Notes under the pieces: generated by a model
The model's database searches: none
What the model was told of the DNA's origin: nothing
Seen by the model: the letters and a program-made list of their open reading frames with translations, nothing else
In this document: one piece after another, positions 1 to 33,365 of the stretch
Layout: each line of letters begins with the position of its first letter
Position numbering within the stretch: the first letter of the stretch is position 1
Translations under genes and position numbers: made by a program
From: Desulfobacterales bacterium
Lineage (GTDB): Bacteria; Desulfobacterota; Desulfobacteria; Desulfobacterales; C00003106
Direction of reading: 5' to 3'
Length of the DNA: 33,365 nucleotides
NCBI GenBank assembly: GCA_030594505.1
Contig: JAUVFC010000001.1
Span: forward strand, 1 to 33,365

Positions 1-374
1 CGGCTTCCCGAGAGCAGGCACAGGGGATCGAACAGGTAAGCAAGGCCGTAGCGGAAATGGACAAAGTAACCCAACAAAATGCAGCAGGCGCCGAAGAGTC
101 GGCTTCCGCCTCACAGAGTATGGGCGCCCAGGCAAAAGAGATGCAAAAGATGGTCAGAAACCTGATAACACTCGCGGGGGAGGAAGAAGATAGCTTTGCC
201 GCATCAAGAGACAAGACCGTTTTGGGCATCGACCGCCCGCGTCCGGAGATTGCCGCACGTGCACGGATTGGTAGAGCACAAGCTGTCAGGGCGGAAAGGC
301 CCGCAAAAAAGAAGGACTTTGTCTCCCCGGAGGAGATCATTCCGATGGAAGAGGAAGAGTTCAGTGAATTCTGA
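1..374 (+). CDS. methyl-accepting chemotaxis protein, C-terminal fragment (5' end outside the window)
   Basis: The frame is open from the window edge (..[35 protein letters not shown]..), matching the distal part of an MCP signalling domain. The tail ..EEIIPMEEEEFSEF is paralogous to the tail of the MCP at 3111..4796. Confidence 0.85.
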   Translation, partial: ASREQAQGIEQVSKAVAEMDKVTQQNAAGAEESASASQSMGAQAKEMQKMVRNLITLAGEEEDSFAASRDKTVLGIDRPRPEIAARARIGRAQAVRAERPAKKKDFVSPEEIIPMEEEEFSEF

Positions 375-506
375 GCGAGGAGTTCGTTGAGCACAGACTC
401 GATCCGCACAAAAACTTAATATTTTTTTTTCATATCCGATACGTAACACAATATACACAAAATTCATTAAAATTCATACCACCCAGACAAGACAAGGAGT
501 GATTTT

Positions 507-2021
507 ATGTCCAGGACGGTAACCATTGACCCGATCACGAGGATCGAAGGCCACCTTGCAATCCGTATAAAGATAGATTCAAGTCGAGTCGTCAAGGCAT
601 TCAGCTCCGGTGAAATGTTTCGAGGATTCGAGGTAATCTTAAAAGGCCGGGACCCCATGGATGCCCAGCAGATTACGCAAAGGATATGCGGTGTGTGTCC
701 GGTATCCCATGGTACAGCGTCTATCCTGGCCCAGGATGCGGCCTACGGGGCAACCCCTCCGAAAAACGGAAGACTGATAAGAAATCTTATCCTGGGCGCC
801 AACTATATACAGTCTCATATCTTACATTTCTATCACCTGGCCGCGCTTGACTTTGTGGATATCACGGCAATTACTAAATACAAGGGAAGAGACCCTGTGC
901 TGCGCGATCTGAAAAAATGGGTAAAGGGTCAGATATCATCGAATGTCATCTATCCCGCGGCGCCGTTCCTTCCACGTTACTCCGGTAAATATATCCAGAA
1001 TACGGGCTTGAATATCCTGGCTATCAAACACTATCTTGACGCCCTGGACATGCGGACACTTGCCCATAAGGCGGGAGCGGTCTTTGGGGGGAAGCTCCCA
1101 CATGCCGCAACCTTGGTGCCCGGTGGCGTAACCGAAAAGGTGACTGCCGTCAAGATAGCCGCATATGCGTCGATGATCAGCAAGTTGCAGACCTTTATCG
1201 ACAAATCGTACCTCACGGACGTGGGGGAAGTGGCAGCGGCCTTCCCTGAATATTTCCGGATAGGCAAGGGGTGCGGCAACTTTTTGGCCTACGGGGTGTT
1301 CCCCGAATCCGCGAATAATTCAGAAAAACTCCTCCCTTCCGGCGTGGTCGTCGGAGGCAGGCTCAGATCCTTTGACGCAGCAAGAATTACGGAAGATGTC
1401 AGGTATTCCTTTTATTCGTCATCATCCGGTCTCCACCCGGTTCAAGGTCAAACAGTGCCTGCGCCACATAAAAATGGGGCCTATTCATGGCTTAAGGCGC
1501 CGCGTTATAACGGAACCGTCGTGGAAGTAGGTCCGTTGGCGCGCATCATGGTCGCCTATCTTAAAGGCGAAAATCGAGCGGTTAAAAAATTAGTAAATGG
1601 TCTTCTTGCCAAGTTGGGGAGAAAACCTAAAGACCTGCTCTCTGTGCTGGGGAGACACGCTGCAAGAGCTATTGAATGTAAAGTAGTAGCAGACCGGTGT
1701 GCTGAATGGGTGGAACAGTTAGTCCCGGGAGAACCGACGTTTCAAGACTTCACCATTCCCAAAACAGGAAGAGGTGTGGGATTGACCGAAGCCCCGCGGG
1801 GTGCATTGGGACACTGGCTTGAGATTGATGATCATAAAATAAAGCGCTACCAATGTGTAGTTCCGACTACATGGAACTGTTCTCCCCGTGATGACAATGG
1901 AAATCCGGGGGCCGTGGAGCAGGCGCTCGCAAGAACGCCGATCGCGAACAGTAAAAATCCGATAGAAGCAACACGGGTGGTGAGATCGTTTGATCCGTGC
2001 ATTGCCTGTGCGGTTCATTAA
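507..2021 (+). CDS. [NiFe] hydrogenase large (catalytic) subunit, 504 aa, no C-terminal maturation extension
   Basis: Carries RIEGH and RICGVCPVSH (Cys61/Cys64) near the N-terminus and DPCIACAVH (Cys498/Cys501/His504) at the very C-terminus. AAGGAG RBS at 494..499. The stop codon directly follows the His. Confidence 0.93.
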   Translation: MSRTVTIDPITRIEGHLAIRIKIDSSRVVKAFSSGEMFRGFEVILKGRDPMDAQQITQRICGVCPVSHGTASILAQDAAYGATPPKNGRLIRNLILGANYIQSHILHFYHLAALDFVDITAITKYKGRDPVLRDLKKWVKGQISSNVIYPAAPFLPRYSGKYIQNTGLNILAIKHYLDALDMRTLAHKAGAVFGGKLPHAATLVPGGVTEKVTAVKIAAYASMISKLQTFIDKSYLTDVGEVAAAFPEYFRIGKGCGNFLAYGVFPESANNSEKLLPSGVVVGGRLRSFDAARITEDVRYSFYSSSSGLHPVQGQTVPAPHKNGAYSWLKAPRYNGTVVEVGPLARIMVAYLKGENRAVKKLVNGLLAKLGRKPKDLLSVLGRHAARAIECKVVADRCAEWVEQLVPGEPTFQDFTIPKTGRGVGLTEAPRGALGHWLEIDDHKIKRYQCVVPTTWNCSPRDDNGNPGAVEQALARTPIANSKNPIEATRVVRSFDPCIACAVH

Positions 2022-2116
2022 CGGGTTGCGGGTTGCGGGTTGCGAGTTGCGGGTTGCGGGTTGATAGATAGAAGAGAAGTAAAACTCGTAACTCGCAACT
2101 CGTAACCCGTAACTGT
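2022..2116 (+). repeat. heptamer-array hairpin (6 x CGRGTTG, 20-nt loop, then AACYCGY units)
   Basis: 2031..2062 pairs with 2083..2114 over 32 consecutive pairs: 26 Watson-Crick plus 6 G-U when read as + strand RNA. The array starts on the base after the large-subunit stop codon. Confidence 0.9.
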
Positions 2117-2183
2117 GTCCACCTGCAAAAACCCTTGTGCCAATTTGGTGTTGTTTTGACGACAAAAAATTAGGAGCTTTCAC

Positions 2184-3107
2184 ATGTCTGATATAACTCG
2201 CAGAAAATTCCTGGAACTGAGTGTAAAGCTGGCCGCGCTGATGGGACTCGGGACATCGGCCATTCCGCAAATTGCCGAAGCGCTGGGACGACTTTCCGCA
2301 GGCGCCGCCCCGGTTTTATGGCTGCAAGGGCAAAGTTGCTCCGGCTGTTCGGTCTCACTATTAAATTCTGAAGAGCCCGGGCCGGCACAGATACTGACAG
2401 GATATATCTCCTTGCTGTTTCATTCCACACTGTCCGCCTCTACGGGTGATGTCAGCATGAAGGTCATTAATCGGAGTATAGACGAGGGGGGATACCTTCT
2501 GGTCGTTGAGGGGAGCATCCCGGCAGGAATGCCGGAAGCGTGCATAGTAGGGAAAGAACATTTAACAAAACAGGTCTTGCGGGCCTCAAGAAACGCCAAA
2601 GCAGTGATCGCTATAGGCACATGCGCATCATTCGGCGGCATCCCTGCCGCGGAAAATAACCCCACCGGCGCCGTGGGTCTTCCTGATTTTCTAAAAAGCA
2701 ACGGTGTCTCAACGCCGGTGATCACCCTGCCCGGTTGCCCCGCCCATCCGGACTGGCTGGTGGGAACTCTGGTGCACGTACTGAAATTTGGAATCCCGTC
2801 TCTGGATGACAAGGGTCGCCCCAAGATGTTTTTTTCCAGGCTGATTCACGATCAATGTCCCCGTTTCGCAGATTATGAAAGGGAGAATTTTGCCGGGACC
2901 TTTTCAGATGAAGGATGCCTTTTCAATCTGGGCTGCCTCGGACCGGTCACCCACGCTGATTGCACCCTGCGCCATTGGAATTCCGGCACCAATTGCTGCA
3001 TCAATGCAGGAGCGCCGTGTATCGGATGTGCCTCGGAAAATTTCGCGGCCAGGGCATCGTTTCCTTTTTATAGAAAAGGGGAACAGAATAAGGGAAAGGA
3101 AAGATAA
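2184..3107 (+). CDS. [NiFe] hydrogenase small (Fe-S) subunit with twin-arginine (Tat) signal peptide
   Basis: The N-terminus MSDITRRKFLELSVKLAALMGLG.. is a Tat motif. CSGC, GTCA and GCP are proximal-cluster motifs. HDQC..C-x5-C..C..CIGC are the distal/medial cluster ligands. AGGAG RBS at 2172..2176. No C-terminal membrane anchor. Confidence 0.92.
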   Translation: MSDITRRKFLELSVKLAALMGLGTSAIPQIAEALGRLSAGAAPVLWLQGQSCSGCSVSLLNSEEPGPAQILTGYISLLFHSTLSASTGDVSMKVINRSIDEGGYLLVVEGSIPAGMPEACIVGKEHLTKQVLRASRNAKAVIAIGTCASFGGIPAAENNPTGAVGLPDFLKSNGVSTPVITLPGCPAHPDWLVGTLVHVLKFGIPSLDDKGRPKMFFSRLIHDQCPRFADYERENFAGTFSDEGCLFNLGCLGPVTHADCTLRHWNSGTNCCINAGAPCIGCASENFAARASFPFYRKGEQNKGKER

Positions 3108-3110
3108 TAT

Positions 3111-4796
3111 ATGAAACTTCATACCAGATTATTTGATCATAAGAAGCTTCATACCAAATTGATTGTTTCGCTCGTGGGGGGCCTGATTGTCGTTGTTGCA
3201 CTGGCCCAGCTTATGCAGTACTTTGGCATTACAGGGTCAATTTCCGGTCTTTCAGAATCAAACATCAATCTCCTCAAGGAGAGGGAAGAAGAGAACGCCA
3301 AAAATATATTCCGGGCAGTAGAACAGGCTGTTGGCGGATCTCTTGAAAGAGGAGAAATGGAAAAATTCACCAAAATCCTCGAAGCCCAACGGGAAGTGGA
3401 AGGCTTGCTCGAGTTTTCTCTGTACGACCGCGAGGGGGTTGTATCACATTCCTCAGATCCTTCATTTCTAAAAAAGGAGCTTCCGCCGGATATTAAAACC
3501 CGGCTACTCGGTTCCCCTGAGATGCTTCTCCTCCATACACAAGAAGCGCTGGAGATTTATCAGCCTCAAAAGATCACAGGCGACTGTATCCGCTGTCATA
3601 TGGATTGGAAGACAGGGGATATAGGAGGGATAACCCATTTTAGATTTTCAACGGAAGCTTTAAGAAAAGCGGAAACGCAGGCAACAGCAACCATAGCGGA
3701 TGCGCAAAGCACATCGCTCAGGAATTCTTTCCTCACCGTACTCGGAATTATTGTCGTATCCGTAGTTACGATGTATTTTCTGATAAAAAAATTCGTAGGC
3801 CGGCCGCTCGACCAATTTATGCGGCTCCTGAAACAATCTAAAGGAGACCTTACACGTCGAATGCCGATAACAACACAAGACGAAATAGGGCAATTGGCAC
3901 GCTGGTTCAACTCCTTCATGGAACAGTTAAACAATGCAATCGGACATGCACAAGAGGCGGCCTTTATAGTAGGAAGCGGGGCCAGCGAACAAGCGGCCGC
4001 GGTAGAAGAGACCTCCGGATCCATGGAAGAGATGGCCTCCATGACCAAACAGAATGCGAGCAATGCTCAGGAAGCAAACAAGTTAATGACGGAAGTCTCT
4101 CAGGAGATCCATCAGGCCAATGAATCAATGAACTCCCTGACTCGCGCAATGGAGGAACTCTCAGAGGCAAGTGATAAAACAGCCAGGATCGTCAAGACAA
4201 TCGATGAAATTGCCTTTCAGACAAATCTCCTTGCCCTGAATGCAGCGGTGGAAGCTGCCCGTGCAGGAGAGGCAGGGGCAGGTTTTGCGGTAGTGGCTGA
4301 TGAGGTCAGAAACCTTGCCATGAGAGCAGCCGAATCCGCCAAGAGCACATCGGAACTGATCGACGACACCGTAAACAAGATCAAGGACAGCAGTGGTTTG
4401 GTAAGCAGGGCAAACGAAGCGTTTGAAGATGTGGCAGGGAGAAGTAAAAAGGCGGCGGCGCTGGTTAAAGAAATCGCAGCAGCTTCGCAAGAGCAGGCTC
4501 AAGGGATCGAGCAGGTCAATAAATCATTAGTGGAAATGGACAGGACAACCCAGGAAAACGCTGCACAGTCCGAAGAACTCACAGCTACCATGTCAATATT
4601 TAAAACAGAGCAAAGTGAAAATGAAAAACAGATTGAAGCTCCAGGCATAGCTTCAAAATCTGAAAAGAAGATTCGACCTGAAAAGAAGATTCGACCTGAA
4701 AAGGAGATTCGACCTGAAAAGATTATCCCGATGGATGATGACCTGTGGGATAATGACCTATGGGATAATGATGAAAAAAAATTCGAGGATTTTTAA
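3111..4796 (+). CDS. methyl-accepting chemotaxis protein with periplasmic CXXCH (haem-c type) sensor domain
   Basis: TM1 spans residues 17-38. A periplasmic domain of about 165 aa contains CIRCH (3585..3599). TM2 spans residues 206-226, followed by a HAMP-like segment. The signalling domain has the tip motif [38 protein letters not shown]. The ATG lies 3 nt after the small-subunit stop. Confidence 0.92.
4661..4724 (+). repeat. in-frame 18-bp tandem repeat (3.5 copies) in the MCP C-terminal linker
   Basis: tgaaaagaagattcgacc x2, tgaaaaggagattcgacc, then a partial tgaaaagatt. Encodes (E)[20 protein letters not shown]. Confidence 0.95.
4740..4769 (+). repeat. in-frame 15-bp tandem repeat (2 copies) in the MCP tail
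   Basis: gacctgtgggataat / gacctatgggataat, encoding [10 protein letters not shown]. Confidence 0.95.
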
Positions 4797-5176
4797 TTGT
4801 TGACTTTCTCGGTTTTACCTTCTGCGGCAATCAACTCCACAAAAGACATGGGAGCAGCATCTCCTCTCCGGCGCCCTGTCTTTGTTATCCTGGTATATCC
4901 GCCGTTTCTGTTCCCATAGAGGTTATGTGCTTCTTCAAAAAGCTTGTGGACGACCTTCTTGTTTCTCACCACTGCAAGGGCCTGTCTTCTGGCATGAAGA
5001 TCTCCCCGTTTTGCTAATGTAATTATCTTGTCAGCCCAACGCCGGACCTCCTTGGCTCTGGTATCGGTAGTCCTGATGTGACCGTGCTCCAATAATGAGG
5101 TCACCATATTTCTAAACATCGCCGTCCGATGACTCGATGTTCTATTCAGCTTTAATCCGGATTTGAGGTGTCTCAT
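4793..5176 (-). CDS. rplQ: 50S ribosomal protein L17
   Basis: [17 protein letters not shown].. is a typical L17 N-terminus. The ATG at 5176 is preceded by GAAGGGGA. The ORF track's upstream start (5197) was not used. Confidence 0.92.
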
Positions 5177-6212
5177 TTTTCCCCTTCTCTTTCTCATTGT
5201 TGTCGGGCGACAGTGGGAAACCTTCCAATTTCATCCCTAAAGAGAGGGACATTTCAGCTAAAATCTCTTTAATCTCGTTCAACGACTTGCGCCCAAAATT
5301 TTTTGTCTTTAGCATCTCGACCTCTGTTTTTTGAACCAGGTCACTGATATATTTTATATCGGCATTCTTGAGACAGTTGGCCGAACGTACCGAAAGCTCA
5401 AGTTCATCCACGCTTCTGAACAGATTTTGATTGATCTCAGGTTCTTCTTTCGTGGGTTCCTCTTCAACTACCACTTCCTCATCAAAATTAATAAAAAGGG
5501 TAAGCTGTTCTTTTAATATCTTTGCGGCATATGCCACAGAGTCTTCCGGCAAGACACTTCCATCAGTCCATACTTCCAGGCTCAGCTTGTCATAGTCGGT
5601 CTTCTGGCCCACACGAGCATTGCCAACAATATAATTAACCTTCTTTATGGGAGAAAAAACAGCATCAAGCGGGACGGTCCCAAGGGGGCTGTCTTCCTCT
5701 TTATTTAATTCCGATGGGACATACCCTTTCCCCACCTTTACAGTAATGTCCATAGCCAGTTTGCCATCCTTGGAAAGTGTTGCAATGTGGCGCTCAGGAT
5801 TCAACACGACCACACTTCCATCGGTTATAAGGTCAGACGCTTTAACAACACACTCTCCCGAGGCCTTGATCCGCACTGTTCGCGGCCCCATATCTTCCAT
5901 TTTGAAACAGACTTCTTTAATATTTAACAAAAGATCTGCCACATCTTCCAACACACCGGGAATGCTTGTGAATTCATGTGTCACCGAATCAATCTTCACT
6001 GATGTCGCAGCAGCGCCGTACAGTGAAGACAAAAGTACTCTTCGCAGGGCATTGCCGATGGTCAGGCCAAACCCTCTTTCCAACGGCTCACAAACAAACT
6101 TTCCATAATAATTCTTGTGCGTTTCAGGAATTATGTTGACCCTTTTAGGCTTGATAAGCTCACGCCAATTAATGGACATTAATCCTTTTGATTCTTTCGA
6201 TCCCATTATCAT
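5142..6212 (-). CDS. rpoA: DNA-directed RNA polymerase alpha subunit
   Basis: ..[11 protein letters not shown].. N-terminal domain and a C-terminal domain with [13 protein letters not shown]. The start is uncertain: ATG at 6212 or 6206 (after GGGGAG) or ATG at 6179 (after AAGGA). The 3' end overlaps rplQ by 35 nt. Confidence 0.9.
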
Positions 6213-6251
6213 TTTCTCCCCGGTCGTTTCTTTATCTGCCAAATCAGTATT

Positions 6252-6380
6252 GATGGTTTCGTAAAAAGTCGCCAGGCCCCCTTTTTCGTCATTACCCGCG
6301 AAAGCGGGATCAGCCTGTTCCGGACTCCCGCCTACGCGGGAGTGACCACGCTAAGGCGTGGGACTTTTTACGAAACCATC
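6252..6380. repeat. 129-bp element with perfect 19-bp terminal inverted repeats (MITE-like / structured repeat)
   Basis: gatggtttcgtaaaaagtc (6252..6270) and gactttttacgaaaccatc (6362..6380). The interior holds three short GC hairpins: cccgc-gaaa-gcggg, ctcccgc-ctac-gcgggag and ccacgc-taag-gcgtgg. Confidence 0.85.
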
Positions 6381-6391
6381 AGGATTAAAAA

Positions 6392-7021
6392 CTATTTTGA
6401 ATAAAGCTCTACAATAAGCTGTTCTTGAATAGGCATTGTTAAATCTTCACGCGTCGGAAAGGCATTGACCTTCCCTCTGAAATTTTCCTTGTCAAGTTCC
6501 AGCCATTTAGTTATGCCCCTCCGCTCCACAGCGTCCATTGCTTCAGCAAACAGTGAGATTGTACGTTTCTTCTCCTTTACCTCAATCACATCGCCAACTT
6601 TTACCAAATAAGAAGGGATATCTACTTTTCTCCCGTTGACCGTAAAGTGTCCGTGCCGAACTAATAACCGTGCCTGTGTACGGGAATTAGCAAGACCGAG
6701 CCGATAAACAACATTATCCATCCTGCGTTCCAAAAGCACCAACAGACTCGTACCTGTAATTCCCTTTTGACGCTCCGCCGCTTTAAAATAAGAGTGGAAT
6801 TGTTTTTCCAGCAGACCATACATTCTCTTGACCTTCTGTTTTTCCCGGAGCTGTATCGCGTAATCTGAAAGCTTGCCGGCACGACGCTGTCCGTGTTGTC
6901 CCGGCGCATAACTACGCCTGTCGTAGGCACACTTGTCCGTATAACACCTATCACCCTTTAAAAACAGCTTAAGATTCTCTTTGCGGCACAATCTGCATAC
7001 TGACCTAATATATCTTGCCAA
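6392..7021 (-). CDS. rpsD: 30S ribosomal protein S4
   Basis: (M)[14 protein letters not shown].. N-terminus with four Cys. TTG start (caa at 7019..7021) after AGGAGG. Confidence 0.95.
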
Positions 7022-7062
7022 AATATCCTCCTGTTAACTTAATCGCCTTCGGCTAAACTTTT

Positions 7063-7105
7063 TAGACAGGATTTACAGGATTTTTTATCCTGTTTATCCT
7101 GTCTA
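7063..7105. repeat. palindrome of phased ACAGGAT 7-mers in the rpsK-rpsD spacer
   Basis: tagACAGGATttACAGGAT-ttttt-ATCCTGTttATCCTGTcta. The arms are 19 nt with a central 2x2 mismatch. Confidence 0.8.
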
Positions 7106-7138
7106 ACAAAAAGGAAATTCCTATACTATTAAACTCTC

Positions 7139-7531
7139 TTACACTCTCCTCCTCTTTGGAGGTCTACAACCATTATGGGGAATAGGGGTAACATCTTTAA
7201 TTAACCGGACATTAAATCCTGTGGCTTGAAGTGCCCGTAAAGCAGCTTCTCTCCCGGCCCCCGGCCCTTTTACATATACATCTATATTCTTCATTCCGTG
7301 TTCCATCGCCTTTTTGGCCGCATCTTCAGCCGCAAGCTGGGCGGCAAAGGGGGTACTTTTTCTCGACCCCTTAAATCCTTGCATGCCGGCGCTTGCCCAC
7401 GAAATTACATTTCCGGACTGGTCCGTGATCGTCACAATCGTATTATTAAATGTGGATTGGATATGCGCAACCCCGTTTTGAACAAACTTTTTGACCTGTT
7501 TTTTGCCTCCCCGACGGCTCGCTTTTACCAT
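7139..7531 (-). CDS. rpsK: 30S ribosomal protein S11
   Basis: ..[29 protein letters not shown].. are S11 signatures. Confidence 0.96.
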
Positions 7532-7562
7532 TTTACCCCCTAATCTTTTTTGATGAAAATCA

Positions 7563-7934
7563 TCACTTCTTCCGCTTGCCTACTGTAGCACGACGTGGTC
7601 CTTTACGAGTCCTGGCGTTGGTATGGGTTCTCTGCCCCCTTACCGGCAGTGACTTCCTGTGACGCAAACCCCTATAGCAGCCCAAGTCCATCAATCGCTT
7701 GATGTTCATAGAAATTTCACTGCGGAGATCACCTTCGACCTTATATTCGTTATCTATGACCTTTCTGATATCGCTTACCTGGGCGTCAGTGAGTTCATCG
7801 GTTTTCATATCTAAACCGATACCTGCTTTTCCCAATATCTTTTGGGACGTTATACGTCCGATTCCAAAAATATAGGTTAACCCAATCTCGATACGCTTCC
7901 CCCTGGGCAAATCAACTCCAGCAATCCTTGCCAA
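7563..7934 (-). CDS. rpsM: 30S ribosomal protein S13
   Basis: (M)[25 protein letters not shown]... TTG start (caa at 7932..7934) after AAGGAGG. Confidence 0.96.
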
Positions 7935-7946
7935 TCTTTACCTCCT

Positions 7947-8060
7947 TTATCCTTGTCTTTGTTTATGACGCGGATTCTCGCAAATTACCCTTATAATGCC
8001 TTTGCGCTTAACAATCTTACACTTAGGACACATCTTTTTAACCGAAGCCCTGACTTTCAT
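7947..8060 (-). CDS. rpmJ: 50S ribosomal protein L36 (Cys-containing form)
   Basis: Absent from the ORF track (37 aa). My translation of the - strand gives [37 protein letters not shown]-stop. ATG at 8060..8058, TAA at 7949..7947, GGAGAAAGAAG upstream. Confidence 0.93.
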
Positions 8061-8090
8061 CTTCTTTCTCCAAACTTCCAATTTAAATTA

Positions 8091-8230
8091 GGGCACAGAT
8101 TTTCACAGATAAACACGGATATCTATTTTCTATAATTATCGAATACCTTAATTTCCCTTTTTAACCCGCAACCCGTAACTCGCAACTCTATATTTAACAT
8201 CCTGATAATCTGCGTTCATCTGTGTCCAAA
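8091..8230. repeat. composite repeat: inverted triplets of 10-bp-phased CACAGAT 7-mers flanking a one-armed heptamer array
   Basis: Left arm is gggCACAGATtttCACAGATaaaCACGGATatc (8091..8123). The right arm, reverse-complemented, is ttggaCACAGATgaaCGCAGATtatCAGGAT (8201..8230). Internal units aacccgc aacccgt aactcgc aactcta lie at 8163..8190. Confidence 0.8.
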
Positions 8231-8249
8231 ATGAGAATATACTATGAAC

Positions 8250-8468
8250 TTATTTGGATCGATAAGTAATCCTCCCCCTCGTAAGGTCATACGGCGAAAG
8301 TTCCACCGTAACCGTATCCCCGGGAAGTATTTTAATAAAGTGCATACGCATCTTTCCCGAAATATGGGCCAAGACGATATGGCCGTTTGGCAATTCTACT
8401 CTAAACATTGCGTTCGGCAGGGTTTCAAGCACCTTCCCTTCAACTTCGATTGCTTCTTCCTTTGCCAT
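8250..8468 (-). CDS. infA: translation initiation factor IF-1
   Basis: [65 protein letters not shown]. Confidence 0.96.
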
Positions 8469-9226
8469 TTAAAACTCCCATCCCGTTTGCTTAAAATCTC
8501 CGGTTCTGTTTCGGTTACTACTACGGTATGTTCGAAGTGGGCCGATAAACTGCCATCCTTTGTCACGGCCGTCCAGCCGTCCTCCAGGGTCTTAACCTCA
8601 TACCCTCCCATATTAACCATTGGCTCTATTGCCAAAACCATTCCGGGCTGGAGACGAATTCCAAATCCCGGTCTTCCGTAATTAGGTATCTGGGGTTCTT
8701 CATGAAGCTCTTTCCCTATGCCATGCCCTACAAACTTCCGAACCACGGAATAACCATTAGTTTCAACATGTGACTGAATAGCGTGAGAAATATCAGAAAG
8801 TCTGTTCCCGTACCGGGCCTGTTCTATTCCCAGGTACAGTGTCTCTTCCGTGACCCGCAATAAGCGACTGACCCTCTCGGGCACCTGACCCACAGGCACG
8901 GTTATGGCTGCATCTCCATAATATCCGTCAAAAAAAACGCCAAAGTCAATGCTGACAATATCTCCTTCTTTCAATGGCGTTGGAGAAGGGAAACCATGAA
9001 CTACCTGGTTGTTTACAGAAGCACAAATAGTATAAGGAAATCCTCTGTACCCCTTGAAAGCAGGTTTCGCCTTGAATTCCCTTGTTAAGTCCTCCGCGCG
9101 TCTATCCAGTTTTAAGGTATCGACACCAAGCCTGATCTCCTCTTTGAGAATCGCGAGAATTTCAGCCACGATTCTATTGCTTACCCTTAACTTCTCGATT
9201 TCTCTTGGAGATTTTAAGGTCACCAT
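8396..9226 (-). CDS. map: methionine aminopeptidase, type I, with a basic C-terminal extension overlapping infA
   Basis: ..[54 protein letters not shown].. The ORF continues 24 codons into infA in another frame. Confidence 0.9.
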
Positions 9227-9229
9227 ATT

Positions 9230-10540
9230 TTAAATACGGCCCTTCATTTGACCTTTCTTCATAAAGCCTTCATAATGCCTGGCCATCATATGGGATTCCA
9301 TCTGGGCCACGGTATCTATCGCCACACCTACCACGATCAGCAATGCGGTTCCGCCAAAATAGAATGGAACATTAAACCTGTAAATTAAAACTGTTGGGAG
9401 GACACAAACAGCCGAAACATATAACGCCCCACCAAGGGTAATCCTGGTCAACACCTTGTCAATATATTCAGCGGTCCGTTTCCCGGGCCGGATCCCCGGT
9501 ATATATCCGCCATGTTTTTTCATATTTTCCGCCACATCCGCGGGATTAAATGTCACAGCCGTGTAAAAATAACAGAAGAAGACAATGCAACCGACATAAA
9601 AAAGGTTGTACCATATGGTGTTCGGGGACATGGCTTGCACAAGGCTCTGTATCCACGGAACATTTATAAAACTGGCTATCGTTGCCGGAAACATGATGAT
9701 AGAAGATGCGAAAATAGGAGGTATAACCCCTGCCGTATTGATCTTCATGGGCAAATGTGTGCTTTGTCCCCCGTACATCCGGCGTCCCACAACCCGTTTG
9801 GCATACTGTACCGGTATCCGGCGTTGCCCTCGTTCCATAAAGATAATTACCGCCACTACCGCAACCATAAGTGCGACCAGGATCAAGATAAGAAATACCC
9901 CCATCTCACCTGTGCTTAAAAGACGAAAGGAATTGCCGACAGCAGTGGGCAACCGCGCCACAATCCCAGCAAAGATGATCAAAGAGATACCGTTGCCGAT
10001 TCCGCGTTCGGTAATCTGTTCGCCAAGCCACATGATAAAAGCAGTCCCTGCGGTCAACGTAATTATCGTCATCAGACGAAAAGACCACCCCGGGATTAAA
10101 ACTATAGGAGCGCCCCCCGGCGAGGTCATTCTCTCCAAGCCCACACTGATCATAAGCGACTGTATAATACTAAGGACGATTGTGCCGTACCGCGTATATT
10201 GCGTAATTTTCTTGCGGCCGGCCTCCCCCTCTTTGGAAAGCCGTTCCAGCGTTGGGATAACTACAGTGAGCAACTGTAATATAATGGACGCGCTAATATA
10301 CGGCATGATTCCAAGGGCAAATACAGAGAGTCTCTCCAGCGCCCCGCCGGAAAACATGTCAAAGAGCCCAAATAATGTCCCCTGTGCCCGGGCAAAAAAT
10401 GATGCCAATGCATCCCCGTCAATACCGGGGGTCGGAACGTGCACGCCGATACGATAAACTATCAACAATAAACAGGTATATGTAATGCGCTTCTTTAATT
10501 CGGGGATCTTAAAAATATTTTGAAAGGCGCTTCCTACCAC
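9230..10540 (-). CDS. secY: preprotein translocase subunit SecY
   Basis: Multi-TM protein with ..[32 protein letters not shown].. GTG start. Confidence 0.96.
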
Positions 10541-10541
10541 A

Positions 10542-10985
10542 TTAACATCCTATTATCTTTCCGCCCGCAGCTTCAACCTTTGCGCGAGCCGCCCGGCTGC
10601 AAGCTTTAATATTCAGAGTTAAAGGATACGTTATCTCTCCTTTTCCCAATAGCTTAATCCCTTCAGTACTATGTTTCAATAAACCGGCCCCCTTAAAGGC
10701 GGCATCGTCAACCGTGCTCCCTTTTTCAAATCTGGCCAGTTCCTGAATGTTAATTATGCTGTATCTTTTTTTGAAAATATTCTTAAAGCCTCTCTTAGGC
10801 AGCCTGCGCTGCAAAGGCATTTGGCCCCCCTCAAATCCGACGCGTACACCGCCGCCGGATCGTGAATTCTGACCGTTTTGCCCTCTCCCCGAGGTTTTAC
10901 CCCATCCGGATCCAGGCCCTCTGCCAACTCGTTTTCTGTTCTTGCGTACTCCTCCTGCCGGGGGAGCTAATTCATTAAGCTTCAT
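10542..10985 (-). CDS. rplO: 50S ribosomal protein L15
   Basis: [28 protein letters not shown].. ATG at 10985 after GAGGAA. Confidence 0.94.
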
Positions 10986-11169
10986 TGCCCTGTTCCTCAA
11001 CTTCCAATAAATGGGACACTTTGTTTATCATACCTTGTATGGTAGGGCTGTTCTTTACAACAACCGATCGATTCAACTTGCGGAGTCCCATTGCCCTGAG
11101 AATCCTTCGGTGCTTCTCAGGTCTTCCGATCATACTCTTTCGCAATGTAATTTTAACCATCTCCGACAT
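10975..11169 (-). CDS. rpmD: 50S ribosomal protein L30
   Basis: MSEMVKITLRKSMIGRPEKHRRILRAMGLRKLNRSVVV... ATG at 11169 after AAAGGACAAGGA. Overlaps the rplO start by 11 nt. Confidence 0.9.
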   Translation of the reverse strand: MSEMVKITLRKSMIGRPEKHRRILRAMGLRKLNRSVVVKNSPTIQGMINKVSHLLEVEEQGNEA

Positions 11170-11177
11170 CAGTCCTT

Positions 11178-11228
11178 GTCCTTTTTGGAAAGTTAGTATC
11201 ATCAAGTTTGATGATTTCGCAAAAAGTC
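11178..11228. repeat. cargo-less/degenerate copy of the 6252-type inverted repeat
   Basis: gatgatttcgcaaaaagtc (11210..11228) matches the TIR gatggtttcgtaaaaagtc at 17 of 19 positions. A degenerate partner gtcctttttggaaag and the palindrome atcatcaa-gt-ttgatgat lie just upstream. Confidence 0.6.
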
Positions 11229-11234
11229 TTCAAA

Positions 11235-11729
11235 TTAAATCTCCTCAGGATTTTTCCCACGCCTTTTTGCAATAGCTTCACGAGATTCAAGCTGGCGCAG
11301 CCCTGCAAGAGTGGCCTTCACAATATTGTGCGGATTATGGGAACCTAAGCACTTAGTAAGTATATTCTGCACGCCCACAGCTTCCAGCACTGCTCTTACC
11401 GCGCCCCCGGCGATAAGGCCGGTACCTTCCGAGGCCGGTTTTAATAAAACACGGCCTGCACCAAACCTCCCGATGACTTGATAGGGAATAGTATTATTTA
11501 TCAGGGCAACCTGACCCATATCTTTTTTTGCCTGTTCGACCCCCTTACGAATCGCATCAGGGACGTGATTCGCCTTGCCAAGGCCGCATCCCACACTCCC
11601 ATTACCATCGCCCACAACAACGATCGCGCTAAATCCAAAGCGACGACCGCCCTTGACTACCTTTGCCACGCGACTTATGTGGATTACCTTATCTATTAAC
11701 TGAACCTCATCTGAATTTACCTTAAACAA
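11235..11729 (-). CDS. rpsE: 30S ribosomal protein S5
   Basis: ..[40 protein letters not shown].. TTG start (caa at 11727..11729) after AGGGGGG. Confidence 0.95.
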
Positions 11730-11742
11730 TGGTTCCCCCCTA

Positions 11743-12111
11743 TTAAAAGTCTAAACCACCCTCCCGTACACCTGTCGAAAGCGCTTTAAGACGTCCCTGG
11801 TACAAAAATCCGTTCCGATCAAAAACAACCTTTGAGATTCCCTTCCCGACAGCTCTCTCCGCTAAAAGCTTCCCAATGTGATGAGCTGCCGCCTTCTTAT
11901 CTTCAAACCCGGGCATTTCTCTGACAGTCTTCTCAACTGTAGAGGCTGAAACCAGGGTTTGTCCGGTTGTATCTTCAATAATCTGTGCATACATATGCCG
12001 CGCACTTCTAAAGACAGATAACCTCGGACGTTCACTTGTCCCGAAGATCTTTTTACGAATCCGTTTTTTTCTTTTTAAACGCGCTCTCAGTTTTTCGTTC
12101 ATCAATCCCAT
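11743..12111 (-). CDS. rplR: 50S ribosomal protein L18
   Basis: ..[34 protein letters not shown].. Confidence 0.95.
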
Positions 12112-12130
12112 GGATCACTCTCTCTCAAAT

Positions 12131-12670
12131 CTATTTCGCTCCGGACTTACCGGCTTTTTTCCTGATACGCTCTTCTGCGTATTTAATCCCTTTACCCTTA
12201 TACGGTTCTGGTTTACGAAAAGATCTTACCTTGGCGGCAGTTAGCCCTAAAAGCTCTTTGTCTATCCCTGAAAGGATGATTTTGGTCTGCTTTTCAACTG
12301 TAGCGTTGATCCCCTCCGGAAGCTTATAAACAACGGGGTGGGAATAACCGATATTAAAAGTCAACGTATCCCCTTTCGAATCAGCCCGATACCCTACGCC
12401 GTTAATTTCAAGAACACGTTCAAAACCCCTGGTAACACCTGCAACCATATTTGCAACCAGGGTACGTGTCAATCCGTGTAAGGCTTTCACCTTATTGGAT
12501 GAATTACCGGGAGTCACTATGATCTTATCATCTTCAATTTTAAGATCGACAGCGGGGTGTATAGCTCTTGACAGCTTCCCATTCTTTCCTTTAACCGTTA
12601 TATTGTGATCTTTATAGTTTACTTCAACAGATTCCGGAATCGGTACCGGCATCTTTCCTATTCGAGACAT
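12131..12670 (-). CDS. rplF: 50S ribosomal protein L6
   Basis: MSRIGKMPVPIPESVEV..ITVKG.NG.L... Confidence 0.96.
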   Translation of the reverse strand: MSRIGKMPVPIPESVEVNYKDHNITVKGKNGKLSRAIHPAVDLKIEDDKIIVTPGNSSNKVKALHGLTRTLVANMVAGVTRGFERVLEINGVGYRADSKGDTLTFNIGYSHPVVYKLPEGINATVEKQTKIILSGIDKELLGLTAAKVRSFRKPEPYKGKGIKYAEERIRKKAGKSGAK

Positions 12671-12718
12671 TTTCTTTTCTCCCGGACAACACTTTTTTTA
12701 AATTCTTATACTATTAAA

Positions 12719-13117
12719 TTACCAAACAGCGCAAAGGAGTTCACCGCCCACGTTCTGTTTTTTTGCCTCTCGATCCGTCAGTACGCCATGAGATGTTGAT
12801 AAAATCGTAATCCCCATACCGTTCAATATTAATGGAATATCTTTTCTCTTCACATAGATGCGCCGGCTCGGCTTGCTATGTTTTTGTATTCCCGCGATAG
12901 CTCTCTGATTCGTACCGGTGTACTTTAAATAGATTCGAATAATTCCCTGTTTTCCATCCTTGATGAGCTTATAGTTTTTAATATACCCCTCGGATTTCAA
13001 AATCTTGACGACACTGATCTTTAGTTTGGATGCGGGAACGTCTACTCTACCAAAATTTGCCATATTTGCATTACGTATGCGTGTCAGCATGTCCGCCAAA
13101 GGATCCGTAACTGCCAT
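12719..13117 (-). CDS. rpsH: 30S ribosomal protein S8
   Basis: MAVTDPLADMLTRIRNANMA.. Confidence 0.96.
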   Translation of the reverse strand: MAVTDPLADMLTRIRNANMANFGRVDVPASKLKISVVKILKSEGYIKNYKLIKDGKQGIIRIYLKYTGTNQRAIAGIQKHSKPSRRIYVKRKDIPLILNGMGITILSTSHGVLTDREAKKQNVGGELLCAVW

Positions 13118-13197
13118 GGATTTCTCCTAATTTCTTTAATAAAATAAAAATATCAACCGATATGTTATATTACTGTTATTGTAAATGAAAGGACACA

Positions 13198-13383
13198 TTA
13201 CCAACTCGACTTTACAACGCCCGGCAATTCGCCCCTTAATGCCATAGTCCTGAAACAGATTCGGCAGATGCCGAATTTCCTCATAAATCCTCTCGGCCTC
13301 CCACAAATAGGACAGCGACTATACTTCCGAGCGCTGAACTTGGGAGGACGCGTTGCTTTTGCCATTAAAGATTTCTTTGCCAA
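13198..13383 (-). CDS. rpsN: 30S ribosomal protein S14, type Z (61 aa, zinc-binding form)
   Basis: (M)[63 protein letters not shown] start (caa at 13381..13383) after GGAAGGGGG. The longer ORF-track start was rejected. Confidence 0.92.
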
Positions 13384-13419
13384 GCGATCCCCCTTCCAAT
13401 TTCCATGTTTCAATCCCTA

Positions 13420-13959
13420 TCAATTCCTAAAAGGCATTCCCATCAATTTGAGAAATGCTTGTGCCTCTTCATCTGTTCCGGCAGTGGTATTTATCGTAAT
13501 ATTCAAGCCCTTAATTTTATCAATCTTATCATAATCGATCTCGGGGAATATAATTTGTTCTTTGATCCCAAGTGAATAGTTCCCTCTCTTGTCAAACGCC
13601 TTCGCTGAAACACCGTGAAAATCCCGTACTCTCGGAAGAGCAATATTGACCAGCTTGCCAAAAAAATCGTACATTCTATCGCCACGAAGGGTAACCTTAC
13701 ATCCGATAGGCATCCCTGCTCTCAGTTTAAAGGTCGCAATCGATTTTTTTGCCCTCGTTATCACGGGCTTTTGCCCGGAAATCAAAGCAAGTTCTTCAAC
13801 AGCGCTGTCCAGTATCTTAATGTTCTGTATTGCTTCTCCCAACCCCATGTTAAGACTGATCTTGGTCAGCCGCGGAATCTGCATAACATTTTTATAGCCG
13901 AACATCTCCTTGAGTTTTGGCGCTACCTCTTCCTTATATAATTTTTTTACCAGTGACAT
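13420..13959 (-). CDS. rplE: 50S ribosomal protein L5
   Basis: [40 protein letters not shown].. Second ATG (13959) chosen because GAGGAA precedes it. Confidence 0.94.
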
Positions 13960-13975
13960 ATTATTCCTCATTCAA

Positions 13976-13996
13976 ATTGACGATTGTCGATTGTCA
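13976..13996. repeat. short ATTGAAG-class heptamer array (3 units)
   Basis: attgacg attgtcg attgtca, in the rplX-rplE spacer. Confidence 0.7.
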
Positions 13997-14006
13997 ATTC
14001 CAAATC

Positions 14007-14333
14007 CTACTTATCCAAGATCTCGCCACACTTCCGGCAGGCCCGAACCTTCTTGCCATCCTCCAACTGTTTCATTTTTATACGTATAGTATTCATGCAC
14101 TTATCACATATCAACATCACGTTGGAAAAATATATAGGATTCTCTTTTTCAATAATTCCTCCCTGGCGGTTTGGCCCTCCGGTTCGTGTATGCCGCTTTA
14201 CTATGTTGGCATTTTCTACAACAAGACGTCCCTTCTTACGAATAATCTTCAAAACCTTGCCGATTTTTCCCTTTTCCTTGCCGGCAATGATCTTGACTTT
14301 ATCGTCTTTTTTGATGCGACAAACTTTTCTCAT
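14007..14333 (-). CDS. rplX: 50S ribosomal protein L24 (four-Cys variant)
   Basis: ..IKKDDKVKIIAGKEKGKIGKVLKI..VVENANIVKRH... The C-terminal half carries CDKC..CRKC. Confidence 0.94.
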   Translation of the reverse strand: MRKVCRIKKDDKVKIIAGKEKGKIGKVLKIIRKKGRLVVENANIVKRHTRTGGPNRQGGIIEKENPIYFSNVMLICDKCMNTIRIKMKQLEDGKKVRACRKCGEILDK

Positions 14334-14361
14334 GATCCATGCTACCCCTCGCCTTCCCCTG

Positions 14362-14730
14362 CTATAAAACTTCAGGGGCCAGCGATATAATCTTCATAAA
14401 TTTTTTGGCGCGTAACTCCCTGGCAATGGGACCAAATATACGCGTGCCAATCGGTTCCTTCTGCGGGTTGATAAGTACGGCGGAATTCTCGTCAAATCGA
14501 ATATATGATCCATCCGGTCTGCGAACCTCTTTTTTTGTCCGAACTACAACAGCTCGCATAACATCACCTTTTTTCACCTTTGAATTAGGCATCGCCTCTT
14601 TGACTGAAACAACAATGATGTCACCGACGCTCGCATACCGTCGTTTTGCTCCACCTAACACCTTGATACAATATAGCCTTTTCGCGCCGGAATTATCTGC
14701 TGCCTGTAGTTGAGTTTCTGCCTGTATCAT
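14362..14730 (-). CDS. rplN: 50S ribosomal protein L14
   Basis: [27 protein letters not shown].. Confidence 0.97.
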
Positions 14731-14805
14731 GACTTGTTCCTTACTTATTCAGCTCGATATTGTATAGCTTTTGGTTATTCCAGTATTGACAGTCTTAAAG
14801 AGCCA

Positions 14806-14863
14806 GTTGCGAGTTACGGGTTGCGAGTTTTAAACACGCAACTCGCAACCCGTAGCCCGTAAC
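14806..14863. repeat. GTTGCGR-class heptamer-array hairpin after rpsQ
   Basis: 14806..14829 pairs with 14840..14863 over 24 pairs: 21 Watson-Crick, 2 G-U and 1 A-C as read on the + strand. The loop is 10 nt. Confidence 0.88.
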
Positions 14864-14869
14864 ACTTCC

Positions 14870-15127
14870 CTAAACCGTTTTCTCCACAATATTCGAGACA
14901 CGCCACCGCTTCGTCTTCGAAAATGGACGAGTTTCAATAATCGCTACTTTATCGCCGATCCCGCATTGATTCTGTTCATCATGGCATACATACTTAACGC
15001 GTCTGCGAATATATTTCTTATAAAGAGTGTGCTTCACCAAACGATCTACCTGGATCACCGCTGTCTTATCCATTTTATTGCTCAAGACTATGCCAACCCT
15101 TTTTTTCCTCAAACCACGCTTTTTCAT
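14870..15127 (-). CDS. rpsQ: 30S ribosomal protein S17
   Basis: ..KRVGIVLSNKMDKTAVIQVDRLVKH.LYKKYIRR..KY..HDE.N.C..GD.V.I.E.RP.SK.KRW.V.. Confidence 0.95.
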   Translation of the reverse strand: MKKRGLRKKRVGIVLSNKMDKTAVIQVDRLVKHTLYKKYIRRRVKYVCHDEQNQCGIGDKVAIIETRPFSKTKRWRVSNIVEKTV

Positions 15128-15143
15128 GATCTATTTTATTTCC

Positions 15144-15344
15144 TTACTCCCCTGATTCTTTACTTTTTTCGTTCAAGACAGTCTTGACACGGGCGATATC
15201 CTTCTTGGTCTGGGGAATCTTCATGGGATTTTCAAGTTGCCCGGTAGCATGCTGAAATCTCAAATTAAACAACTCTACAGTCAAATCTTTCAGTTTAGCT
15301 TCTGTCTCTTCCATCGTCATAGCCCTGATCTCTTTTGCTTTCAT
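15144..15344 (-). CDS. rpmC: 50S ribosomal protein L29
   Basis: [40 protein letters not shown].. Confidence 0.95.
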
Positions 15345-15350
15345 GGCAGC

Positions 15351-15758
15351 TTAGCTCCTGCTTACAATCTTTGTCTTGAAAGGAAGCTTGTGGGCAGCCA
15401 ACCGAAAAGCCTCATCTGCTAATTCTCTTGGCACTCCTCCCATCTCATAAATAATCCTTCCCGGACGTATAACAGCAATCCACCCTTCCGGCGATCCCTT
15501 GCCTCCACCCATTCTGGTCTCAGCAGGCTTTCTGGTAAAAGGCCTATCAGGGAAAACCCGAATCCAAATTTTGCCCCCCCTTTTTACATGGCGGGTAACT
15601 GCGATACGCGCAGCCTCAATCTGCTGGGCCGTAATATATCCGCATTCAACAGCCTGCAATCCATATTCACCAAAAGCAAGGCTTGTCCCTCGACAGGAGG
15701 CGCCCCTCATTCTCCCCTTTTGCCGTTTTCGGTATTTAACTTTTTTAGGACTTAGCAT
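15351..15758 (-). CDS. rplP: 50S ribosomal protein L16
   Basis: [19 protein letters not shown]... Confidence 0.97.
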
Positions 15759-15770
15759 ATGTACAGACCC

Positions 15771-16415
15771 CTAAGATTTTCCTTCCTTCTTCTTTAGTAT
15801 TTCTCCCTTAAAAATCAGCACCTTGACCCCTATGAGCCCGTACGTTGTGCGGGCCTCGCTAAAACCACAATCTATATCCGCTCGCATTGTATGAAGAGGG
15901 ACTCTACCCTCACGGAACCATTCTGTACGCGCCATCTCAGCCCCTCCAAGACGCCCGGAACAGGTAATCTTAATCCCCTGTGCGCCAAACCGCATGGCTG
16001 AAGTCACTGCTTTTTTCATCGCACGCCGAAATGCAACCCTCCGCACAATTTGAAATGCCACGTTTTCTGCTACAAGCTGCGCATCCAGTTCAGGTTTTCG
16101 TACTTCCTGAATATCAATGATTACCTCCATCGGAACAAATTTTTCCAATTCTCGTTTAAGATTTTCTATTTCTGTTCCTTTTCTTCCAATCACCAATCCC
16201 GGACGAGCCGTAAATATACGAAGCTTAATTCGCTTTGCAGCGCGCTCAATTTCTACCTTGGATATACCGGCATGGGAAAGCCTTCTTTTCAAAAATCGTC
16301 GTATCTTGCTGTCTTCATACACAAATGCCGCATAATTTTTCCCGGCAAACCATTTTGAATCCCATGTCTTAATAATACCCAGTCTAAAACCTATAGGATG
16401 GACCTTCTGTCCCAC
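15771..16415 (-). CDS. rpsC: 30S ribosomal protein S3
   Basis: (M)[23 protein letters not shown].. GTG start after AAGGAGG. Confidence 0.97.
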
Positions 16416-16435
16416 ACCGACCTCCTTATTTCTTG

Positions 16436-16503
16436 TTGACTATTGAAGATTTAAGGATCGATAAATTGTTCTTCAAATAGTCAATCTTCAATCGCCAATC
16501 TTC
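16436..16503. repeat. ATTGAAG-class hairpin plus heptamer tail in the rplV-rpsC spacer
   Basis: ttgactattgaag (16436..16448) pairs with cttcaaatagtcaa (16471..16484). Units tcttcaa tcgccaa tcttcc follow and abut the rplV stop codon at 16504. Confidence 0.8.
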
Positions 16504-16839
16504 CTAAGCTTTCTCGGACAAGATCACGGTAATATGACTCGTCCTTTTCAATATCCTGTAAGCGCGTCCCTGAGCCCTGGGACGAAAACGTTTCAAGGAC
16601 GCGCCCTGGTCTACAAGTATGTTCCGCACAAAAAGTGAATCCACATCAACCCCGGATTTCTGGTCCGCATTGGCAACAGCAGAACGGACAACCTTGTCAA
16701 GAATTCTGGCCGCCTTCTGAGGCATAAACTTCAGGTTGTTCAAGGCATCCTCAACAGGTTTCCCTTTGGCAGCCTCTAAAATTTTGCGGACCTTTGTTGA
16801 AGAAATCCGTATAAATTTAGCCTTAGCTCTGACATCCAT
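16504..16839 (-). CDS. rplV: 50S ribosomal protein L22
   Basis: MDVRAKAKFIRISSTKVRKI.. Confidence 0.95.
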   Translation of the reverse strand: MDVRAKAKFIRISSTKVRKILEAAKGKPVEDALNNLKFMPQKAARILDKVVRSAVANADQKSGVDVDSLFVRNILVDQGASLKRFRPRAQGRAYRILKRTSHITVILSEKA

Positions 16840-16858
16840 TTACCATAACCTCTGTTAG

Positions 16859-17209
16859 TTACTTCACCCTGGTTTTTTTATTACCTGCATGGCCATAATA
16901 GGTACGTGTAGGCGAAAATTCTCCCAGCTTATGCCCAACCATATTCTCCGAAATAAACACGGGAATAAACTTCTTCCCATTATGAACTGCAAGCGTCAAA
17001 CCCACCAACTCCGGAACTATTGTCGAACGTCTCGACCATGTTTTAATTACCTGCCTGCTCTTAGTCTCCTGGGCGGCCAGGACCTTTTTCAATAACTTTG
17101 CTTCAATATATGGGCCTTTCTTTGCTGAACGCGGTACGGCTTTCTCCCTTCTGAATTGACGATTGAAGATTGAAGATTGAAGATTTTGGCAGCCTTCTTC
17201 AATCGTCAA
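16859..17209 (-). CDS. rpsS: 30S ribosomal protein S19 (start codon problematic)
   Basis: The conserved body [49 protein letters not shown] starts at 17134. The only ATG/GTG/TTG in the open frame is TTG at 17209..17207, inside the heptamer hairpin. See finding. Confidence 0.85.
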
Positions 17210-17224
17210 TCGTCAATCTTCAAT
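17155..17224. repeat. ATTGAAG-class heptamer-array hairpin in the rplB-rpsS junction
   Basis: attgacg + 3 x attgaag (17155..17182), a 14-nt loop, then cttcaat cgtcaat cgtcaat cttcaat (17197..17224). 28 positions: 25 Watson-Crick and 3 mismatches. Confidence 0.9.
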
Positions 17225-17234
17225 CCGAAATATC

Positions 17235-18023
17235 CTACTTTCTTTTTACGGTCTTATAACCCTTTGTGGGCACTCCCCACGGCGTTACAGGGTGTCGTCC
17301 GCCTGAACTTTTACCCTCTCCACCTCCATGCGGATGATCTACGGGATTCATGGCAACTCCCCGTACTTTTGGCCGCCTACCCAACCAGCGCTTTCTTCCA
17401 GCCTTACCCAATGAAACATTTTCATGATCTACATGACCAACCTGACCGATTGTTGCCCAGCAGCCGACAAGTATCCGTCGAACTTCACCGGATGGGAGTT
17501 TAACGTGTGCGTATTTCCCTTCTTTGGCTACAAGTTGCGCATATGTTCCGGCGCTTCGAACAATCTGCCCCCCTTTCCCTACTCGCAACTCCACGTTGTG
17601 AATCTGGGTTCCAAGGGGGATACTCCCCAATGGAAGGGCATTGCCCGGCTTGATATCCGCCTTTTCGCTCGCAATCACTTTAGCCCCTACCGAGAGATTG
17701 ACCGGCGCCACAATGTATCGTTTCTCCCCGTCCACATAATGTAAAAGCGCGATTCGGGCTGACCGGTTCGGATCATATTCTATTGCTGCCACCTTGGCTG
17801 GAATCTCTCTTTTATCTCTTTTAAAATCTATCAAACGATAGCGGCGCTTATGACCGCCCCCTCTATGGCGACATGTTACACGACCATTTGAATTACGACC
17901 GCCCGTTTTTGTTAAACCCTTGGCTAAACTTTTTTCAGGGGACAATCGAGTGATTTCATCAAACGTATTATATGATTGCGCCCTCCGCCCCGGGGAGGTC
18001 GGCTTTACTGTTCTTGTGCCCAT
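17235..18023 (-). CDS. rplB: 50S ribosomal protein L2
   Basis: ..[22 protein letters not shown]... Confidence 0.97.
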
Positions 18024-18053
18024 GGTCTACCTCATTCTAAATTGACGATCCAA

Positions 18054-18341
18054 CTACGCTCCTTCAAAAAATTCGATACGTTCTCCGGCGCCAAGCGTCA
18101 CTATCGCCTTTTTCCAATTTCGACGTTTACCGATGGCCCTGCCTGTGCGCTTCTTTTTCCCTATCATATGAATCGTACGAACTTTTAATACTCGAACATT
18201 AAAAATCGACTCAATAGCCCTTCGGATCTCAACCTTATTCGCCCTTGGCGCAACCTCAAATACCAATTGGTTGTTATTCTCTTTGTTAATAGTGCTCTTC
18301 TCAGTAACTAAAGGTCTTCGAATGATCTGATATTCGTTCAC
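18054..18341 (-). CDS. rplW: 50S ribosomal protein L23
   Basis: ..[12 protein letters not shown]......VFEV...ANK.EI..A.E..F.V.V..V.T.. Confidence 0.94.
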
Positions 18342-18961
18342 GGGAGCAACCTCTTCTCTATCTGTTTTATAGCCGACTCTAATAGTACAAGGCGCTTGAA
18401 CTTCAAGATATCATAGACGTTTAGTCCTTCCGCCCGCAAGACTTTGACATCCGGAACATTTCCAGAAGAAAGTTCCAGGGTTTCATTCGCGGCATCAGTA
18501 ACAATCAAGGCATTGTCGGTCTTTAAGCTTTTCATGGCCTCAACAAAGCGCTTTGTCTTGATCTCCCCGAGATCAAATCGGTCCAAAATCAGAAGATCCT
18601 CATCCCTGCGTTTAGTTGCCAACGCCATCCTAAGCGCCTGCTTCCGTATCTTTTTGGAGACCTTGAGGGCAAAACTTCTGGGTGACGGTCCAAAAACCGT
18701 TCCGCCGCCTCGCATAAGAGGAGAACGTATGGTGCCGGCCCTCGCGCGCCCTGTTCCCTTCTGCCGATAAGGCTTCCCGCCTCCGCCTCGCACATCCGAA
18801 CGCCCCTTGGTTGACGCAGTTCCTGATCGCCTGTTTGCCAACTGCATAACCACAACTTGATGAAGAATATGATTTTTCACCGGCACATCAAAAATATCCG
18901 GTGACAGTTCTATTTCAGAAACCTTGTCTCCTTGTATGTTATATACATCCACCATGCCCAT
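18338..18961 (-). CDS. rplD: 50S ribosomal protein L4
   Basis: ..[51 protein letters not shown].. ATG at 18961 after GGAG. Confidence 0.95.
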
Positions 18962-19016
18962 TTTTAGTCTCCGGCTTCCCCGCTATAAGATTCTTTTTCC
19001 AGCGTATCTCTGGACA

Positions 19017-19643
19017 TCAAACTTTCCGTTTTCTCACTTCCACCAAGCCGCCGCGGCTCCCGGGAATTGCTCCTTTTATGATCAAAAGATTCTGTTCCGG
19101 TCGCACATCCACAACTTCCAGGCCTTTAACGGTAACACGACTGTTCCCGTAATGTCCCGGAAGTTTCTTTCCCTTCATTACCTTTGCCGGCCAAGCACAC
19201 TGCCCAATGGCGCCAGGCACCCGGTGAGAATGAGACCCGTGGGTTTTCCCGCCCCCATGGAATCCCCATCGTTTAATAACACCGGCATAGCCCCGGCCTT
19301 TGGAAATGCCGGATATGTCAACACGTTCACCTGTTTTAAATATATCAACAGTCAGCGTTTGTCCCTCTTCAAATTCGGAACAATTGTCTGCAGGAAATTC
19401 CAGCAGAAAGCCAAAAGCACGCCCCCCGCTTTTTTTAAAATGTCCGGCCAACGGTCGGTTAACCTTTTTCTGACTCTTTTCCTCAAAACCGATCTGTAAG
19501 GCCTCATACCCATCCGTATCCTGAGTCTTTATCCGGGTAACCACACACGGTCCAACCTGGAGAACGGTTACCGGCAAGCGATGTCCGTCCGAGGAAAAGA
19601 TGCTCGTCATACCTATTTTTTTTGCCAACACTCCTTTTATCAT
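19017..19643 (-). CDS. rplC: 50S ribosomal protein L3
   Basis: MIKGVLAKKIGMTSIFSSDG..PVTVLQ.GPC.V... Internal ATG at 19643 chosen to match the conserved N-terminus. Confidence 0.94.
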   Translation of the reverse strand: MIKGVLAKKIGMTSIFSSDGHRLPVTVLQVGPCVVTRIKTQDTDGYEALQIGFEEKSQKKVNRPLAGHFKKSGGRAFGFLLEFPADNCSEFEEGQTLTVDIFKTGERVDISGISKGRGYAGVIKRWGFHGGGKTHGSHSHRVPGAIGQCAWPAKVMKGKKLPGHYGNSRVTVKGLEVVDVRPEQNLLIIKGAIPGSRGGLVEVRKRKV

Positions 19644-19693
19644 TGTTCCGTCCCTATCTAGTATCCAGCCGGAAATGGACACTATTTAACCAG

Positions 19694-19714
19694 AAAAAAC
19701 GCCCCCAAGGGGCG
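19694..19714 (-). terminator. intrinsic-terminator-like GC hairpin + T6, 50 nt upstream of rplC
   Basis: The - strand reads cgcccc-ttg-ggggcg followed by tttttt: 6 G-C pairs at 19700..19705 / 19709..19714, and the T-tract at 19699..19694. Confidence 0.5.
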
Positions 19715-19810
19715 CTTCGCCTCTGCGCCGCTTAAAGATATCTCCTTTTGAGCCCTCTGCAAAGGCCTCACTTTGGAGATCTTAAAGCTGGCCGATTAAT
19801 TTACTCTAAT

Positions 19811-19974
19811 GAGCCAGTTTCAAAACGTTCAATTTTGTCCAAGGTCAAGCAAGGCGAAGATTTTAACCGCAGCTCCGCCTCAGGCGGATCGAGGATAGCG
19901 CTGACGCTTCACTTCGTGCAAAATCTGAGCCTTACGCAGAGATTGGGCAAAAGGGGACGTTTTGAAACTGCCTC
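19811..19974. repeat. 164-bp TIR-bounded structured element, homologous to 22106..22262
   Basis: gagccagtttcaaaacgt (19811..19828) and acgttttgaaactgcctc (19957..19974) match at 17 of 18 positions. An inner stem pairs ttttgtcc with gggcaaaa. The core ..ccgcctcaggcggatcgaggatag.. is shared with the element at 22166..22189. Confidence 0.85.
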
Positions 19975-20027
19975 AATGGTAAAAAAATCTGCTATGGTGC
20001 AAGAGCGATCGATCTTGTGATCGAATG

Positions 20028-20339
20028 TCAGAGTTTAATTTCCACATCCACACCCGCGGACAGGTCTAGTTTCATAAGTGCATCCACGGTCTGTTGTGTG
20101 GGTTCTAATATGTCCAACAACCTCTTATGGGTCCTGATTTCAAACTGTTCTCGTGACTTTTTATCCTTGTGAGGCGATCTAAGAACACAATACTTGTTGA
20201 TCTTCGTCGGCAGCGGTATCGGTCCTGCGATTTTGGCCCCCGTTCGCTTAGCCGTATCAACAATATCCACAGCTGCCTGATCTAAGAGCTTATGATCATA
20301 AGCTCTTAACCGAATCCTGATCTTCTGATTCATCATCAT
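20028..20339 (-). CDS. rpsJ: 30S ribosomal protein S10
   Basis: ..[17 protein letters not shown]....IV.TAKRTGA...GPIPLPT... Three consecutive ATGs at 20339..20331, so the exact start is uncertain. Confidence 0.95.
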
Positions 20340-20357
20340 AGTTACTACCTATTAGCC

Positions 20358-20380
20358 AATCTGAGCTGTCATCTCAGATT
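20358..20380 (-). other. 8-bp stem-loop spanning the tuf stop codon
   Basis: aatctgag-ctgtcat-ctcagatt. The tuf TAA is at 20381..20379. No T-tract follows, so tuf and rpsJ (39 nt apart) are probably co-transcribed. Confidence 0.4.
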
Positions 20381-21578
20381 ATTCTATTACTTCACTGATA
20401 ACACCGGCGCCAACCGTGCGTCCGCCTTCACGGATAGCAAAGCGGAGCTCTTTTTCCATCGCAATCGGAGTAATCAGATCCGCGTCTATCGATACGTTGT
20501 CGCCGGGCATTACCATCTCTATGCCTTCAGGAAGATTTACCACTCCGGTCACATCTGTTGTGCGAAAGTAAAACTGCGGACGGTAGCCGTTGAAAAATGG
20601 GGTGTGACGTCCGCCTTCTTCTTTCGTCAATATGTACACTTCTGCCTTGAATTTCGTGTGCGGGGTGATTGTGCCGGGCTTGGACACTACCTGACCACGC
20701 TCTACTTCCTCTCGCTTAGTACCTCGGAGCAGTACCCCTATGTTGTCTCCTGCCTGACCCTCATCCAGCAGCTTCCGGAACATCTCAACTCCGGTACATA
20801 CGGTCTTGGAGGTGGGACGTATTCCTACGATCTCCACATCATCGCCTACATGGATAATCCCTCGGTCTACCCGACCGGTCACAACCGTGCCGCGCCCGGA
20901 TATGCTGAATACGTCTTCTATCGGCATCAAAAACGGCTTCTCTGTGTCTCGAACAGGGTCGGGGATGAAATCGTCTACCGCGTCCATCAGTTTCCATATC
21001 GGACCGCAGTTCTCGCATTCACGCTTGCCGCAGCCGCATTCCAGGGCCTTTAACGCGGAACCGGGGATGATCGGCGTGTCATCACCGGGAAAATCATACT
21101 TTGAAAGCAACTCACGCAGTTCCAGATCTACCAGTTCGATCAGTTCTTCGTCGTCAACCATATCTATCTTGTTCAGAAATACTACTATGTTCGGCACACC
21201 TACCTGACGCGCTAATAATATATGTTCACGGGTCTGCGGCATGGGGCCGTCATCAGCGCCGACTACCAGGATCGCTCCGTCCATCTGAGCCGCGCCGGTG
21301 ATCATGTTCTTGATATAGTCCGCATGGCCGGGACAGTCCACATGAGCATAATGTCGGGTCACTGTCTCGTATTCAACATGCGCCGTCGCAATCGTTATTC
21401 CGCGCTCCCTCTCTTCAGGGGCCTTGTCTATGTTGTCAAATGAGACATATTCCGCCTGACCTGCCGCTGCCAGGCAACGCGTAATGGCCGCCGTCAATGT
21501 CGTCTTACCATGGTCTATATGTCCTATCGTACCTACATTCACATGCGGCTTTGTCCGCTCAAATTTCTTCTTCGCCAT
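20379..21578 (-). CDS. tuf: elongation factor Tu
   Basis: ..[22 protein letters not shown].. GTPase motifs. 399 aa. AAGGAGG RBS. Confidence 0.98.
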
Positions 21579-21601
21579 GACGCATCCTCCTTGCTAACAG
21601 C

Positions 21602-22093
<492 letters not shown>

Positions 22094-22105
22094 CTAATAT
22101 TACTT

Positions 22106-22262
22106 AGTGTCCATTCAGAAATGGTATATTTTGGCCGCACAAAGGTTTCTACCGCAGGCGCAGTCCCGCCCAGGCGGGATCGAGAATAGAAAACCTGCGG
22201 CTTCCTGCTCGTAGAGAAAACGCAGTATTGGGGCAAAAGATGCCGTTTCCGTGATGGACACT
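22106..22262. repeat. 157-bp TIR-bounded structured element, homologous to 19811..19974
   Basis: agtgtccat (22106..22114) and atggacact (22254..22262). Cores ccgcccaggcgggatcgagaatag (22166..22189) and acgcagtattggggcaaaag (22220..22239) match the other copy. The right end overlaps the rpsL stop codon. Confidence 0.85.
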
Positions 22263-22632
22263 ACTTGGGCTTTTTGGCCCCATACTTCGACCGGCCCTGT
22301 TTACGATCTTGAACTCCGATGGAATCGAGCGTACCCCGCACAACATGATATCGTACACCAGGCAAATCCTTCACACGTCCTCCCCTAACCAAGATCACGG
22401 AATGTTCCTGCAAGTTATGTCCTATTCCAGGGATATAAGAGGTTACCTCGATTCCATTTGTTAACCGAACACGAGCCACTTTCCTTAAGGCTGAATTCGG
22501 TTTTTTAGGGGTAGACGTATACACTCTGACGCACACCCCGCGTTTTTGGGGGCACGCCTTTAAAGCCGGCGTATTTGTCTTGTTCTTTAACCGTACTCGG
22601 CCTTTCCTTATTAATTGGTTGATAGTAGGCAT
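22261..22632 (-). CDS. rpsL: 30S ribosomal protein S12
   Basis: [12 protein letters not shown]....K...[31 protein letters not shown]... ATG at 22632 after GAGGA. The longer ORF-track start was rejected. Confidence 0.96.
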
Positions 22633-22648
22633 AATGTCCTCATTATTT

Positions 22649-22685
22649 GAGACCCTTGCAAAATGTGACATTTTGCAAGGGTCTC
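22649..22685 (-). promoter_or_regulatory. perfect 16-18 bp palindromic stem-loop in the rpsL 5' leader
   Basis: gagacccttgcaaaatgt (22649..22666) and acattttgcaagggtctc (22668..22685). It ends 16 nt upstream of the rpsL ATG, next to the RBS. Confidence 0.7.
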
Positions 22686-22749
22686 TTTTAAATACGCAGC
22701 AACGTACGCTTATTTTTTATATGGTACCGCCCGTGAATCGAAAAGAGTA

Positions 22750-22778
22750 TATTTACTAACATTATTCTTTTATGTCAA
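22750..22778 (-). promoter_or_regulatory. candidate sigma-70 type promoter for rpsL
   Basis: The - strand reads TTGACA (22778..22773), a 17-nt spacer, then TAAATA (22755..22750). The -35 is perfect and the -10 is weak. Confidence 0.3.
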
Positions 22779-22779
22779 C

Positions 22780-22837
22780 AAAAAAATTTGCTCTTCTCAG
22801 CCGCGCTTTGCTTTGCAACGGTCTATAAAAGAGCGAA
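22780..22837 (-). terminator. possible rpoC terminator (weak)
   Basis: The - strand reads ttcGCTCTT, a 33-nt loop, AAGAGCaaa, then T7 (22786..22780). The large loop and short stem make it weak. Confidence 0.25.
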
Positions 22838-22846
22838 AACTCATAA

Positions 22847-25800
22847 TTACTCATTCCCGCCGGCAGCGCCGGCTTCCGTTTCTGCCTGCGCATCATCAAC
22901 AGTAGTAATGGAAATCTTCTTGTATTGACCAACACCGGTCCCGGACGGTATAATGCGCCCCATAATGACATTTTCTTTCAATCCCCGCAAGGTATCCACC
23001 TTTCCCCCGATAGCGGCATCCGCCAGCACCTTCGTGGTCTCCTGAAATGAAGCAGCGGAAATAAAGCTTTCAGTGCTCAGCGACGCCTTTGTAATTCCGA
23101 GAAGGAGGGGTTCAGCAGTGGCCGGGGCGCCACCTTCTTTGAGAATGCGCTCGTTGGCATCTCCAAATGTCCGCCTTTCAACCTGTTCATCCAACAAGAA
23201 GTCTGTATCACCCGGATCGGTCACTCTGACTCTCTTGAGCATCTGTCGCACAATGACCTCAATGTGTTTGTCGTTGATACGAACCCCCTGAAGCCGATAG
23301 ACCTCCTGAACTTCATCGACCAAATACCGCGCAAGTTCCTGCACTCCCAGGACATTTAAGATGTCGTGCGGATTAGCGGAACCTTCCATCAATGATTCGC
23401 CGGCCCGGATATAGTCTCCTTCATGCACGCTTATATGCTTTCCTTTTGGAACCAAATATTCCTTCTTGTCACCAACCTCGGGGGTAACGGTAACTTTTCT
23501 CTTCCCTTTTATTCCCTTGGAAAAGCTGATATATCCGTCAATCTCGCTGATAATGGCAGTCTCTTTCGGTTTTCTAACCTCAAAGAGCTCAGCCACACGG
23601 GGAAGACCACCCGTAATGTCTTTAGTCTTTGTAGTTTCTCGTGGAATCTTCGCAATAATATCTCCTGCCGCAACCGTATCGCCTTCTGATGCCATCAAAA
23701 TAGCATTCAACGGCAGAATATATCTGGCATCTCTTTTTGTACCAGGGATTTTGGTAGTCTTTCCGCTCTCATCTTTAATCGATATCCTGGGACGTAATTC
23801 AGTCTCTTTGTATTCCACAATCACCATACTCGCTTTTCCAGTCACCGGATCGACTTTTTCCGTCATGGTACGACCAACAATGACATCGCCAAACCTAACC
23901 TTACCCGAGGCCTCGGTCAAAATCGGCATGGTATATGGATCCCATAGCGCAATTAAATCGCCCGTGACAACCGGATCATCATCTTTTTTAACGAGATGCG
24001 CTCCATAGATAACCGGATATCGTTCTCGTTCGCGTCCGTTCGGGCTTACAATAGCGATCTCGCCGTTACGGTTCATTGCCACCAACTCGCCATCTGCATT
24101 GCCAACAGTCTCCAGGTTGATAAACTTAACCGTTCCCTTGTTTCTCGCCTTTATATCTGCCTGCTCCACCCTTCGGCTGGCAGTTCCTCCGATATGAAAG
24201 GTCCTCATGGTAAGCTGTGTTCCTGGTTCTCCGATAGACTGAGCAGCCAGGATACCGATTGCCTGTCCGACCTCTACCGGTCTCCCATAGGCCAAATCCC
24301 GGCCATAACACTTAGCGCAAGCACCACTCTTCGCGTGACATGTTAGAACCGATCTGATCTTCACCCGCTCCAGGCCTGCTTCGTCGATCTTTTTAACCTT
24401 TGCCTCGTCGATCTCCTCACCCGCCTTGACCAATATTTGATCTGCAAACGGATCCCGTATATCTTTCAATGCAACCCGGCCAAGCACACGTTCTCCAACC
24501 CGTTGAATGATTTCACCGCCTTCCATGAGCGATTTTACTTCAATACCATCGACAGTTCCGCAGTCTTGCTCTGTTATGATCGACTCCTGCGCCACATCCA
24601 CCAAACGCCGGGTTAAGTAGCCGGAATTTGCAGTCTTTAAAGCAGTGTCCGCCAAACCTTTCCGCGCGCCATGGGTAGAAATAAAGTATTGGAGCACGGT
24701 GAGCCCCTCCCGGAAATTTGCCGTTATAGGGGTTTCAATAATTTCGCCGGACGGCTTGGCCATCAAACCACGCATCCCGGCCAATTGGCGCATCTGGTCC
24801 TTGCTGCCTCTGGATCCGGAATCGGCCATGATATATATGGAATTAAAACTTTCCTTCTTGAGAATCTCGCCATCTTCTCCACAGACAACCTTGCCATTTT
24901 CATCCACCACCGGCACCATCTTCATCTCTTCCATCATTTCATTGGCAACTTCGTCCGTAGCCTTGGCCCAGATATCAACAACCTTGTTATATTTTTCGCC
25001 CTGGGTGATCAGGCCCTCCACGTACTGTTCCTCAATCTCCTTTACTTCCTTTTCGGCGACTTTCAGAATAATCTCTTTCTTTGGAGGTATGACCATATCA
25101 TGCACTGACACTGAGATCGCTGCCTTAGTGGCATAATAAAAACCCAGGTCCTTCAACCTGTCAGTGAGGATAACGGTCGTTTTGATACCAAGGGTTCGAT
25201 AACATTGATTAATTAAATTCCGCAGGGCCTTCTTGTCCATAACCTTGTTGATCACATCAAAAAAAATCGCAGGCGGTACAATCTCCTTGAAAATAATACG
25301 CCCCACTGTAGTATCGACCCGTTTCCCGTCCATACGGACCTGTATAGGGGCATGTAGTCCTGCTATGCCGGCGTCATAAGCAATACGAACTTCTTCAGGA
25401 TTTGCAAAGATCTTCCCTGCTCCCTTTTCACTCGATACGACACGAGTAAGGTAATATATCCCCAATACAATATCCTGAGTCGGAACAATAATCGGCTCTC
25501 CACTGGCCGGAGACAGAATATTGTTCGTGGACATCATCAGCACACGCGCCTCAATTTGTGCCTCTATGGAAAGGGGAATGTGGACCGCCATTTGGTCTCC
25601 ATCAAAGTCTGCGTTAAAGGCTGTGCAGACTAAAGGGTGGAGCTGAACGGCCTTCCCCTCAATCAGAGTCGGCTCAAATGCCTGTATGCCGAGGCGGTGT
25701 AAGGTGGGAGCCCGGTTCAACATAATAGGGTATTCTTTTACTACTTCATCCAGGGTGTCCCAGACTTCCGGGATCTCCCGTTCCACCATTCTTTTGGCGC

Positions 25801-26986
25801 TCTTTATAGTGGTAACGTAACCCTTGGCTTCCAGTCGACTGTAAACAAATGGTTTAAACAGCTCTAAAGCCATCTGCTTGGGAAGCCCGCATTGATGCAG
25901 ACGCAATTCCGGTCCAACAACAATAACCGTTCTACCGGAATAGTCAACGCGTTTCCCCAATAGATTCTGGCGGAATCGTCCCTGTTTCCCCTTGAGCATA
26001 TCACTTAATGATTTGAGAGGCCGTTTATTGGTCCCGGTAACAGTCTTGCCTCTTCTCCCGTTGTCAAACAAGACATCCACTGCTTCCTGAAGCATCCTTT
26101 TCTCATTACGTATGATGATATCCGGAGCATGCAGCTCCTGGAGTCTTTTCAGACGATTATTTCTGTTGATGACCCGCCTGTAAAGATCGTTTAGATCAGA
26201 AGTGGCAAAACGCCCTCCTTCCAGAGGGACCAGGGGACGTAAATCAGGCGGCAATACAGGGACGACATCCATGATCATCCATTCCGGGCGATTAATAGAT
26301 CGTCTAAAGGCCTCGACTACCTTAAGCCGTTTAAAGCACTTCTTTTTCGTAGCTTCTGAACCGGTATTCCGTATTTCCTCGCGAAGATCAGCATAAAGCC
26401 GGTCTAAATCTATCTGCGCCAAAAGCCTTTTGATCGCTTCAGCGCCAATCCCGGCTTCAAAGCCTCGCCCATACTTTTCACGGGCATCGTTATATTTTTC
26501 TTCCGTCAGGATTTCTTTATACTTCAGAGGAGTATTCTTGGGATCTGTGACAACATATGCATCAAAATAAAGAGCCTTCTCCAATTCTTTCATGGTAAGA
26601 TCGAGAAGGTTTCCGATTTTGCTCGGAAGGCTTTTTAAAAACCAGATATGGGCGACAGGAGTAGCCAACTTAATATGCCCCATCCGCTCTCTGCGCACTT
26701 TGGACTGTATGACTTCTACTCCGCACTTTTCACATACCACACCCCGGTGTTTCATTCGCTTGTATTTACCGCAATTGCACTCGTAATCTTTTGTCGGCCC
26801 GAATATTTTGGCACAGAAGAGCCCGTCTCGTTCAGGTTTGAACGTACGATAATTGATGGTTTCAGGCTTTTTGATCTCACCGTAAGACCATTCCAGTATC
26901 TTTTCGGAAGAAGCGATACAAATTTTAACCGCTTTAAAATCAACCGGATCTTTCGGTTTTGCAAAAAAACTGTAAATATCTTCCAA
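22847..26986 (-). CDS. rpoC: DNA-directed RNA polymerase beta' subunit
   Basis: 1379 aa. Zinc-finger [20 protein letters not shown] and the NADFDGD catalytic motif. TTG start (caa at 26984..26986) after GAGGAG. Confidence 0.98.
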
Positions 26987-27004
26987 TGTTTTCTCCTCTA
27001 TTTT

Positions 27005-30000
27005 TTATTCTCTCTCTTCAAGCTGCACATCCAACCCAAGGCTCTGGAGTTCCTTGACAAGCACGTTGAATGACTCCGGCAAACCTGGTTCCAGTGTATT
27101 ATCACCCTTGACAATCTTTTCATACATGCGAGTTCGGCCTGTTACATCATCTGATTTCACAGTCAAAAACTCTTGCAGCGCATGGGCGGCTCCATAGGCT
27201 TCCATAGCCCAAACTTCCATTTCACCCAGGCGTTGGCCACCAAACTGGGCCTTGCCGCCAAGAGGTTGCTGGGTTACCAGGGAATAAGGCCCGATCGATC
27301 TTGCATGAATCTTGTCATCAACCAAATGATGCAATTTCATCATGTACATAATCCCCACTGTCACTTTATTATCAAACGGTTCTCCTGATCGACCGTCATA
27401 AAGAGTCGCCTGGCCGGCAACAGGGAGATCGGCATTTTTTAGAAGTTTTTCAATATCCTCTTCAGTTGCACCGTCAAAGACCGATGTGGCTAAATGGACC
27501 CCGTTTCGATAACAGAGCGCGATGTTTTTCAGTTCTTCATTATCCATCTCGTCTATCACGTCTTGCATCGATTTTGAGGAAAAGATACTTTTCAGTTTTT
27601 TCCTTATTGGTTCGTATTCCGCCTTCTCGATCAAGTCATAAAGCTGCCGGCCTAACCCCTTGGCCGCCCATCCCAAATGGGTCTCCAATATCTGCCCGAC
27701 ATTCATTCGCGAAGGGACCCCCAGGGGATTTAAAACCATATCTATCGGTGTGCCGTCTTCAAAATAAGGCATATCCTCTTCGGGAAGGATTCTCGAAACA
27801 ACACCCTTGTTTCCATGACGACCTGCCATCTTGTCCCCCACCGAAAGCTTACGCTTCATAGCCACATACACCTTGACCAACCTGATAACACCAGGAGGGA
27901 GTTCATCACCTTTTTTCAGGCGGCTTGATTTCTTTTCAAAAACCATTTTAATAAGATCACATTGTTCGTTATAATCGTCCAGCACTCTGGATACTTTCTC
28001 AGCTATATCATCATCCGGCAAGACGACTCGACTCCACTTCTGCATTGGGATAGAATCTATGCCTGAAGCAGTGATCTTCGCTCCCTTCTTCACCACGACT
28101 TTATCGCGGCTATCTTTAATCGCGGGGCCGCATCTTTGTCCGACCAAAAGTTCTTTGAGCTTTTCCCGGGTCGATTCTTCTATAATTTTAAGCTCATCTT
28201 GCCGATCTTTGTCGAGTCGAACAATCTCTTCGCTTTCAACCGATTTTGCACGACTGTCTTTTTCTACCCCCTTGCGTGAAAAGACCTTGGCGTCAATTAC
28301 AATCCCGGAAATTCCAGGAGGAACTCGAAGGGACGTATCTTTTACATCGCCGGCCTTTTCTCCAAAAATTGCTCTCAAAAGTTTTTCTTCCGGGGAAAGC
28401 TGTGTCTCCCCTTTTGGGGTGATTTTACCTACTAATACATCACCGGAACCCACCTCGGCCCCAATTCGAACAACCCCGCTTTCATCCAGATCTTTTAATG
28501 CATCCTCTCCTACGTTCGGTATGTCTCGCGTGATCTCTTCCTTGCCGAGTTTTGTGTCCCGGGCAACAGTGCTGAACTCTTCGATATGAACCGATGTAAA
28601 TATTCCCTCTTTGGTCAAGCGTTCGTTCACCAGTATCGAATCTTCAAAATTGTATCCCCCCCACGGCATAAAGGCGACCATTATATTCTTGCCAAGGGCA
28701 AGTTCTCCCATTTCAATGGCAGGGCCGTCAGCAATAATATCTCCTTTTTTAACACGGTCACCTTTCCGAACAATCGGTCTCTGGTTAAAAGAGGTGTTCT
28801 GGTTGGATCTGTTGAACTTGCTTAACTTGCAGATTTCCACCTTCGGTATTGTAGTGTCCCCATCCGTATCATAGCGCAAAACTATTCGGGAAGCATCTAC
28901 ATCCATTACTTTCCCGTCTTCTTTAGCAATTACCGTAACACCGGAATCCTCGGCAACGGCCTTTTCCATACCTGTACCGACCAGAGGAGCGCTGCTTGTT
29001 AAAAGAGGAACCGCCTGGCGTTGCATGTTCGAGCCCATGAGAGCACGGTTGGCATCATCGTTCTCTAAAAACGGAATCAACGAGGCTGAAACGCTCACTA
29101 ACTGGTTTGGAGAGACATCCATGAATTTAACCTCGTCGCGACCAACCATCATGAATTCACCGCCCACCCGCGCTGACACCGTTGGATTTTTGAACTGTCC
29201 ATTCCCTGTCAACGGGGCATTTGCCTGAGCAATCGGATGGTCTTTTTCTTCCAACGCATTCAGGAAGCGATATTTCTGAGATACCCTGCCATCTTTTGCC
29301 AATCTGTACGGGGTTTCAATAAAGCCGTAATCGTTCACACGCGCATACGTACTCAAAGAAACAATCAATCCGATGTTTGGCCCTTCCGGGGTCTCTATGG
29401 GGCAGATACGGCCATAGTGGGTCGGATGAACGTCTCTTACCTCAAAGCCGGCTCGTTCTCTTGTCAATCCCCCAGGTCCTAAAGCGCTTAAACGTCGTTT
29501 ATGGGTAATTTCAGCAAGAGGATTTGTCTGATCCATAAATTGTGAAAGTTGGCTGGTTCCGAAAAACTCTTTCAGCACCGCGGAAACAGGCTTGGAATTA
29601 ATTAGGTCGTGAGGCATCAGCGCTTCAATCTCCTGGAGGCTCATACGTTCTTTGACCGCTCTTTCCATCCTCACCAATCCTGTCCGGTACTGTATTTCAA
29701 GAAGTTCACCCACAGCGCGAACCCTACGATCCCCCAGGTGGTCGATGTCATCCACAGGACCCTGGCTATCCTTCAGTGCCACTAACGTATTGGTCGTCAG
29801 AAGGATATCCTCTTTTTTGAGGGTCCGAACATCAATCGGCACTTCCTGGTCAAGGCGCAGATTCATTTTTAGACGTCCCACCTTTGAAAGATCATAATAG
29901 GTAGGCTCGAAAAAAAGCTTATTGCAAAAATCGTATGCCATCTCCAGGGTAGGCGGATTGCTGGGACGCAGTCTTCGATAAATTTCCACCACCGCCTCAT

Positions 30001-31105
30001 CCTGGTTGTTTACCTTGTCGAGTTGCAGTGTCTTTCGTATAGAATCACTTGTTATAATATTATCAATAAAAAGGACCTCAATCGAAGGAACCTCGGCCGC
30101 CTTTATCCGTTCAAATATTTCTTCGTCTAATACTTCATTGATTTCAGCGATCTTTTCTCCGGTTTTGGCATCTGTTACCGTGTCAGCCAAAACCTTTCCT
30201 GTGATGGAACTAAAGTCGATAGGAATCGCCTCTATCTTTGCCTTCTCAAGGTCCCGAATTATACGTTTTGTAACCTTTTTCCCCTCTTTTATGATGACGT
30301 TGCCGGTTTCCGGGTCTTTTACATCTTTTGACACCCGTTCCCCGGCAAGAAGTTCCGGATCAAAGACCTTGCTTAAAGAGTCACCATTTATCAGGATGGT
30401 TTCTTTGCGATAAAAATAATTCAAAATGTCTTCCGTTGAATAACCCAAGGCCTTTAAAAGGAGGGTAACCGGAAACTTTCGGCGACGATCAATCCGAATA
30501 TACACAATATCTTTTGTGTCTATTTCCATATCGATCCAGGAACCCCGCACGGGGATAATACGGGCGGAATAGAGAACCTTTCCGCTCGTGTGCGTCTTGC
30601 CCTTGTCATGATTAAAAAAGACGCCCGGAGAACGATGCAGTTGGCTTACAATCACACGCTCCGTCCCGTTTATAATGAACGTCCCCTTCTCCGTCATCAG
30701 GGGTATGGTACCGAAATATATCTCTTGTTCCTTGATGTCGCGAATACTGGAACTGCCGGTCTCTTTATCGAGAGCGTATACCACCAGGCGGACAGTAATC
30801 CGGATCGGTACCTCGTAGGTCATCCCTCTTTGAACACATTCTTCTACATCATACTTGATCTCGCCCAACGCATACCTGACAAATTCCAGAGAAGCGGTAC
30901 CGCTGAAGTCTCTGATCGGGAAAACACTATTAAACACGGCTTGCAGCCCGATGTCCTCCCGTTTTTCAGGGGGGACATCCCTTTGCAAAAATCGGGCATA
31001 AGACTGCTTCTGCATTCCCATAAGATCAGGCATATCAATGACCTTTTTGATTTTGCCAAAACTTTTTCGAAAACGCTTGGCCGTCGCCGAAGGTTTACTC
31101 AACAT
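27005..31105 (-). CDS. rpoB: DNA-directed RNA polymerase beta subunit
   Basis: 1366 aa. ..[29 protein letters not shown].. (rifampicin-region motif) and ..[12 protein letters not shown].. Confidence 0.98.
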
Positions 31106-31171
31106 CTTATCTCCTTAAATTAGCTCATGGCTGATAGCTCATAGGCAAGATGAAATTTTTACACTCTTAAA

Positions 31172-31555
31172 TTACTTTACTTCAACCGCGGCTCCTGCCT
31201 CTTCCAGTTGTTTTTTGATATCCTCGGCCTCATCTTTGGAGACCCCTTCTTTAACCGCCTTGGGAGCGCTATCGACCAACTCTTTGGCCTCCTTTAATCC
31301 AAGTCCGGTAATTGTCCTAACTACTTTGATTGCTTGGATCTTCTTGTCGCCGGGCGCTGTCAGAATTACATCAAATTCTGTCTTTTCTTCAGCAGCAGCG
31401 GCCTCTCCTCCGGCAGCCGGCATGGCCGCCATAGCAACAGGCGCTGCAGCGCTAACACCAAATTTTTCTTCAAGTTCTTTTACCAGTTCGGAAAGCTCCA
31501 ATACGGACATATCCGATATAAATTGTATAACATCTTCTTTTTTAATCTTTGCCAT
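31172..31555 (-). CDS. rplL: 50S ribosomal protein L7/L12
   Basis: ..[20 protein letters not shown].. Ala-rich hinge ..[18 protein letters not shown].. Confidence 0.97.
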
Positions 31556-31594
31556 TTCGGTCTTCCTCCTAAAACTATTTTCTCTTTAATATTC

Positions 31595-32119
31595 TTAAGC
31601 AGTTTTTTCCTTTTGGTCTTTCAGTGCCGTCACTACTCCCAATAAATTCCTTATAACACCGCTGAGCGCTACCACAAGGCCGGTTGGCACACCGTTCATT
31701 GCTGAAAGGAGCCAGGCCAGCAATATCTCGCGAGACGGAAGATCCGCCAATGCCTTTATTGCATTTACATCCAGGACCTTACCATCCAATACACCCGCCT
31801 TGATCTTCAGGGCTGAATTCTTTTCAGCAAATTTGACCAGCACCTTAGCCGGAGCTACCGGGTCTTCTTTGCTCAAGGCGACCGCACACGGCCCTACAAA
31901 GTAATCCTTTATCAAAGCCATGTCGGTATCTTGTGAAGATAACTCCAGCAATGTATTTTTAACCACACGATATTCCACAGACTCAGCTTTGAGCTGTTTC
32001 CGCAAGTCATTCATTGCGTCAACATTAAGGCTCTTGAAATCCGTCAGTATGGCCGCCTTTATATCTAAAATTTTTTCGTGGAGATCTTTAACGAGTTTTT
32101 CTTTTCCTTGTCGATTCAA
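31595..32119 (-). CDS. rplJ: 50S ribosomal protein L10
   Basis: (M)NRQGKEKLVKDLHEKI...A.ILTDFKSLNV..M..LR..L... TTG start (caa at 32117..32119). Confidence 0.93.
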   Translation of the reverse strand: MNRQGKEKLVKDLHEKILDIKAAILTDFKSLNVDAMNDLRKQLKAESVEYRVVKNTLLELSSQDTDMALIKDYFVGPCAVALSKEDPVAPAKVLVKFAEKNSALKIKAGVLDGKVLDVNAIKALADLPSREILLAWLLSAMNGVPTGLVVALSGVIRNLLGVVTALKDQKEKTA

Positions 32120-32160
32120 TAGCCTCTACACCCCCTTCCCTTCTCGGACAGTATATGGAC

Positions 32161-32251
32161 ATTGAAGATTGATGATTTTCGATTGACGATTGACTATTTG
32201 AACAAGAGGCTATTGATCCTCAATCTTCAATCCTCAATCTTCAATCTTCAA
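32161..32251. repeat. ATTGAAG-class heptamer-array hairpin in the rplA-rplJ spacer
   Basis: attgaag attgatg attttcg attgacg attgact (32161..32195), a loop, then tcctcaa tcttcaa tcctcaa tcttcaa tcttcaa (32217..32251). The arms are about 80% complementary. Confidence 0.85.
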
Positions 32252-32408
32252 TGTCCTAATCACCTGCCCGATCCGGAGGCACACACTACAATTAATAGAT
32301 ATATCGCAATAAAAACGATACTGTCTATGCAGGATATTTTAAACACCTGTTGTGAGGCGCACCTACGGTCTCGGACAGTCAAATTTTATACAAAAACCAA
32401 AATTAAAT

Positions 32409-32462
32409 TTGGACACAGATTCAGCCGTCGTAGCCAAGGCTACTATGGCTGAATCTGTGTCC
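32409..32462. repeat. 54-nt palindrome with perfect 18-bp arms
   Basis: ttggacacagattcagcc (32409..32426) and ggctgaatctgtgtccaa (32445..32462). The loop contains the nested pair gtagcc/ggctac. The 12-mer TTGGACACAGAT is shared with 8219..8230. Confidence 0.9.
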
Positions 32463-32497
32463 AAAACAGTATTTCCTTTACTAATTATCGTATTCAA

Positions 32498-33202
32498 TTA
32501 TTTTACCATGGTTTTGACATGAACCGGATCAACTTTGACACTTGGTCCCATCGTGGTAGAAATAGCGATATCCTTCAAATAGACCCCTTTACTGCTGACA
32601 GGTTTAAGTCGAATGATTGTATCAAAAAATGACGCTAAATTTTCACGCAGCTTTCCTACGCCAAAAGAGACTTTTCCAATGGAAGTATGAACAATACCGG
32701 CTTTTTCAACTCTAAAATCAATCTTGCCGGCTTTTAGCTCTCTAACCGCCCTGGCAACATCAAAGGCAACCGTGCCGGATTTGGCATTCGGCATAAGTCC
32801 CCGCGGCCCTAGGAGCTTACCGATCTTCCCTACAGCCCCCATCACATCCGGGGTGGCAACTGCCTTATCAAAGTCCAGCCATCCTCCCTTTATCTTCTCG
32901 ATAAGGTCATCATTTCCCACAAAATCGGCCCCTGCGTCCTGGGCCTCTTTTTCTTTCTCTCCTTTAGCAAATACCAAAACCCGCACGGCTTTACCTGTGC
33001 CATTCGGCAAAACAACTGTTCCGCGAACCATCTGGTTTGCATGCCTTGGATCTACACCAAGCCGGACCGCTACATCAACTGATTCGTCAAATTTAGTATA
33101 CGACGAATCCAGAGCCAACTGTAATGCCTCGCTAAAATCATACTCCTTGTTCTCGTCTATCTTGTTAAGCGCCTCTTTATATTTTTTCCCTCTTTTTGGC
33201 AT
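32498..33202 (-). CDS. rplA: 50S ribosomal protein L1
   Basis: [11 protein letters not shown]...D....Y....A..L......KFDE.V.V...LG.DPR.ANQ.VRG...LP.G.GK... GAGAGGGA RBS. Confidence 0.96.
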
Positions 33203-33216
33203 GATCCCTCTCTAAT

Positions 33217-33365
33217 ATTGACGATTTTCGATTGAAGATTGATGGTTTCGTAAAAAGTCTTTGATGAGCTTATCTTGGTCTCTTTTTCATAGAGGTTCTT
33301 AGTGAAGCGAAGCGTAAAAATTGCAAACTGTTTGAGGGCGTTAGCCCGAGTTTTTGCAATTTAGC
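33217..33365. repeat. heptamer array fused to a 6252-type TIR; element truncated by the window edge
   Basis: attgacg attttcg attgaag attgatg (33217..33244) runs into gatggtttcgtaaaaagtc (33241..33259), which is identical to 6252..6270. The downstream interior differs from the 6252 copy. Confidence 0.75.

Follow-up and report, generated by a model that had tools for sequence, protein, structure and literature searches.

A [NiFe] hydrogenase-chemoreceptor cassette conserved across bacterial phyla and its probable role as an H2-responsive receptor

The window (the 33,365-nt stretch of Desulfobacterales DNA analyzed here) contains a three-gene cassette, hydL-hydS-MCP, that encodes the large and small subunits of a [NiFe] hydrogenase and a methyl-accepting chemotaxis protein (MCP). 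These genes probably form one sensory device, an H2-responsive chemoreceptor in which the hydrogenase serves as the input module. The original prediction of a hydrogenase-fed H2-taxis receptor thus gains support from genomic linkage, from retention of the haem motif, and from loss of the HydL C-terminal extension. The features are as follows.

1..374, forward strand: 3' end of an upstream MCP gene, a separate gene and neighbor outside the conserved cassette
375..506, forward strand: AT-rich spacer before hydL, presumed promoter region, with Shine-Dalgarno AAGGAG at 494-499
507..2021, forward strand: hydL, [NiFe] hydrogenase large subunit, 504 aa (PF00374, NF033181)
2022..2183, forward strand: hydL-hydS spacer with a heptamer-repeat hairpin and the hydS Shine-Dalgarno AGGAG at 2173-2177
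2184..3107, forward strand: hydS, [NiFe] hydrogenase small subunit, 307 aa (PF01058 and PF14720)
3093..3103, forward strand: purine-rich ribosome-binding region of the MCP, GGAAAGGAAAG, within the hydS 3' end and 7 nt before the ATG
3111..4796, forward strand: MCP, 561 aa (PF00672, PF00015)
3225..3725, forward strand: predicted periplasmic single-Cache-like sensor domain of the MCP (AF2 model, Foldseek)
3585..3599, forward strand: putative haem-c attachment motif of the MCP, C159-I-R-C162-H163, within the conserved D-C-[IV]-R-C-H-x-x-W
4793-5197, reverse strand: rplQ, convergent with the MCP gene

The sequence observations on which the original prediction was built are all confirmed. The hydS TAA (3105-3107) and the MCP ATG (3111-3113) are 3 nt apart, and the ribosome-binding region of the MCP lies inside hydS. 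The second MCP gene reported upstream is an ORF that enters from the window edge and stops at 374, leaving 132 nt up to the hydL ATG (507); it encodes an MCP C-terminus (BLASTP against that of the cassette MCP, E 5e-12) with the terminal residues EEEFSEF. As the flanks differ in other genomes, it does not belong to the conserved cassette. A sigma-70 consensus scan gave no match in 375..506 and nothing above chance level. At the other end the cassette runs head-on into rplQ, whose stop overlaps that of the MCP (4794-4796), with no cytochrome, protease or kinase gene before it; positions 507-4796 contain no ORF with a family match besides hydL, hydS, and the MCP gene.

A 3-nt gap alone says little, so the weight of the argument lies with other genomes. 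A search of 185,579 species-representative genomes with the sensor domain only as query gave 75 informative genome loci, and in 73 of them hydS and/or hydL adjoined the MCP. The strict hydL-hydS-MCP order occurs in 59 of these 75, and the same arrangement in 59 of the 79 independent genome loci in total, set in unrelated neighborhoods, is more than chance. Exceptions, which count against the proposed role, include L015 and L020, where no hydrogenase lies near the haem MCP, and L092, where the hydrogenase has no MCP beside it; a reverse search from hydL among metagenome loci gave the same picture, with one exception. The cassette spans the Desulfobacterota, Verrucomicrobiota, Omnitrophota, Riflebacteria, Spirochaetota, Planctomycetota, and Sumerlaeota, and its flanks are unrelated. 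The three-gene unit is therefore conserved in at least seven bacterial phyla and is not a local accident. Its carriers include the cultured strains Desulfosarcina cetonica JCM 12296 and Desulfocarbo indianensis SCBM. Conservation of the neighborhood and of the CXXCH motif (see below) had been named beforehand as the points on which the prediction could fail, and both are retained.

The hydS/MCP junction is tight in most relatives, with a 4-nt overlap in 31 of 94, a 3-nt gap as in the window in 14, and a spacing between -4 and +20 nt in 74, which we take as support for probable co-expression. Over 112 loci, the only recurrent flanking families are CheB, CheW, CheR, HypA, HypB, HypD, and HypF; neither an endopeptidase nor a cytochrome b or c3 does so. 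The hydL-hydS spacer is less uniform. Here it holds (GGGTTGC)n heptamers at 2023-2064 facing an imperfect inverted copy that ends at ~2108 (RNA fold -76 kcal/mol, z = -8.1), and the repeat recurs at ~8161-8181 and 14811-14858, with the same heptamer type also present in L006. Because this spacer is only ~15 nt long in most relatives, the hairpin is a lineage-specific REP-like insertion.

HydL is assigned to PF00374 (E 8.5e-163) and, with 676 bits, exceeds the cut-off of 600 for NCBIfam NF033181. Its Ni/Fe ligands, Cys61/Cys64 (nt 687-698) and Cys498/Cys501 (nt 1998-2009), show 100% conservation across 81 relatives. Among solved structures, the [NiFeSe] hydrogenases of D. vulgaris and Dm. baculatum come closest, and HydSL as a whole is nearest to respiratory [NiFeSe]/[NiFe] group 1 enzymes, at ~50% identity. 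The ordinary gas-channel residues (CGVC, HFYHL) are kept, so there is no mark of catalytic attenuation, a point against the proposed sensory role. The final residue is His504 (nt 2016-2018), directly followed by TAA without a C-terminal extension, and the protein likewise ends at the His of DPC[IL]ACAVH in 91 of 93 relatives. The nearest 50%-cluster representatives (P0283, P0284) have extensions of 14-15 aa, and the outgroup L111/L112, at 40% identity and with an S-L-cytochrome b gene order, has one of 23 aa. The H2 sensors HoxC and HupV are large subunits without a protease-cleaved C-terminal extension, and its loss in the cassette HydL clade is a hallmark, a sensor-type signature.

HydS matches PF01058 plus PF14720, with the [NiFeSe] small subunit 2wpn_A as its best PDB match. 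It begins MSDITRRKFLE, within a Tat signal peptide of approximately residues 1-33 (nt 2184-2282; RR at 2199-2204) in which AEA at residues 31-33 is a possible signal-peptidase site; an RRxFL-like motif is found in 97 of 98 small subunits. The C-terminal tail is short and hydrophilic and offers no hydrophobic membrane anchor, so the original description of a Tat-exported, anchorless subunit holds. Ligands for three [4Fe-4S] clusters are present (C52/C55/C147/C185, C260/C272/C279/C282, and H222/C225/C245/C251), and all 12 are 0.99-1.00 conserved in 90 relatives. Taken with the four Ni ligands, this conservation argues for a complete electron wire.

The MCP comprises TM1 (nt 3159-3224), the sensor (3225-3725), TM2 (3726-3785), a HAMP domain (3795-3932), a signaling domain (4089-4547), and a repeat-rich tail ending F-E-D-F; full-length homologs occur in many phyla. 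The TM segments, at approximately residues 17-38 and 206-225, bracket a periplasmic domain of ~167 aa, which carries a single CXXCH, as first described. Its AF2 model (pLDDT 88.1) gives Foldseek matches to the WalK, CitA, and DcuS sensors and to the haem-c sensors GSU0935 (3b42, E 7e-5) and GSU0582 (3b47), and thus models as a single-Cache fold resembling these Geobacter proteins. The domain scores 12.1 bits against the Pfam sCache_haem family (PF11845), below the 24.1 threshold. In the model, the last two strands are separated by a short helix (157-162) that carries the CXXCH. Within A2 there is no variation at D158, C159, R161, C162, H163, or W166, nor in an 11-residue motif containing Met83 (nt 3357-3359). 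His163 is the probable proximal haem ligand and Met83 a candidate distal one; the Met-to-His spacing is 80 residues here and 84 in GSU0935. Of 98 sensor domains, 95 have the CXXCH, and in each of these Met83 accompanies it. HisKA histidine kinases (P0131, P0133) carry this sensor domain as well, which points to signaling.

Based on these observations, we propose that HydL, having no C-terminal extension, would mature without endopeptidase cleavage and pair with HydS, and that the folded heterodimer would be exported via Tat by the HydS signal peptide. The MCP would be co-translated from the same mRNA, and the anchorless enzyme would dock in the periplasm on its single-Cache haem-c domain. H2 would be oxidized at the Ni-Fe site, and electrons would pass via the three [4Fe-4S] clusters to the receptor haem, held by His163 and probably Met83. 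In GSU0935/GSU0582, His/Met ligation of the haem switches with redox state (Em -251 and -156 mV; PMC8396549). A similar change in coordination could move TM2 and HAMP and alter control of CheA at the signaling tip. As no other acceptor is encoded and the enzyme is reversible, the redox state of the haem would follow the local H2/H+ potential, by which the cell could read H2 concentration and steer its motility. The observations behind this proposal are the gene content, the conserved cofactor ligands, the obligate co-occurrence of the genes and their tight junctions, the lost extension, and the modeled sensor fold; from them we infer that haem is attached, that the enzyme docks and passes electrons to it, in which direction the response goes, and that motility is the output.

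Two haem-less relatives, L108 and L117/P0095, which make up a small sister lineage, caution against electron transfer to haem. In these, CXXCH is replaced by DMHRLQ or DMVRLQ and Met83 by Y or S, the two sites being lost together, and the hydL-hydS-MCP order, Tat signal, all Fe-S ligands, and extension-less HydL are retained. A covalent c-type haem is thus not strictly required for coupling, and H2 could instead be sensed by protein-protein or conformational coupling, in which the hydrogenase binds the Cache domain and passes on its redox or ligand state mechanically while the haem tunes or gates the response. HoxBC-HoxJ, for which such coupling is discussed, has itself no settled mechanism (PMC6978683). 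However, the CXXCH and Met83 are under strong conservation, and the invariant three-cluster relay, including a surface-exposed His-ligated distal cluster, is what an electron-transfer interface would require, so we consider this unlikely.

It is also quite unlikely that the MCP is mainly an oxidant or gas sensor (of O2, NO, or redox potential, like DcrA and sCache_haem proteins), with the hydrogenase as an accessory reductase keeping the haem ferrous and ligand-competent. Signaling-fused sCache_haem domains act as NO sensors according to a recent preprint (PMC12889525), and GSU0582 and GSU0935, whose fold the sensor resembles, bind NO and CO and are thought active when oxidized (PMC8396549). 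Yet the domain falls below the sCache_haem threshold, and a whole Ni-Fe enzyme with Tat export would be a costly way to poise one haem in strict anaerobes of several phyla, where periplasmic reductants are abundant. As the output would still be H2-dependent, this is a variant of H2-modulated taxis and no true alternative.

Still less probable is that the enzyme serves energy conservation as an ordinary periplasmic uptake hydrogenase and reduces a soluble cytochrome c3 or similar acceptor encoded at another locus, the MCP being only co-regulated or sensing the periplasmic redox pool (energy taxis). The affinity of HydSL to respiratory group 1 enzymes and the normal active-site and channel motifs of HydL are consistent with such a role, and the soluble hydrogenases of some Desulfovibrio species also lack an operon-encoded acceptor. 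Co-regulation, however, leaves unexplained the near-obligate adjacency and the 4-nt overlaps across seven or more phyla, also in lineages for which c3-based respiration is not known, as well as the clade-wide loss of the HydL extension; moreover, the 112 loci show no recurrent cytochrome, yet che genes recur. That the periplasmic domain has no sensory role and merely tethers an otherwise soluble hydrogenase to the chemoreceptor array or the cell pole is scarcely credible: HydS lacks an anchor of its own and chemoreceptor arrays are polar, but a conserved haem site, HAMP, and intact signaling tip would be superfluous for an anchor, and the HisKA kinase fusions point to signaling.

The proposed H2 receptor shares features with several known systems. 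Like HoxBC-HoxJ of Cupriavidus necator and HupUV-HupT of Rhodobacter (HydDB group 2b), it would use a [NiFe] hydrogenase as a signal-transduction input, with a large subunit without a protease-cleaved extension, no encoded respiratory acceptor, and an adjoining transducer gene. In contrast, HoxBC/HupUV are cytoplasmic, lack a Tat signal, have an S-L rather than L-S gene order, and control transcription through a PAS histidine kinase, whereas the cassette enzyme derives from group 1 ([NiFeSe]-like, ~50% identity), is predicted to be exported, and would act on motility through a transmembrane MCP with a periplasmic haem-c Cache domain.

Its closest relatives in sequence and structure are the periplasmic group 1a [NiFeSe]/[NiFe] enzymes of sulfate reducers (HysAB, HynAB, with cytochrome c3), which share Tat export, three Fe-S clusters, and the expected exit of electrons by the distal cluster to a c-type haem; the medial cluster of HydS has four Cys, as in [NiFeSe] enzymes. 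The cassette subunits nonetheless fall below the equivalog cut-offs (HysA 542 against 780, HysB 297 against 470), HydL has Cys instead of the Sec of [NiFeSe] enzymes, and, unlike HysAB/HynAB, the enzyme has neither a C-terminal extension nor a lipoprotein N-terminus and is encoded in the order L-S. Instead of tetrahaem c3, a receptor domain with one haem is the presumed acceptor.

The receptor has several traits in common with GSU0582/GSU0935 of Geobacter, sCache_haem/Tll0287-like (PF11845) proteins, and DcrA of Desulfovibrio: a periplasmic domain of single-Cache (PAS-like) type flanked by two TM helices, a short inserted helix that bears the one CXXCH, a Met that precedes the His ligand by ~80 residues and lies in the helical N-terminal region, and an MCP output. 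It matches 3b42 and 3b47 structurally, but its sequence similarity to haem-c sensors is only sub-threshold, and it has its own invariant signature, the 11-residue Met83 motif followed by DC[IV]RCHxxW. A hydrogenase gene partnership, near-obligate for the cassette, is not reported for any of these sensors, and the word hydrogenase does not occur in the sCache_haem paper. As in the FAD-PAS energy-taxis receptor Aer, a cofactor bound in a PAS/Cache-type domain would control an MCP signaling domain through its redox state; Aer uses FAD to monitor the respiratory chain on the cytoplasmic side, whereas here a dedicated enzyme would make a periplasmic redox signal H2-specific.

The original prediction held that no characterized wiring of a hydrogenase to an MCP was known. 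This stands in that the one comparable link is uncharacterized, but a predicted precedent does exist: HydDB lists [FeFe] hydrogenase group C2 as "chemotactic (putative)", with a possible regulatory role through MCPs (PMC5037454). The idea is therefore not wholly unprecedented, although the C2 enzymes have another metal centre, belong to an unrelated protein family, and are cytoplasmic. We found no prior description of a hydrogenase-coupled haem chemoreceptor cassette in the literature, and to our knowledge no bacterial receptor for H2-directed swimming has been characterized so far. The hydL-hydS-MCP cassette is most likely a dedicated receptor of this kind, letting cells swim in response to H2 gas.

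The hydL-hydS-MCP cassette, in which the large- and small-subunit genes of a [NiFe] hydrogenase precede the gene for a putative haem-c chemoreceptor (MCP), is arranged as follows, and the rest of the window is a ribosomal-protein/rpoBC region:

Genes of the cassette and its immediate flanks
Up to 374, forward strand: 3' end of an upstream MCP gene (BLASTP against the C-terminus of the cassette MCP, E 5e-12)
507–2021, forward strand: hydL, 504 aa (PF00374, E 8.5e-163; NF033181, 676 bits)
2184–3107, forward strand: hydS, 307 aa (PF01058 and PF14720)
3111–4796, forward strand: MCP gene, 561 aa (HAMP and MCPsignal domains)
4793–5197, reverse strand: rplQ, convergent to the MCP gene

Every statement that the original prediction made about the sequence itself holds. 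The hydS stop codon (TAA, 3105–3107) is separated by 3 nt from the MCP ATG at 3111, which is preceded, within hydS, by the purine-rich GGAAAGGAAAG at 3093–3103. The BLASTP match (E 5e-12) shows the upstream fragment to be the C-terminus of a true MCP; it ends 132 nt 5' of hydL. HydS begins with the twin-arginine sequence MSDITRRKFLE and has no hydrophobic C-terminal anchor, and between 507 and rplQ there is no cytochrome-, maturation endopeptidase- or histidine kinase-like gene. The MCP contains a domain of ~167 residues flanked by two TM segments and bearing a single CXXCH (C159-I-R-C162-H163). The MCP stop codon (TAA, 4794–4796) overlaps that of the convergent rplQ (4793–4795, reverse strand), with no terminator-like structure between them, and a scan of the window for consensus promoters and terminators returned nothing above shuffled sequences.

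Both hydrogenase subunits have the features expected of a functional [NiFe] heterodimer: PF00374, PF01058 and PF14720 all score above cut-off and the ligand sets are intact. The Ni-Fe ligand pairs L1 and L2 (C61, C64, C498 and C501 of HydL) are 100% conserved in relatives, and the 12 Fe-S ligands of HydS are conserved at 0.99–1.00; these comprise proximal (C52, C55, C147, C185), medial (C260, C272, C279, C282) and distal (H222, C225, C245, C251) cluster ligands. Because it has four Cys ligands, the medial cluster is taken to be [4Fe-4S], as in [NiFeSe] enzymes. HydL also exceeds the 600-bit cut-off of NF033181, the [NiFeSe]-type group 1 family, with its 676 bits, and the solved structures closest to the enzyme come from periplasmic [NiFeSe] hydrogenases, those of D. 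vulgaris and Dm. baculatum. Selenocysteine is absent from L2 of HydL, where DPCIACAVH carries Cys, and the HysA/HysB equivalog cut-offs are missed (NF045518, 542 vs 780; NF045520, 297 vs 470). HydL and HydS match best, without exception, to group 1 enzymes that are periplasmic or membrane-bound; hydrogenase family matches within the cassette are only to [NiFe] families, with no [FeFe] H-cluster domain. The Tat motif, RRKFLE in the window, has an RRxFL-like counterpart in 97 of 98 small subunits of relatives. By sequence, the cassette enzyme is predicted to belong phylogenetically to group 1 and to be [NiFeSe]-like. It lacks the respiratory hallmarks, namely the C-terminal extension with its protease and a cytochrome partner; neither a protease nor a cytochrome gene is present anywhere in the window.

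The loss of that extension is a lineage-wide trait. In HydL the codon for His504 is followed directly by the stop, and in 91 of 93 complete hydL genes the last residue is the His of DPC[IL]ACAVH; in one more it is the His of the variant DPCLSCSVH. A 23-aa extension occurs only in two outgroup genes (from L111 and L112, hydrogenase operons with 40% HydL identity). The nearest representatives of 50%-identity clusters, P0283 and P0284 (53–54% identity), have extensions of 14–15 aa, and therefore the extension was lost within the cassette lineage. Absence of the extension is a trait of the H2-sensing regulatory hydrogenases HoxC and HupV. Sequencing truncation or readthrough at the TAA was rejected, as the downstream frame contains only a repeat hairpin, and the identical end point of 91 of 93 relatives also speaks against an artefact. 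Two representative-library matches with 46% HydL identity, P0287 and P0293, are further large-subunit lineages without an extension. P0293 has RVHGH in place of the proton-transfer motif RIEGH and CGTC in L1, its L2 reads GPC rather than DPC, and it may represent another sensory or atypical hydrogenase group.

The hairpin lies in the hydL-hydS spacer, which measures 162 nt with this element vs ~15 nt in most relatives. It is a copy of a dispersed REP-like element consisting of (GGGTTGC)n heptamers facing an imperfect inverted copy, found in the window at 2023–2108, ~8161–8181 and 14811–14858, and in two loci of relatives (L006, 835–990; L022, 1–14). The window contains 11 heptamer-repeat matches against 0.12 expected, and the hydL-hydS copy has a predicted RNA fold of -76 kcal/mol (z = -8.1). 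Lacking a U-tract, the element is no obvious terminator; a role in mRNA stability or processing is possible. Being a dispersed repeat that is missing from most relatives, it was rejected as a regulatory part of the cassette.

The receptor has the domains needed for chemotactic output, a HAMP domain (PF00672, E 2.4e-9) and a signalling domain (PF00015, E 3.2e-42), and its hairpin tip is intact, with I364...Q370 T371...A385 G386...A403 invariant in an alignment of MCP homologues. Two terminal features were also observed. The tail (4620–4796, residues ~504–561) contains tandem repeats (KKIRPE three times, DLWDN twice) and ends in F-E-D-F; the upstream MCP fragment (300–374) ends in F-S-E-F, and several homologues end in F-[KS]-D-F after IPM. 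This C-terminal motif looks like a CheR/CheB tether on a flexible linker. At the other end (3111–3161), the MCP and its closest relatives have a 10-residue N-terminal extension duplicating the usual start MKLHTKL..., which points to a short tandem duplication at the beginning of the gene.

An AlphaFold2 model of the periplasmic sensor domain (nt 3225–3725; 29 sequences, mean pLDDT 88.1) begins with a long helix at the N-terminus, followed by another helix and a five-stranded PAS/Cache-like sheet, with the CXXCH in a short helix (157–162) between the last two strands (146–154 and 171–180). Foldseek matches the model to the single-Cache sensors WalK, CitA, DcuS and DctB, as well as to the haem-c MCP sensors GSU0935 (3b42, E 7e-5) and GSU0582 (3b47, E 3.6e-4). 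The structural features of sCache_haem domains are all present, namely a conserved CXXCH, a short late-strand helix, a single-Cache fold and an extracytoplasmic location. Against PF11845, the sCache_haem/Tll0287-like family that includes GSU0582 and GSU0935, the window domain scores 12.1 bits vs a GA of 24.1 (E 0.27), and weak matches were obtained for 9 of 29 relatives (best E 0.0073). A profile search of PDB sequences with the sensor domain yielded chance matches only, with neither 3b42 nor 3b47 among them, and no Pfam or NCBIfam family scored above threshold. The likeness to GSU0935 and GSU0582 thus shows in the fold only. Given these sub-threshold scores, the sensor domain is a family apart, any relationship to sCache_haem being distant, and it has an invariant signature of its own, an 11-letter motif ... 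DC[IV]RCHxxW.

The CXXCH on which the original prediction relied is well conserved, being present in 95 of 98 sensor domains, and together with Met83 in 95 of 98. In GSU0935 the haem ligands are His144 and Met60, and Met is bound only in the reduced state, which is the proposed signalling switch; midpoint potentials are -251 mV for GSU0935 and -156 mV for GSU0582 (PMC8396549). The window MCP has an invariant Met83 80 residues before His163, in a helical region equivalent to that of the GSU0935 Met. Met83 is a plausible haem ligand on sequence grounds, since it and the CXXCH are both replaced in haem-less relatives. These form a sister lineage represented by two loci (L108, 7547–9184; L117, 3221–4897, protein P0095), with GEY at the Met83 site and DMHRLQ for the CXXCH in L108, and GES and DMVRLQ in L117. 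Both receptors lie directly 3' of an extension-less hydL and a hydS with a Tat signal.

In rare variants, proteins P0131 (L085, 649–1503) and P0133, this haem sensor domain is joined to a HisKA histidine-kinase module in place of the MCP; the contig of P0131 is 1.5 kb, with a permease-like gene as the upstream fragment, and is too short to show adjacency to a hydrogenase. Receptors without a nearby hydrogenase occur in L015 (MCP 6998–8665), L020 and L118 (P0113). That of L015 is a haem MCP divergent beside a cheA-cheW-cheB cluster, while P0113 is a divergent CXXCH receptor without the GSLERGEM motif and with no hydrogenase within 6 kb.

The MCP has full-length homologues, with the periplasmic domain, in Thermodesulfobacteriota, Omnitrophota, Riflebacteria, multicellular magnetotactic bacteria and Verrucomicrobiota, and the CXXCH is nearly invariant among them. 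Three distant members (49–60% identity) all have hydL (503–504 aa), hydS (303–317 aa) and MCP, in this order, in completely different neighbourhoods. Searching an alignment of the sensor domain only against one genome from each of 185,579 species, with hydrogenase genes located by tblastn, gave 79 loci:

Hydrogenase genes at loci found with the sensor domain
Strict hydL-hydS-MCP order: 59 loci
Both hydrogenase genes at the locus, rearranged or 0.3–2 kb apart: 5 loci
hydS adjacent, contig end before hydL: 7 loci
hydS adjacent, hydL displaced or disrupted: 4 loci
Uninformative, with too little upstream sequence and no hydrogenase fragment: 2 loci
No hydrogenase within the flank (L015, L020): 2 loci

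The neighbourhood is therefore conserved as the wiring of hydrogenase to receptor would require, with linkage at 73 of 75 informative sensor-seeded loci. In the reverse search, of metagenome contigs seeded with hydL and blind to the MCP, hydS and the sensor MCP were present wherever downstream DNA sufficed, sometimes in the order S-MCP-L, and the sole exception to linkage was L092. Linkage persists to 52–54% HydL identity (L107, L108) and ends at the 40% outgroup, where L111 and L112 have a classical operon of an anchored small subunit, an extended large subunit and then cytochrome b. When flanking ORFs of 112 loci were clustered, the recurrent families besides the core were CheB, CheW, CheR, HypA, HypB, HypD and HypF (6–23 loci each), and no cytochrome or endopeptidase family recurred in these flanks. 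Among 94 hydS-MCP junctions, 31 overlap by 4 nt, 14 have a gap of 3 nt, and 74 fall within -4 to +20 nt. Rotated orders (hydS-MCP-hydL, or MCP 5' of hydL-hydS) were observed in L089, L090, L091, L039 and L027, and of the cassette's junctions hydS-MCP is the one most often kept. In two long-read MAGs (L057, ~4288–6072; L070, ~2608–6071) the hydL 5' of hydS-MCP aligns over its first half only; frameshifts, an insertion or decay to a pseudogene may be the cause. The cassette is also present in cultured strains, among them Desulfosarcina cetonica JCM 12296 and Desulfocarbo indianensis SCBM, so the hypothesis is directly testable.

The original prediction held that the hydrogenase reduces the receptor haem, so that H2 availability becomes a chemotaxis signal, and the comparative tests that it put forward all support this reading. 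Gene content, ligand conservation, obligate synteny, tight junctions, loss of the extension and the fold are direct results of the comparison; we infer that the haem is attached, that the enzyme docks and passes on electrons, and that motility is the output, and the sign of the response is likewise inferred. We consider it probable that HydSL is the input of an H2-responsive chemoreceptor through electron exchange with the receptor haem. HydSL, with a complete catalytic site and electron relay, would be exported to the periplasm with no anchor and no encoded acceptor, and would be produced in stoichiometric amounts with a receptor bearing a putative redox-switchable haem in its periplasmic domain. 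It would dock on the Cache domain and exchange electrons with the haem, and a redox-linked change in haem coordination would be signalled through TM2 and HAMP to CheA. [NiFe] hydrogenases are reversible; because of this, and because no electron sink is encoded, the haem would come into equilibrium with the H2/H+ couple and thereby signal the partial pressure of H2.

The haem-less cassettes favour a different coupling, in which the hydrogenase acts on the receptor conformationally and the haem is not reduced; we regard this as unlikely, if the foremost of the alternatives. Slightly less likely again is that the MCP senses oxidants or NO and the hydrogenase serves as a poising reductase, a role favoured by a preprint on sCache_haem domains (PMC12889525). 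Cross-phylum adjacency, the lost extension and the lack of recurrent cytochromes all make it improbable that the enzyme is an ordinary respiratory hydrogenase with which the MCP is merely co-regulated. That the MCP is a pure anchor for the enzyme we consider very improbable.

Syntrophy, sulfate reduction and fermentation make H2 a central currency of anaerobic food webs, and taxis towards it has long been hypothesised. To our knowledge, all known H2 sensing is by cytoplasmic hydrogenase-kinase pairs that control transcription. As in HoxBC-HoxJ and HupUV-HupT, the hydrogenase of the cassette would be the input of a transducer and its large subunit has no extension. However, group 2b enzymes (HoxBC/HupUV) are cytoplasmic with a PAS histidine kinase as partner, whereas the cassette has a Tat motif, an MCP partner and group 1 matches; based on its Tat signal, group 1 ancestry and MCP partner, it does not belong to group 2b. 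The receptor would work like GSU0582, GSU0935 and DcrA, although it scores below the threshold of their Pfam family. H2 taxis has been observed in a methanogen, with no known receptor (PMC3817446). The HydDB scheme includes kinase-linked [NiFe] 2b, putative diguanylate-cyclase-linked [NiFe] 2c and putative 'chemotactic' [FeFe] C2 hydrogenases, and no MCP-linked [NiFe] class (PMC5037454). In the full texts searched, which do not include Greening et al. 2016 (ISME J), we found no description of a [NiFe] hydrogenase-MCP cluster.

The cassette joins known kinds of component, a sensory hydrogenase and a haem-c chemoreceptor, and would be a widespread new functional [NiFe] class. The fullest form of the proposal, which in our judgement could as well fail as hold, is that the cassette encodes the first bacterial chemoreceptor for H2 to be defined at the molecular level, as a three-gene module that is horizontally mobile and occurs in at least 7 phyla, in which a group-1-derived, extension-less, Tat-exported [NiFe] enzyme acts as a reversible 'hydrogen electrode' equilibrating a single receptor haem c with H2/H+, such that chemotaxis reads H2 partial pressure directly. 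If this is correct, periplasmic, MCP-linked sensory enzymes would be a new functional [NiFe] hydrogenase class, absent from the 2016 HydDB scheme (PMC5037454), and recognizing it would keep metagenome surveys from scoring such genes as respiratory H2 uptake. A compact, modular H2-to-signal converter would also be of use in biosensor engineering. A hydrogenase wired to a chemoreceptor would provide a molecular handle on H2-directed motility, and would show a respiratory lineage turned sensor, with its extension lost and a receptor haem in place of its acceptor.

What the first reader, a model, noticed from the sequence alone, without database searches (positions are those of the whole stretch)
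507..3107. Hydrogenase with mosaic class features: no C-terminal maturation peptide, Tat small subunit, reversed gene order
Seen in the sequence: the large subunit ends ..SFDPCIACAVH-stop (1992..2021). Canonical periplasmic uptake enzymes carry a peptide after this His that a dedicated endopeptidase (HyaD/HupD/HynC type) removes. Lack of that peptide is typical of regulatory hydrogenases (HupV/HoxC) and some energy-converting types. The partner small subunit nevertheless has a Tat signal, which sensors lack. The first Ni-ligand motif is CGVC, with Val as in catalytic enzymes; as far as I recall the sensor gas-channel variant is CGIC. Gene order is large then small, the reverse of hyaAB/hupSL/hynAB/hoxBC. 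At 504 aa the protein is short for a periplasmic uptake enzyme. Together these features do not fit a textbook class and may mark a distinct lineage.
Basis: partly seen in the sequence, partly recalled or inferred. Interest (0 to 1): 0.6.

Follow-up and report, generated by a model that had tools for sequence, protein, structure and literature searches.

The report
Tail-less exported hydrogenase wired to chemoreceptor
This nickel-iron hydrogenase belongs to a widespread but undescribed branch of exported hydrogen-splitting enzymes that has lost the usual maturation tail and is almost always encoded directly in front of a haem-carrying signalling receptor, so it most likely serves as a hydrogen-gas sensor for swimming behaviour, not just as a respiratory enzyme.

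Summary
The 504-aa large subunit (507..2021) ends at the last Ni-ligand motif, DPCIACAVH-stop. It precedes a small subunit with a TRRKFLE twin-arginine leader (2184..3107).

This is a group 1 enzyme, not a group 2 sensor. It has catalytic-type channel residues (V63/L111, against I62/F110 in HoxC) and is closest to [NiFeSe]/1a enzymes.

The mosaic is a conserved signature of a multi-phylum clade. In that clade L(no tail)-S(Tat) is followed, usually within about 4 nt, by a transducer. The transducer is an MCP here (3111..4796) and a histidine kinase in a few genomes. Its periplasmic PDC-fold domain carries one CxxCH haem site.

In 401 genomes of the class, 43 of the 45 with this hydrogenase also had the sensor domain. 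The closest relatives that keep the tail show the classical layout: tetrahaem cytochrome c3, endopeptidase, small subunit, then large subunit.

Desulfobacula toluolica Tol2 has this enzyme as its only hydrogenase. It has HypD but no endopeptidase.

Best reading (about 0.5): a periplasmic H2 sensor that reduces the receptor haem. A respiratory or dual role is not excluded.

I found no published description. The scan has already noted the same cassette in at least seven other genomes.

The parts
507..2021 (+). [NiFe]-hydrogenase large subunit, 504 aa, no C-terminal extension; AAGGAG ribosome-binding site about 8 nt upstream
   Evidence: ORF and sequence. Pfam PF00374 E 8.5e-163. NCBIfam NF033181 676 bits against a cut-off of 600. 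Best PDB relatives are [NiFeSe] HysA, 436 bits.
681..713 (+). L1 Ni-ligand motif RICGVCPVSHG (Cys61, Cys64; Val63 is the catalytic-type gas-channel residue)
   Evidence: Alignment with HoxC, HoxG, HyaB, HybC and HysA.
1992..2021 (+). L2 Ni-ligand motif DPCIACAVH (Cys498, Cys501, His504) followed directly by TAA
   Evidence: The same C-terminus is found in all clade members inspected.
2022..2183 (+). L-S intergenic spacer holding heptamer repeats (cgggttg) and their complement. It is not conserved in length among relatives, whose L-S gaps run from 8 to 350 nt.
   Evidence: Sequence; spacer lengths.
2184..3107 (+). Hydrogenase small subunit, 307 aa. It has a twin-arginine leader (TRRKFLE at 2196..2216), ligands for three FeS clusters and no C-terminal membrane anchor.
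   Evidence: Pfam PF01058 and PF14720. Alignment to the HysB precursor includes the signal peptide, the distal His-x2-Cys and a fourth Cys at the medial cluster.
3111..4796 (+). Methyl-accepting chemotaxis protein, 561 aa, starting 3 nt after the small-subunit stop. Layout: TM1, periplasmic sensor, TM2, HAMP, MCP signalling domain.
   Evidence: Pfam HAMP and MCPsignal. The same position is kept in about 30 loci.
3222..3740 (+). Periplasmic PDC/extracytoplasmic-PAS-like sensor domain. It has one c-haem site, CIRCH (3585..3599), and a candidate axial Met83 (3357..3359).
   Evidence: AF2 model with pLDDT 84.6. Foldseek hits WalK, DctB, CitA, KinD and the GSU0935 haem sensor 3b42. In alignment A1, loss of CxxCH goes with loss of Met.
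3..374 (+). C-terminal end of another MCP-like protein upstream. It is context only and is cut by the window edge.
   Evidence: ORF list. It resembles the C-terminal signalling region of the downstream MCP. An upstream MCP is also present in L011.

Best explanation
The gene pair encodes a catalytically competent periplasmic group 1 [NiFe]-hydrogenase. It belongs to a distinct, old, horizontally mobile clade that works as the input module of a signal transducer. Proposed mechanism follows. Steps 1, 2 and 4 are inferred from sequence and comparison. Step 3 is the untested core. Step 1: the Hyp machinery loads the large subunit with the NiFe(CN)2CO cofactor, and no endopeptidase step is needed because the protein already ends at the His. 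Step 2: the large subunit binds the small subunit and is carried across the membrane by the small subunit's Tat leader. Step 3: in the periplasm, H2 oxidation sends electrons through the three FeS clusters to the single c-type haem of the PDC-fold sensor domain of the MCP encoded 3 nt downstream. That haem is predicted to have His163/Met83 axial ligation. Here the receptor haem takes the place held by tetrahaem cytochrome c3 in the closest canonical relatives. Step 4: the redox or ligation state of the haem is passed through TM2 and HAMP to the MCP signalling domain and CheA/CheW, biasing flagellar swimming with respect to H2. In some other genomes the same sensor domain feeds a histidine kinase instead.
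For: Phylogeny:
- The protein is in group 1, separated from group 2 with 100/100 support.
- The 19 tail-less, transducer-linked rows group at 89/89. They group at 99/99 together with two tail-bearing rows (FastTree).

Synteny:
- L(no tail)-S(RRxF)-MCP occurs in 29 loci from Thermodesulfobacteriota, Planctomycetota, a gammaproteobacterium and Magnetococcales.
- Two further loci are permuted but keep S-MCP adjacent.
- The median S-to-transducer gap is about 3 nt, with many 4-nt overlaps.

Co-occurrence in 401 genomes of the class:
- The sensor domain is present in 49 genomes and a family large subunit in 45.
- 43 genomes have both, and most exceptions are contig ends or a broken L gene.

Changing output, constant input:
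- The same sensor domain sits on hybrid histidine kinases.
- One of these lies in an L-S-RR-HK cluster (L065).
- Two orphan HKs lie in genomes that carry the L-S-MCP cassette elsewhere.

A second tail-less clade has the same build and a homologous Met+CxRCH domain:
- Denitrovibrio acetiphilus and Thermosulfurimonas have L-S-MCP.
- A Desulfuromonas sp. has L-S-PAS-HK.
- A single clade holding both groups is not rejected (AU p 0.27).

Contrast group:
- The nearest tail-bearing relatives (55-57% identical) have tetrahaem c3, endopeptidase, S(Tat) and L with a 14-aa tail, with hyp genes nearby and no MCP.

Maturation:
- In four genomes, six of the nine endopeptidase genes lie next to another large-subunit gene, and none lies near a cassette.
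- D. toluolica Tol2 has this enzyme as its only [NiFe] large subunit, with HypD and no endopeptidase.
- L018 has L-S-hypABFCDE without a protease.

Co-divergence:
- Pairwise distances correlate for L against sensor (rho 0.82) and S against sensor (rho 0.86), with 0 of 2000 permutations reaching these values.

Sensor fold:
- The AF2 model has pLDDT 84.6 and a PDC fold.
- Foldseek hits include the Geobacter haem-c sensor GSU0935.

The window's genome has two CheW-like genes, two CheA-like genes and flagellin.
Against: - No experiment or expression data exists. Electron transfer from the distal cluster to the receptor haem is pure inference.
- The active site and gas channel are those of a catalytic enzyme (V63/L111), not of the known H2 sensors.
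- All FeS ligands of a working electron relay are present, as expected for a respiratory enzyme too.
- In D. toluolica Tol2 the enzyme is the only hydrogenase. This would be odd for a pure sensor, unless H2 is only a cue.
- Phycisphaerae and Pirellulales versions keep the cassette but have lost CxxCH and the Met. Haem reduction therefore cannot be the universal coupling.
- Three family loci (L018, L021, L052) lack an adjacent transducer.
- One MCP with the sensor domain (G042) has no family hydrogenase in its genome at the threshold used.
- An earlier report of this scan on the same cassette elsewhere was later priced at 30/100 for the electron-relay reading.
Confidence: 0.5

Rival explanations
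1. It is an ordinary respiratory periplasmic uptake hydrogenase of the HysAB/1a type, as current annotations say. It feeds the soluble cytochrome c pool. The neighbouring haem-MCP is an independent redox or energy-taxis receptor that happens to be co-regulated.
For: - Closest solved and curated relatives are respiratory [NiFeSe]/[NiFe] enzymes.
- Channel residues are the catalytic type.
- The FeS relay is complete, with a His-ligated distal cluster.
- It is the sole hydrogenase of D. toluolica Tol2.
- Genome papers place such genes in the energy metabolism.
Against: - It does not explain why the transducer gene is glued to the small-subunit gene across phyla and across two deep clades.
- It does not explain why the output domain changes (MCP or HK) while the haem sensor stays.
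- It does not explain why the cytochrome c3 and protease genes of the sister lineage are gone.
- It does not explain why sensor and hydrogenase co-occur in 43 of 45 genomes.
Confidence: 0.15
2. The enzyme has a dual role. It is a working uptake hydrogenase whose electrons reach the periplasmic cytochrome pool, and the attached receptor haem samples that flux. Taxis then reports H2 turnover (energy taxis specific for H2), not H2 concentration.
For: - It reconciles the catalytic-type active site and the sole-hydrogenase case with the strict genetic linkage to a transducer.
- A single haem needs a re-oxidation route to act as a sensor, and the cytochrome pool would supply one.
Against: - No cytochrome c3 or membrane redox complex is conserved next to the cassette, unlike in the sister lineage.
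- Most carriers examined also hold separate canonical uptake hydrogenases with their own proteases.
Confidence: 0.25
3. Coupling is by protein contact, not electron transfer. The PDC domain binds the hydrogenase heterodimer, as some chemoreceptors bind periplasmic binding proteins, and reads an H2-dependent conformational or redox state. The haem would be accessory.
For: - Planctomycete versions (L031, L033, L036, L050) keep L-S-MCP and the rest of the sensor domain. They have replaced both Cys, the His and the Met of the haem site.
Against: - CxxCH plus Met is kept in all other members, including the distant Denitrovibrio/Thermosulfurimonas clade. This argues that the haem is central in most lineages.
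- No H2-dependent conformational change of standard hydrogenases is known to me.
Confidence: 0.08
4. It is a decayed or non-functional hydrogenase remnant whose missing tail reflects loss of maturation.
For: The tail is absent, and no endopeptidase lies nearby.
Against: - All four Ni-ligand Cys, the RIEGH proton-path motif and all FeS ligands are intact.
- The family is conserved at 50-90% identity over hundreds of sequences and several phyla.
- D. toluolica keeps HypD with this as its only client.
Confidence: 0.02

Closest known systems
Periplasmic group 1a [NiFeSe]/[NiFe] hydrogenases of sulfate reducers (D. vulgaris Hildenborough HysAB, Desulfomicrobium baculatum; PDB 5jsu, 2wpn, 1cc1)
   Same: - Highest sequence similarity, 436 and 245 bits.
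- Passes NCBIfam NF033181.
- About 500-aa large subunit.
- Tat leader on the small subunit, aligned residue for residue.
- A fourth Cys at the medial cluster.
- Soluble, with no membrane anchor or cytochrome b.
- V/L gas-channel pair.
   Different: - No 15-aa C-terminal extension and no cognate endopeptidase.
- Cys, not Sec, in L2.
- Gene order is L-S, not S-L.
- No cytochrome c3 gene. The conserved neighbour is a haem-c transducer.
- It carries a 30-residue segment (aa 119-150) that HysA lacks.
H2-sensing regulatory hydrogenases, group 2b (HoxBC-HoxJ of Cupriavidus necator, HupUV-HupT)
   Same: - The large subunit ends at the terminal His without a tail (HoxC from pHG1).
- It is genetically tied to a signal transducer.
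- In most genomes it coexists with separate energy-conserving hydrogenases.
   Different: - It lies in a different phylogenetic group, with a 100/100 split.
- Group 2b is cytoplasmic with no Tat leader. This enzyme is exported.
- Group 2b has the narrow I62/F110 channel. This enzyme has V63/L111.
- The 2b partner is a cytoplasmic PAS histidine kinase. Here it is a membrane MCP or HK with a periplasmic haem domain.
- Gene order is S-L in hoxBC.
Geobacter sulfurreducens haem-c periplasmic sensor MCPs GSU0582/GSU0935 (PDB 3b47/3b42)
   Same: - MCP with a periplasmic PAS/PDC-like domain carrying one CxxCH haem.
- Foldseek match to 3b42, E 8e-5.
- From memory of the 2008 structural paper, redox-linked Met ligation was proposed there. 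This was not checked here.
   Different: - No detectable sequence relationship: no Pfam or PDB sequence hit at E<=10.
- TM-scores are modest (0.4-0.5).
- As far as I know, the Geobacter receptors are not encoded behind a hydrogenase.
Putative chemotactic [FeFe]-hydrogenases, HydDB group C2
   Same: A hydrogenase proposed to sense H2 and signal through methyl-accepting chemotaxis proteins (PMC5037454).
   Different: - It belongs to an unrelated metalloenzyme superfamily.
- It is cytoplasmic, with fused or adjacent PAS-type modules.
- It is also only predicted.
- HydDB 2016 lists no [NiFe] class linked to chemotaxis.

Membership tests
[NiFe]-hydrogenase group 1 (exported uptake type) | Large subunit with L1 (RxCGxC) and L2 (DPCxxCxxH) Ni-ligand motifs | tested here: met
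   RICGVC at aa 59-64 and DPCIACAVH at aa 496-504. Pfam PF00374 full length.
[NiFe]-hydrogenase group 1 (exported uptake type) | Phylogenetic placement with group 1 reference large subunits rather than group 2 | tested here: met
   IQ-TREE of 70 rows: group 1 and group 2 are separated 100/100, and the window sequence lies inside group 1. FastTree of 115 rows agrees.
[NiFe]-hydrogenase group 1 (exported uptake type) | Small subunit with twin-arginine signal peptide | tested here: met
   The T-R-R-K-F-L-E motif and hydrophobic stretch align with the HysB precursor signal. RRxF is conserved across the clade. No dedicated Tat predictor was available, and the Pfam TAT_signal model did not fire.
[NiFe]-hydrogenase group 1 (exported uptake type) | C-terminal extension on the large subunit, removed by a dedicated HyaD/HybD/HynC-type endopeptidase | tested here: not met
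   The stop follows His504. No endopeptidase lies near any cassette. D. toluolica has the enzyme and no HycI-family gene.
[NiFe]-hydrogenase group 1 (exported uptake type) | Respiratory electron acceptor encoded with the enzyme (cytochrome b, cytochrome c3, Isp or HybA-type) | tested here: not met
   No such gene is in the window or is conserved in related loci. The sister lineage does have tetrahaem c3.
Group 1a ([NiFeSe]/Desulfovibrio-type) | Closest sequence similarity and curated model membership | tested here: met
   NF033181 scores 676 bits against a cut-off of 600. It does not reach the HysA 'exception' model NF045518 (542 against 780). Best PDB hits are HysA. The HydDB classifier itself could not be run.
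Group 1a ([NiFeSe]/Desulfovibrio-type) | Medial cluster with a fourth Cys ([4Fe-4S]) in the small subunit | tested here: met
   In the alignment, NCCIN matches NWCV of HysB. This is the position of Pro in [3Fe-4S] enzymes, which I give from established knowledge.
Group 2b regulatory (H2-sensing) hydrogenase | Large subunit without C-terminal extension | tested here: met
   (HoxC ends ...DPCMVCTVH).
Group 2b regulatory (H2-sensing) hydrogenase | Narrowed gas channel (Ile and Phe at HoxC positions 62/110) | tested here: not met
   V63/L111 in the window and in five of the six other clade members aligned; L040 has Leu at the first position. One member of the sister clade (Desulfuromonas sp., HK-linked) has CGIC.
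Group 2b regulatory (H2-sensing) hydrogenase | Cytoplasmic location (no Tat leader) and a cytoplasmic PAS histidine-kinase partner | tested here: not met
   A Tat-type leader is present. The partner is a membrane MCP with a periplasmic sensor.
Group 2b regulatory (H2-sensing) hydrogenase | Placement in the group 2 clade | tested here: not met
Haem-c PAS-like periplasmic chemoreceptor sensors (GSU0582/GSU0935 type) | Periplasmic PAS/PDC fold with a covalent haem motif between two TM helices of an MCP | tested here: met
   CIRCH lies between TM1 and TM2. The AF2 model shows a PDC fold. Foldseek matches 3b42 at E 8e-5. Haem attachment itself cannot be tested here.
Haem-c PAS-like periplasmic chemoreceptor sensors (GSU0582/GSU0935 type) | Sequence-family membership | tested here: not met
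   No Pfam family at E<=10 and no PDB sequence hit.

The most novel reading that the evidence does not exclude
This clade, perhaps together with the Denitrovibrio/Thermosulfurimonas clade, is a new functional class of [NiFe]-hydrogenase. It would be a periplasmic, Tat-exported, protease-independent H2 sensor derived from respiratory group 1a enzymes. Its electron acceptor would be the c-haem of a PDC-fold receptor domain, giving anaerobes true H2 chemotaxis, or H2-responsive two-component signalling where the output is a kinase. It would be the first bacterial H2-taxis receptor system and the first natural group 1 enzyme that is exported without C-terminal processing.
Probability: 0.45. Interest if true: 0.85.

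Novelty: new variant of a known kind. Interest (0 to 1): 0.72.

Why it matters
H2 is a central currency of anoxic ecosystems, yet no bacterial receptor for swimming towards or away from H2 is known. The only characterised H2 sensors are cytoplasmic group 2b enzymes that control transcription.

A periplasmic hydrogenase-haem-receptor module present in sulfate reducers, Deferribacteres, Planctomycetes, Omnitrophota and magnetotactic bacteria would explain how such cells find H2 sources or syntrophic partners.

It also bears on a standing question in hydrogenase maturation: whether the C-terminal extension and its protease are needed as a checkpoint before Tat export. Nature appears to have built an exported enzyme without them. 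One cultured genome, Desulfobacula toluolica Tol2, has Hyp proteins, this enzyme and no protease at all.

Finally, these genes are currently annotated as respiratory 'HysAB', which may inflate estimates of H2-respiring capacity in genome surveys.

Tried and rejected
- **Group 2b (sensor) membership:** rejected by the tree, the Tat leader and the channel residues.
- **Truncation, assembly artefact or read-through as the reason for the missing tail:** rejected. The same terminus occurs in every homologue inspected, and the downstream spacer is not conserved.
- **Sequence identification of the sensor domain:** Pfam at E<=10 and a PDB phmmer search gave only noise. Only a fold search placed it.
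- **Pfam TAT_signal on the first 60 aa of S:** no hit. The Tat call rests on the motif and on alignment to HysB.
- **Genomic context of the nearest tail-bearing relative P0121:**
  - Nothing was found in 401 genomes of the phylum.
  - It was then found in metagenome contigs.
- **Whether D. toluolica uses H2:**
  - The 1993 species description is not held.
  - The 2025 Desulfobacteraceae paper is not explicit for this strain.
- **Literature searches for a described [NiFe]-hydrogenase/MCP system:**
  - No description was found.
  - A 2025 neighbourhood survey lists an MCPsignal gene cluster (87 genes) near [NiFe] hydrogenases in a table, without comment.
- **HypD in the window's own genome:** not found, but the MAG is only 78% complete. 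HypA, HypB, HypC and HypE are present.
- **Single origin of the two tail-less transducer-linked clades:** neither shown nor rejected (AU p 0.27).


Full report
**1. The observation**

ORF 507..2021 (+) encodes a 504-aa [NiFe]-hydrogenase large subunit (L). It ends ...VVRSFDPCIACAVH, followed by TAA. Pfam NiFeSe_Hases matches to the very last residue.

In solved D. vulgaris HysA precursors the equivalent His is residue 492 of 507. The usual 15-residue tail is therefore absent here.

ORF 2184..3107 (+) is a 307-aa small subunit (S). Its N-terminus, MSDITRRKFLELSVKLAALMGLG...AEAL, aligns position by position with the Tat signal peptide of the HysB precursor 2wpn_A.

S carries these FeS-cluster ligands:
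- four Cys for a standard proximal cluster;
- His-x2-Cys...Cys-x5-Cys for the distal cluster;
- four Cys at the medial cluster.

It has no C-terminal anchor.

A length of 504 aa is normal for [NiFeSe]/1a-type enzymes and short only against groups 1b-1e.

**2. Not an accident of this contig**

All 120 best database homologues are about 501-521 aa. Every one I read ends in C(A/S)VH.

In 47 loci from species-representative genomes, the tail-less L is followed by an S with an RRxF leader. These loci come from Desulfobacterales and other Thermodesulfobacteriota, Phycisphaerae, Pirellulales (including cultured Novipirellula herctigrandis), a gammaproteobacterium and a Magnetococcales isolate.

**3. 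Class**

Reference sequences were taken from annotated plasmids:
- HoxG and HoxC of pHG1;
- E. coli HyaB;
- Providencia HybC;
- the C. acetobutylicum pSOL1-type enzyme;
- group 2a-like enzymes of Mesorhizobium and Thermus;
- the Alteromonas enzyme.

D. vulgaris HysA was read from the PDB alignment. 150 representatives at 50% identity came from a full database scan.

A 115-row FastTree and a 70-row IQ-TREE (LG+C20, PMSF) both split group 2 from group 1 with full support. Both put the window protein inside group 1, in the loosely resolved 1a-like radiation. That radiation also holds HysA and the clostridial enzyme. It is apart from the 1b-1e block, which holds HoxG, HyaB, HybC and this genome's own second hydrogenase.

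NCBIfam NF033181 accepts the protein (676 bits against a cut-off of 600).

HoxC I62 and F110 are the residues that narrow the sensor's gas channel, a fact I give from established knowledge of the Ralstonia regulatory hydrogenase. They align with V63 and L111 here, as in all catalytic references. The RIEGH motif is also standard.

So the enzyme is a catalytic-type group 1 hydrogenase that has lost only the tail. A paper that reviews naturally tail-less [NiFe] hydrogenases names groups 2b, 2d, 4c, 4e and 4g, and no group 1 enzyme (PMC7294309).

**4. What goes with the mosaic**

The next gene (3111..4796) starts 3 nt after the S stop. It is an MCP with HAMP and MCPsignal domains. It has two TM helices around a 170-residue periplasmic domain that holds a single CIRCH.

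This arrangement is the rule in the clade:
- 29 of the loci show L-S-MCP.
- L022 shows S-MCP-L.
- L044 keeps S-MCP together with L convergent.
- The S-to-transducer gap is typically -4 to +4 nt, while the L-to-S gap varies from 8 to 350 nt.

In 401 genomes of the class at 80% completeness or better:
- The sensor domain was found in 49.
- An L hit at E <= 1e-150 was found in 46.
- One of those 46, G151, is a tail-bearing S-L enzyme outside the clade.
- 43 genomes had both.
- The two remaining L-only cases (G266, G333) are at contig ends.
- One sensor-only case, G084, has a broken L gene next to it.

Pairwise divergence of L, S and the sensor domain is tightly correlated (rho 0.82-0.94, with 0 of 2000 permutations reaching it). 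Part of that reflects shared host ancestry.

**5. The partner is a module, and the output varies**

A search with the sensor domain alone gave 199 proteins. Most are MCPs, but several are hybrid histidine kinases.

One of these kinases lies in an L-S-response regulator-HK cluster (L065). Two others are orphan, but their genomes carry a complete L-S-MCP cassette elsewhere.

A second tail-less clade in the tree was followed up:
- Denitrovibrio acetiphilus DSM 12809, Thermosulfurimonas sp. F29 and an uncultured relative have L-S-MCP.
- A Desulfuromonas sp. has L-S-PAS-HisKA-HATPase.
- All four have RR leaders on S.
- All four have a distantly homologous sensor domain (27-31% identity) with the same ...GNM... 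and CxRCH landmarks.

The data do not reject one clade holding both groups (AU p 0.27), and they do not prove it either.

**6. The contrast group**

The nearest tail-bearing relatives are P0121-like, 55-57% identical, and next to the clade at 99/99. They were fetched from metagenome contigs.

They show the textbook respiratory layout: a 121-127-aa protein with four CxxCH (a tetrahaem cytochrome c3), then an endopeptidase, then S with a Tat leader, then L with a 14-residue tail. Hyp genes lie nearby and there is no MCP.

Across that one step in the tree, five things change together:
- the gene order flips;
- the tail goes;
- the protease goes;
- the cytochrome c3 goes;
- a haem-c transducer appears behind S.

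This is the strongest comparative argument that the receptor haem occupies the functional place of cytochrome c3.

**7. Maturation**

The window's MAG is 1.70 Mb and 78% complete. It has a second, canonical group 1 operon on contig C226: S, L with a 15-aa tail, endopeptidase, HypC and HypB. HypA and HypE lie elsewhere. HypD and HypF were not found, which proves little at this completeness.

In four well-assembled carriers, six of the nine HycI-family genes lie within a few hundred bases of another large-subunit gene, and none lies near a cassette.

G089 is Desulfobacula toluolica Tol2 by exact protein match, where the gene is annotated 'HysB, periplasmic [NiFeSe] hydrogenase large subunit'. 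This complete genome has:
- the cassette enzyme as its only [NiFe] large subunit;
- no [FeFe] hydrogenase;
- HypD;
- no endopeptidase.

L018 has L-S followed by hypA-B-F-C-D-E, again without a protease.

The inference is that Hyp proteins mature this enzyme without a proteolytic step, as in regulatory hydrogenases, and that it is nevertheless exported.

**8. The sensor domain**

An AlphaFold2 model built from a 32-sequence alignment has mean pLDDT 84.6. It shows a long N-terminal helix, a five-stranded PAS-like sheet with CxxCH at the start of a short helix, and a C-terminal helix leading into TM2.

Foldseek places it among extracytoplasmic PAS/PDC sensors (WalK, DctB, CitA, KinD). It also matches the Geobacter haem-c chemoreceptor domain GSU0935 (3b42, E 8e-5).

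Within the window clade, every CxxCH-bearing member aligned has a Met in the ERGEM motif (Met83 of the MCP). The four Planctomycete versions aligned that lack CxxCH have replaced that Met as well. The HSS His varies among haem-bearing members. I therefore predict His163/Met83 ligation.

The haem-less versions show that electron transfer to haem cannot be the only way the pair works.

**9. Reading**

The mosaic is the signature of a hydrogenase lineage recruited for signalling. The window's genome has CheW, CheA-like genes and flagellin, so the receptor has a pathway to act on.

| Claim | Probability |
|---|---|
| The hydrogenase and the transducer are one functional unit | about 0.75 |
| Specific relay: H2 to FeS clusters to receptor haem to taxis | about 0.5 |

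A dual respiratory and sensing role is the main rival. It is strengthened by the catalytic-type channel and by D. toluolica having no other hydrogenase.

**10. Known or new**

Searches of the held literature found no description of a [NiFe] hydrogenase coupled to an MCP.
- HydDB lists a putative chemotactic class only among [FeFe] enzymes.
- A 2025 neighbourhood survey tabulates an MCPsignal cluster near [NiFe] hydrogenases without discussing it.
- Genome papers treat such genes as respiratory HysAB.

Within this scan the cassette has been noted in at least seven other genomes. The electron-relay reading of one such report was later priced at 30/100. I took that as a reason for caution, not as evidence.

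**11. Limits**
- No Tat predictor was available.
- The backbone of the group 1 tree is poorly resolved.
- The context of several other tail-less tips is unknown.
- Three family loci lack an adjacent transducer.

Noticed in passing
window 2022-2183: The L-S spacer (162 nt) is filled with tandem cgggttg heptamers and their complement, able to form a long hairpin. The closest relative, L011, has a 153-nt spacer, but most clade members have only 8-60 nt. It looks like a recent insertion rather than part of the system.
   Followed up: partly
L015:2778-8746: A tandem-duplication scar: L-S-MCP1, then a 94-aa ORF that is a chimera of L and S fragments, then a second haem-MCP (MCP2).
   Followed up: no
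L031, L033, L036, L037, L039, L050 (Planctomycetota loci): These loci keep the L-S-MCP cassette, but their sensor domains contain no CxxCH. In the four that were aligned (L031, L033, L036, L050), both Cys, the His and the candidate axial Met are replaced while other conserved positions remain. Novipirellula (L044) still has CVRCH.
   Followed up: partly
L077 (G089 = Desulfobacula toluolica Tol2, C1:4586824-4590762): In this complete genome of a cultured sulfate reducer, the cassette enzyme is the only hydrogenase of any type detected. HypD is present and no HycI-family endopeptidase is found. It is annotated as a [NiFeSe] HysB although it has Cys, not Sec.
   Followed up: yes
L088:6001-10137 (Desulfuromonas sp. 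metagenome contig): The histidine-kinase-linked member of the sister clade has RICGIC in L1, the Ile typical of regulatory hydrogenases. The MCP-linked members have Val.
   Followed up: no
G000:C226:676-4954 (own genome, other contig): The same MAG carries a canonical group 1 operon: S, L with a 15-aa tail, endopeptidase, HypC and HypB. It also has three further group 3/4-like large-subunit genes on C163, C164 and C220.
   Followed up: partly
L082:4934-6285 (G084:C38): A cassette in which the large-subunit gene is broken into a 79-aa N-terminal piece and a remnant fused to S, while the haem-MCP is intact. This is either decay or an assembly error.
   Followed up: no
L078 and L079 (G044, G359): In one Desulfobacteraceae genus, one or two extra genes sit between S and the haem-MCP. 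One of them is a 425-435-aa MCP-signalling-domain protein without the sensor domain.
   Followed up: no
window 3-374 and 4612-4796: A second MCP ends just upstream of the hydrogenase. Both MCPs end in acidic/aromatic tails (EFSEF, KFEDF) that resemble CheR/CheB tethering pentapeptides.
   Followed up: no
L080:511-3264 (G151): A 52-54% identical relative has S-L order and a 14-aa tail. Its small subunit appears to lack any signal peptide (MGSEKEYPVLWIAGAAC...), which would make it a cytoplasmic cousin of this periplasmic lineage.
   Followed up: no

What the first reader, a model, noticed from the sequence alone, without database searches (positions are those of the whole stretch)
3225..3725. 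Periplasmic sensor domain of the MCP carries a single CXXCH haem-c attachment motif
Seen in the sequence: a domain of about 165 residues sits between TM1 (3159..3224) and TM2 (3726..3788). It contains ..[21 protein letters not shown].. (CIRCH at 3585..3599), the only Cys pair in the ectodomain. Established knowledge: CXXCH is the covalent attachment site for c-type haem in periplasmic proteins. Single-haem PAS-like sensor domains occur in Geobacter MCPs, and DcrA of Desulfovibrio is a haem-c MCP. Inference: this receptor senses redox state or a gas rather than a small-molecule attractant.
Basis: partly seen in the sequence, partly recalled or inferred. Interest (0 to 1): 0.6.

Follow-up and report, generated by a model that had tools for sequence, protein, structure and literature searches.

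The report
Haem chemoreceptor wired to a hydrogenase
The chemotaxis receptor has an outward-facing sensor domain with an invariant haem-attachment site, and its gene almost always follows the genes of an exported hydrogen-splitting enzyme, so it probably lets the cell steer by hydrogen gas, a sense not yet described in bacteria.

Summary
The MCP (window 3111..4796, 561 aa) has a 167-residue periplasmic domain between two TM helices. CIRCH (aa 159-163, nt 3585..3599) holds the only two cysteines of the protein.

- **Conservation:** C-x-x-C-H is present in 120/120 homologues and 136/139 representatives clustered at 50% identity. Met83 and Gly81 are invariant in all 140 sequences.
- **Fold:** the AlphaFold model (pLDDT 91.8) is a single-Cache / PAS-like fold.
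- **Family:** profile comparison shows remote homology over the whole domain to the Geobacter haem-c sensors GSU0582/GSU0935 (96.7%, E 3e-10). It matches Tll0287-like domains only around the haem site. No Pfam model reaches its cut-off, so this is an unassigned third branch of haem-c Cache sensors.
- **Gene context:** the sensor gene directly follows a [NiFe] hydrogenase (large then small subunit). The small subunit has a Tat signal and the large subunit has no C-terminal maturation peptide. This holds in about 90% of relatives across at least six phyla, and in 0/28 loci with other haem-c sensors.

Best reading (about 0.55): the hydrogenase reduces the receptor's haem, a Met83 ligand switch signals, and the result is H2 taxis. 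I found no description of this in the papers I could search. Earlier notes of this scan report the same cassette on other genomes. Nothing here is shown biochemically.

The parts
3111..4796 (+). Methyl-accepting chemotaxis protein, 561 aa: TM1, haem-c Cache sensor, TM2, HAMP, MCP signalling domain
   Evidence: ORF. Pfam HAMP E 2.4e-9 and MCPsignal E 3.2e-42.
3159..3224 (+). TM1 (about aa 17-38), preceded by a basic cytoplasmic N-terminus
   Evidence: Hydropathy windows above 1.6 start at aa 12-26. In the model this helix continues into the long N-terminal helix of the sensor.
3225..3725 (+). Periplasmic sensor domain (aa 39-205), single-Cache / PAS-like fold, predicted to carry one c-type haem
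   Evidence: AF2 pLDDT 91.8. Foldseek hits to WalK, KinD, DctB, DcuS, CitA and to GSU0935/GSU0582. hhalign to the GSU0582/0935 family gives 96.7%, E 3.3e-10.
3339..3359 (+). S-L-E-R-G-E-M motif (aa 77-83). Gly81 breaks the N-terminal helix. Invariant Met83 (nt 3357..3359) is the candidate distal haem ligand.
   Evidence: G81 and M83 are invariant in 140/140 sequences. The helix break at model residues 52-53 corresponds to aa 81-82. This stretch aligns with the M-M-x-G-D/E-M/S stretch of GSU0582/0935, which holds the ligand Met60.
3585..3599 (+). C-I-R-C-H (aa 159-163): haem-c attachment motif with proximal His163, in a short helix between two beta strands
   Evidence: DSSP helix at model residues 130-132. 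It aligns with the CXXCH of PF11845 and PF21563 members.
3726..3794 (+). TM2 (about aa 206-228)
   Evidence: Hydropathy windows starting at aa 201-212. HAMP follows at aa 229.
3795..3932 (+). HAMP domain (aa 229-274)
   Evidence: Pfam PF00672, E 2.4e-9.
4089..4547 (+). MCP signalling domain (aa 327-479)
   Evidence: Pfam PF00015, E 3.2e-42.
2184..3107 (+). [NiFe] hydrogenase small subunit, 307 aa, Tat signal RRKFLE, no membrane anchor. Its stop codon lies 3 nt before the MCP start codon.
   Evidence: Pfam Oxidored_q6 and NiFe_hyd_SSU_C. Closest solved structure is the D. vulgaris periplasmic NiFeSe small subunit. 67/68 cassette small subunits have RRxF[LM].
507..2021 (+). [NiFe] hydrogenase large subunit, 504 aa, ending ..DPCIACAVH-stop with no C-terminal maturation peptide
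   Evidence: Pfam NiFeSe_Hases E 8.5e-163. C-terminus. All 63 cassette large subunits end at this His.
3..374 (+). C-terminal end of a second MCP gene upstream of the hydrogenase (its sensor lies off the contig)
   Evidence: NCBIfam matches to MCP C-terminal regions.

Best explanation
The periplasmic domain is a single-Cache (PAS-like) sensor that carries one covalently bound c-type haem. The haem is attached at Cys159/Cys162, with His163 as the proximal ligand. The domain is the dedicated redox partner of the soluble, Tat-exported [NiFe] hydrogenase encoded immediately upstream. When H2 is present, the hydrogenase passes electrons from its distal FeS cluster to the receptor haem, either directly or through a small cytochrome. 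Reduction changes the haem's spin and ligation state, most likely by binding or release of the invariant Met83. Met83 sits at the helix break (Gly81) that joins the TM1-continuous helix to the Cache core. That movement is transmitted through TM2 and HAMP to the signalling tip and CheA, giving taxis in response to H2. What is shown: the motif, its invariance, the fold, the remote homology and the gene linkage. What is inferred: haem binding, electron transfer, the Met83 switch and the behavioural output.
For: - **Motif and ligand candidate:** CXXCH is invariant. Met83 and Gly81 are invariant in 140/140 sequences. No other His or Met of the ectodomain is conserved.
- **Fold:** confident Cache/PAS-like model.
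- **Homology:** whole-domain profile homology to GSU0582/GSU0935. In those proteins, haem reduction converts high-spin to low-spin by Met ligation (PMC8396549).
- **Gene linkage, unbiased sample:** in a profile (HMM) search of 401 genomes of the phylum, not seeded on any motif, 18/29 hits have the large and small subunit genes directly upstream. This includes all 17 best hits.
- **Gene linkage, close family:** of 79 loci from Thermodesulfobacteriota, Verrucomicrobiota, Planctomycetota, Sumerlaeota, Magnetococcales and others, about 67 of 75 assessable have the small subunit directly upstream. In four more the sensor gene lies 360-1,550 nt downstream; in two of these the gap holds a tandem second sensor gene. 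Four lack it.
- **Unlinked cases:** two genomes with an unlinked sensor still hold a cassette-type large subunit elsewhere.
- **Same genus:** three same-genus genomes have the identical cassette.
- **Negative control:** 0/28 loci with PF11845- or PF21563-type sensors have a hydrogenase nearby.
- **Co-localisation:** 67/68 small subunits have a Tat motif and none has a membrane anchor, so enzyme and sensor share the periplasm.
- **Natural acceptors:** the closest solved hydrogenases are the Desulfovibrio periplasmic enzymes. Their natural acceptors are c-type cytochromes (established knowledge).
- **A distinct sensor-like lineage:** cassette large subunits all lack the C-terminal peptide. They are separated by a 100/100 branch from canonical uptake enzymes of the same genomes.
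- **Separate respiratory enzyme:** the window's own genome has a canonical uptake hydrogenase with its protease and hyp genes on another contig.
- **Haem-c capacity:** the genome encodes multihaem cytochromes. All five same-genus genomes have ResB.
- **Output:** 67/72 family members are MCPs.
Against: - No biochemical evidence exists for haem binding, electron transfer or H2 taxis.
- I could not read model coordinates, so the proximity of Met83 to His163 is untested.
- The ligand Met60 of GSU0935 aligns with Leu78, not Met83.
- Signal-coupled sCache_heme proteins tested so far behave as NO sensors (PMC12889525).
- Operon linkage could reflect co-regulation rather than physical coupling.
- In one genome the hydrogenase and the sensors are at separate loci.
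- ResB was not found in the window's own 78%-complete genome.
- The large locus set was retrieved with a pattern containing the Met motif, so it cannot be used to count Met conservation.
Confidence: 0.55

Rival explanations
1. The haem is a direct sensor of a diatomic gas (NO, CO or O2). The gas displaces a weak distal ligand, and the hydrogenase is only co-expressed. All three gases inhibit [NiFe] hydrogenases, so the receptor could steer cells away from conditions that poison the enzyme.
For: A signal-coupled sCache_heme protein binds NO tightly (PMC12889525). GSU0582/0935 bind CO and NO with displacement of Met (PMC8396549). The domain is homologous to these proteins.
Against: This does not explain why the linkage is specific to this branch and absent from 28 loci with other haem-c sensors. 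It does not explain why the linked hydrogenase is a separate, sensor-like lineage without a maturation peptide and without any other acceptor gene. It does not explain why genomes with unlinked sensors still keep that hydrogenase.
Confidence: 0.2
2. The receptor is a general periplasmic redox (energy-taxis) sensor. Its haem equilibrates with the cytochrome c3 pool, and the adjacent hydrogenase is an ordinary extra uptake enzyme that feeds the same pool.
For: The genome encodes four tetrahaem cytochromes of c3 size and a 16-haem protein. The closest solved hydrogenases reduce cytochrome c3. The Geobacter homologues are thought to read ambient redox potential.
Against: No cytochrome gene is part of the conserved three-gene core. 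The organism already has a canonical uptake hydrogenase. The cassette enzyme's loss of the maturation peptide and its reversed gene order are conserved across phyla together with the sensor.
Confidence: 0.17
3. The CXXCH does not bind haem. It is a redox-active dithiol or a metal site in a ligand-binding Cache domain.
For: Haem attachment was not measured. ResB was not found in the window's own incomplete genome.
Against: The His after the second Cys is invariant. The motif aligns with the haem site of solved haem-c sensors. An invariant Met is available as sixth ligand. The genus has a System II maturation gene and the genome has multihaem cytochromes.
Confidence: 0.05

Closest known systems
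Geobacter sulfurreducens MCP sensor domains GSU0582 and GSU0935 (PDB 3B47, 3B42; Pfam PF21563 Mcp40H-20_sensor)
   Same: Both are periplasmic single-haem-c PAS-like/Cache sensors of an MCP placed between two TM helices. Homology covers the whole domain (hhalign 96.7%, E 3.3e-10, 128 columns). The CXXCH sits at the same place. A Met-bearing helix-break motif (M-M-x-G-D/E-M/S against S-L-E-R-G-E-M) lies about 80 residues before the proximal His.
   Different: Identity is only 19%. No member of this family passes the PF21563 cut-off. The ligand Met60 position is Leu here, and the invariant Met lies five residues later. The Geobacter-type sensors are not next to hydrogenases (0/8 loci).
sCache_heme family (DUF3365 / Tll0287-like, PF11845; Deshpande et al., bioRxiv 2026, PMC12889525)
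   Same: Both have a Cache fold with a strictly conserved CXXCH in a short helical insertion before the last strands, and both are fused to MCP or kinase outputs. The strand-CXXCH-strand module aligns (hhalign 91.7%, E 7.6e-7).
   Different: Only 34 columns align. The N-P-x-N-P..F-E signature of PF11845 is absent. The Pfam score is 12.8 bits against a cut-off of 24.1. The paper reports NO sensing or redox roles and does not mention hydrogenases.
Regulatory H2-sensing [NiFe] hydrogenases of group 2b (HoxBC-HoxJ of Cupriavidus necator, HupUV-HupT). The comparison rests on established knowledge.
   Same: In both, a hydrogenase without the C-terminal maturation peptide is dedicated to a PAS-type signalling protein rather than to respiration.
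   Different: Here the enzyme is Tat-exported and belongs to the periplasmic group-1 type by sequence. The partner is a haem-c Cache domain outside the membrane, and the output is chemotaxis rather than transcription.
DcrA of Desulfovibrio vulgaris (haem-c MCP; from my own knowledge, Fu, Wall and Voordouw 1994)
   Same: Both are MCPs with a periplasmic CXXCH haem, thought to sense redox potential or oxygen in a sulfate reducer.
   Different: It was not compared here because I had no sequence at hand. I know of no reported hydrogenase linkage for it.

Membership tests
sCache_heme (DUF3365/Tll0287-like, PF11845) | Extracytoplasmic single-Cache fold | tested here: met
   AF2 pLDDT 91.8 with helix-helix-beta2-helix-beta3-helix topology. 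Foldseek top hits are sCache/PDC sensors (WalK, KinD, DctB, DcuS, CitA) at E 1e-6 to 1e-3.
sCache_heme (DUF3365/Tll0287-like, PF11845) | Strictly conserved CXXCH | tested here: met
   120/120 homologues. 136/139 representatives, the exceptions being two fragments and one W-x-x-C-H.
sCache_heme (DUF3365/Tll0287-like, PF11845) | CXXCH in a short helical insertion between core strands, at the family's position | tested here: met
   DSSP helix at the motif between strands aa 146-154 and 171-180. hhalign aligns strand-CXXCH-strand with bona fide PF11845 members, 91.7%, E 7.6e-7.
sCache_heme (DUF3365/Tll0287-like, PF11845) | Score at or above the Pfam gathering cut-off (24.1 bits) | tested here: not met
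   12.8 bits, E 0.16. 20/47 family members give only sub-threshold hits, best E 0.0057.
sCache_heme (DUF3365/Tll0287-like, PF11845) | Covalently bound haem c | not testable with these tools
   Needs expression with a maturation system and a pyridine haemochrome assay.
Geobacter-type haem-c MCP sensor (PF21563; GSU0582/GSU0935) | Sequence homology over the sensor domain | tested here: met
   hhalign of A2 against 8 bona fide PF21563 members gives 96.7%, E 3.3e-10, 128 columns. That set hits 3B47 and 3B42 at E 7e-41 and 4e-36.
Geobacter-type haem-c MCP sensor (PF21563; GSU0582/GSU0935) | Score at or above the Pfam gathering cut-off (27 bits) | tested here: not met
   No hit for the window's protein. 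8/47 members are sub-threshold, best E 0.0095.
Geobacter-type haem-c MCP sensor (PF21563; GSU0582/GSU0935) | Distal Met ligand at the position of Met60 | tested here: inconclusive
   Met60 aligns with invariant Leu78. The invariant Met83 lies five residues later and matches the second Met of GSU0582's M-M-A-G-D-M. No coordinates were available to measure distances.
Regulatory H2-sensing hydrogenase systems (group 2b) | Large subunit without C-terminal maturation peptide | tested here: met
   Ends DPCIACAVH-stop. The same holds in 63/63 cassette enzymes, while canonical ones carry 14-17 extra residues.
Regulatory H2-sensing hydrogenase systems (group 2b) | Cytoplasmic enzyme (small subunit without Tat signal) | tested here: not met
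   RRKFLE Tat motif in the window. 67/68 cassette small subunits have RRxF[LM].
Regulatory H2-sensing hydrogenase systems (group 2b) | Partner is a cytoplasmic PAS histidine kinase | tested here: not met
   The partner is an MCP with a periplasmic haem-c Cache domain. 67/72 members are MCPs and 3 are hybrid kinases.

The most novel reading that the evidence does not exclude
The cassette is a periplasmic hydrogen sensor of a new design. A soluble, exported [NiFe] hydrogenase, freed from respiration, docks on and reduces the single haem of a Cache-fold chemoreceptor. The redox state of one haem then reports ambient H2 directly to the flagellar motor. This would be the first molecularly defined bacterial H2 chemoreceptor. 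It is spread by transfer of the three-gene unit across at least six phyla of anaerobes.
Probability: 0.5. Interest if true: 0.85.

Novelty: new variant of a known kind. Interest (0 to 1): 0.68.

Why it matters
H2 is a central currency of anaerobic communities. Taxis towards H2 has been observed in a methanogen (PMC3817446, seen), but I found no receptor for it described in bacteria.

This family offers a concrete, testable candidate: three genes, two of them well-understood metalloprotein types, with cultured carriers available. It would add a periplasmic, chemotaxis-coupled design to the known cytoplasmic, kinase-coupled H2 sensors. It would also give the newly defined haem-c Cache sensors a physiological redox partner. 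In practice, the domain currently has no Pfam assignment, so these receptors are annotated only as generic MCPs.

Tried and rejected
- **Selenocysteine read-through:** I asked whether the large subunit continues past a TGA. It ends ..CAVH followed by TAA, and the downstream frame is closed.
- **PDB by sequence:** searches with the sensor alone and with its profile found nothing significant. The first profile (A1) was useless because it carried the MCP signalling domain.
- **PF01578 hit:** I first took the PF01578 hit in the own genome as a cytochrome c maturation gene. It lies in a haem biosynthesis cluster next to hemA (HemX-like), so I do not count it.
- **Maturation genes:** ResB was not found in the own 78%-complete genome. 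CcmE was not found in the genus. ResB is present in 5/5 same-genus genomes.
- **Same-genus weak hits:** I took weak PF11845 hits in same-genus 557-572 aa proteins for orthologues. They are not, having no hydrogenase nearby and only 24% identity. The true orthologues came from a separate search.
- **HydDB group 2c:** I considered assigning the hydrogenase to group 2c (diguanylate-cyclase-linked). Its L2 motif SFDxCLVCTVH (PMC4853749) differs from SFDPCIACAVH here, and group 2 enzymes are cytosolic.
- **Che genes as core:** CheA or CheW lie nearby in only about 10 of 71 loci, so they are not part of the conserved core.
- **Tools and papers not available:** The Greening et al. 2016 paper could not be fetched.
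Full report
**1. The observation**

The + strand ORF 3111..4796 encodes a 561-aa protein with a HAMP domain (aa 229-274) and an MCP signalling domain (aa 327-479). Two hydrophobic segments (about aa 13-38 and 201-230) flank a 167-residue stretch, aa 39-205 = nt 3225..3725. Basic residues lie before TM1 and after TM2, so this stretch faces the periplasm. It reads ..[21 protein letters not shown].., with CIRCH at nt 3585..3599.

The two cysteines are the only ones in the whole protein. Shuffling the ectodomain's residues yields C-x-x-C-H in 63 of 200,000 trials.

**2. Conservation**

A search restricted to the N-terminal 215 residues returned 262 proteins. All 120 listed (47-83% identical in the sensor) have exactly one C-[IVLT]-R-C-H.

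An exhaustive phmmer search of 1.84 billion cluster representatives found 397 clusters at E <= 0.001 and 300 at E <= 1e-10. Of 139 new representatives, 136 have CXXCH. Two of the exceptions are truncated fragments and one reads W-x-x-C-H.

In that unbiased set, Gly81 and Met83 are invariant in 140/140 sequences. They are part of an S-L-E-R-G-E-M-x-K-F motif. Trp166 and Gly173 are nearly invariant. No other His or Met of the ectodomain is conserved: His113 83%, Met138 60%, His142 32%, His176 44%.

**3. Fold and family**

No Pfam model passes its cut-off on the sensor. Tll0287-like (PF11845) scores 12.8 bits against a cut-off of 24.1. Across 47 family members there are only sub-threshold hits to PF11845 (20 members) and PF21563 (8 members). 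Sequence searches of the PDB find nothing.

An AlphaFold2 model built on 120 sequences is confident (pLDDT 91.8, pTM 0.81). Its elements, in protein numbering, are:
- a long helix continuous with TM1 (aa 31-80);
- a break at Gly81-Glu82;
- a second helix starting at Met83 (aa 83-95);
- two strands, a helix, then two more strands;
- a short helix on the CXXCH;
- a last strand and a long helix leading into TM2.

Foldseek against the PDB returns single- and double-Cache/PDC sensors (WalK, KinD, DctB, DcuS, CitA). It also returns the two solved haem-c MCP sensors of Geobacter: 3B42 at E 3.5e-4 and 3B47 at E 1.2e-3.

To test homology I collected bona fide members of both haem-c families from related genomes.
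- Fourteen PF11845 domains align with this family at 91.7% probability (E 7.6e-7). The alignment covers only 34 columns: the strand, the CXXCH and the following strand.
- Eight PF21563 domains hit 3B47 and 3B42 at E 7e-41 and 4e-36. They align with this family at 96.7% probability (E 3.3e-10) over 128 columns, which is nearly the whole domain.

The sensor is thus a remote homologue of GSU0582/GSU0935. It belongs to the haem-c Cache sensors defined as sCache_heme in a 2026 preprint (PMC12889525), but it forms a branch that no current model captures.

**4. The likely sixth ligand**

In GSU0935 the axial ligands are His144 and Met60. The haem is high-spin when oxidised and low-spin when reduced, attributed to Met60 binding. 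CO and NO displace that Met (PMC8396549).

Met60 is the first Met of Y-M-M-K-G-D-S, 84 residues before the His. In the profile alignment this stretch matches S-L-E-R-G-E-M here. Met60 falls on invariant Leu78. The invariant Met83 (80 residues before His163) falls on the Ser of GSU0935 and on the last Met of GSU0582's M-M-A-G-D-M.

Met83 is therefore the only invariant candidate for a protein-derived distal ligand, and it lies in the homologous helix-break region. It is not at the position of the proven ligand, and I could not measure distances in the model. I rate the assignment as plausible, not shown.

**5. Gene context**

The MCP start codon lies 3 nt after the stop of a [NiFe] hydrogenase small subunit gene (2184..3107; Tat motif RRKFLE). 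That gene follows the large subunit gene (507..2021). The large subunit ends ..DPCIACAVH-stop, without the peptide that a maturation protease normally removes.

The same three genes in the same order appear in unrelated surroundings in other metagenomic contigs. One of these is from an Omnitrophota MAG.

In an HMM search of 401 genomes sampled across the phylum, 26 genomes had a match. Of 29 loci, 18 have the large and small subunit genes directly upstream. This includes all 17 best-scoring loci, down to about 27% sensor identity.

A scan of 185,579 species genomes returned 79 loci of the close family. It was seeded on the peptide SLERGEMxK, so it is not usable for counting the Met. The loci come from Thermodesulfobacteriota, Verrucomicrobiota, Planctomycetota, Sumerlaeota, Magnetococcales and others. 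Of about 75 loci with assessable upstream DNA:
- about 67 have the small subunit directly upstream;
- four have the sensor gene 360-1,550 nt downstream of the small subunit. In two of these (L061, L121) the gap holds a second, tandem sensor gene; I did not examine what fills the other two (L086, L122);
- four lack it.

The genomes of two of the 'lacking' loci still hold a cassette-type large subunit elsewhere, at 69% and 76% identity. Three of five same-genus genomes carry the identical cassette.

As a control, none of 28 loci with PF11845- or PF21563-type sensors has a hydrogenase within the flanks. CheA and CheW are nearby in only about 10 of 71 loci. The conserved unit is therefore the three genes. 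Outputs are MCPs in 67 of 72 members and hybrid histidine kinases in three.

**6. The hydrogenase**

Its closest solved relatives are the soluble periplasmic [NiFeSe] and [NiFe] enzymes of Desulfovibrio. By established knowledge these reduce periplasmic c-type cytochromes.
- Of 68 cassette small subunits, 67 have an RRxF[LM] Tat motif. All are 302-311 aa long, so none has a membrane anchor.
- All 63 cassette large subunits end at the final His. Canonical group-1 large subunits of the same genomes carry 14-17 further residues.
- In a maximum-likelihood tree the six canonical enzymes form one clade, split from all extension-less ones by a branch with 100/100 support.
- The window's own genome has a separate canonical uptake enzyme on another contig: small subunit, then a 546-aa large subunit with a 15-residue extension, then the endopeptidase, hypC and hypB. 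It also has three more distant [NiFe] large subunits.

The cassette enzyme is thus an additional, distinct lineage. It shares with the known H2-sensing regulatory hydrogenases the loss of the maturation peptide. Unlike them it is exported.

**7. Can the organism make haem c?**

The genome (1.7 Mb, 78% complete) encodes seven ORFs with two or more CXXCH motifs. These include a 16-haem protein and four tetrahaem proteins of cytochrome c3 size.

The single PF01578 hit is HemX-like, next to hemA, and I do not count it. ResB was not found in the own genome but is present in all five same-genus genomes. CcmE was found in none of the five same-genus genomes searched. A System II maturation pathway in the genus is therefore likely.

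**8. Mechanism proposed**

The hydrogenase and the sensor are both periplasmic and are made from one operon.
- With H2, the enzyme reduces the receptor's haem. I favour direct transfer from the distal cluster, because no cytochrome belongs to the conserved core.
- Reduction changes ligation at the distal side, probably through Met83.
- Met83 sits at the Gly81 break between the TM1-continuous helix and the Cache core, so a ligand switch there would move the membrane-proximal helices.
- The signal then passes through TM2 and HAMP.

One lead for a docking surface concerns the Arg inside C-x-R-C-H. It is present in 17 of 18 hydrogenase-linked sensors of the phylum sample but in 1 of 7 unlinked paralogues, which have Glu or Gly. 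Among 140 representatives it is Arg in 102 and Glu in 24. Related sequences are not independent, so this is only a lead.

**9. Rivals**

- A direct NO/CO/O2 sensor, as shown for another signal-coupled sCache_heme protein, remains possible. It would make biological sense because these gases inhibit hydrogenases. It does not explain the specificity and persistence of the linkage to a dedicated hydrogenase lineage.
- A general redox sensor equilibrating with the cytochrome c3 pool is a milder version of my reading.
- A non-haem role for CXXCH is unlikely.

**10. Comparison with what is known, and novelty**

Haem-c PAS-like/Cache sensors in MCPs have been known since 2008 and were generalised in 2026.

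What I did not find in seven full-text searches is any description of a haem-c chemoreceptor coupled to a periplasmic hydrogenase. One neighbourhood survey lists an MCP cluster near [NiFe] large subunits without comment (PMC12727194). HydDB lists chemotaxis-linked sensors only among [FeFe] enzymes (group C2), and diguanylate-cyclase-linked ones among [NiFe] (group 2c). The library searched is incomplete, so absence there is not proof.

Earlier notes of this scan describe the same kind of cassette on other genomes, and on this window as a separate finding. I treated them as leads and ran my own tests.

**11. Limits**

Everything functional is inferred.

Noticed in passing
window 507..3107: The hydrogenase has reversed gene order (large then small subunit), no C-terminal maturation peptide and a Tat small subunit. 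These traits are conserved in all 63 cassette enzymes examined. The same genome has a canonical uptake hydrogenase with protease and hyp genes on contig C226.
   Followed up: yes
window 2022..2183: The spacer between the large and small subunit genes is 162 nt and holds tandem repeats (it translates as RVAGCGLRVAGCGL). In most relatives this spacer is only about 18-25 nt.
   Followed up: no
window 3111..3164: The MCP N-terminus reads [17 protein letters not shown], which looks like a 10-codon duplication of the MKLHTKL start seen in most homologues. The closest relatives (P0001, L059, L060) share it.
   Followed up: no
L061 (2983..3510 and 4989..5525); L121 (3469..4023 and 4986..5540): Two tandem haem-sensor MCP paralogues follow one hydrogenase, so one enzyme may serve several receptors.
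   Followed up: partly
L071, L129, L131: Cassette contigs are binned in MAGs labelled Promethearchaeota and Bifidobacteriaceae. The L071 large subunit is sister to a Thermodesulfobacteriota one, so these are probably binning errors rather than real hosts.
   Followed up: partly
L155 (G306:C1:798805-800241): A further [NiFe] large subunit without C-terminal extension (ends ..RSADPCIACSVH) groups with that genome's cassette enzyme. Its neighbours were not examined.
   Followed up: no
P0179: One family representative has W-x-x-C-H in place of C-x-x-C-H. This is either a single-cysteine haem attachment variant or a sequencing error.
   Followed up: no
L051-L053 (phylum sample): Weakly related sensors carry two CXXCH-type motifs (C-Y-G-C-H and C-L/F-P-C-H), lack the Met motif, and have no hydrogenase upstream. 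They are probably a separate two-haem sensor family.
   Followed up: no
window 2184..3107 (small subunit aa about 255-285): The small subunit reads N-C-C-I-N-A-G-A-P-C-I-G-C where the genome's canonical enzyme reads S-W-P-V-E-A-G-H-P-C-I-G-C. The extra Cys matches the position that gives NiFeSe enzymes a [4Fe-4S] medial cluster.
   Followed up: no
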